Source: a virus
Length of the DNA stretch: 36,323 bases
Virus record (IMG/VR): IMGVR_UViG_3300038317_000069
Coordinates: 1 to 36,323 of that record
Strand: one strand, 5' to 3'
Positions within the stretch are counted from its first letter, which is position 1. Each line of letters starts with the position of its first letter. The notes under the pieces were generated by a model. It made no database searches. It was not told where the DNA came from and saw only the letters and a list, made by a program, of their open reading frames with translations. The translations under genes and the position numbers were made by a program. Below are positions 1 to 36,323 of the stretch, one piece after another.

Positions 1-99
1 AGAGAATTACAAGCTAAGCTGAAAGTATTAGATTTAGAAACAACAGATGCTGAAAAAGAAATACAAGACCAAATAGATGCTATTAATAATAAGACTAAG
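1..99. repeat. Terminal overlap copy 1, identical to 36225..36323
   Basis: Direct comparison: agagaattacaagctaagctgaaagtatt...aataataagactaag occurs at both ends (99 nt). Confidence 0.97.
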
Positions 100-1110
100 C
101 AGGAAGAAAAAGAGTTAAAGGAACAAGAGTACCAAAATAAAATTACAGCTAAAGAAAAAGAATTATCAGAAGCTAAAAGTGCAGAAGAGAGATCAAAAAT
201 ACAAGCTGAACTTAATCAAATGAAAGCAGAAAATGAAAGAGAACATCTGTTAGAGCATAGACAAATGCAGATTGCAGCATTGCAAGACGAAATGGATAGA
301 ATAAGGCAACAATCAGCAGATAAAAGAAATGAATTGCAATTAGAATATGAAGAGAAGAAAAAGAACGAAGAAAATAAGTCAGCGGTAGTAATAGCTAATT
401 TAGAAAATGAAATGGAAACTACTAAAGAGCATTATGCAACATTATTAGAAGAAGAAAGGTTACAAGCGACAGCAAGAACAATTATACTGGATGAAAATAA
501 TAAGGAAATGATAGAGTTGCTAGGTAGCTATAACCCTTATTGGCAAGATGCAGGGCAGTCATTTGGAGAAAGTTTGTTGTGTGGGTTAAATAGCATGAAG
601 CAACCTATTCAAGAAGCAGTTGATGATATTTTGTCTTTAGTTGGAAAGGCAGGGAGAGCAGCTGCAAATATAGAAGCACAAAATGCAATAATTGTTCAAT
701 CCAAAAGAGATTGGGAGAAAGCATATGAAACAGGGAATAAAGCAGCTATGGACAAAGCCCATGAAACCGCAGAAGGAGCAAGGAAAAATGGTGGAACTAT
801 TAAAGCGACTGACCCATTAGAGAAAAAACATAGATCCAGTAAATATGACACATTACCCAAAAATGCACAAGGCACTAATTATTTTAGCGGTGGATGGACT
901 TGGGTAGGAGAACAAGGGCCAGAGTTAATAGAACTTCCTAAAGCTAGTAAAGTATATAGCAATCAAAAATCAATGGATATGGCAAAAGGTTCAAACGGAG
1001 GTATAACTCAAAATATTACCATTAATTCGCCTACACCATTGACTCCTAGTGAAATAGCAAGGAAGAACCTTCAGGCATCAAGACAATTAGCTATGGAATG
1101 GGGGTTGTGA
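1..1110 (+). CDS. Tail tape measure protein, C-terminal part (continues from 33372..36323 across the circular junction)
   Basis: Frame 1 is open from base 1 (RELQAKLKVLDLETTD...) and is continuous with the frame at 36225. E/K-rich coiled coil, then GGWTWVGEQGPELIELP near the C-terminus; stop at 1108-1110. Track ORF 220..1110 is only the part after an internal Met. Confidence 0.9.
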   Translation, partial: RELQAKLKVLDLETTDAEKEIQDQIDAINNKTKQEEKELKEQEYQNKITAKEKELSEAKSAEERSKIQAELNQMKAENEREHLLEHRQMQIAALQDEMDRIRQQSADKRNELQLEYEEKKKNEENKSAVVIANLENEMETTKEHYATLLEEERLQATARTIILDENNKEMIELLGSYNPYWQDAGQSFGESLLCGLNSMKQPIQEAVDDILSLVGKAGRAAANIEAQNAIIVQSKRDWEKAYETGNKAAMDKAHETAEGARKNGGTIKATDPLEKKHRSSKYDTLPKNAQGTNYFSGGWTWVGEQGPELIELPKASKVYSNQKSMDMAKGSNGGITQNITINSPTPLTPSEIARKNLQASRQLAMEWGL

Positions 1111-1111
1111 T

Positions 1112-1981
1112 ATGGAGAAGGTAACGTTTATAAATAGTATGGGTCAATCAATTCAACTAGGGAATGAAGAACCTTTTATTTTAACTAAAATTGAAGGAAC
1201 TGGAGCGGCTAGTACAAATATTCAAACTCAAAAATCCCCATTTCAAGATGGTGAAACTTATATAGATAATTTGTTAGAACCAAGAAGCATATCAATTGAG
1301 ATAATTGTCTTAGCAAATGATAGCAAGGAAATGATAAAGAACAGGAGAAAATTATTGCAAGTTCTTAATCCTAAACTAGGGGAGGGCAAATTAGTTTATG
1401 ATTATGGCGATATCAAAAGAGAAATAAAAGCTATATCAGAAAATGCGCCGGTATTTCCTGATGATGGGGATTTTAAAGATACTATGCAACCTGCTCTAAT
1501 TCAACTATATTGTTCTAATCCATTTTGGTTAGATACTTTCACAGAGTCGCAAGAGTTAGCTGACTGGGTAGGAGGTTTGATGTTTCCCTTACAGCTTCCT
1601 ATGATGTTTGCTGGGAGAAGTTCAAGGCAACATACAATAATTCATAATGCAGGTGATGTAGAAACACCAATAGTTTTCGAATTCTTAGGCGCTGCGACAA
1701 ACCCAAGAATCACTAAAATTGATACGGGGGAATATATACAAGTCAATAGAACAATTAAAAATAATGAAAGATTAATTATTACTACTGAATTTGGAAATAA
1801 AAAAGTAATTTTAAAAAACATAGATACAGGAGAAGAAACAAACGCTTTTGGGTGGATAGACTTAGGTAGTACTTTCTTTCAATTAATAGTAGGAGATAAT
1901 TTGATATCCTATAGTGCAGATGCAGGGCAGGAAACAGCTAAAGTATGGATTAAATGGCGGAATAGATATGTGGGGGTGTAG
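1112..1981 (+). CDS. Distal tail protein (Dit, siphovirus tail component family)
   Basis: Lies immediately after the TMP. N-terminus VTFINSMGQSIQLGNEEPFILTKIEGTG and size (289 aa) are typical of Sipho_tail/Dit proteins. Confidence 0.8.
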   Translation: MEKVTFINSMGQSIQLGNEEPFILTKIEGTGAASTNIQTQKSPFQDGETYIDNLLEPRSISIEIIVLANDSKEMIKNRRKLLQVLNPKLGEGKLVYDYGDIKREIKAISENAPVFPDDGDFKDTMQPALIQLYCSNPFWLDTFTESQELADWVGGLMFPLQLPMMFAGRSSRQHTIIHNAGDVETPIVFEFLGAATNPRITKIDTGEYIQVNRTIKNNERLIITTEFGNKKVILKNIDTGEETNAFGWIDLGSTFFQLIVGDNLISYSADAGQETAKVWIKWRNRYVGV

Positions 1982-1984
1982 TAT

Positions 1985-3631
1985 TTGAAGCCTATTAGAA
2001 TTATAGATAAAGATTTTATTTTATTAAGCGAAATAGATGATTATGAAAGCCTAATATGGGCTAGAAAATGGCATAGACCAGGGGAGTTTGAATTACATAT
2101 AAATATAAATAAGCAAAATACTCACACTTTGCAAAAAGAAAACATTGTACTATTTGGTGATAAAGCAGGAGTAATAAGGCATAGAGAAATAGTAATTGAT
2201 GAAAGTGGCAAGGGCGGAGAAACTTTACTTATCAAAGGTTCCTCGCTTTCTTCTTTAGTAGGTAGGAGAATAACATTGCCACCAATAGGCAATGCCTATG
2301 ATGCAGTAAATGGGAATGCAGAAACTGTATTAAAGCATTATGTAGATGTGAATTGTGTTAATCCAGCAGATGCAAACAGAAAAATACCTAATTTAATTAT
2401 TGCGCCTAACTCGAATAGGGGTATTAATTTAAAATACCAAAGTAGGCTAAAGCAGTTAAATGAAGAATTAGAAAAAATATCAATGATAAGTGGATTAGGT
2501 TGGGATATTTCGATAGACATTGAAAATAAGAAGTTTGTGTTTGATGTAATGGAAGGCAATGATTTAACAACTAACCAGACTGAGAATAATCCTGTAATAT
2601 TTAGTATAGATTTTGACAATATAAAAGGACAAACATATATAGATAGTGATTTGAATTATCGTAACCAAGCCTATGTAGGTGGACAAGGCGAAGGGGTAGA
2701 CAGGAGTATAGTAGAAATAGGGAATAACCTACAAGGGTTAGATAGGCATGAGGTATTCATAGATGCAAGGGACATAGAAAATGAATTAGATTTGCCAACC
2801 AGAGGACAGCAAAAGTTATTGGAAATGGCAAGGCTGCAATCCTTTGAAAGTGAAATTTTGAATAAAGGTACATTTGAGTATGAGAAGGATTGGAATTTAG
2901 GAGATATAGTTACAGTTGTAAATCCTAAATGGGGAATTACAATGGAAACTAGGGTAATAGAAGTAAGGGAAATATATGAACCTAGTGGCTTTAAATTAGA
3001 AGCTGCATTTGGTAATACAATTCCTACCTTAATAGATAAGATAAAGAAAGAAATAGATATGCCACTCATTGAGAATAAAACTAAGTTATCGCAACTTGAA
3101 AATGATGGCGGGTATATTAAAAGTGAAGAAGTAGTAAATATTGTAGATGGTATTGAAATTGGTGGAAGAAATTATTTAGTGAATTCAAGTTTAAAAACTA
3201 ATAGCGGACCATTTAAGCCTAATCAAAATGTAACATTGTCAAATCCTAATGGAGAATATCTAAAAGTTTATTCTAATCAAAGTTCTAGTACACCTGGGAT
3301 TATTATAAGGAATTTTGCGATTGAGGATGCCGAGTATACCGTATCTTTTGACGTGAGAGGATTTGGCGGAGTTAAAACAGTTGGTGTTTGTTTATTAGGT
3401 CTTGTTAAAGAAGTGAATGTTACAGAAGAATTTCAAAGAAAATTTGTTACACTTCGACCAAGTTTTACTCAGGATTGGTTTTTAATTTATTGGTCAAATA
3501 AAGCTGTTGGTGAAGGGTTTGAAATAAAAAATATTAAATTGGAAAAAGGTAATAAACCTACAGATTGGACTCCAGCATTGGAGGATATAGTTTTGAGAAT
3601 TGAGGCTATAGAACAACAATTGGGTATTTAA
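1985..3631 (+). CDS. Tail tip protein, Gp37-like N-terminal domain plus C-terminal carbohydrate-binding-like module (candidate receptor-binding protein)
   Basis: TTG start. N-terminus IRIIDKDFILLSEIDDYESLIWARKWHRPGEFELHI resembles siphovirus Gp37-like proteins. C-terminus ends KLEKGNKPTDWTPALEDI, a motif common at the end of Gram-positive phage fibre/CBM domains. Position is after Dit. Confidence 0.7.
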   Translation: MKPIRIIDKDFILLSEIDDYESLIWARKWHRPGEFELHININKQNTHTLQKENIVLFGDKAGVIRHREIVIDESGKGGETLLIKGSSLSSLVGRRITLPPIGNAYDAVNGNAETVLKHYVDVNCVNPADANRKIPNLIIAPNSNRGINLKYQSRLKQLNEELEKISMISGLGWDISIDIENKKFVFDVMEGNDLTTNQTENNPVIFSIDFDNIKGQTYIDSDLNYRNQAYVGGQGEGVDRSIVEIGNNLQGLDRHEVFIDARDIENELDLPTRGQQKLLEMARLQSFESEILNKGTFEYEKDWNLGDIVTVVNPKWGITMETRVIEVREIYEPSGFKLEAAFGNTIPTLIDKIKKEIDMPLIENKTKLSQLENDGGYIKSEEVVNIVDGIEIGGRNYLVNSSLKTNSGPFKPNQNVTLSNPNGEYLKVYSNQSSSTPGIIIRNFAIEDAEYTVSFDVRGFGGVKTVGVCLLGLVKEVNVTEEFQRKFVTLRPSFTQDWFLIYWSNKAVGEGFEIKNIKLEKGNKPTDWTPALEDIVLRIEAIEQQLGI

Positions 3632-3645
3632 AGGAAGGTGATAAA

Positions 3646-4566
3646 GTGGCTGAGTATTCGAGATTTTTTGACCATATTGATGGGGATAGAAGTTATAACG
3701 CAGATGATTTTGCAGAATATTTTAGGCAAGTATTGACAAATGGAATATTAAATGGTGGAGAAAATTTGCAAGTTTATGTAAATGGCACTGACAGAATAGC
3801 CAGAATAAAACCGGGGAAGGCTTGGCTAGAAGGGTACTTTTATAAATTGACTGATGAATTACAATTGCCTTTGGAAGAAGCTCATGGCACATATGATAGA
3901 ATTGATAGAATTGTAATAGGGCTAAATACTAATACAGATGTTAGGAGTATAAAAGCATATGTAAAAACAGGTCTGCCAGCTTTTACACCAGTAGCTCCGG
4001 AAATAACGAGAGAAGAGAAAATATATGAAATTTCATTAGCGCAAATACTGGTAGTACACAATACAACGGCAGTGCCAATAGGAAATGTTACAGATGAAAG
4101 ATTAGATCCTAATGTGTGTGGTTTGGTAAATTCTCTTATACAGGTAGATACAGCAACTATGCAAGCTGAATTTGAAACTTTTATGGATACTTTAGCAGGA
4201 CAATCCTATGTAAGCCGAACTGAGTTTATTGAACACCAGGATGATACTACAACGCATATGACACCTGATGAAAAAAGTAAATTAGAAGGGATAGCAGATG
4301 GTGCACAAGTAAATACTGTAACAAGTGTAAATAGCAAAACAGGAGCGGTAAAATTAACACCTTCTGATGTGGGAGCGGCAACATCGGCACAAGGTACTTT
4401 GGCAAACAATGCATTGCCTAAAGCGGGTGGTACTATGACAGGTATATTAATAGTTCAGTCAAACACCTCATATACGACACGACAAGTACACAACATTATA
4501 CTATCTACAGCAGATGCAGATGTAAATGCTATGCAAAATGGCGACATATGGATTAAATACAAATAG
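3646..4566 (+). CDS. Putative tail fibre / baseplate-associated structural protein
   Basis: GTG start after AAGGAAGGTGA. Placed in the tail-tip module; N-terminus SRFFDHIDGDRSYNADDFAEYF is seen in prophage fibre-module proteins. Function inferred from position. Confidence 0.5.
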   Translation: MAEYSRFFDHIDGDRSYNADDFAEYFRQVLTNGILNGGENLQVYVNGTDRIARIKPGKAWLEGYFYKLTDELQLPLEEAHGTYDRIDRIVIGLNTNTDVRSIKAYVKTGLPAFTPVAPEITREEKIYEISLAQILVVHNTTAVPIGNVTDERLDPNVCGLVNSLIQVDTATMQAEFETFMDTLAGQSYVSRTEFIEHQDDTTTHMTPDEKSKLEGIADGAQVNTVTSVNSKTGAVKLTPSDVGAATSAQGTLANNALPKAGGTMTGILIVQSNTSYTTRQVHNIILSTADADVNAMQNGDIWIKYK

Positions 4567-4581
4567 GAGGTGGTGGTATAA

Positions 4582-5139
4582 ATGGCTGAATATTATGATG
4601 AAATTACTGAATATAAAGAAGATGACTATATACTGCCAGCAAGTGGAACGAGTTTTGGTACTGAGGATATTTGTATGGCAATGCTTAGGGATAATGATAC
4701 TAGCATATTATTTGGCGCAGTTAAATTTTCTATACAAGATAGTGAGCCAAAATCAGGGTGGAACTGGTATTATGACAGAGAGTTATATGTGTGGCATTTA
4801 AAACCAAGTGTAACTTATGCTGTAGTATTTGGAAATACGAGGTGTGTGAATGGAACTAAATTTTTTAAATTTATGAATGTAAACAATAAAATAGTTATTC
4901 TCCAACCACTACCTGAAGCTGTGTACAGAGGGGAAGTAAAAGTAGCTTATTATCCTCCAAGTGGGGACACTAATAAATATTACTTTCATTTATATGAAGA
5001 TTGGACACCACCTAATATGGTTCCCAAAATAGATGGAATTGTAAAAACATATGCTGATGGTCGTACAAAAATAGATGGTGCATTAAGGCAAGTAGATAAA
5101 GTTTGGACTAAAGTTAATGGTGTTTTAAGGGAGGTGTAA
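4582..5139 (+). CDS. Hypothetical protein of the tail fibre module
   Basis: 185-aa ORF preceded by RBS AGGAGGTGGTGG. No recognisable motif. Confidence 0.6.
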   Translation: MAEYYDEITEYKEDDYILPASGTSFGTEDICMAMLRDNDTSILFGAVKFSIQDSEPKSGWNWYYDRELYVWHLKPSVTYAVVFGNTRCVNGTKFFKFMNVNNKIVILQPLPEAVYRGEVKVAYYPPSGDTNKYYFHLYEDWTPPNMVPKIDGIVKTYADGRTKIDGALRQVDKVWTKVNGVLREV

Positions 5140-5142
5140 TTT

Positions 5143-5718
5143 GTGAAAATAATTAAGTATGAAATAAATAAAAATATCCTTACAGTAGGCTTTAACGAAG
5201 ATAATTTTGTAGTATATTCTTCTATTGCTTATGACCCTAATAAAACTAAACAAGAGCTTTTACAGCAAGCATATATTCAATGCAAAGATGCTATAGAATA
5301 CGAAAAAACGCAAGACGAACCTTCTATACTATGGAATAGTGGAGGAGATGAAGAATATGAAGAATATGAAGAATTTACTCCTGAAGAACCAAAGGCAAAT
5401 AAATTAGTAGTAGATTTCAATAACTTAACAGGAGAAGTGCTAGACCAATACTGCGAATTATATTCTACAGAAGTAACTTTTTATATAGAAGGTACTGACA
5501 AAGCGAAAATAGAAAATAATACAGTTGTTGAAAGTGAGGTAGAAACAGATACCGAATATTTTATTGCTGCTAAATATAATGAGTTAGTAGAAAAACAAAA
5601 GAGAATTATTTATGCGCCAATAATAGTTGATGAACCCGTAGATGATGAAAAAATAGCTATGGCAGAGGCTATTGTTGATTTGAATAACAGAATACAAAAA
5701 TTAGAGGGGGTAAAATAA
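5143..5718 (+). CDS. Hypothetical protein of the tail fibre module (acidic, C-terminal coiled coil)
   Basis: GTG start after GGGAGGTG. 191 aa with an EEYEEYEE acidic tract. Confidence 0.55.
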   Translation: MKIIKYEINKNILTVGFNEDNFVVYSSIAYDPNKTKQELLQQAYIQCKDAIEYEKTQDEPSILWNSGGDEEYEEYEEFTPEEPKANKLVVDFNNLTGEVLDQYCELYSTEVTFYIEGTDKAKIENNTVVESEVETDTEYFIAAKYNELVEKQKRIIYAPIIVDEPVDDEKIAMAEAIVDLNNRIQKLEGVK

Positions 5719-5720
5719 TT

Positions 5721-5870
5721 ATGGAATTAAAAAGATATTTGATAGTTAGCTATGGAATACTTGTTAAGGCTGGAAGATGGAACTTAGAACCAGTAGAAGG
5801 AGAAGCAAAGCCCATTGTTCCTGAAAACTATACTATAGCAGTTGCAGAATATTTAGCAGCACAGAATTAA
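5721..5870 (+). CDS. Small XkdX-like protein (49 aa), absent from the ORF track
   Basis: ATG 5721 after GAGGGGG; translation MELKRYLIVSYGILVKAGRWNLEPVEGEAKPIVPENYTIAVAEYLAAQN; TAA at 5868-5870. Size and position just before the lysis genes match XkdX-type genes of PBSX-like elements. Confidence 0.5.
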   Translation: MELKRYLIVSYGILVKAGRWNLEPVEGEAKPIVPENYTIAVAEYLAAQN

Positions 5871-5892
5871 CACCTGGGAGGGTGTATTTTTT

Positions 5893-6171
5893 ATGCCCTC
5901 CTGGAATATACGGAGGTGGACCATGGAAGACATTTGTATGGAAAAACATAAAAGGATAGACGAAAGATTAGATACGCAAGACAAAAGATTGAACAATCAT
6001 TCAGAGAGGATTGATGCACTAGAACAGCATAGGTCCAAGACTGAAACAGAAATAAAAAATCTAATTGAACAAATTAAATCTCTTGTAACAACTATGCGTT
6101 GGTTTATGGGGCTTATTGTAGGTAGTGGAATAGGGTTCTTTATTTGGTATATTCAAACTTTGGGGAGGTAA
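5893..6171 (+). CDS. XhlA-like lysis-associated membrane protein
   Basis: Coiled coil (RIDERLDTQDKRLNNHSERIDALEQH) followed by one C-terminal TM segment (WFMGLIVGSGIGFFIWYI). Sits directly upstream of the endolysin. The true start may be ATG 5923 or 5938. Confidence 0.6.
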   Translation: MPSWNIRRWTMEDICMEKHKRIDERLDTQDKRLNNHSERIDALEQHRSKTETEIKNLIEQIKSLVTTMRWFMGLIVGSGIGFFIWYIQTLGR

Positions 6172-6175
6172 TAAA

Positions 6176-6946
6176 ATGATTATTGATATATCGCATCATC
6201 AGGACCCGTCAAAAATGAACTATGACAAGTTAGCAAAGCAAGTGGATTTGGTGATTATTAGAACTCAATATGGTAGTAAAATGTTAGACAGGCACTATAA
6301 GATCCATAACAGGGAATTTCAAAAGAGAGGTATCCCTACTGCTTGTTATGCTTGGATTAGGGGTGTTTCTATTGCAGACATGAAAAAGGAAGCGACTGAT
6401 TTCTACAATAGGACAAAAGAATTCAACCCATGCTTCTGGTTCCTGGATGTAGAGGAGAAATCTATGTCTGACATGAGAAGTGGAATATCTGCTTATGTAG
6501 CTCAATTAAGAAAGTTAGGAGCTAAGAAAGTTGGTATCTATATAGCTCATCATCTCTACAAAGATTTTAATTTAAACTTAAATGAGGCTGACGCGATTTG
6601 GATTCCTCACTATGGTAAGAATGATGGTACAATTAATAGCAAACCTCAATTCTCCTGTGATATACACCAGTTTACAAGTGTAGGAAGGTTAGATGGCTAC
6701 AATGGAAATTTGGATCTAAATAGGCTAATGGGAACTAAACCGCTTGAATTTTTCACAGGGAAAGAGAATACTACATCAAAAGAGGAAGATAAGGAGAAAG
6801 TGAAGGTTGATATACCAAGCTCATGGGCTAAGGAGTATTGGGATTGGTGTGTAGAAAAAGGATATCTTGATGGAAGTAGACCATTGGAACCTATAACCAG
6901 AGAGGAATTAGCAACTGTGCTATATAGATTAAAGGAGGATAAATAA
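6176..6946 (+). CDS. Endolysin: GH25 muramidase domain plus a single SLH-like cell-wall-binding repeat
   Basis: N-terminus IIDISHHQ...VDLVIIRTQYG matches the GH25 DxSxxQ signature. C-terminus PSSWAKEYWDWCVEKGYLDGSRPLEPITREELATVLYRL resembles an SLH repeat. Confidence 0.85.
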   Translation: MIIDISHHQDPSKMNYDKLAKQVDLVIIRTQYGSKMLDRHYKIHNREFQKRGIPTACYAWIRGVSIADMKKEATDFYNRTKEFNPCFWFLDVEEKSMSDMRSGISAYVAQLRKLGAKKVGIYIAHHLYKDFNLNLNEADAIWIPHYGKNDGTINSKPQFSCDIHQFTSVGRLDGYNGNLDLNRLMGTKPLEFFTGKENTTSKEEDKEKVKVDIPSSWAKEYWDWCVEKGYLDGSRPLEPITREELATVLYRLKEDK

Positions 6947-6947
6947 T

Positions 6948-7247
6948 ATGACAGGTGAACAAATATTATCTTTTATATTACCAGAGATATTAATTTTAAT
7001 TCCAGTTTTAATTATTATTGGTATGATGTTAAAGAAAATTGAAAACATAAAAGATTGGACTATACCTATTATTCTTGGAGTGATAGGTATTTTATTTGCC
7101 ATAATGATTTTAGGATTCAAGGAGGGCTTTAGTGGTCCTATAATTTTAAATGGAATCCTACAAGGAATTCTAGCAGCAGGAATGGCAGTGTATGTGCATC
7201 AATTGGTTATACAATCTACAAGGAAGAGGAAAGAGGACCGGGCTTAG
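6948..7247 (+). CDS. Holin (three TM segments, basic C-terminus)
   Basis: 99 aa with three hydrophobic helices and a QSTRKRKEDRA tail. Adjacent to the endolysin. Confidence 0.8.
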   Translation: MTGEQILSFILPEILILIPVLIIIGMMLKKIENIKDWTIPIILGVIGILFAIMILGFKEGFSGPIILNGILQGILAAGMAVYVHQLVIQSTRKRKEDRA

Positions 7248-7270
7248 GCTTGGTCTTTTTTGGTTTTTTG
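7236..7270 (+). terminator. Rho-independent terminator closing the late/lysis operon
   Basis: GACCGGGC (7236-7243) / GCTTGGTC (7248-7255): an 8-bp stem with two G-T pairs and loop TTAG, followed by TTTTTTGGTTTTTT. Confidence 0.75.
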
Positions 7271-7357
7271 GCAATGAATTTTGAGGTTGTCTAACTTGCA
7301 TAAAATTGGATTGGTAAAAATAGCACTGAATAGAATTGATTATATAGGAATTCTCCC

Positions 7358-7386
7358 TTTACACAGAACATAAGTTCTATTATAAT
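7358..7386 (+). promoter_or_regulatory. Sigma-70-type promoter of the accessory gene 7409..7651
   Basis: TTTACA (7358-7363), 17-nt spacer, TATAAT (7381-7386). The spacer contains the palindrome AGAAC-ATAA-GTTCT. Confidence 0.6.
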
Positions 7387-7408
7387 GAAGAAGAGGGGGA
7401 AATTTTGT

Positions 7409-7651
7409 ATGAGCGAAAGAGAATTAATTGAAATTAAAATTAAAAACAAAGTTCCATTAAAAATAGATGAGATATCTCAATATTTAAATATAGAAGAAAG
7501 ATTAGTAAAAAATATATTTGTTATGTATGAAGCTTTTGGGAGGAAATCAGTTGAAAGTATTACCTTATCGGGCAAAGAAATAGATTATATTATTAGCCTA
7601 AGGTACCCAAATGTTATAAGAATACATAAAGAGTTACGGAATAATTTATGA
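7409..7651 (+). CDS. Hypothetical small protein (80 aa) in a stand-alone cassette between lysis genes and the integrase
   Basis: ATG 7409 after AGAGGGGGA. The track start 7385 overlaps the -10 box. A possible HTH-like stretch is IDEISQYLNIEERLVKNI. It has its own terminator. Confidence 0.6.
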   Translation: MSERELIEIKIKNKVPLKIDEISQYLNIEERLVKNIFVMYEAFGRKSVESITLSGKEIDYIISLRYPNVIRIHKELRNNL

Positions 7652-7652
7652 T

Positions 7653-7682
7653 GACTAGGATTAAGTTTCTAGTCTTTTTTAT
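7653..7682 (+). terminator. Rho-independent terminator of the 7409..7651 cassette
   Basis: GACTAGGA (7653-7660) / TTCTAGTC (7667-7674) stem, then TTTTTTA. Confidence 0.75.
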
Positions 7683-7731
7683 TTCTGTATAAAAATTATA
7701 AGAACATAGTTAATAATCTATTATATAGCAC

Positions 7732-7766
7732 AAAAATAAGGACTATCGTTACGTCCTTATTTTTTA
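7732..7766. terminator. Bidirectional hairpin terminator (A-run / stem / T-run)
   Basis: AATAAGGAC (7735-7743) / GTCCTTATT (7753-7761), flanked by AAAAA and TTTTT. It could terminate minus-strand int transcription as well as + strand read-through. Confidence 0.6.
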
Positions 7767-7769
7767 TTC

Positions 7770-8026
7770 CTAGCAAAACTATAAGTTTGTGCGAATAGTA
7801 GTGGCGCCGAGGGGGGACCTTTGGTGGTATTTTTTATTTTACAAGAAACTAGGCTTGTAATTGGTTTGTATGAGGTTTTTATATAGGCATTGGTATGATT
7901 AGATATGTTAAAGATGAAAATGGTCATAAAATGCTATAATAAGAGAAAAAGTTGGTGGTAATAGGAGTAAAATATAAGACTCAATTAGTTGGTAACAAAA
8001 GTGGTAACATTTTGGTAACATTGAAA
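7770..8026. other. Candidate attP region
   Basis: Non-coding stretch immediately 3' of the integrase remnant. It contains a GC-rich island GTGGCGCCGAGGGGGGACCTTTGGTGG (about 7801-7827) in otherwise AT-rich DNA, plus direct repeats. The assignment is positional. Confidence 0.4.
7990..8020 (+). repeat. Three direct TGGTAACA repeats (candidate integrase arm-type sites)
   Basis: TGGTAACA at 7990-7997, 8002-8009 and 8013-8020 (spacing 12 and 11 nt). The related TGGTGGTA occurs near 7821 and 7955. Confidence 0.5.
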
Positions 8027-9057
8027 TTATTTTGAGTTGAAAATCATATTATCTAACTTGTCTGAAGTCTCCCTTTCCATGTCATCCAAGACATGAGAAT
8101 ATAAATCTAAAGTAGTAGAAATATTTGAATGACCCAATCGTTCACTTGCAATTTTAGCAGGTATATTTGATTTAAGCATAAGAGTTGCATTTGTATGCCT
8201 TAGGTCATGTAATCTTACATGTTTTAAATTATTCTTTTTTATAAAATCGCCAAAGGTTCGACTAAAAGTAGCAGGGTTGATTAGATCTCCCATTTCAGTT
8301 GTAAATATAAAATTGCTATCTTTATAATATTTGCCTATTTTAAGTTTATTCCCTTTTTGTTTTAGTTCTTGTTTCTTTAAAAGAGCAATAATATTATCTG
8401 ATATAGGGATTGCCCTTGTGCTTTCTTCAGTCTTAGGTTCTTTTAAAATTAATTCTGTACCATCATCTCCACCACGAACTAAATTTCTTTGTATAGATAT
8501 AGTTTTGTTTTTATAGTCTATATCTGACCATTTTAAGGCTAAAAGCTCCCCACGCCTTAATCCAAGGAATAGTATTATTGAAATAGGAACTTCCAGCCTG
8601 TCCCCTTCTAGTGCCTTAAGAAGTATTTTTATTTCATCTATATTTAATACTTCAGCTTTATACTTTTTGCCTTTGGAACTTCTACATGGTCAGCAGGATT
8701 AATTTTTATTAATTGCCACTCCTTAGCGTCCTGAAGAGCTTTTCTTAACATTCTATGATGATGTAGCACAGTTTGATTAGACAATGTTTGAAGTTTTAAA
8801 TTGTAGTATTTCTGTAAGTGCAAAGGTTTTAATTCTGCTAGTTTTATATTTCCTAGCTCTGGTATTATGTGGTTTTGCATCATGGATTTGTAACCATATA
8901 CTGTAGTGGGTGAAAGATTATGTTTTCTTTGTTCAATCCAATAGTTTAAATATTCACCTAATGTATCTGTGGAAGGTATTATAAAAGTGCCTTGCTCTAA
9001 CTCATAAAGTATTTTATTTAGGTCAGTTTGTGCCTCTTGCCATGTTGTTAATATTCT
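8027..9057 (-). pseudogene. int: Tyrosine recombinase (phage integrase) remnant: no canonical start, arm-binding domain missing, -1 frame break at an A5 run
   Basis: Three minus-strand pieces:
- 9057..8644 reads TWQEAQTDLNKILYELEQGTFIIPSTDTLGEYLNYWIEQRKHNLSPTTVYGYKSMMQNH...NPADHVEVPKAKS, then a stop.
- The frame 8689..8027 continues KKYKAEVLNIDEIKILLKALEGDRLEVPISIILFLGLRRGELLALKWSDID...
- That frame then reads HVRLHDLRHTNATLML...GHSNISTTLDLYSH, which gives the catalytic R, HxxR, H and Y.
The two frames join only if GCAAAAAGT (+ strand 8664-8672) had one more A. An in-frame TAA at 9060-9058 lies 10 nt inside the repressor gene. Confidence 0.85.
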
Positions 9058-9440
9058 TTATCCTCTTCATCCTCAATAGCCTTTATAATCCTAATAATTT
9101 GTTTAATACCATTAGGGGATAAGTCCTTAGTTTGTTTAAATAATAATTGCAAATCTTCTCTTTCTTTTAATTCATTCCAGAACTCAAACAATTCAGGGTC
9201 ATCTTCTACAGCATTAGTTATTTCATCTGATGTATTTCTTATGTTTGATATACCTAGGAGATAATCAACACTTGTACCAAAAAAGCCTGCTAGCTTTATA
9301 AGCTTTTCATAATCAGGCTGCTTTCCTTTTGTTTCATATTCTGCTATTGTTGCCCTTCCGACACCTAAAATATCAGCAATATCTTGTTGTGTAAATCCTT
9401 TTTCTTCTCTTAATGACTTTAATCTTTCGCTAAACATCAT
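9048..9440 (-). CDS. CI-like repressor (XRE-family HTH)
   Basis: LKSLREEKGFTQQDIADILGVGRATIAEYETKGKQPDYEKLIKLAGFFGTSVDYLLG is a classic XRE HTH. Transcribed divergently from a Cro-like gene. RBS AAAGGGGTGA. Confidence 0.85.
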   Translation of the reverse strand: MMFSERLKSLREEKGFTQQDIADILGVGRATIAEYETKGKQPDYEKLIKLAGFFGTSVDYLLGISNIRNTSDEITNAVEDDPELFEFWNELKEREDLQLLFKQTKDLSPNGIKQIIRIIKAIEDEEDKEY

Positions 9441-9462
9441 AATATCACCCCTTTTTAATATG

Positions 9463-9490
9463 ATTATATAACAATTGTGCCTAAAGTAAA
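9463..9490 (-). promoter_or_regulatory. Candidate leftward (repressor) promoter
   Basis: On the minus strand: TTTACT (9490-9485), 16-nt spacer, TATAAT (9468-9463). Overlapped by a GTGCCTAA operator half-site. Confidence 0.45.
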
Positions 9491-9594
9491 CAATTAGTGC
9501 CTATAATGAACAAAATAAAAGGAAAACTTAAAAAAACAGTTGACATAGTGCCTAACTGGAACTATAATATAAATATACAGTTCCAGTTAGGCAC
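9477..9594. promoter_or_regulatory. Operator set of the lysis-lysogeny switch
   Basis: GTGCCTA(A/T) at 9477, 9497 and 9548, and inverted TTAGGCAC at 9587-9594. A perfect 16-bp inverted repeat GTGCCTAACTGGAACT (9548-9563) / AGTTCCAGTTAGGCAC (9579-9594) wraps the rightward promoter. Confidence 0.7.
9540..9568 (+). promoter_or_regulatory. Rightward early promoter (PR-like)
   Basis: Consensus TTGACA (9540-9545), 17-nt spacer, TATAAT (9563-9568). It is 44 nt upstream of the Cro-like gene. Confidence 0.8.
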
Positions 9595-9611
9595 AGAAAG
9601 GAGGTAATAAA

Positions 9612-9830
9612 TTGAGAATTAAATTAAAAGATATTAGACTAAAAAACAACTTAACCCATGAAGAAATAGCAAAAAAAGTAGGAATTAACAGAGCAACATA
9701 TACGAATATAGAACTAGGACACAAAAACCCATCTCTTGATGTTGCTATAAGAATAAAAAAAGCACTTAATTATAAGGATGATGATATTTTTTTAGTTACT
9801 AGGTGTCAAAATGGCACTAAGAGTAAATAA
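9612..9830 (+). CDS. Cro-like XRE-family HTH regulator
   Basis: TTG start after AAAGGAGGT. LKDIRLKNNLTHEEIAKKVGINRATYTNIELGHKNPSLDVAIRIKKAL. Confidence 0.8.
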   Translation: MRIKLKDIRLKNNLTHEEIAKKVGINRATYTNIELGHKNPSLDVAIRIKKALNYKDDDIFLVTRCQNGTKSK

Positions 9831-9848
9831 AAAAGAGGGGGTAAAAGA

Positions 9849-10052
9849 ATGGCAATTTTAGAAAGGGGGATTATGATGCAGGATTTAATGACTGTAAAGG
9901 ATTTGCAGGATTATCTAGGGGTTGGGAGAGCAAAGGCATATGAGTTAGTAAATGCACCAGATTTCCCAGTCCTTAGGATTGGGAGAAGTATAAGAATACC
10001 AAAGAATCTATTAGAAGAATGGATTATAAAGAATGTGGAGGTGGAAAGATGA
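9849..10052 (+). CDS. Excisionase-like / MerR-superfamily HTH_17 DNA-binding protein
   Basis: MTVKDLQDYLGVGRAKAYELVNAPDFPVLRIGRSIRIPKNLLEEWI matches the HTH_17 (Xis/AlpA-like) pattern. Confidence 0.7.
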   Translation: MAILERGIMMQDLMTVKDLQDYLGVGRAKAYELVNAPDFPVLRIGRSIRIPKNLLEEWIIKNVEVER

Positions 10053-10306
10053 ACTATTACACTAGAGAGCAGGCAATAGGCTACTTAATAATAGCAGCTA
10101 GAATGTTAGGTTTAAATGAAAAAGAGATAAAAGATTTAGTATACAAGATGGAAGATGAAATGGACGCTTGGACAAAAGAAACTGCAGAGCAAAATTTTGA
10201 TTATGCTAACCAAGAATATATAGATGCTGCTATTTATGAACTCAAGGCAGCAAACGAAAAATTTAGTGCAATGCTAAAAGAAAAAAGGGGTGAAAAAAAT
10301 GAATAA
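10049..10306 (+). CDS. Hypothetical early protein
   Basis: ATG 10049 after GGAGGTGGAAAG. The track start 10019 has no RBS. Confidence 0.55.
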   Translation: MNYYTREQAIGYLIIAARMLGLNEKEIKDLVYKMEDEMDAWTKETAEQNFDYANQEYIDAAIYELKAANEKFSAMLKEKRGEKNE

Positions 10307-10490
10307 ATGTTTTGCAGATTTGGGAAGTTGTAAAATTTTAAAAATTAAAAAGTGCCAGGGATGTAAATTTTATAAGACTGAAGAACAATTAGAAAATGAG
10401 AGAAAAAAATCATTCAAAAGGCTAAAATCTTTGGACAAGCTTACAAGAATTAATATTGCTGAAAAATACAAGATTGGAGGTATTGTCTAA
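10299..10490 (+). CDS. Hypothetical small Cys-containing protein
   Basis: ATG 10299 after GGGGTGA. CFADLGSCKILKIKKCQGCKFY gives a four-Cys cluster. Confidence 0.5.
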   Translation: MNKCFADLGSCKILKIKKCQGCKFYKTEEQLENERKKSFKRLKSLDKLTRINIAEKYKIGGIV

Positions 10491-10847
10491 ATGAAAAGGA
10501 GGATAGACAGTAAACCCTATGTAATAGACGTGATGGAGGAAATCGCAAAAGAAAGAAAAAGATTAGAAAAAATCGTTTTTGGTCCTGAATACAAGAAACA
10601 TCCACAATGGCGTTGGATGGAAGATTGGTTAGCAAAGTCAGATAAAGAACATTATGAGGAAATGAAGTCATTCGATATGAATATATGGTGTGATATATGC
10701 GGAAAGAAAGGCAGATTCTTCTTAGCAATGGATTTTTCATTCTGTGATGAGTATGACTGTGGGATACAAATTTGTGGCGAATGTTTGAACAAGATGAAAA
10801 AGATATTCACTCATGATATGAAAGTGAGGTCTCAAAATGAAAAATGA
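10491..10847 (+). CDS. Hypothetical protein with a C-terminal Cys cluster (possible zinc ribbon)
   Basis: WCDICGKKG...CDEYDCGIQICGECLNKM. Translationally coupled to the upstream gene. Confidence 0.55.
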   Translation: MKRRIDSKPYVIDVMEEIAKERKRLEKIVFGPEYKKHPQWRWMEDWLAKSDKEHYEEMKSFDMNIWCDICGKKGRFFLAMDFSFCDEYDCGIQICGECLNKMKKIFTHDMKVRSQNEK

Positions 10848-10986
10848 TGAGAAAATCCAAGCCATTGTTAAAGAAGCAGCTAAGATTTTGAGAGATTATC
10901 CTCATTTGAAATATTCAGAAGCAATTACAAAGGCTAAGGAGGTGTTGAAGGATGAAAGAAAGCTTCACTTGGAGAAACGCAGCTAA
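10837..10986 (+). CDS. Small hypothetical protein (49 aa), absent from the ORF track
   Basis: ATG 10837 after GTGAGGT; MKNDEKIQAIVKEAAKILRDYPHLKYSEAITKAKEVLKDERKLHLEKRS; TAA at 10984-10986. Confidence 0.4.
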   Translation: MKNDEKIQAIVKEAAKILRDYPHLKYSEAITKAKEVLKDERKLHLEKRS

Positions 10987-11104
10987 ATATTTTACACTAG
11001 GACAAGCAGTTGATATGTACAAGCATAATATCGCAACTATTATTACAGATGGTAAGGATGTTACCTTTGAAATAGAAGAACCTACCAGTCACCAAACTAA
11101 ATAG
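10952..11104 (+). CDS. Small hypothetical protein (50 aa), absent from the ORF track
   Basis: ATG 10952, 7 nt after the strong RBS AAGGAGGTG; MKESFTWRNAAKYFTLGQAVDMYKHNIATIITDGKDVTFEIEEPTSHQTK; TAG at 11102-11104. Confidence 0.5.
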   Translation: MKESFTWRNAAKYFTLGQAVDMYKHNIATIITDGKDVTFEIEEPTSHQTK

Positions 11105-11160
11105 GTTCTAAGGAAAATTTTTATCTAACTAAATTATATCACGAAAGGAGAGAAAAATGA

Positions 11161-11547
11161 ATGCCTTATACATTAGAACTTGAGGATTTGAAAAATAAAT
11201 CTAAAGAAGAAATTGAAGTTCAGATTTGTTATTTATCTGAAGAAAATACAGATTTAAGACAGAAGATTAAAACTGGAAAGCAGGCAGAAGAGATATTGAA
11301 GAAGAATGAATGCAGACTAATACAGTTGATGGATTGCTATTTAGGTGTAGGAGAAACAGTGAATTTACCTAAAAAAAAATACGAGATTTTAAAAAGAGAA
11401 ATGCAAAGAGCTGACAGCTTGTATGGGGTTCAAAAAGACTTAAAAGAATTAAAGGACCTGATTAGCAGAAGTAATTATCAGCTAGATCAGAAAGAGATTT
11501 TTAGAATTTTAGATAACGTAGATAAAAGCATAGAGGAGGAAATGTGA
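11161..11547 (+). CDS. Hypothetical early protein (coiled coil)
   Basis: 128-aa ORF after AAAGGAGAG. No motif recognised. Confidence 0.6.
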   Translation: MPYTLELEDLKNKSKEEIEVQICYLSEENTDLRQKIKTGKQAEEILKKNECRLIQLMDCYLGVGETVNLPKKKYEILKREMQRADSLYGVQKDLKELKDLISRSNYQLDQKEIFRILDNVDKSIEEEM

Positions 11548-12056
11548 TGTTAGAAGAAAGAGAAGTTTTTAAAGTTACAAATGACCAAGAAGCTGAGTGG
11601 GTTATTGAGAAATACAATGAAGAAATGCTTGAAAAGGCTAGATATAAGGAAAGTCTACAAGCTAAGATGGAGGGTCTCCAGGAGAAACTTAGAAAATTGG
11701 AAAATGAGGAAAGGGAGGCTAAAGAAAGAAGAGACTCCTACCTAATAGAATATTTTGAGTCTATAGATGATAAATTCAAGAAAAAGACTAAAACTCAAGA
11801 AAAATATAGATTGCCTTCTGGGGAGATCATCAAGAAATATCCTAATCCAGAGTTCAAAAGGGATAATAACAAACTATTGAAATGGATTAAAGCTAATGAG
11901 CTAGATTATGTAGAAGTAAAGGAAACTCCTAAATGGGGAGAGCTAAAGAAAGTTATTAAAGTAATAAATGGACAAGTAGTAACTGAGAATGGAGAAATAA
12001 TCGAAGGTGTGGAAGTAGTAGAAAGGCCACCAGTTATGGAATTTAAGGAGGTATAG
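11544..12056 (+). CDS. Gam-like host-nuclease inhibitor / Gp157-like recombination-module protein (putative)
   Basis: About 170 aa. N-terminus FKVTNDQEAEWVIEKYNEEMLEKARYKE then a coiled coil. Lies upstream of a Sak4-like ATPase. The probable start is ATG 11547. Confidence 0.45.
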   Translation: MMLEEREVFKVTNDQEAEWVIEKYNEEMLEKARYKESLQAKMEGLQEKLRKLENEEREAKERRDSYLIEYFESIDDKFKKKTKTQEKYRLPSGEIIKKYPNPEFKRDNNKLLKWIKANELDYVEVKETPKWGELKKVIKVINGQVVTENGEIIEGVEVVERPPVMEFKEV

Positions 12057-12058
12057 GG

Positions 12059-12421
12059 ATGGAGAAAATAAGCGAAAAAATTGATTTATCTAAACAAGTT
12101 CTAGAAATAGATATTGAAAGTCCAATATTTAATGCTATGCTTCATGACTTAAATTCAGAAATAAAAAGAGTTATTGAAAAAGTATATGATGAAGAATTTG
12201 AGGTTAGGGAAATATCTTTAAAATTGAAACTTAATATAAATGATGAAGTTAAAGAATATCCAAAAGAAAATGAATTTGGCGAATTGGTTAATGAAGCGTA
12301 TGGATTATATACAGAGGAAAAGGAAGTTAAATGTATAGATGGTGAATACATGGTAGTGCCTTTAAAAGAACCACAATTAAACATGTTTGAGGAGGGATTA
12401 AATGACACTACAAATTACTAA
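12059..12421 (+). CDS. Hypothetical acidic protein
   Basis: 120 aa, rich in E/D. Sits in the recombination module. Confidence 0.55.
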   Translation: MEKISEKIDLSKQVLEIDIESPIFNAMLHDLNSEIKRVIEKVYDEEFEVREISLKLKLNINDEVKEYPKENEFGELVNEAYGLYTEEKEVKCIDGEYMVVPLKEPQLNMFEEGLNDTTNY

Positions 12422-13103
12422 TGCAGCAGATATTAAAGCAACTAAGGGGACCTATTTAATATATGGTGCTCCCGGAATGGGAAAGACTACAGCTCTTAAA
12501 TATCTTCCAGGCAAAACTTTAGTATTGGATGTGGATAGGACAAGTAAAGTACTTAAAGGTTGTAAAAATATTGACATAGTACAAGTAGATAATATTGGTA
12601 CTTGGGATTTTTGGGAGAAGTTAATCATAGAGCTATATGAGAACTACAAGGGAAAATACGACAATGTTTGTGTTGATAATGTTAGTGAATTAGAGAGATG
12701 CATCTTGAGTGATTTAGGATCCAAAGGCAAAAACAAAGGCGTACCTTCTCAAGGTGATTACCAATATATGCAGTTCAGATTAGTAAACTCTTTAAGATAT
12801 ATGAAAAATTTAGGATGTAACATAATATGGACAGCCTGGGAAACTACAGACTTATATACTACAGCAGAAGGACAGCAATACAACAGAAGTTATCCTCAAA
12901 TTAACGGAAAAATATTGAATAATGTTTTAGGATTGTGTGATGTAGTAGGCAGATTAATGATTAATAATGAAGGTGAAAGAGGATTTGCCTTAACAGCTAC
13001 AAATTCAACTTTTGCTAAGAATCAGCTTGACGATAGGAAAGGTTGTCTACAAAATGAATTAATTTTGGCAGGTGATGGCAATGGCAAAAAGAAAACCCCA
13101 TAA
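12402..13103 (+). CDS. Sak4-like RecA-fold ATPase (AAA_24 family)
   Basis: Walker A in LIYGAPGMGKTT and Walker B in NVCVDNVSELE. Size and synteny with a DUF669 SSB support the call. Confidence 0.8.
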   Translation: MTLQITNAADIKATKGTYLIYGAPGMGKTTALKYLPGKTLVLDVDRTSKVLKGCKNIDIVQVDNIGTWDFWEKLIIELYENYKGKYDNVCVDNVSELERCILSDLGSKGKNKGVPSQGDYQYMQFRLVNSLRYMKNLGCNIIWTAWETTDLYTTAEGQQYNRSYPQINGKILNNVLGLCDVVGRLMINNEGERGFALTATNSTFAKNQLDDRKGCLQNELILAGDGNGKKKTP

Positions 13104-13737
13104 AGATTTGACGGGTCAAAGATTTGGGAGATTAACAGTTTTAAAGTATCTAGGTGAATCTAAATGGCTATGTCAATGTGAATGTGGAAATTACTCAAGT
13201 CCTAAAGGATATAATTTGACAAACGGAATAACTAAATCTTGTGGGTGCTTGCAAAGGGATATAGTAAGCAAACAATCCACTAAACATGGAATGGCTGATA
13301 CGAGGATCTATAAAATTTGGCGAAACATGAAACAAAGATGCAGTAATCCAAACGCTACAAAATATGAAATATATGGTGGAAAAGGCATTAAAGTATGTGA
13401 TGAATGGCTAAAATTTATGAATTTTTATAACTGGTCTATAGCAAATGGTTACAACGATAATTTAAGTATTGACAGAATAGATGGGGACAAAGATTATACT
13501 CCAGAGAATTGCAGATGGGTAACTTATAAGGTCCAAGGAAATAACACAGAACAAAACCATATTCTAACATATAGAGGGAAAACACAAAATATTACCCAAT
13601 GGGCAGAAGAATTAGAGATCGATTCCAACACTTTGAACACACGAATTTCCAGAGGGTGGAACATAGAAAAAGCATTAACAACCCCCGTAATGCAGGAACT
13701 AGAAAGAGACAACAAAGGAAGATTCATCAATGCGTGA
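13081..13737 (+). CDS. Free-standing HNH-type homing-endonuclease-like protein
   Basis: LTGQRFGRLTVLKYLGESKWLCQCECGN...SCGC zinc-cluster N-terminus, LSIDRIDGDKDYTPENCRWVT HNH-like core, and a C-terminal HTH-like QWAEELEIDSNTLNTRISRGW. Alternative starts are 13072 and 13075. It overlaps both neighbouring genes. Confidence 0.6.
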   Translation: MAKRKPHKDLTGQRFGRLTVLKYLGESKWLCQCECGNYSSPKGYNLTNGITKSCGCLQRDIVSKQSTKHGMADTRIYKIWRNMKQRCSNPNATKYEIYGGKGIKVCDEWLKFMNFYNWSIANGYNDNLSIDRIDGDKDYTPENCRWVTYKVQGNNTEQNHILTYRGKTQNITQWAEELEIDSNTLNTRISRGWNIEKALTTPVMQELERDNKGRFINA

Positions 13738-15065
13738 ATTAAGGGATTATCAAAGAAAACTACTCAATCAAGTAAGGGAGGCATATTTGGCAGGGTACAA
13801 TGCTCCATGCATTGTTTCACCCTGCGGTTGAGGGCAGTGGCAAAACAGTTATCATGGCGGATATGGCAAAAAAAGCAGCAGAAAAAGGCAATAGGACATT
13901 GTTCCTGGTCCACAGAAAAGAGTTGAAGGATCAGACTATAGACACCTTAAAATGGTGGGGTGCTGATATGGACTATATAGAAGTAGGTATGGTCCAAACA
14001 ATAGTTAGGAGATTAGAAAAGACTCCTGAACCTAAATTAATTATCACTGATGAAAACCACCATTCACTGGCAAAGAGCTACAGGAAAATATATGACTATT
14101 TTCCTAATGCAAGGTTAGTAGGATTTACAGCAACGCCAGTAAGGCTAAATGGCGGGGGATTAGGAGATGTAAATGATGTGTTAATCAAAGGGCCTACAGT
14201 TACTGAATTAATTGGGTGGGGAAACTTAGCACCTTTCAAATACTATGCTCCTGAGATAGTTGATACTTCTAAGTTAAGAGTTAAGAGAGGAGAATACGTA
14301 GCAAGTGATATAGATGAAATGTTTAGAAATAAAGCTATTTGGGGAGATGTAATAAGCCACTATAAGAAGTTAAGTTACGGAAAGCAAGCCATATGTTATT
14401 GCAGCAGTATAAAGCAATCAAAGGAAATGGCAGAAGAATTTAATAAATCAGGAATTAAAGCTAGACATATTGATGGAGAAACTCCAGAACCTGAAAGAGA
14501 AGCAGTAATAGAATGTTTTAGACAAGGTGAGATTATGGTCCTTTGTAATGTGGACCTAATTTCAGAAGGATTTGACGTTCCAGATTGTAACACAGCTATA
14601 TTATTAAGACCTACACAAAGTCTAGGATTATTCATCCAGCAATCAATGCGACCTATGCGGCCTAAACCTGGCAAGACAGCTATAATAATTGACCATGTAG
14701 GAAACGTAGGAAGGTTTGGAACACCTGACATTGAAAGAGAATGGACCTTAGACCCAAAGAAAGGATCCAATACTACGGTTCAGGAAGAAAATCCAGTTAG
14801 ACAATGCCCTGAATGTTTCTACACTGTTGAAAGAAGTGCAACGGTTTGTCCTGAATGCGGATATAAATTTGGACAAGAACCAGAGGATGTTGAGCAAATA
14901 GAAAGTGAATTAATTGAAGTAGGTTCCTTTGGTGGATTTACTACAGATTATAGAGAGCCAAGGGACTGTAAGAACATGGGTGAGCTCTACAGCTTAGCTA
15001 AAAATAGAGGATATAAAAAAGGCTGGGCTTATTACCAAGGAAAGCTGAGAGGATTTATTAAATAA
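13730..15065 (+). pseudogene. SF2 (DEAD/ResIII-type) helicase interrupted by a +1 frame break at motif I
   Basis: ATG 13730 gives MRELRDYQRKLLNQVREAYLAGYNAPCIVSPCG, then TGA at 13829-13831. The +1 frame continues ...PAVEGSGKTVIMADM...LFLVHRKELKDQ...IITDENHH (DExH)...GFTATP, and ends with a zinc ribbon CPECFY..CPECG. Confidence 0.8.
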
Positions 15066-15078
15066 AGGAGGTAATGAG

Positions 15079-15453
15079 GTGAACAAAATATTAGAATTTG
15101 CGAAGGAAAACAGAACAACGACCTATTTTAGAGACATGGCAATAAAAGAAATAAAACTAGCCTATAGGATTATGGAATATTTAGCACCTGATGATGTTTT
15201 TCCACCAAAAAATCTATCTGATGTAACGCAATTGTTGTTGGATAATAGAAAATTTGATATAGCAATAGAAAAAATAATCGAAGAAACTGAATGCGATAGT
15301 AGTTCTTCTCATGGAACTGAAGCATTAAGAGAGAATATGTTGGAAACAATTAAATTCTTATATGAAGAAAGAAACTCAAAATCAAATAAGAAAAAGCTAG
15401 GGAGAATCAGAGAGCTAGAAGAAGAATTAAAACAATTAAAGGAGGAATGCTAG
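15079..15453 (+). CDS. Hypothetical protein
   Basis: GTG start after AAGGAGGTAATGAG. 124 aa. Confidence 0.55.
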   Translation: MNKILEFAKENRTTTYFRDMAIKEIKLAYRIMEYLAPDDVFPPKNLSDVTQLLLDNRKFDIAIEKIIEETECDSSSSHGTEALRENMLETIKFLYEERNSKSNKKKLGRIRELEEELKQLKEEC

Positions 15454-15951
15454 ATGTTTAATTTTCAAGTAAATCATGATGAAGCTTATGATGGAAATTT
15501 AATTGAGGAAGGTACTTATGAGGTTATAGTTCATAAAGCTTTTGAGGATGTAGCAAAGTCAGGAACAATGTTTATAAATTTACAACTAGTTGTTAGAAAT
15601 GATGTAGACCAGAAATACAAAAACAAATATATCTTTGCTAGTATTTGGCAGTCAAAACAAACTGGAGAGTATCACAAAGGAATGTTAAATACAGTTGCTA
15701 AAGCTTTAAGGATTGAAAATGGCAAGAGATACAATAGTTTAGAAGAATTATTGAATGATTTTGTAAATAGAACTGCAAGAGTGACAGTAAAACACGAAGA
15801 ATATAATGGTAATGTAAATGCTAGAGTAAAGGCCTGGGAGCAAAGCAGATACCAAACTTGCAACCACCAATTTAAAGACAGTAGTAATAGCAATAGTGGA
15901 TTTAATTTGGATGGATTTACCCCAGTAGATGATAGTGATTTACCATTTTAA
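15454..15951 (+). CDS. DUF669-type single-stranded DNA-binding protein
   Basis: Size and N-terminus (GNLIEEGTYEVIV) fit DUF669. The acidic C-terminal tip DDSDLPF is typical of SSB tails. A partner Sak4-like gene lies nearby. Confidence 0.7.
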   Translation: MFNFQVNHDEAYDGNLIEEGTYEVIVHKAFEDVAKSGTMFINLQLVVRNDVDQKYKNKYIFASIWQSKQTGEYHKGMLNTVAKALRIENGKRYNSLEELLNDFVNRTARVTVKHEEYNGNVNARVKAWEQSRYQTCNHQFKDSSNSNSGFNLDGFTPVDDSDLPF

Positions 15952-15992
15952 CCAGAGGGGATTTATTTCCCCTCAAAAGGAAGTGATGACTG

Positions 15993-23990: not shown

Positions 23991-25427
23991 TTGATAGATT
24001 ACAATGAACTACTAAAAACAGAACTGGAAGGCGTATATGGAGACTTTCTAGAAAAGATAAATAAAATAAATGGATGGTATGAAATTTATGAAGGTAAACA
24101 GGAATGGAATACAGCTGATGGATTAGACTATACTCCTACTAAGAAGGTAACCAACATAATTAAAAAACTAATAGACACACGTGCAAGATTTATGTTTGGT
24201 AGAGAACCTTATTTTGATGTAAGACCAGTACAACAAGATGCAAAAGAATCCACTACTTACAAGGATCAGGCACAAGAGAAGGAGAACTTACTATACAAGA
24301 TACTAACGGAGAACAAGTTCCACAGTAAGCTCCTGAAAGCTAAAAAGGATTGTTCCATTGGTGGTAAAGTTGCAATAAAACTATGGGGGCATAAGGATGT
24401 AGGATTAAAGATAATATTTAGTCCAGCACAAGAGTTTTTCCCACAATTCAATTTAGATGATGTGGACCAGCTAGAAAAAGTGGTCTTTTTATATGCCATG
24501 AACAATGAATCCTTACCTGAAAAACAGAGAATTAAAAAACAAGTATGGGAATTGGTTAATGGTAGATGTATTCTCAATGAGTCTACGCATGATGGCAGAG
24601 GGAATATAGTATCAGTAGAATATCAAGACTACAACACAGGTTTAGACTTTATTCCAGCTATTATCATTCAGAATGGTGGGCTTACAGGAGAGACAGAAGG
24701 TATTAGTGATGTAGAGCAGCTATGGGGGAATCAGGATTCATATAATCGTTTAACATCTGATGATATTGACGCATTAAAATTTCAGATGTTTGGTCAAGAT
24801 GTAATCACTGATGCAGCAGAGGATAGTTTAAAAAATATCAAAATTGCAGCAGGGGCTATGATAGATTTACAAACAGATATGGCACAAGCAAGTGAAGGCA
24901 GACAAGCTAAGATGGACAGGCTTGAGAGTGGATTTAGTTACAAAGATAAATTTGAAGATACAGTAAACAGAATTAAGAATGACATGTATGATACTTTAGA
25001 TGTACCTAATGTAAGCTTAGAGCAGCTTAAGGGATTAATGCAATCAGGTAAATCTATGAAAGCTTTATACTGGGGGCTTATGGCAGTATGCGACGAAGAT
25101 TGGACAGAATGGGGTCCAGCATTAGAGCAAATGGTTGACTATATATTCCGCATGGTTGATACTTATAACCTTTACAATGCTAGAGCTATAGCTAAGTATG
25201 AAACTACTTTAGAAATTGAGCACACTTATCCAATACAAGAAGATGAGAACGAACAAAAGAAAGTCGATATGGACGAAGTAGTGTCAGAAGTTAGGTCCAG
25301 GAAGTCGTATATGAAAAAATGGGGAGAATATGAGGATACTGATTCTGAATTAGAACAGATACAGTTAGAAAAGCAGATGATGCAGGATAGTTACACACAA
25401 GATTTGAATATGAACCTTGAAGAATAG
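23991..25427 (+). CDS. Portal protein (SPP1 gp6-like)
   Basis: 478 aa, immediately after terL. N-terminus ...INGWYEIYEGKQEWN...KKVTNIIKKLIDTRARFMFG. TTG start after GAGAAGGTGA. Confidence 0.85.
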   Translation: MIDYNELLKTELEGVYGDFLEKINKINGWYEIYEGKQEWNTADGLDYTPTKKVTNIIKKLIDTRARFMFGREPYFDVRPVQQDAKESTTYKDQAQEKENLLYKILTENKFHSKLLKAKKDCSIGGKVAIKLWGHKDVGLKIIFSPAQEFFPQFNLDDVDQLEKVVFLYAMNNESLPEKQRIKKQVWELVNGRCILNESTHDGRGNIVSVEYQDYNTGLDFIPAIIIQNGGLTGETEGISDVEQLWGNQDSYNRLTSDDIDALKFQMFGQDVITDAAEDSLKNIKIAAGAMIDLQTDMAQASEGRQAKMDRLESGFSYKDKFEDTVNRIKNDMYDTLDVPNVSLEQLKGLMQSGKSMKALYWGLMAVCDEDWTEWGPALEQMVDYIFRMVDTYNLYNARAIAKYETTLEIEHTYPIQEDENEQKKVDMDEVVSEVRSRKSYMKKWGEYEDTDSELEQIQLEKQMMQDSYTQDLNMNLEE

Positions 25428-25437
25428 GTGATACTCT

Positions 25438-27147
25438 ATGAATGAATATGAAAGAATAGCATTAGAAACAAGGAAAAAGGTTTCTAAACTAACATTAGAG
25501 CAACAAGGTAATTTACTTAGGCTATACGAGGATACAATTGAAGATTTAGCAAGTAAAGCTGCAGCTAGTAAAGATAAATCACTTACACAAAGATGGCTAT
25601 TAGATTATATAAAAGAACTAACTAAGGCTAAAAAAGAGTTAATTAAAGAAATCGAATCTAATACCAAAGGAGCTATAGGTAAAGCTGCCAAAATAGGAAC
25701 TGAAACAGAACAACAGATAATGTCAGAGATTTTTAAATATGCTGGAATAGATACAGGAGAACATTTTGATACTATGTTCTCACAGGTCCAGGATAAAGTT
25801 ATAAAAGATATAATTTTAGGGAACCTTTATAAAGATAATAAAACCTTATCTAGTCGAATATGGAATTATGGAAATGAGTTCGAAAAGGATATTCAATATG
25901 TTATCAATAGAGCTATTTTAGAAAAAAAATCAGCAATAGAGTTAGCAAAGGATTTAGAGAAATATGTAAAGGATCCAGCTAAAAGGGACACCACTTGGGG
26001 AAGATGTTACCCTCACTTGAAGAATAAAAAAGTAGATTATAATGCTATGAGGTTAGCTAGAACTTCAATTAATCATGCATATCAGACGAGTACAATTCAA
26101 AGCAGCAGTATGAATCCATTCGTAGAAGGAATTGAATGGAGAAGTGCATTAATCCATGGCAGGACATGTGAACTATGTCAAGAAAGGCATGAGCAAGTAT
26201 TCACTAAAGATGACGTTCCTTTGGATCATCCAAACGGTCTTTGCACAATGGTGCCTTATATACCTAAATCCTTGGATACTGTAGCTGATGAGTTAAAAGG
26301 TTGGTTAGATGGAGAAGATAACCCAAAACTAGACAGCTGGTATAATGAATATGGAGATTATTTTAGTGGGTTAAACAAAGAAAAATGTGGTATAATTAAT
26401 ACAAGGAAAGATAAAGCTGAAAGAGAACAAAACTTTGAAAAAATAAAACAGCAACAATGGACAAAAACAATAAAAGATGATGATAAAGATGAACTATTTA
26501 AATACTTTGAGAGAGCAACAGATGAAGAATTAACCTTCTGGGAGGAATATGGTGAATTAGTTCAAGGAGAATTTTATGATCCAAGAAATAGTGGCTACTA
26601 TAGTCCAGCAAGTAAAAAAGTTAATTTAAACATAACAAAAATTGATAATAGAAGTAAAAGAATTGGTGATACTAAGGATAATAGGCTATTCTTCCATGAA
26701 ACTGGGCATCTATTTGATGATAGAGTTTTAAGAAGTACAGGTGGAAAGAAAGTAGTAAATGAACTTACAGAACTAAAGGATAAGCTTGAGAAAGATTATT
26801 TAAACTATGCTAATAAAATACTAAAAAATAATAAATTAAAAGGATTAAAGAGCTTATCTAGGCTTAGCAAGGAGCAAAAATCAATACTTGGGCAGGACTT
26901 AAGAGAAGATGAGCATTTAAAAAATGCAATTTCAGATATAGTTGAGGGATTAACTGATGGAAGAGTTGTAGGTGGATATGGACATGGTAAAAATTATTGG
27001 AAATATCCTATGGCATTAGAACAAGAAACAATAGCACATTCGTTTGAGGCCAAGATGATGAAAGGGGAAAGAAAAGAAGTGTTTACAAAATATTTTCCAA
27101 ATGCTTTTGAATATTTTAATGATTATATTAATAAATTAGTGAGGTGA
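25438..27147 (+). CDS. MuF / SPP1 gp7-like minor head protein with a ~280-aa C-terminal extension bearing an HExxH motif
   Basis: MuF core: NAMRLARTSINHAYQTSTIQ...GIEWRSALIHGRTCELCQERHEQVF...DHPNGLCTMVPYI (to about nt 26265). The extension contains FFHETGHLFD (HETGH = 26695-26709), and later GGYGHGKNYW...EQETIAHSFE. Confidence 0.8.
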   Translation: MNEYERIALETRKKVSKLTLEQQGNLLRLYEDTIEDLASKAAASKDKSLTQRWLLDYIKELTKAKKELIKEIESNTKGAIGKAAKIGTETEQQIMSEIFKYAGIDTGEHFDTMFSQVQDKVIKDIILGNLYKDNKTLSSRIWNYGNEFEKDIQYVINRAILEKKSAIELAKDLEKYVKDPAKRDTTWGRCYPHLKNKKVDYNAMRLARTSINHAYQTSTIQSSSMNPFVEGIEWRSALIHGRTCELCQERHEQVFTKDDVPLDHPNGLCTMVPYIPKSLDTVADELKGWLDGEDNPKLDSWYNEYGDYFSGLNKEKCGIINTRKDKAEREQNFEKIKQQQWTKTIKDDDKDELFKYFERATDEELTFWEEYGELVQGEFYDPRNSGYYSPASKKVNLNITKIDNRSKRIGDTKDNRLFFHETGHLFDDRVLRSTGGKKVVNELTELKDKLEKDYLNYANKILKNNKLKGLKSLSRLSKEQKSILGQDLREDEHLKNAISDIVEGLTDGRVVGGYGHGKNYWKYPMALEQETIAHSFEAKMMKGERKEVFTKYFPNAFEYFNDYINKLVR

Positions 27148-27151
27148 GTTT

Positions 27152-27406
27152 ATGACTGAATTTAGTTGCATAGGAACAGGTGACGAACGATCCCAAAAGG
27201 AGTTATGGGGCATTATTGACGAATATAAAGACAAGTTTGACACAGATGAAGCAGGAGCTGAGCTTATATTTGTAGAATTGCTTAAACCAGAAAGACAAGC
27301 CAATGAATATTTAATTTCAATGTATAAGCAATGTATTAAAGAAAACAGGACAGTAGATAAAGTAATTAAATATGATTATGAGCTTAGGGATGATGTATTG
27401 TATTAA
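27152..27406 (+). CDS. Hypothetical small acidic protein (84 aa)
   Basis: Starts 4 nt after the MuF stop, with RBS GTGAGGTGAG. No motif recognised. Confidence 0.6.
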   Translation: MTEFSCIGTGDERSQKELWGIIDEYKDKFDTDEAGAELIFVELLKPERQANEYLISMYKQCIKENRTVDKVIKYDYELRDDVLY

Positions 27407-27441
27407 AAGCACTTACTAGAGACATAGTAGGTGTTTTTATT

Positions 27442-27792
27442 ATGTTTAAATTGGAGGAAAGCATGGAAGAAAAGCTAAAGAAATATAAAGAGATATTAAA
27501 TTTACAGAACTGGGATATACAAGTAATTGAGGAAGATTCGCTTGAAACTGAAGGCATGAGTAAAATTCTTTTCAATGATTATAAGGCCATAATTAAAATT
27601 AAAAGAGAATTATCAGATGTAGAAAAAGATAAGACACTAATACATGAATTATTACACTTAATCCATAGAGATGAATCGGATCTTATTTCAGATAATTTAA
27701 GAGACGAGGCTATAGCTTCTATGTACGAGAGATTTCATGAGAGATCTATTGAGCAGATGGCAAAAATTATTTACAAATTATGCAACTCATAA
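27442..27792 (+). CDS. Small HExxH protein (ImmA/IrrE M78-like metallopeptidase core, putative)
   Basis: TLIHELLHLIHRDE (HELLH = 27643-27657), preceded by a strand-rich segment as in COG2856-type domains. An alternative start is 27463. Confidence 0.5.
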   Translation: MFKLEESMEEKLKKYKEILNLQNWDIQVIEEDSLETEGMSKILFNDYKAIIKIKRELSDVEKDKTLIHELLHLIHRDESDLISDNLRDEAIASMYERFHERSIEQMAKIIYKLCNS

Positions 27793-27808
27793 TTAGAGTT
27801 GCTTTTAT
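27782..27808 (+). terminator. Rho-independent terminator after the MuF-associated gene pair
   Basis: GCAACTC (27782-27788) / GAGTTGC (27796-27802), then TTTTATTA. A second hairpin TTATGCCC/GGGCATAA lies at 27808-27839. Confidence 0.65.
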
Positions 27809-27898
27809 TATGCCCTTTTTTAGTATTGTTAGGGCATAAAGAAACAAGAACCCAAGACTGGCACTGACCAGTATAAAAAAGTATGGAGGTAATAGAAA

Positions 27899-28468
27899 AT
27901 GGAATGGATTTTAAAACTTATTGAAAAACACACAAAAGATGGAGTGCTAAACCAAGAAGCACTAATGAAAGACATTAACAAAGAGTTTCCTAAAAATGCA
28001 GTACCAAAAGAGACTTACAATACACTATCAGAAACCAAGAAGAAGCTTGAAAAAGATATTGCAGATAGAGATGAGCAATTAGAAGATTTAAAAAAAGTTG
28101 ATGCAGAAGGATTAAAAGCAAAAATTGAAACATTGCAATCAGAAAATAAGACATCAAAAGAGAAATACGAAAAAGAACTAAAGGATCTTCAACTAACTAA
28201 TGCCATTAAGTTGGCCATAAACGGTAAGGTCCATGATGAGGATATAGTGTCTAAACTAATAGACAAAGAAAAAGTTATTATAGGCGATGATGGAAAGATA
28301 GTGGGACTGGATGAGCAGATAAATTCGCTTAAAGAAACAAAAGGTTTCTTATTTAAAGAAGAAGGTCCTGAGGGTACGGGAGGAAGTTTAGGGAATGGTA
28401 ATAAAGGGAGGCAAGATCCTCCAGTAGAAGACTTAGGCAGTGCGTTGGCACAATATTATAATAAATAA
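27899..28468 (+). CDS. Scaffolding protein (phage GP20-like)
   Basis: Coiled-coil 189-aa protein directly upstream of the capsid gene. Contains ...NAIKLAINGKVHDEDIV...KETKGFLFKEE. Confidence 0.8.
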   Translation: MEWILKLIEKHTKDGVLNQEALMKDINKEFPKNAVPKETYNTLSETKKKLEKDIADRDEQLEDLKKVDAEGLKAKIETLQSENKTSKEKYEKELKDLQLTNAIKLAINGKVHDEDIVSKLIDKEKVIIGDDGKIVGLDEQINSLKETKGFLFKEEGPEGTGGSLGNGNKGRQDPPVEDLGSALAQYYNK

Positions 28469-28484
28469 AAAGGAGAGATAATTT

Positions 28485-29477
28485 ATGCCTATTACGTTAG
28501 AGCAAGCTAAAGTTGGCATGGCCAACAAAGTAGATCAAATGGTTATAGATGAATTTAGGAGAAACTCATTATTGCTGGACAGAATGGTATTTGATGATGC
28601 TGTAAGTCCAGGCACCGGTGGGTCGACTCTTACTTACGGTTATGTAAGATTAAAGACACCAGCACAGGCAGGCTTCAGGGAAATAAACACTGAATATACT
28701 CCACAGGTAGCAGATAGAGAAGATCACACCGTAAAACTTAAGATATTTGGCGGATCCTTTGATATTGACAGGGTTATAGCTCAAACATCAGGAGCAGTAG
28801 ATGAAGTAAACTTCCAATTGAATGAAAAAATCAAAGCTGCAACTAATCTATTCCATTACACAGTAATAAATGGGGATTCTGCAGTAGATTCAAAAGCATT
28901 TGATGGATTAGATAAGGCATTAGTGGGAAGTTCAACAGAAGTAGGAACCGATACTTTTATTGATTTATCTGATACTAATGCAGTAGATACAAATTACAAG
29001 CTATTACTAGATGAATTAGATAATTTCCTAGCAGAATTAGATGGGAAACCAACATTTCTATTAGGAAATAGCAAACTTATGACTAAGATTAAAGCAGTAG
29101 CAAGAAGAGCTGGTTATTTGACACCAGCAGAAGATGCATTTGGTAGAAAAGTAGATGCTTATGATGGGATTCCTTTGCTGGATTTAGGTTGGTTTGTAAA
29201 TAAAGCAGGATTAGCAGTTCCGACAGCTCCTATCATTGATACAAGAAAGCCTGATGGTGCTACTGCAGTAACAGGTTTATCTGATTTATATGCAGTAAGA
29301 TTAGGCTTAGATGGGTTCCATGGTGCAACTGTGACAGGTAACAAGATAATTAGTACTTACTTACCTGATTTTAAGACTCCTGGAGCCGTTAAAACTGGTG
29401 AAGTAGAAATGATTGCAGCAGTAGCTTTAAAAGCAACTAGAGCAGCAGGCGTTTTAAGAAATATTAAAGTAAAATAA
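28485..29477 (+). CDS. Major capsid protein
   Basis: 330 aa after the scaffold gene, with strong RBS AAAGGAGAG. Call based on size and position. Confidence 0.8.
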   Translation: MPITLEQAKVGMANKVDQMVIDEFRRNSLLLDRMVFDDAVSPGTGGSTLTYGYVRLKTPAQAGFREINTEYTPQVADREDHTVKLKIFGGSFDIDRVIAQTSGAVDEVNFQLNEKIKAATNLFHYTVINGDSAVDSKAFDGLDKALVGSSTEVGTDTFIDLSDTNAVDTNYKLLLDELDNFLAELDGKPTFLLGNSKLMTKIKAVARRAGYLTPAEDAFGRKVDAYDGIPLLDLGWFVNKAGLAVPTAPIIDTRKPDGATAVTGLSDLYAVRLGLDGFHGATVTGNKIISTYLPDFKTPGAVKTGEVEMIAAVALKATRAAGVLRNIKVK

Positions 29478-29490
29478 GGAGGTGTAATAT

Positions 29491-29742
29491 ATGGCTAAAA
29501 TATATGCACCAAATAGAGGGTACACCGGCAAAATAGCTGGTGTATCTTTTGCAAATGGAGAAGGTGAAACAGAAAATGAATGGTTAATACAATGGTTTAA
29601 GAATAAAGGTTATAAAGTAGTAGAAGAAAAAAAATTAGAAGATTTAACTGTAAGTGAATTGAGAAAAATTGCAGCAGGAAAAAATATAGAAGGTTATTCT
29701 GATATGAGAAAAGCAGAATTAATTAAAGCCCTTGAGGGGTGA
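29491..29742 (+). CDS. Small head-associated protein with a Rho_N/SAP-like C-terminal motif
   Basis: LTVSELRKIAAGKNIEGYSDMRKAELIKALE matches the Rho N-terminal-like helix-hairpin. Confidence 0.6.
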   Translation: MAKIYAPNRGYTGKIAGVSFANGEGETENEWLIQWFKNKGYKVVEEKKLEDLTVSELRKIAAGKNIEGYSDMRKAELIKALEG

Positions 29743-29746
29743 TAAG

Positions 29747-30031
29747 TTGGATAAAGCAGAAATGTTAGAAAGATTGAAAATAATGATAGATGAAGAAAAT
29801 TACCCTTATTTTACTGATGAATATTTAAGAATGAGAATAGGAGAAATAGGGGTAGAATATGGAAGGACATTAAAAGGATTAGCCAGAGAATTATGTGTTG
29901 TAAAGGCAGGAATAGAGGAAATAAAGCTAGGAGATATAACTATACCTAGTCCTAGAAATCACTTTCTAATGTTAGCCAGTAAATACAGGTCTAATATGAC
30001 AGGGGTAACGGTGAGAGCAGATGAATATTAG
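29747..30031 (+). CDS. Head-tail connector (gp6-like adaptor), putative
   Basis: TTG 29747 after GAGGGGTGA. Call based on position and size. Confidence 0.5.
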   Translation: MDKAEMLERLKIMIDEENYPYFTDEYLRMRIGEIGVEYGRTLKGLARELCVVKAGIEEIKLGDITIPSPRNHFLMLASKYRSNMTGVTVRADEY

Positions 30032-30380
30032 ATATTATAAAAAATACATTGAAAAGCTTATTAACTCTAATCCTGCCAATATAACGATTAAAAGGAAAAT
30101 TGAAATAGATGATGGGTATGGTGGCTCCATTATAGAAGAGAAATTAATTAGTGAAACAGTAACCTTTTATGAAAGAAAAGCAAGAAGAGAAGTAGCAACA
30201 GATTATGGTACTACCTATGTAGGTGTAAGTGTTACAAAGATACTAGCAGAAGGTAATGCAGATATAGTGAAAGACGATAGATTTACTTTTAATGGTACAG
30301 AATATAAGGTCCTATTTGTGAAACCTTATTTTGACATATGTAAGCAGATTGAATTGGAAGTGATTAATAATGGGGTTTAA
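30021..30380 (+). CDS. Head closure / head-tail joining protein, putative
   Basis: 119 aa in the connector block, in overlapping gene arrangement. Confidence 0.5.
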   Translation: MNIRYYKKYIEKLINSNPANITIKRKIEIDDGYGGSIIEEKLISETVTFYERKARREVATDYGTTYVGVSVTKILAEGNADIVKDDRFTFNGTEYKVLFVKPYFDICKQIELEVINNGV

Positions 30381-30702
30381 GATTACCAAGAATACTTTCG
30401 ACAATAAGGCAGTAGAGGCTACAGTAAGAGCTGCTATAGGAGTATATGCAGATACTGCAGCTAAGAAAATGGAAGTAGAGGCTAAACGAAATGCTCCTTG
30501 GACAGATAGGACCAGTAATGCTAGGAATAGTATCCGTAGTGATTTTGGATGGAAAGGTAAACATGCAGTAATATCCCTTAGTGGTAATACAAATTACTTT
30601 CCATATCTAGAACTAGCTATGGAGAAGAAATATGCAATATTGGTACCCACTATACAAAGAAATGCTCCTGAGGTTTTAAGGGCATATAGAAAGTTGGTGT
30701 AA
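30370..30702 (+). CDS. HK97 gp10-like tail-head joining protein
   Basis: AKKMEVEAKRNAPWTDRTSNARNSIRSDF...YFPYLELAMEKKYAIL resembles the HK97 gp10 family. Confidence 0.65.
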   Translation: MGFKITKNTFDNKAVEATVRAAIGVYADTAAKKMEVEAKRNAPWTDRTSNARNSIRSDFGWKGKHAVISLSGNTNYFPYLELAMEKKYAILVPTIQRNAPEVLRAYRKLV

Positions 30703-31022
30703 TGATGGAAGATTTATTATGGATTATATTAGCACATTACATTGCAGATTATCCATTGCAAGGGGATTTTCTTGTACAAACAAAGGGTAAATACTGGTAT
30801 AGCTTACTAGCCCATTCAATAATTTATGGGTTAACTATAGCATTGACATTAAAGTTGTTAGGGTTATTTGCTATATGGAAGGCGGTAGTTTTGGTAGCAA
30901 GTCACATGATCATTGATTATAAAAAAGCTACTGCTAAAAACAAAGACAAGTCATTAACGACATATCTTTATATAGACCAAGCTTTACACATAGCAATAAA
31001 TATATTTTTGGTGGTGGTTTAG
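30702..31022 (+). CDS. Polytopic membrane protein (DUF3307-like) embedded in the connector block
   Basis: 106 aa with 3-4 hydrophobic helices. The N-terminal LAHYIADYPLQGDF resembles the H-x3-D-x2-LQ signature I associate with DUF3307. Its start overlaps the preceding stop (TAATGATG). Confidence 0.6.
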   Translation: MMEDLLWIILAHYIADYPLQGDFLVQTKGKYWYSLLAHSIIYGLTIALTLKLLGLFAIWKAVVLVASHMIIDYKKATAKNKDKSLTTYLYIDQALHIAINIFLVVV

Positions 31023-31370
31023 ATGTGGAAGGTAATTTTTGATAAGTTAAAAGAAAATAACCTTAATCCATATCCACCAGGCAAACATGAAGGGCTTTGC
31101 GACAAACCCTATTGTGTAGTTAAAGAAGGTACTCAAATACCTTCAATTCAATCCAATAGATTAGGGCAAAAGGTTATAGATATTATTGTTTTTGTACCTT
31201 TGAGTAGCTATATAGCATTAGAACCTTATATGAAACAGATTAGAGCAGCATTAAAAGAAGTACTTGATTTAAGGAAGACAGGGTTTGAAACTCCAGCTAT
31301 TACTGATGATGATAAAAAAGCGTACACGAGCAGTATAGAATATGTGATTATTAAGAAATTGGAGGGATAA
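31023..31370 (+). CDS. Tail completion / tail terminator protein, putative
   Basis: 115 aa, directly upstream of the major tail protein. Confidence 0.55.
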   Translation: MWKVIFDKLKENNLNPYPPGKHEGLCDKPYCVVKEGTQIPSIQSNRLGQKVIDIIVFVPLSSYIALEPYMKQIRAALKEVLDLRKTGFETPAITDDDKKAYTSSIEYVIIKKLEG

Positions 31371-31373
31371 TTT

Positions 31374-31925
31374 ATGGCAACTACAACGCCTGTTGAATTC
31401 CCATTGGCAAATATTGCTAGAGTGGAAATCGCAACAGAAGAAGAAGTTCCAAAGGAATACAGACTTACTGATGTAGCTAGTGAAGCAGAGGTAACTGCAT
31501 ATGTTTCACAGGGCGAAGAAAAAGAGTTAAGAGTTAAGAATACTATTAAGGCACAGAACAAAACAGAGGATATTGTAATGGGCTATGATGTTAAATTAGT
31601 ATCAGCTACTATGATTCCTGAAATATTGGCTCTAGTTGATGGAGGAACATGGGACGGAACTACTGCTAAGAAATACACAGCTCCACCTATAGGAAGTCCT
31701 GTTACAAGAACACCATTTACAATGCATATATATACAGAAGAAAAAGATGGGGATGGTTCAACAAAGAGCTATGTTAAATTCTCTTATAAGCATTGTACAG
31801 GAAAACCTGTTAATTATACATTAAAGGACGGAGAGTTCTTTGTTCCTGAATTAACAGCAAAATCTAGACCAAAACTTGGAGAAAGTCCAGTAGAGTTTGA
31901 AATATTAGACAAACTACCTGCTTAA
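31374..31925 (+). CDS. Major tail protein (phi13-type)
   Basis: 183 aa, followed by the chaperone pair and the TMP. Synteny and size typical. Confidence 0.8.
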   Translation: MATTTPVEFPLANIARVEIATEEEVPKEYRLTDVASEAEVTAYVSQGEEKELRVKNTIKAQNKTEDIVMGYDVKLVSATMIPEILALVDGGTWDGTTAKKYTAPPIGSPVTRTPFTMHIYTEEKDGDGSTKSYVKFSYKHCTGKPVNYTLKDGEFFVPELTAKSRPKLGESPVEFEILDKLPA

Positions 31926-31935
31926 TTGCAGGTAG
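31914..31935 (+). terminator. Hairpin spanning the major tail protein stop codon (possible attenuator)
   Basis: CTACCTGC (31914-31921) / GCAGGTAG (31928-31935) with loop TTAATT. Only a weak T tract follows. Confidence 0.4.
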
Positions 31936-31961
31936 TTCTATTTATATAGGAGGGATAAATT

Positions 31962-32396
31962 TTGAGTGAAATATTAAGTATAGAAAAATTAAGAGAAATG
32001 GCTAATATAGTAATTGATATACCTAATTTTGAAAACAATGGAACTATAAAGGTTAGGGTACAAAGACCAAGGCTAATGGCAATGGCTAGTCAAGGGAAAA
32101 TTCCAAATCATTTAATGAGTATAGCGGTCCAGATGGTAACGGGTAGAAAGAATGCATCTAATAAAAATAATGAAGATATTATAAAAGATGCTTCTCTCAT
32201 GTTGGAATTATATTGTAAGGCTTGTTTAGTAGAGCCTAGTTATGAAGAATTCAAGGATATTATGACAGATGACCAGGCTGACGCTATATTTAGTTGGGCT
32301 ATGGGGTTAAATAATAAATTAGATTCCTTTCGTAAAAACAAAGGAAATGGCTCAAGTAATAATAATGGCGAAACATTACAGGAAAAGACCAAGTGA
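31962..32396 (+). CDS. Tail assembly chaperone (gpG analogue)
   Basis: TTG start after AGGAGGG. 144 aa between the major tail protein and the TMP. Confidence 0.75.
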   Translation: MSEILSIEKLREMANIVIDIPNFENNGTIKVRVQRPRLMAMASQGKIPNHLMSIAVQMVTGRKNASNKNNEDIIKDASLMLELYCKACLVEPSYEEFKDIMTDDQADAIFSWAMGLNNKLDSFRKNKGNGSSNNNGETLQEKTK

Positions 32397-32577
32397 GATA
32401 TTAAACATTGATAATGATTATTTAGCTTATTGTTTTGATGAAGTAGCTTTATATTTGGAAAGTGAGGCTACTGATAACAATGGTAATATTAATTGGAATA
32501 GGATAAGATGGGAAGACGATAAAGGGAAATCTAATAATTCTAATAAAGATTTAATGGATTTTATACGAAAACATTAA
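32323..32577 (+). CDS. Frameshift extension of the tail assembly chaperone (gpT analogue), in the +1 frame
   Basis: The frame is open from 32323, overlaps the 3' 74 nt of the chaperone gene, and has no convincing RBS for ATG 32347. (32347-31962) mod 3 = 1, so this is the +1 frame. The -1 frame is closed by TAA at 32333 and 32357. Confidence 0.6.
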   Translation: MPFVKTKEMAQVIIMAKHYRKRPSEILNIDNDYLAYCFDEVALYLESEATDNNGNINWNRIRWEDDKGKSNNSNKDLMDFIRKH

Positions 32578-32591
32578 AAAGATACCTTTCC

Positions 32592-32620
32592 TTGAAGAAA
32601 TATTTGGCAACAGTTATAAT
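32592..32620 (+). promoter_or_regulatory. Sigma-70-type promoter of the moron 32655..33314
   Basis: TTGAAG (32592-32597), 17-nt spacer, TATAAT (32615-32620). Confidence 0.65.
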
Positions 32621-32654
32621 GTATGTAACAAATAAAAACAAGGGAGGAAATCTT

Positions 32655-33314
32655 ATGAAGAAGGAACTAAAAGGGTTTGTTATTGGTGTTATTATAACAG
32701 TAATGCTAATGAGTACTGTCGCCTTTGCAGGAGGGGTGAAACAGAAGATAGAAGTAGCACTTAATTCAATAAACATAGCTGTAAATGGAAAACCAGTGAA
32801 GGCAGATAATATTTTATACAAAGGGACAACTTATGTACCATTAAGGGCAATATCTGAAATGTTAAGGGAAGATGTAGATTGGAATGGAGATACTAATACA
32901 GCTAGCATTAATGATAAGGATTTAAATAAAGCAGACCCAAAAGACGTAATAGGGAAATCTGATTTACCTTATACAGTAAGAGCAAAGAACGATATGGCTA
33001 TTACCATTAATTCTTATGAAGCAAGTAAAAGTGGCATAAAGTTAAATGTAACGATGACAAATCATTCTAGTGTGTCAGATAAAGGTAAAATAATGTTATC
33101 CACCTACGATATTTATGATGGAAAAGAAACATTAAAGTTTATTAGTATGGACAGAGTATTTTATGACACAGATTATTTAAGGGCTGGGCAATCAGTAACC
33201 GGAGATGTAATCTATTCAGGATTATCACATGAAACAGATACTTTCACATTGTATGGTAAGCTATGGCAATATATAGACACGGAAGAATTTAAGATTACTT
33301 TTAAAGTAGAATAA
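32655..33314 (+). CDS. Secreted or membrane-anchored moron protein: copper-amine-oxidase-N-like domain plus DUF4352-like beta domain
   Basis: ATG 32655 after GGGAGG. Signal/anchor KGFVIGVIITVMLMSTVAFA. VNGKPVKADNILYKGTTYVPLRAISEMLREDVDWNGDTNTASI matches the Cu-amine-oxidase N-terminal-like fold. The C-terminal beta-rich domain has MAITINSYEASKSGIKLNVTMTN. The track start 32592 is the -35 box. Confidence 0.7.
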   Translation: MKKELKGFVIGVIITVMLMSTVAFAGGVKQKIEVALNSINIAVNGKPVKADNILYKGTTYVPLRAISEMLREDVDWNGDTNTASINDKDLNKADPKDVIGKSDLPYTVRAKNDMAITINSYEASKSGIKLNVTMTNHSSVSDKGKIMLSTYDIYDGKETLKFISMDRVFYDTDYLRAGQSVTGDVIYSGLSHETDTFTLYGKLWQYIDTEEFKITFKVE

Positions 33315-33319
33315 TAAAA

Positions 33320-33346
33320 AGGCATCCTTTTGGATGTCTTTTTTAT
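33320..33346 (+). terminator. Rho-independent terminator of the moron
   Basis: AGGCATCC (33320-33327), loop TTTT, GGATGTCT (33332-33339), then TTTTTT. Confidence 0.75.
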
Positions 33347-33371
33347 GCCTAAAAATAGGTAGGTGACGAAA

Positions 33372-36323
33372 TTGGCGATAAATGCAGGTAGTATAGTAGC
33401 AAGTTTAGATTTAAATACTGGACAGTTTTCAACTAAGCTAGAAAAAGCACAAAAACAAGCAGACGGGTTTGCAGAAAAGTTAAAAGGATATGGTGGAGCA
33501 TTTGAGGAGTTAGGAAAAGGGCTTACATTAGGAGTTACTGCTCCATTAACTGCTATAGGTGTTGCAGCAGGGAAGATTGGAATGGATTTTGAGGCAGGCA
33601 TGAGCAGGGTACAGGCAATATCCGGAACAACTAAAGATGAAATGAGTAAGTTGAGCGAACAAGCCTTGCAACTTGGTGCTGATACTGCTTTTAGTGCAAG
33701 TGAAGTAGCATCGGGTATGGAAAATTTGGCAAGCGCTGGATTTAATGCAAATGAGATTATGGAAGCTATGCCTGGGCTACTTGATTTAGCAGCTGTTTCA
33801 GGAGGGGATATTGCTCAATCTTCCGAAGTTGCTGCTAGTGCGTTACGTGGCTTTGGTCTTGAAGCAGGTGAAGCAGGGCATGTGGCAGATGTCTTTGCAA
33901 GGGCGGCAGCTGATACTAATGCAGAAACAGCAGACATGGGAGAAGCTATGAAATATATAGCTCCTGTGGCTCATGCTATGGGATTAAGTCTTGAAGAAAC
34001 TGCGGCTGCTATTGGAATCATGTCTGATGCGGGAGTTAAAGGGTCACAGGCAGGTACTACATTACGTGGAGCTTTATCTAGGTTAGCCAAACCTACAAAA
34101 GCAATGAACGAAGTTATGGATGATTTGGGTATTTCTTTTTACGATTCCGAAGGTAAAATGGTATCTTTAAAAGACCAAATTGCAATACTGCAGGATGCAA
34201 CTAAAGGTATGACACAGGAGCAGAAAAATCAAATGCTTGTTACCTTGTATGGGCAAGAATCCCTTTCCGGTATGTTAGCATTGGTTGATGCAGGCCCTGA
34301 AAAGCTTGACACCCTTACGACAAGTTTGGAAGAGTCAAACGGTGCTGCTGCAAAAATGTCGGATACCATGATGGATAATACAAAAGGCAAATGGGAAGAA
34401 ATGATGGGGGCATTAGAAACGGCCGGCATTAAAGTATTTAATGTGATAGCACCTGCAATAACAAAAATTGCAGAGAAAGTTGGAGAATTGGCGGATAAAT
34501 TTTCAAATCTTAATCCCAAAACTCAAGAAACCATAGTTAAAATGGCAGGAATTGCCGCTGCTATTGGCCCTGTTTTAGTTGTAGGCGGCAAAATGGCTAA
34601 CGGCATAGGCTCTATCATAGGATTGTTTTCTAAATTTGGTGCAGGAGCTAATATAGCGACTACTGCTGCAAGTGCATTAGGAGGAGCAAGCGGTTTAGGT
34701 AGCGTTATTACTACTGGTACAGAAGCAGGAGGTGTGATAGCCTCTCTAGGCGGAGCAGCAGGAAGCGGAGGAATATTAGGAAGTTTAACTTCTGGATTAG
34801 GTACAAGTTTAGCAGCTATGAATCCCTGGGCTCTTGGAATAGCAGGAGCTGGTGCAGTTGCTTATGGACTATACAAGTGTTTAAGTGAGGATTCGATACC
34901 GGCTGTACAGATATTTGATGACACTATATCTGAAGGTACTCAAAAGGCTGTAGGTAGTTTTTTAGAGTTTAACGATAAAGTAACTCTTGCTTTAGACCAA
35001 TTAGCTTGGAGTGGTCAAACAGTAACAGGAGAAATGGCAGAAAACATATCAGGAAACTTTTCACAGATGGCAGCTGATATTCAAGCTGGGCTAGATAAGA
35101 ACTATGAAGAGTCTTTAGGAAAGATGCAAAATTTTGTAACCGGCAGCACTTCTCTTTCAAAAGAAGAGCAGGACCAGATATTAAATAATATGCAAGAGGG
35201 TTATGAAAATAGAAAGCAAAGTGTATCTGATGGTGAAGCAAGGATAAAAGAGATACTTGATACAGCTTCCAGTAAAAAAAGAGCCTTAACTAAATCAGAG
35301 CAGGAAGAAATAAATTCTATTCAAGAGGACATGGTAAACACAGGAATTAATGTTCTATCTGAAGGTGAAGTGGAATCTAAGTCTATTATGGAAAGAATGA
35401 AAGCTCAAGCTGGAGAAATTACAGCTACTCAAGCTGCAGAAGTTGTTAAGAATAGTTTGGAGCAAAAAGATAAAAGCATTAAAGCAGCCAATGAGCAATA
35501 TAACGATGTAGTAAAAGAAATTATCAGGCAAAGAGATGAAGCTGGAACTATTACTAAAGAACAAGCTGATAAACTAATTGAAGAAGCTACTCGTCAAAGA
35601 GATGAATCTGTTAAAAAAGCAGAAGAAATGCATACAAATGTAGTCAATGAAGCTAAAGCACAGGCTAAAGAGCATGTAAATGAAGTAGATTGGGAAACTG
35701 GTGAAATAAAAACCAAATGGCAAATAATGTGGGAAGATATAAAAAAGTATGCTAAAAAAGCAGGCCAAGCATTTTTAGATCTTGCAAAAGCAATTCCAGG
35801 GTACCTTAAAGATGTGCCAAGTAAAATGTTTAATATAGGTAAGGATATTATAAATGGTCTAATAAATGGTATTAAATCACTTGCACATAAAGTAACGGAG
35901 ACAGTTTCTAATGTAGCGCATTCTATTTCAAATGGATTTAAGAAAGTATTAGGAATTCATTCTCCTTCAAAGGTATTTGAAAAGTTTGGAAAATTTACAG
36001 TTGAAGGTTATGTAGAAGGAATAGAAAAAAATAAATACAAGGCTATTAAGTCAGTAGAAGATATGGGGAACATGGTAATAAAACAATATGATAAGTTGGG
36101 AGACGCAGTTATAACAGCCTTGCAAAATAAGTATAAAGAAGAAGAGAGAATACAATTAGATAGTCTTAGAACACAAACAGAAAATGTTAAACGAGAAACT
36201 GATGAAAGATTAAGACAATATGATAGAGAATTACAAGCTAAGCTGAAAGTATTAGATTTAGAAACAACAGATGCTGAAAAAGAAATACAAGACCAAATAG
36301 ATGCTATTAATAATAAGACTAAG
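33372..36323 (+). CDS. Tail tape measure protein, N-terminal part (runs off the window end and continues at base 1)
   Basis: Not in the ORF track because it has no stop in the window.
- TTG 33372, 5 nt after AGGTGA (GTG 33363 is also possible; TAG at 33360-33362 closes the frame upstream).
- LAINAGSIVASLDLNTGQF...MSRVQAISGTTKDEMSKLSEQALQLGADTAFSASEVASGMENLASAGF...AMKYIAPVAHAMGLSLEE is the TP901-type TMP core.
- A glycine-rich hydrophobic centre follows.
- Joined to 1..1110 through the overlap, this gives 3963 nt (1320 aa). Confidence 0.9.
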   Translation, partial: MAINAGSIVASLDLNTGQFSTKLEKAQKQADGFAEKLKGYGGAFEELGKGLTLGVTAPLTAIGVAAGKIGMDFEAGMSRVQAISGTTKDEMSKLSEQALQLGADTAFSASEVASGMENLASAGFNANEIMEAMPGLLDLAAVSGGDIAQSSEVAASALRGFGLEAGEAGHVADVFARAAADTNAETADMGEAMKYIAPVAHAMGLSLEETAAAIGIMSDAGVKGSQAGTTLRGALSRLAKPTKAMNEVMDDLGISFYDSEGKMVSLKDQIAILQDATKGMTQEQKNQMLVTLYGQESLSGMLALVDAGPEKLDTLTTSLEESNGAAAKMSDTMMDNTKGKWEEMMGALETAGIKVFNVIAPAITKIAEKVGELADKFSNLNPKTQETIVKMAGIAAAIGPVLVVGGKMANGIGSIIGLFSKFGAGANIATTAASALGGASGLGSVITTGTEAGGVIASLGGAAGSGGILGSLTSGLGTSLAAMNPWALGIAGAGAVAYGLYKCLSEDSIPAVQIFDDTISEGTQKAVGSFLEFNDKVTLALDQLAWSGQTVTGEMAENISGNFSQMAADIQAGLDKNYEESLGKMQNFVTGSTSLSKEEQDQILNNMQEGYENRKQSVSDGEARIKEILDTASSKKRALTKSEQEEINSIQEDMVNTGINVLSEGEVESKSIMERMKAQAGEITATQAAEVVKNSLEQKDKSIKAANEQYNDVVKEIIRQRDEAGTITKEQADKLIEEATRQRDESVKKAEEMHTNVVNEAKAQAKEHVNEVDWETGEIKTKWQIMWEDIKKYAKKAGQAFLDLAKAIPGYLKDVPSKMFNIGKDIINGLINGIKSLAHKVTETVSNVAHSISNGFKKVLGIHSPSKVFEKFGKFTVEGYVEGIEKNKYKAIKSVEDMGNMVIKQYDKLGDAVITALQNKYKEEERIQLDSLRTQTENVKRETDERLRQYDRELQAKLKVLDLETTDAEKEIQDQIDAINNKTK
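36225..36323. repeat. Terminal overlap copy 2, identical to 1..99
   Basis: 99/99 identity with bases 1-99 by direct comparison. Confidence 0.97.

Follow-up and report, generated by a model that had tools for sequence, protein, structure and literature searches.

Two HExxH metallopeptidase motifs lie between the portal and scaffolding genes of a 36,323-nt stretch of viral DNA (IMGVR_UViG_3300038317_000069:1-36323; hereafter the window, with coordinates counted from its first letter), and the locus raises the question of what such motifs are doing among head genes and whether they belong together. An original prediction had combined a MuF head protein with an HExxH extension, a small acidic ORF, a second HExxH ORF and a terminator into a single candidate cassette encoding a virion-delivered effector and its immunity function. 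The ORFs, both motifs and the hairpin were all found by ORF calling and folding where they had been placed, but the grouping is revised here. With a probability of roughly 60%, we favor a reading in which the gap between the MuF and scaffolding genes holds two independent accessory modules, module A being a MuF toxin with its 84-aa partner, and in which the phage is a temperate siphophage with a host of Clostridia/Tissierellia type. The phage is taken to be temperate because a CI-like repressor (9048-9440) and integrase fragments were found in the window.

Organization of the portal-capsid region

The features of the locus are as follows.

23991-25427: portal gene, SPP1-type (PF05133, 2.9e-30)
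25438-27147, + strand: MuF-type ORF of 569 aa, directly after the portal gene
25438-26364, + strand: core of the MuF/SPP1-gp7-type minor head protein, residues 1-309 (phrog_1657, blastn breakpoint)
26365-26541, + strand: residues 310-368, a Lys/Glu-rich linker and the N-terminal helix of the incoming module, with which module A begins on the left
26542-27147, + strand: predicted zinc-metallopeptidase domain, residues 369-569 (profile, AlphaFold2, Foldseek)
26695-26709, + strand: HETGH motif (H420/E421/H424)
26716-26718, + strand: D427 of the protease domain
26932-26937, + strand: S499-D500 of the protease domain
26983-26985, + strand: H516 of the protease domain
26995-27000, + strand: Y520-W521 of the protease domain
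27025-27027, + strand: E530, predicted third zinc ligand
27152-27406, + strand: 84-aa acidic ORF, candidate inhibitor/immunity protein, 4 nt past the MuF stop, with a GAGGTGA ribosome-binding site
27403-27443, + strand: strong hairpin with a U-rich tail, closing module A (-18.5 kcal/mol, z = -6.0)
27435-27444, + strand: left direct repeat TTTTATTATG, at the border of the 116-aa gene module
27442-27792, + strand: 116-aa ORF, predicted minimal ImmA/IrrE-like (M78) zincin (Pfam Peptidase_M78, phrog_87)
27643-27657, + strand: HELLH motif (H68/E69/H72) of the 116-aa protein
27782-27802, + strand: terminator-like hairpin overlapping the 116-aa stop codon (-9.8 kcal/mol, z = -3.8)
27803-27812, + strand: right direct repeat TTTTATTATG, with homology to the scaffold upstream region of the related phage L004 back from 27797
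27899-28468, + strand: scaffolding protein gene, the right-hand conserved flank (Pfam Phage_scaffold, 1.9e-43)
28485-29477: major capsid protein gene (context)

The hairpin between the 84-aa and 116-aa ORFs (27403-27443) is thus the stronger of the two. A promoter scan returned fewer sites than shuffled controls and detected no promoter for either small gene; it therefore offers no support for separate transcription of the 84-aa or the 116-aa gene.

The MuF core and its extension

The 569-aa protein matches phrog_1657 ('head morphogenesis') over residues 1-310 (E = 3.8e-79). Its scores against the standard family models are below threshold: 24.0 bits (E = 6.9e-5) for Pfam Phage_Mu_F (PF04233), with a cut-off of 29.6, and 24.4 for TIGR01641, with a cut-off of 39.65. 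Because of the phrog_1657 match, and because Phage_Mu_F or Phage_min_cap2 is matched by 52 of its 72 relatives (E <= 0.01), we keep it in the family as a divergent MuF-type protein despite these sub-threshold scores. The gene order, with MuF (starting at 25438) following the portal gene and preceding scaffold and capsid, is that expected for an SPP1 gp7-type gene.

The core had been predicted to end near nt 26265 and to be followed by about 280 further residues. DNA homology to three relatives with a short MuF (L003, L004 and L026) was found by blastn to run on to 26363-26364, placing the core boundary at about residue 309 (nt 26364). Since the core reaches this far, the extension shortens to about 260 residues, of which residues 369-569 make up the folded domain; residues about 327-368 align with the equivalent part of other MuF-protease proteins.

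A predicted metallopeptidase domain

Neither the protease domain nor the 84-aa partner family has a Pfam or NCBIfam model. A word-index homologue search with the extension returned a single match, and an exhaustive representative search was used instead, in which 597 representative clusters matched the domain at E <= 1e-3, the domain being C-terminal in every case. Among deposited phages, the region gave no megablast match, tblastn of the extension retrieved two records only, and tblastn of a Staphylococcus-type version of the domain retrieved none. The active-site residues are strongly conserved: HExGH is kept in all 136 covering sequences out of 151 representative homologues, nine residues (H420, E421, H424, D427, D500, H516, W521, E530 and A533) do not vary among 72 full-length proteins, and HExGHxxD, Y520 and E530 are kept in all relatives spanning those positions. 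Because HExGH and the other residues are invariant across homologues, as are the corresponding residues in the 116-aa family described below, the two HExxH motifs are not chance occurrences.

A profile search of the PDB matched the catalytic centre of anthrax lethal factor (LF; E = 0.0039), with HEtGHllDd aligned on LF HEFGHAVDD and E530-xx-A533 on LF E735-xx-A738. A single-sequence AlphaFold2 prediction of residues 285-569 was unusable (pLDDT 43.6), and an alignment-based model of the domain (pLDDT 96.7) was used in its place; it has an HExxH helix at 47-61 and a Glu helix at 158-173, following short beta strands (model numbering). When this model was compared with the PDB using Foldseek, the top 18 matches were all LF, at E = 0.25-1, probability <=0.91 and TM 0.35-0.40. 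Pfam ATLF (PF07737) scored 8.6 bits against the extension (E = 1.9, cut-off 27.4) and matched 1 of the 72 relatives (E = 0.008), and MPTase-PolyVal (PF18818) did not match the window protein and matched 1 of the 72 relatives (E = 0.007). The suggestion that the extension resembles an M34/LF-like zincin is supported by its HExxHxxD-Tyr-ExxA layout and by the LF profile match. Residues 369-569 are accordingly described here as a genuine zincin (gluzincin) domain, as judged from alignment and model, with intact predicted catalytic residues; LF appears to be its nearest solved relative by both profile and fold, and only a remote one.

The domain shares with LF and PPEP-1 (Zmp1; M34, ATLF) an HExxHxxD(D) helix, a loop Tyr and a second helix bearing ExxA, in which the Glu is the third zinc ligand. 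However, about 45 residues separate the active-site helices of LF, whereas about 100 do so in the window domain, which has extra helices and invariant SD and GH motifs in addition; LF is also a secreted toxin, whereas intracellular phage delivery is proposed here. The domain likewise resembles the zincins of phage polyvalent effector proteins (Iyer et al. 2017, PMC5512222), a group in which MuF and zincin metallopeptidases are hub domains and MuF is joined to enzymatic domains that would be delivered to the host cell. Those zincins are fused to proteins that travel with DNA, one phage type has an Asp three residues after HExxH, as in the window, and HHpred recovered the LF structure there as well. 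In contrast, the conserved His that closes strand 2 in them is not seen in the window domain, and the polyvalent proteins are giant and multi-domain, while the window protein has a simple two-domain architecture.

Module A in related phages

Module A, the protease extension together with the 84-aa acidic gene, spans 26365-27425. The portal-MuF core region is shared with L003, L004 and L026, whose MuF cores are 68-83% identical to that of the window (aa, over matched segments) and stop at residue ~313. All three carry a short MuF, which in these closest phages ends four to five residues past ...YNEYGDYF, and a Zn-ribbon gene stands where the window has module A. L004, the scaffold-capsid region of which is 86% identical to the window at the nucleotide level, has neither module, and L026 has module B only. 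Because close relatives with similar head genes carry a short MuF, the extension would appear not to be needed for head assembly. The comparison also bears out the expectation that the region after the MuF core varies between related phages: the extension is swappable, with a breakpoint at 26364, and is not conserved end to end in all MuF homologues.

The domain in turn is found on unrelated N-termini. Among the 72 relatives, it follows Phage_Mu_F in 35, Phage_min_cap2 in 17 and an RTX-repeat protein in one (P0072), while T6SS, T7SS and CDI carriers were absent from the 150 best matches. Between the window and three further loci (L006-L008), scores were 0.50-0.52 for the domain and 0.04-0.05 for the MuF N-terminus. 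Taken as a whole, this pattern suggests that the extension behaves as a swappable polymorphic-toxin cassette on MuF.

The 84-aa partner gene

The product of the small gene downstream of the protease is acidic (pI 4.5; 20 D+E versus 12 K+R) and had no Pfam, PHROG or PADLOC match. Related loci carrying the protease domain were retrieved by an 8-sequence alignment search, and in each of 15 viral loci (L005-L019) an ORF of the 84-aa family touches or overlaps the stop of the protease gene, on unrelated MuF backbones. This linkage and the family alignment confirm the small acidic ORF as a partner of the extension. The partner is not obligatory, because it is missing from six loci of Staphylococcus-like prophages (L020-L025) whose version of the domain is a distant one. 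Orphan copies of the 84-aa family were found away from any MuF gene in four loci (L036-L039); they lie within ~2 kb of contig ends, so that only part of their wider surroundings is visible. Co-divergence of domain and partner in a mirror-tree/Mantel analysis was weak and no better than a MuF-core control (rho = 0.32, p = 0.03). We consider the 84-aa protein to be a conserved partner of the protease domain and a candidate inhibitor/immunity protein, probably the inhibitor of that domain; a cognate role of this kind fits both the linkage in all 15 loci and the orphan copies outside head modules. As a separate observation, judged by eye only, a likely divergent member of the family lies 3' of Streptococcus phage Javan351_0032.

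The pair could also serve the particle itself. The protease might act in cis or inside the particle, trimming MuF, the linker or a head protein at assembly or before ejection, with the 84-aa protein as a folding or loading chaperone. Autoproteolytic processing has been proposed for metallopeptidase domains in phage proteins that are packaged, P1 DdrB among them (PMC5512222), and the long Lys/Glu-rich linker (residues 310-368) is a possible cleavage site; moreover, no prohead protease was recognisable between the portal and capsid genes of the window using Pfam and PHROG, and the domain is widespread and C-terminal in MuF proteins throughout. We nevertheless think this explanation unlikely, since L004, with its closely similar scaffold and capsid genes, assembles with a short MuF and without the domain, an RTX-repeat protein without any head context ends in the same domain, and a chaperone role is hard to square with orphan partner genes outside head modules.

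Proposed function of module A

Under the two-module reading, packaging and ejection are inferred, as are proteolytic activity, toxicity and inhibition, and they would take the following form. Module A would turn an ordinary short MuF (SPP1 gp7-like and portal-associated) into a MuF polymorphic toxin by fusing a flexible linker and a gluzincin domain to its C-terminus, with the co-transferred 84-aa protein made from the next cistron. The MuF part would dock the fusion at the portal so that a few copies are packaged, and these would leave the capsid along with the DNA. Early in infection, the protease would cleave one or more host cytoplasmic proteins, in the service of host takeover, of anti-defence or of the choice between lysis and lysogeny, and the 84-aa protein would bind and block the protease in the producing cell until packaging. 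Orphan 84-aa copies in bacterial genomes could neutralise incoming protease. The 84-aa gene lies in a late operon without a detectable promoter of its own, an arrangement that does not account for protection of a lysogen.

This proposal draws on the MuF polymorphic toxins described by Jamet et al. (2017), with which the locus shares an N-terminal MuF encoded downstream of the portal gene, an exchangeable enzymatic domain at the C-terminus, a small downstream ORF, a temperate phage and a Bacillota host. In that survey, toxin domains were present in 13% of MuF proteins, metallopeptidases made up 20% of those (191), and an ORF of <150 aa came next downstream in 89% of MuF toxins (PMC5576092). Matched to that class by description, the MuF-protease can be placed as a new example of the known, uncharacterised metallopeptidase toxins. 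For the members characterised so far, Apk2 and Bxa, immunity proteins encoded next to the toxin neutralise it (PMC11699363), but these toxins are of the (p)ppApp synthetase and ADP-ribosyltransferase types (PMC11699363, PMC10083569), whereas the window enzyme is predicted to be a metallopeptidase; in the literature, we found no MuF metallopeptidase for which packaging, ejection, activity or toxicity had been shown by experiment. Prophages of gut and fermenter Bacillota are rich in MuF toxins, of which only two enzymatic types have been studied. The locus constitutes a natural experiment, with near-isogenic head modules that do or do not carry the protease-partner cassette and with exact breakpoints, and it also offers a high-confidence domain model, defined catalytic residues and a conserved partner family with orphan copies. 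A further extension of the proposal is an arms race, in which bacteria hold orphan inhibitor copies, apart from any prophage head module, as an inexpensive defence against the injected protease, and in which the inhibitor responds by changing at a much higher rate than the enzyme. We regard this as quite improbable, but if true it would represent a new type of anti-phage immunity, with the host capturing a phage antidote, and it would afford a first substrate-level view of capsid-borne protease action at the start of infection.

Module B and the M78-like gene

The 116-aa ORF had been called reminiscent of ImmA/IrrE M78 proteases, and this assignment held: its HExxH core scores 23.9 bits against Pfam Peptidase_M78 (PF06114; gathering score 22), covering model positions 5-69 of 123. 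In addition, phrog_87 ('metallo-protease') matches at 2.3e-8, PADLOC capP gives a weak match (1.6e-3), and homologues are named 'ImmA/IrrE family metallo-endopeptidase' by NCBI. Its probable start is the ATG at 27463, which lies behind GGAGG, yields a 109-aa protein and is the gene callers' choice in L032 and L033, two out of five related contigs listed. HELLH is present in 10 of 10 family members, and H68, E69, H72, H75, D77, E78, H99, E100 and E104 are invariant; E100 and E104 fall in an invariant FHERSIE motif, at a distance that suits a third zinc ligand ~25-30 residues after HExxH. A PDB profile search with the family gave spurious homeodomain matches only. Unlike ImmA, IrrE and CapP, the protein is short, at about 110 aa, its gene lies in a late head operon and not in a lysogeny/defence-regulation module, and it lacks a neighbouring HTH repressor substrate; the genes beside it are the 84-aa and scaffold genes, no Xre/CI-type repressor was found there, and the CI-like repressor is 18 kb off. 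Two other readings were set aside. The two HExxH proteins are not duplicates of each other (hhalign probability 3.9%), and a prohead protease role for the 116-aa protein was dropped on account of its absence from L004, where the scaffold and capsid genes are 86% identical at the nucleotide level.

Placing the 116-aa gene in the same cassette as the MuF protease would make the three genes one unit, with the M78 protein as a second, enzymatic immunity or regulatory component. The genes lie side by side in one orientation, Apk2 and Bxa are each accompanied by a pair of immunity proteins encoded next to the toxin, an enzymatic one and a binding one (PMC11699363), and an 87% identical 84-aa homologue and an 88% identical 116-aa homologue seemingly occur on one contig (for both, the longest contig is 1681 nt). 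We find such a unit very hard to credit. The 116-aa family is absent from 21 of 21 other viral loci with the protease domain, yet it is present between MuF/portal and scaffold in five loci that lack both the extension and the 84-aa gene. By blastn, the stretch holding the 116-aa gene is 96.7% identical to L026, whereas its flanks are 71-76% identical, and the alignment places the 3' arm and tail of the 27403-27443 hairpin at the start of the stretch common to L026. The only two copies of TTTTATTATG in the window flank the module, and L004 has an empty site (...GTAGGTGCTTTTATTTTGCTC...). Proteolysis, furthermore, is not reversible by a protease. The original grouping of the 116-aa ORF with the MuF protease is thus not upheld, and module B (about 27443-27812) is best described, from these comparisons, as a separately mobile insertion with its own hairpin, independent of module A. 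The predicted terminator at 27782-27808 is real as a hairpin (27782-27802, then UUUUAUUAU), but it closes module B and not the toxin pair. Module B would then be a separate moron encoding a minimal ImmA/IrrE-type zincin that module A does not require.

It is least credible of all that the extension is an appendage of long MuF proteins with a structural or DNA/portal-binding role, conserved yet without catalysis, and the small ORFs ordinary head-assembly accessory genes, for although C-terminal extensions of unknown function are common in MuF proteins (PMC5576092) and full-length relatives are classed in PHROGs simply as 'head morphogenesis' or 'minor head protein' (phrog_4728 and phrog_115, which align end to end), all gluzincin catalytic residues are strictly conserved at 20-50% sequence identity, close relatives do without the domain, and L004 does without both small ORFs.

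The gap between MuF and scaffold also emerges as a hot spot where small accessory genes assort independently. The accessory genes seen in it encode a Zn-ribbon protein, the M78 mini-zincin, Mom and an Acb2/Tad1-like protein.

A conserved zincin domain at the end of the MuF-type protein

The window has an SPP1-type head module in which the MuF-type protein carries a long C-terminal extension. The two small ORFs that follow it (84 aa, acidic; 116 aa), the two HExxH motifs and the hairpin at 27782-27802 all lie where the original prediction had placed them.

Features of the head region
23991-25427: portal
25438-27147: MuF-type protein
26365-27425: module A (linker, protease domain and 84-aa gene)
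27403-27443: hairpin between the 84-aa and 116-aa genes (-18.5 kcal/mol, z = -6.0)
27782-27802: hairpin at the end of module B (-9.8 kcal/mol, z = -3.8)
27899-28468: scaffold
28485-29477: major capsid protein

The extension proves to be a genuine, conserved zincin domain. When residues 285-569 were searched exhaustively with HMMER against representative clusters at 50% identity, 597 clusters matched at E <= 1e-3 (122 of them at E <= 1e-10), and the domain was C-terminal in every match, mostly in proteins of 500-700 aa. Among the best 150 of the 597 plus the homologous protein P0001, all 136 sequences covering the motif have HExxH, nearly always as HExGH; the other 15 are short fragments confined to the C-terminal half. 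Across 72 full-length proteins H420, E421, H424, D427, D500, H516, W521, E530 and A533 are invariant, with G423, S499, Y520 and P554 nearly so. Neither Pfam nor NCBIfam has a model for the domain, the window reaching only E = 1.9 against ATLF. N-terminal domains of the carriers include Phage_Mu_F (35 proteins) and Phage_min_cap2 (17). In P0072 (575 aa), ~16 RTX calcium-binding nonapeptide repeats precede the metallopeptidase domain (residues 399-568), and the domain therefore also serves a probable type-I-secreted protein.

The extension had been likened to M34 peptidases and anthrax lethal factor (LF). A 45-sequence domain profile matched the LF catalytic fragment 2l0r (E = 0.0039), followed by a weak match to PPEP-1/Zmp1, also of M34. 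The alignment pairs ffHEtGHllDd with LF fIHEFGHAVDD and lekEaiAhmfe with LF nEAEFFAEAFr, so that invariant E530 falls on the third zinc ligand of LF, E735. An AlphaFold2 model from the 45-sequence alignment (pLDDT 96.7) has short strands ahead of an HExxH helix, a helical insert and a Glu helix. Its best Foldseek matches in the PDB were all LF chains, at weak values (E = 0.25-1, TM 0.35-0.40), and the only strong matches in BFVD were two 'minor capsid proteins' of 630-644 aa from uncultured phages. Based on these profile and fold matches, the likeness to LF is right as a resemblance, but the extension is not a member of ATLF or MPTase-PolyVal as judged by those models.

Two independently assorting modules

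Comparison of related phages beyond the MuF core indicated that the region is a mosaic of two modules. Over the part present on each contig, the closest MuF relatives align to residues 1-310 only: L003 (a Tissierella MAG) and the identical IMG/VR contig L001 at 68% amino acid identity, and L004 (a Proteiniborus MAG) at 83% over residues 122-310. Their MuF genes end four to five residues past ...YNEYGDYF, and a small Zn-ribbon ORF separates them from the scaffold gene. DNA homology with L003, L004 and a further contig, L026, ends at 26363-26364. It restarts in L004 at 27797, continuing across the scaffold and capsid genes at 86%, and in L026 over 27426-27878 at 96.7% identity, with flanks at just 71-76%. 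These breakpoints therefore delimit module A. Module B, the 116-aa gene, is flanked by TTTTATTATG at 27435 and 27803, the only two copies in the window, and L004 has the uninterrupted 'empty site', ...GTAGGTGCTTTTATTTTGCTC... Modules A and B assort independently.

Gene order in three phages
L004: short MuF, then Zn-ribbon
L026: short MuF, then Zn-ribbon and 116-aa gene
Window: MuF-protease, then 84-aa gene and 116-aa gene

Both modules finish with their own hairpin and U-rich tail. The one at 27403-27443, a conserved terminator-like or module-boundary element, shares its 3' arm and U-tail with L026 and L004, whose different 5' arms build equivalent hairpins.

The 84-aa protein as a candidate inhibitor

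Judging from gene neighborhoods, the 84-aa protein travels with the protease. Of 21 IMG/VR loci encoding the domain, all 15 with E <= 1e-25 to its profile (L005-L019, about ten distinct lineages) have an acidic ORF of 63-101 aa (pI 4.2-6.2) that abuts or overlaps the protease-gene stop. These ORFs align to the 84-aa protein and share the motifs Y..(F)G and C[IL]KE[NG][KR][PT], the family profile having been built from these same sequences. Often these loci combine the domain with a MuF core unrelated to that of the window (normalised scores of 0.04-0.05 for the core vs 0.50-0.52 for the domain). The proposed pairing of a toxin with a partner is well supported by the comparative evidence. The remaining six loci, Staphylococcus-like prophages whose domain is a distant variant, have no partner gene. 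In the deposited prophage genome of Streptococcus phage Javan351, gene 0032 (L040 1447-3216), annotated just as 'head morphogenesis protein, SPP1 gp7 family', carries the domain (E = 8.7e-32, HEFGH). The 85-aa hypothetical ORF next to it (L040 3219-3476) has the partner motifs by eye, not by profile, and its product resembles a divergent partner.

Homologues of the 84-aa protein also stand alone, outside any head module and all within ~2 kb of a contig end.

Stand-alone homologues
L036 1971-2177
L037 1848-2054
L038 1438-1644
L039 2039-2230

Their neighbors are APH, DJ-1/PfpI, DUF4230, SH3 or FAD-oxidoreductase genes. P0190 (68 aa, ~100 contigs including gut metagenomes) has APH or DJ-1/PfpI on one side and DUF4230 plus SH3 on the other, and P0194 (77% identity with the 84-aa protein) adjoins the FAD oxidoreductase; apart from ~40 nt from the 3' end of the upstream gene, neither retains a MuF or protease remnant. 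Immunity to polymorphic toxins is known to include orphan antidote genes, and by this analogy the orphan copies favor a candidate role as inhibitor rather than chaperone. Co-divergence between the domain and its partner was weak and did not exceed that of the control.

MuF polymorphic toxins were defined by Jamet et al. (PMC5576092), in temperate phages only and mostly those of Firmicutes. Phage polyvalent proteins carry zincin domains linked to LF through HHpred, one phage type having an Asp three residues past HExxH (Iyer et al., PMC5512222). Among MuF toxins, experimental characterisation is limited to Apk2 and Bxa, each with adjacent immunity proteins (PMC11699363), and our literature search found no experimental study of a MuF metallopeptidase. 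Compared with these systems, the locus is a new, well-delimited member of the known class of predicted MuF metallopeptidase toxins. In the full model, to which we assign a probability of about 0.6, the MuF part would bring about packaging of the protease, which would then be ejected and cleave host proteins, and the 84-aa protein would inhibit it.

The 116-aa gene and the MuF/portal-scaffold hot spot

The second HExxH ORF and its terminator had been counted as part of the same unit. They instead form a separate module: in phages whose MuF is short or missing, homologues of the 116-aa gene occupy the stretch from MuF or portal to scaffold, a hot spot in which this gene recurs as a moron. Its product scores barely over the Peptidase_M78 gathering threshold and also matches phrog_87 ('metallo-protease'), with a weak match to PADLOC CapP; HELLHLIHRDE and FHERSIE are invariant in the family. 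Kinship with the MuF-borne zincin was rejected, the two being unrelated on comparison. In relatives L027 and L030 the homologue lies 3' of a Mom gene and immediately 5' of an Acb2/Tad1-hairpin protein gene, respectively. The MuF/portal-scaffold gap is an accessory-gene hot spot of related phages.

Accessory ORFs in the gap
L003 6920-7285
L004 592-876
L026 4675-4989
L027 3992-4633
L030 5476-5679

The closest relatives have a CxxC...CPHC Zn-ribbon ORF in the gap. Others have a Mom-like protein with Bro-N/ANT, an HNH gene, or an Acb2/Tad1-hairpin (anti-CBASS/Thoeris sponge-like) protein by the M78 mini-zincin.

Genome context

The window is a temperate siphophage genome of ~36 kb that also encodes tail genes and an endolysin. 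Nearly identical 36.34-kb contigs came from fermentation and other metagenomes, and the head genes have their closest relatives in genome bins of Tissierella and Proteiniborus.

Lysogeny genes
8027-8293, minus strand: integrase fragment ORF, 87 aa
8644-8883, minus strand: integrase fragment ORF, 78 aa
9048-9440, minus strand: CI-like repressor, adjoining the fragments

Only these two fragments represent the integrase, matching C-terminal and middle parts of phrog_1 members; either the gene is split or has decayed, or frameshift errors are present in the contig. An 83-aa ORF with a Rho_N/SAP-like domain (29491-29742) lies 3' of the major capsid gene, and a DUF3307 membrane-protein ORF (30702-31022), also present in L004, lies amid the head-tail connector genes.

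Follow-up and report, generated by a model that had tools for sequence, protein, structure and literature searches.

A Predicted Exported Stalk-Domain Protein Encoded between the Tail Chaperone and Tape Measure Genes of a Temperate Firmicutes Phage: A Candidate Superinfection-Exclusion Moron

Introduction

Morons located between the tail assembly chaperone genes and the tape measure protein (TMP) gene are textbook features of lambdoid coliphages; to our knowledge, they have barely been described at this junction in phages of anaerobic Firmicutes. Similarly, we know of only one well-understood superinfection-exclusion domain in Gram-positive bacteria, that of Ltp, and of no established function for the stalk domain (Cu_amine_oxidN1, PF07833) that recurs throughout this report.

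The first moron ever to be named, gene 15 of phage HK97, occupies the chaperone/TMP position (PMC3594210), and its product, gp15, is a superinfection-exclusion protein: produced from the prophage, it keeps the genomes of other phages from entering (Juhala et al. 2000, Cumby et al. 2012, reviewed in PMC3594210). Under the Juhala/Hendrix definition, a moron is extra DNA that is absent in close relatives, has its own promoter and terminator, differs in base composition and is expressed from the repressed prophage (PMC3594210). In Gram-positive hosts, Ltp of Streptococcus thermophilus phage TP-J34 (PF07553) is exposed at the surface and brings about superinfection exclusion by preventing DNA injection (PMC3952083). 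A further system is Mpr (multicopy phage resistance) of Mycobacterium smegmatis, a membrane-bound protein that confers phage resistance only with its C-terminal DUF4352 beta-sandwich in place; DUF4352 proteins of temperate phages can replace this domain, and escape mutants map to a tail protein (PMC12596739, PMC9262609).

The DNA analysed here, referred to as the window, comprises the 36,323 nucleotides of IMG/VR record IMGVR_UViG_3300038317_000069, in which a gene for a 219-aa protein (P0001) lies between the chaperone and TMP genes. This gene can be likened to HK97 gene 15 by position and concept only, inasmuch as both occupy the same genomic position, are absent from close relatives, form an independent (here putative) transcription unit and specify an envelope product. 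HK97 gp15, from an E. coli phage, belongs to the YebO family and is a small protein of the inner membrane, for which reason homology is not to be expected, whereas P0001 is predicted to be an exported stalk and beta-sandwich protein.

Genomic Setting and Expression Signals

The source of the window is a temperate phage of anaerobic, Gram-positive Firmicutes of the Clostridia/Tissierellia type. A cI-like repressor, a cro-like gene and a tyrosine integrase are encoded in the window; the integrase is split by a frameshift, and this particular genome may therefore not lysogenise stably. One relative (L018) is a prophage integrated within a 433-kb contig of Wansuia hejianensis (strain NSJ-26). The tail tube gene (31374-31925; phrog_6686), with a hairpin at 31912-31937, precedes the gpG-like tail assembly chaperone gene (31962-32396; phrog_6280, 2.5e-34), which is syntenic in all relatives, and its gpT-like frameshift extension, or T part (32347-32577; phrog_6541, 1.2e-17). 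From the chaperone onward, every feature given here lies on the plus strand. The stop codon of the T part (32575-32577) forms the left edge of the cargo slot, beyond which the TMP gene (PF10145, 1.1e-58; phrog_1533) extends from 33372 to 36323 and across the circular junction into positions 1-1110. Its ribosome-binding site (RBS), AGGTAGGTGA (33357-33366), is conserved in relatives, and its likely start is the TTG at 33372 (MAINAGS...), matching the N-termini of the related proteins; a GTG at 33363 falls within the RBS. When the region was searched against phages by blastn, matches were confined to the TMP and tail-tube genes.

Within the slot, an earlier sequence-only reading had described a complete transcription unit, and each of its listed elements was found in place: a promoter-like site, an RBS, a coding sequence and a hairpin. 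The coding sequence for P0001 runs from 32655 to 33314 and is followed by a second TAA, while the RBS, read from the sequence as GGGAGG (32642-32647), stands 7 nt before the ATG at 32655. A gene-caller start at TTG 32592, giving an open reading frame of 240 aa (P0002), is over-extended, because all homologues start at MKK..KGF. The predicted sigma-A-type promoter consists of TTGAAG (32592-32597), a 17-nt spacer and TATAAT (32615-32620). Its sequence and position are as that reading had them, but the match is one of 10/12 and by itself no better than chance; such matches are not enriched, either in the window (21, vs 25.6 +/- 6.3 in Markov-simulated sequence) or against shuffles of the region (25, vs 35.5). 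Only where it lies makes the site notable: the non-coding gap around it is 77 nt long, the start codon follows 35 nt downstream, and the chance of a match in such a gap is estimated at about 2%. At the equivalent place in the sister cargos of related phages, right after the T stop codon, stands an extended -10 element, TGGTATAAT (of the TGnTATAAT type), that is missing at empty sites, a pattern that hints at transcription not tied to the late programme. The predicted promoter gains support from its position, from the TGnTATAAT elements before sister cargos and from the DNA homology with the cassette of a related phage, L005, which begins at the TATAAT. A foreign base composition was not seen, the GC fraction of the cargo being 0.324 vs 0.336 for the genome (39th percentile of 660-nt windows); by this measure, the gene does not differ from its surroundings as a moron is defined to do.

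Domain Architecture and Predicted Fold of P0001

Inspection of the N-terminus of P0001 (residues 1-25; 32655-32729) reveals MKKELK, then the 19-residue hydrophobic stretch GFVIGVIITVMLMSTV and then AFA|GG, which fits the pattern of a Sec-exported protein with a signal peptide or N-terminal anchor. Small residues at positions -3 and -1 (AFA, AFG, ALG, VFA) are conserved across the family alignment, and the N-terminal region is devoid of Cys, hence of a lipobox; AFA|GG is a site of the signal-peptidase-I type. Residues 29-85 (32739-32909) form a stalk domain (PF07833, E 3e-10), scoring 40.4 bits against a cutoff of 24.2, and residues 96-219 (32940-33311) form a predicted Ig-like beta-sandwich that is DUF4352/DUF5643/DUF5067-like by fold. 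The AF2 model contains a helix at residues 3-22 and the C-terminal beta-sandwich, across which pLDDT is mostly 84-95. The domain calls of the sequence-only reading were accordingly borne out, with the stalk above its Pfam threshold and the sandwich closest by fold to phage DUF4352/DUF5067 proteins, the best BFVD matches (2e-5 to 8e-4).

By sequence, the C-terminal domain is harder to place. DUF4352 (PF11611) has no match in P0001 and reaches E 3.6e-4 in one of nine C-terminal homologues; DUF5643 (PF18705) stays at 19.1-21.8 bits, under its threshold of 34 bits, with sub-threshold matches in 7/9 of the homologues; and the Ltp repeat (PF07553) has no match in P0001. Fold matches of the domain in the PDB are weak (E about 2e-3), and a PDB search with the C-terminal profile returned nothing significant; by sequence, the sole PDB match of P0001 itself was to the stalk domain that 8imd carries in fusion with the Cu/Zn-SOD of Paenibacillus (E 0.0023). 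The domain is rare, with 19 representative clusters matching among 1.84 billion proteins, and is 57-80% identical across the nine homologues, with 40 invariant columns. The fold matches liken P0001 to Mpr; P0001 differs in falling below the Pfam DUF4352 threshold and in being without the N-terminal nuclease region of Mpr, and the topology and mechanism of Mpr, in which a nuclease attacks injected DNA, may not hold for it. The stalk domain is shared with secreted, extracytoplasmic proteins of Firmicutes, 8imd being the PDB example; in the present family, it belongs to an N-terminal cassette of high conservation (65-80% identical) that is shuffled among phage cargos.

Cargo Occupancy of the Junction in Relatives

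A tblastn map of more than 60 syntenic loci, with their open reading frames and junction sequences, yielded 12 distinct close-lineage junctions, three of which (L008, L033, L017/L020) are empty. At these, the T gene is followed directly by TMP, with the hairpin or TMP RBS 0-10 nt past the T stop codon; these close relatives thus lack the gene for P0001 at this very site. Cargo is present in the other nine: the window, L028, L082/83, L079, L032, L016, L031, L036/L018 and L019. The sequence-only reading had taken this junction to be normally invariant, a premise contradicted by an occupancy of 9/12 and by its being the site of the HK97 gene 15 moron (PMC3594210). Its central reading, an accessory and separately transcribable gene for an envelope protein between the chaperones and TMP, is supported by the synteny comparison that it had itself suggested, for the insert is missing from three junctions and replaced by other cargo in others. 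The chaperone/TMP junction is a cargo hotspot in this lineage.

All nine cargos (9/9) encode an N-terminal signal or transmembrane segment. The signal-peptide and stalk module of the window's gene is found in six of them with varied C-terminal domains: in L028 and L082/83, it is followed by two Ltp repeats (PF07553 at 1.7e-35 in L028, and present in P0063); in L079, by another domain; and in L032 and L016, the signal peptide precedes two stalk domains, SNase and Ada-Zn. The cargos of L031, L036/L018 and L019 are membrane-anchored proteins. The likeness of P0001 to Ltp runs partly through these sister cargos, as those of L028 and L082/83 join bona fide Ltp repeats to its N-terminal module. Moreover, both Ltp and P0001 are prophage-encoded and consist of an extracytoplasmic targeting or anchor part, a spacer and a C-terminal domain, which in Ltp is the active one. 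On the other hand, Ltp is a lipoprotein with a lipobox and a Ser-rich spacer, whereas the P0001 family has a non-lipoprotein signal peptide and a stalk domain; the Ltp repeat is absent from P0001, whose C-terminal domain is an unrelated beta-sandwich; and ltp lies in the lysogeny module, whereas the gene for P0001 lies in the tail operon.

A Conserved Hairpin before the TMP Gene

The right edge of the slot is an intrinsic-terminator-like hairpin, AGGCATCC/TTTT/GGATGTCT (33320-33339), with a T6 tract ending at 33344 and a free energy of -15.1 kcal/mol (RNAfold). This hairpin occurs in 11/12 distinct close-relative junctions, the empty sites L008 and L033 included, once per locus and at the chaperone/TMP junction only; shuffles give an expected count of 0 for its motif, CATCC-N3-6-GGRTGYNTTTT. 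Among the hairpins of the close clade, 96.7% of cells pair and compensatory changes affect 3/8 pairs; the observed covariation score is reached by 0/500 shuffles. The count covers the close clade only, because a MAFFT alignment of both clades was out of register, and the hairpins of the distant clade are described from individual folds. A search of Rfam with 32400-33500 gave terminator-like sub-threshold matches only, all far under gathering scores.

The hairpin had been interpreted as the strong terminator of an autonomous unit. While a hairpin and T6 do follow the gene, the same element stands at 2/3 of the empty sites and is therefore no sign of a terminator having come in with the gene. 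As to the associated concern, that a terminator precedes the essential TMP gene, the conservation of the element at empty sites makes this a property of the phage backbone instead of a consequence of insertion. The hairpin also accompanies homologous cargo in L005, a phage in which that cargo lies elsewhere (see below), and it might serve as a recombination or insertion landmark besides being a terminator. An integron-like attC reading of the hairpin was considered and set aside as speculation only, there being no integron integrase and a single cargo per slot.

Homologues and Mobility

The family comprises 142 homologues of P0001, all beginning with MKK. In eight of the nine compared, the N-terminal module is 65-80% identical (57-70/88 residues) while the C-terminal domains differ, the exception being L003, with 30/88 residues in common. 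P0003, which is 69% identical to P0001, is encoded upstream of the terminase genes in L005, in a cassette with DNA homology to the window from TATAAT through the hairpin; P0027 likewise lies upstream of a terminase, and P0008 and P0025 adjoin recombinase or integrase genes. Two paralogues, P0015 and P0014 (signal peptide, stalk and DUF4352), are situated between BREX (PglZ, BrxL) and McrBC genes. In PADLOC-DB 2.0, only P0060, a relative of the SNase type, has a match, to a candidate defence protein (6.6e-32); P0001, P0014 and P0015 have none, and tblastn of P0001 against 50,697 INPHARED phage records gave none. Identical copies of P0001 are present in two other public assemblies. In bacterial genomes, the N-terminal module is sporadic (13/300 sampled), and the C-terminal domains in the family are very varied, LRR/internalin-like, cyclophilin and MORN domains among them. 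These comparisons show that the N-terminal export and stalk module is the constant part, recombined with interchangeable C-terminal domains across phages and defence islands.

Proposed Role and Alternative Explanations

The segment 32578-33319 is best read as an accessory cargo gene, or moron, in a recombination-prone slot, and, on balance, as one whose product is somewhat likely to be expressed in lysogens, exported and superinfection-excluding. In a lysogen, the cargo would be transcribed from its own sigma-A-type promoter (32592-32620), and the transcript would end at the slot hairpin, keeping prophage transcription out of TMP and the distal tail genes; during lytic growth, the cargo would also be co-transcribed with the late operon, part of that transcription passing the hairpin. 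After export, the protein would reside on the outside of the membrane or at the wall, where its beta-sandwich would most likely bind either the receptor of an incoming phage or one of that phage's own components (tail tip or tape measure), and adsorption or DNA entry would thereby be blocked in the manner of Ltp or HK97 gp15. We infer that the function is probably envelope-level phage exclusion expressed in lysogens, a view to which the sister cargos with Ltp repeats on the same N-terminal module lend circumstantial support, and the association with Ltp cargos and defence islands indirect support. Against this view stand the chance-level promoter match, the lack of matches for P0001 in PADLOC-DB 2.0 and among the INPHARED records, its missing Ltp repeats, the sub-threshold Pfam scores and weak PDB fold matches of its C-terminal domain, the unremarkable base composition and the split integrase. 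A broader proposal is more doubtful: the junction may be a dedicated slot bounded by TGGTATAAT and the covarying hairpin, in which the export and stalk module is shuffled with effectors (Ltp repeats, a secreted nuclease, Ig-like sandwiches and others), altogether a polymorphic toolkit for superinfection exclusion at the envelope that bacterial defence islands share.

Stalk domains (PF07833) and Ig-like sandwiches are generic extracytoplasmic binding modules with many roles, which counts against the exclusion reading and agrees with a lysogenic-conversion surface factor that benefits the lysogen through adhesion, biofilm formation, cell-wall change or the binding of an environmental ligand, with no phage exclusion. 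The very varied C-terminal domains of the family, the sporadic bacterial distribution of its N-terminal module and the lack of a PADLOC match for P0001 point the same way. This explanation is nevertheless rather unlikely in view of the Ltp repeats carried on the same module in the same slot in two lineages, the paralogues within BREX/McrBC islands and the action against phages of the precedent at this position, HK97 gp15 (PMC3594210). A role in the lytic cycle appears improbable; there, the gene would be transcribed mainly with the late tail operon, and its secreted product would take effect upon lysis or later, for example by masking receptors on debris or neighbouring cells in the manner of T5 Llp and so sparing progeny. 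Such a role would accord with the cargo's orientation, which is that of the late operon, with the lack of any terminator detected from the tail-tube hairpin (31912-31937) up to the cargo, with the weak and unenriched promoter-like match and with the broken integrase; it is opposed by the TGGTATAAT element, conserved after the T stop codon in sister cargos and missing at empty sites, and by homologues beside integrases and in bacterial islands, where there is no late operon.

Two further explanations remain. Were P0001 a silent passenger, recently acquired and with no selected function in this phage, the rarity of its C-terminal domain family would be readily understood; this is very improbable, however, considering the intact reading frame and strong RBS, the identity and invariant columns of the C-terminal domain across nine homologues, the identical copies in two other assemblies and the occupation of the slot in most relatives. 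Least credible is a virion or tail-assembly component, such as an extra chaperone or decoration protein, for which position inside the tail module is the sole support. That the product is not a virion part had already been asserted by the sequence-only reading, and the opposite is now close to refuted: the signal peptide and the lack of the gene in close relatives whose tail genes are collinear in all else lead to its rejection, and unrelated cargo (nuclease, Ltp) in its place elsewhere and homologues outside tail modules stand against it as well.

Biological Significance

With respect to the chaperone/TMP junction, the present analysis adds a busy cargo hotspot in a Clostridia/Tissierellia prophage lineage, in which all cargos are envelope-targeted, and a conserved export and stalk module that is reused with different effector domains, Ltp among them. 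That the tail operon contains an intrinsic-terminator-like hairpin as a conserved part of the phage backbone is relevant to the setting of tail-gene dosage and to the insulation of prophage-expressed cargo from the late genes. A small set of candidate exclusion proteins is thereby singled out, and a rare, uncharacterised beta-sandwich domain acquires a possible role; the gene for P0001 is itself one such candidate, fairly ordinary yet informative, for the exclusion of rival phages.

Occupancy of the chaperone–tape measure junction

Syntenic loci were gathered with a tail-tube profile and the window proteins were mapped onto them by tblastn, after which ORFs and sequences were listed for each junction; two extra junctions came from homologue look-up. 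Loci whose tail tube shows 70% identity or more, or whose gene order is the same, were counted as close relatives; among them, 12 distinct junctions between the chaperone frameshift extension (T) and the tape measure protein (TMP) gene were obtained from metagenomic contigs, some of them fragmentary. Three are empty (L008, L033 and L017/L020), with a hairpin or the TMP RBS within a few bases of the T stop codon, and the remaining nine each hold a single gene in the same orientation. The window cargo combines a signal peptide, a stalk domain and a beta-sandwich; in L028 and L082/83 the signal peptide and stalk precede two Ltp repeats (PF07553, 1.7e-35), in L079 they precede another domain, and in L032 and L016 a signal peptide and two stalk domains are followed by SNase and an Ada-type zinc module. 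The cargos of L031, L036/L018 and L019 are 183–279-aa proteins with N-terminal membrane segments. In the distant Clostridium-phage clade (phiCT19406A and relatives), the slot either holds a 108–113-aa zinc-ribbon ORF or is empty; this ORF (L001 7208–7534; also L039, L070 and L074) is conserved, lacks a signal peptide and is followed 3' by a hairpin and T-run.

The sequence-only reading regarded the gene as an accessory insert into a normally invariant junction. The syntenic comparison bears out the former, since empty sites and different cargos occur among close relatives, and overturns the latter, because a site occupied this often is a hotspot. Taken alone, the moron (insert) reading is highly probable. 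An identical cargo protein with the same T and TMP flanks occurs in two other public assemblies (L006, SRR27955146; L007, SRR1562008), so the phage is not a one-off assembly. In the insert-free L008 (3322–5088), the TMP gene is interrupted after about 98 codons and resumes at 4876; the interruption, a 274-aa Cys-rich ORF (3770–4594) with an HNH-like motif at its end, may be a homing endonuclease or intron.

Phage genome and tail module

The 36.3-kb window, a complete IMG/VR record that carries terminal repeats, has a temperate layout, comprising endolysin and holin (6176–7247), a tyrosine integrase (minus strand, 8644–9057 and 8027–8689), a cI-like repressor (minus strand, 9048–9440) and a cro-like gene (9612–9830). 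The integrase is split by a frameshift into two overlapping frames, through either decay or sequencing error, which bears on the ability of this genome to lysogenise. A promoter scan of the window located a perfect TTGACA-17-TATAAT at 9540, in the repressor/cro intergenic region, which suggests that the phage uses sigma-A-type promoters. Prophage relatives were found in MAGs of Tissierellia and of Clostridia and on a 433-kb Wansuia hejianensis contig.

The flanking genes are as the sequence-only reading described them, with the tail tube (31374–31925) in addition to the chaperone (31962–32396), T (32347–32577) and the TMP. TTG 33372 is the most likely TMP start codon, from which the N-terminus reads MAINAGS as in relatives; the alternative GTG 33363 falls within the conserved RBS AGGTAGGTGA. 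Directly 3' of the tail-tube gene lies a 10-bp hairpin (31912–31937, -16.7 kcal/mol), so that the chaperone genes are bracketed by this and the junction hairpin, and the tail operon may be attenuated stepwise. Within the head-tail connector block, a DUF3307 membrane-protein gene (30702–31022; PHROGs category moron/auxiliary membrane protein) is shared among close relatives only with L028 (88% identical); the others have no DUF3307 gene between the flanking 110-aa and 115-aa genes, and it looks like a second insertion.

The hairpin ahead of the tape measure gene

The promoter, RBS, CDS and terminator elements claimed for the cargo were each recovered on reading the sequence: TTGAAG (32592–32597) and TATAAT (32615–32620) separated by 17 nt, GGGAGG (32642–32647) 7 nt before ATG 32655, 219 codons closed by TAA TAA (33312–33317), and a hairpin (33320–33339; AGGCATCC-TTTT-GGATGTCT, RNAfold -15.1 kcal/mol) with a T-run to 33344. 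A pattern scanner reported the hairpin on the minus strand only; on the plus strand, extension of the stem into the flanking A/T runs consumes the T tail. Public gene callers start the cargo at TTG 32592 (240-aa P0002), which is judged over-extended because all homologues start MKK..KGF.

Of the 12 junctions, 11 keep the hairpin together with its T-run and the (C)ATGCC...AGGTAGGTGA that comes next; these include the empty L008 and L033, and only L017/L020 lack them. Each matching locus has the motif CATCC-N3-6-GGRTGYNTTTT a single time, always at the chaperone/TMP junction, against a chance expectation of none; the same hairpin lies off-junction solely in L005. In an alignment of 12 hairpin sequences, 96.7% of cells pair and three of the eight pairs show compensatory changes; the covariation score was reached by none of 500 shuffles, and slid registers pair at only 37–70%. 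At this location the distant clade carries other stems (e.g., GACATA/TATGTC and GATCATA/TATGATC), and at its empty sites a longer hairpin extends across the T stop codon. A hairpin and T-run thus do exist where a terminator of the insert had been proposed, but they belong to the slot; likewise, a terminator-like element does precede the essential TMP gene, but as a backbone property of these phages rather than a consequence of insertion, given that it is conserved, covarying and present at empty sites.

Cargo invariably lies upstream of this hairpin, which may serve as an attenuator between the tail-tube/chaperone messages, needed in abundance, and the low-copy TMP. By RNAfold-type stability, occupied-site hairpins reach about -11 to -16 kcal/mol versus -6.5 and -7.7 at two empty sites, a small sample that would fit insulation of the late genes from a prophage promoter. 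In L005, the hairpin stands 3' of P0003, a 69%-identical homologue upstream of terminase genes; because DNA homology with the window runs from TATAAT through the hairpin to ...TTTTTTATGC, the -10 element, gene and hairpin can move as one unit.

The candidate promoter

The site described as a near-consensus promoter is present, but its 10/12 match means little by itself: the window holds 21 such matches versus 25.6 +/- 6.3 in simulated sequence, and the local region holds fewer than its shuffles. The tail module has a single non-coding gap of any size, however, and the site falls within it, suitably spaced from the RBS; a chance match there is roughly estimated at 2%. In all other slot cargos, the T stop codon is directly followed by a conserved extended -10 element, reading (A)TGGTATAAT in most and degenerate in L016 and L082; it is absent from empty sites. 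The window cassette differs at its left end, where it carries a -35/-10 pair of its own. Gap position and the elements of sister cargos support the predicted promoter. In L032 (7190–7247), a tandem duplication of the element TGGTATAATATCCCTTAAA precedes the SNase cargo.

The cargo protein and its family

The first 25 residues of the cargo protein P0001 (MKKELK, a 19-residue hydrophobic stretch, then AFA|GG) form a predicted Sec-type signal or anchor with small -3/-1 residues conserved across the family alignment and no lipobox in the N-terminus. A stalk domain occupies residues 29–85 (PF07833, 40.4 bits; cutoff 24.2), so the signal/anchor and copper-amine-oxidase-N-like domain first proposed both hold. 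Residues 96–219 have a high-confidence predicted beta-sandwich fold. Among viral models, phage proteins of the DUF4352 and DUF5067 types match this fold best (2e-5 to 8e-4), and its hits in the PDB are weak (E about 2–4e-3), namely adaptin ear domains, B. anthracis 3fbq and B. subtilis YcdA 4r4g. The DUF4352-like assignment therefore stands by predicted fold but not by Pfam, where P0001 and all but one of nine homologues fall below the DUF4352 threshold and DUF5643 scores 19–22 bits against 34.

The N-terminal 88 residues are 65–80% identical (57–70 of 88) in eight of nine compared homologues, L003 being the exception (30 of 88); over the whole family, the C-terminal part is DUF4352, Ltp, SNase (with or without Ada-Zn), cyclophilin, LRR, MORN or unassigned. 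Conversely, the window C-terminal domain, a rare one with 19 representative clusters in a set of 1.84 billion proteins, also follows a coiled-coil N-terminus (P0010, P0011) or two stalk domains (P0007). By these domain combinations, the family is modular.

About ten family members, looked up or found in syntenic relatives, could be placed: five in the slot (those of the window, L028, L079 and L082, together with the double-stalk SNase type), a pair just upstream of terminase genes, two adjoining integrase/recombinase genes, and P0015 and P0014 (signal peptide, stalk and DUF4352) in bacterial defence islands between BREX (PglZ, BrxL) and McrBC-type systems. The defence-island paralogues lie at L010 8001–10576 and L014 7268–7951; alongside its paralogue, L010 also encodes another protein with a stalk domain and one with an OB-fold (tRNA_anti-like). 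In 300 sampled genomes from the class of one host MAG, the N-terminal module occurs in 13 (E 1e-15 or better) and the C-terminal domain in none. Such a patchy, mobile distribution fits an accessory gene.

Proposed function and alternatives

The comparisons show an inserted gene whose product has the architecture of an exported protein and whose family has been shuffled among phages and defence islands. In the lysogen, the gene would be transcribed from its own candidate promoter up to the slot hairpin, and its product, once exported, would hinder incoming phages at the envelope. Four indirect lines point to exclusion. Ltp repeats, from a surface-exposed protein that blocks DNA injection (PMC3952083), occur in cargos that share both the slot and the N-terminal module; superinfection exclusion is the function of HK97 gp15, whose gene has this position too (PMC3594210); paralogues reside in defence islands and an SNase-type relative matches a PADLOC candidate; and DUF4352 is required in Mpr, a membrane-bound phage-resistance protein for which escape mutations fall in a tail protein (PMC12596739, PMC9262609). 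P0001 itself falls outside the Ltp, DUF4352, DUF5643 and PADLOC families by their own thresholds.

On this analysis, the overall explanation including exclusion is put at slightly better than even. That the product is a surface factor unrelated to phages is rather unlikely, a role in the lytic cycle is improbable, a silent passenger is very improbable, and a structural role is the least credible of all. The cargo is a Gram-positive counterpart, in concept and position, of the HK97 gp15 moron, and it parallels Ltp in architecture, with a signal peptide and stalk module where Ltp has a lipid anchor and spacer. Less certain, and more interesting, is the slot itself, in which a conserved promoter and hairpin may frame exported cargos that are interchangeable.
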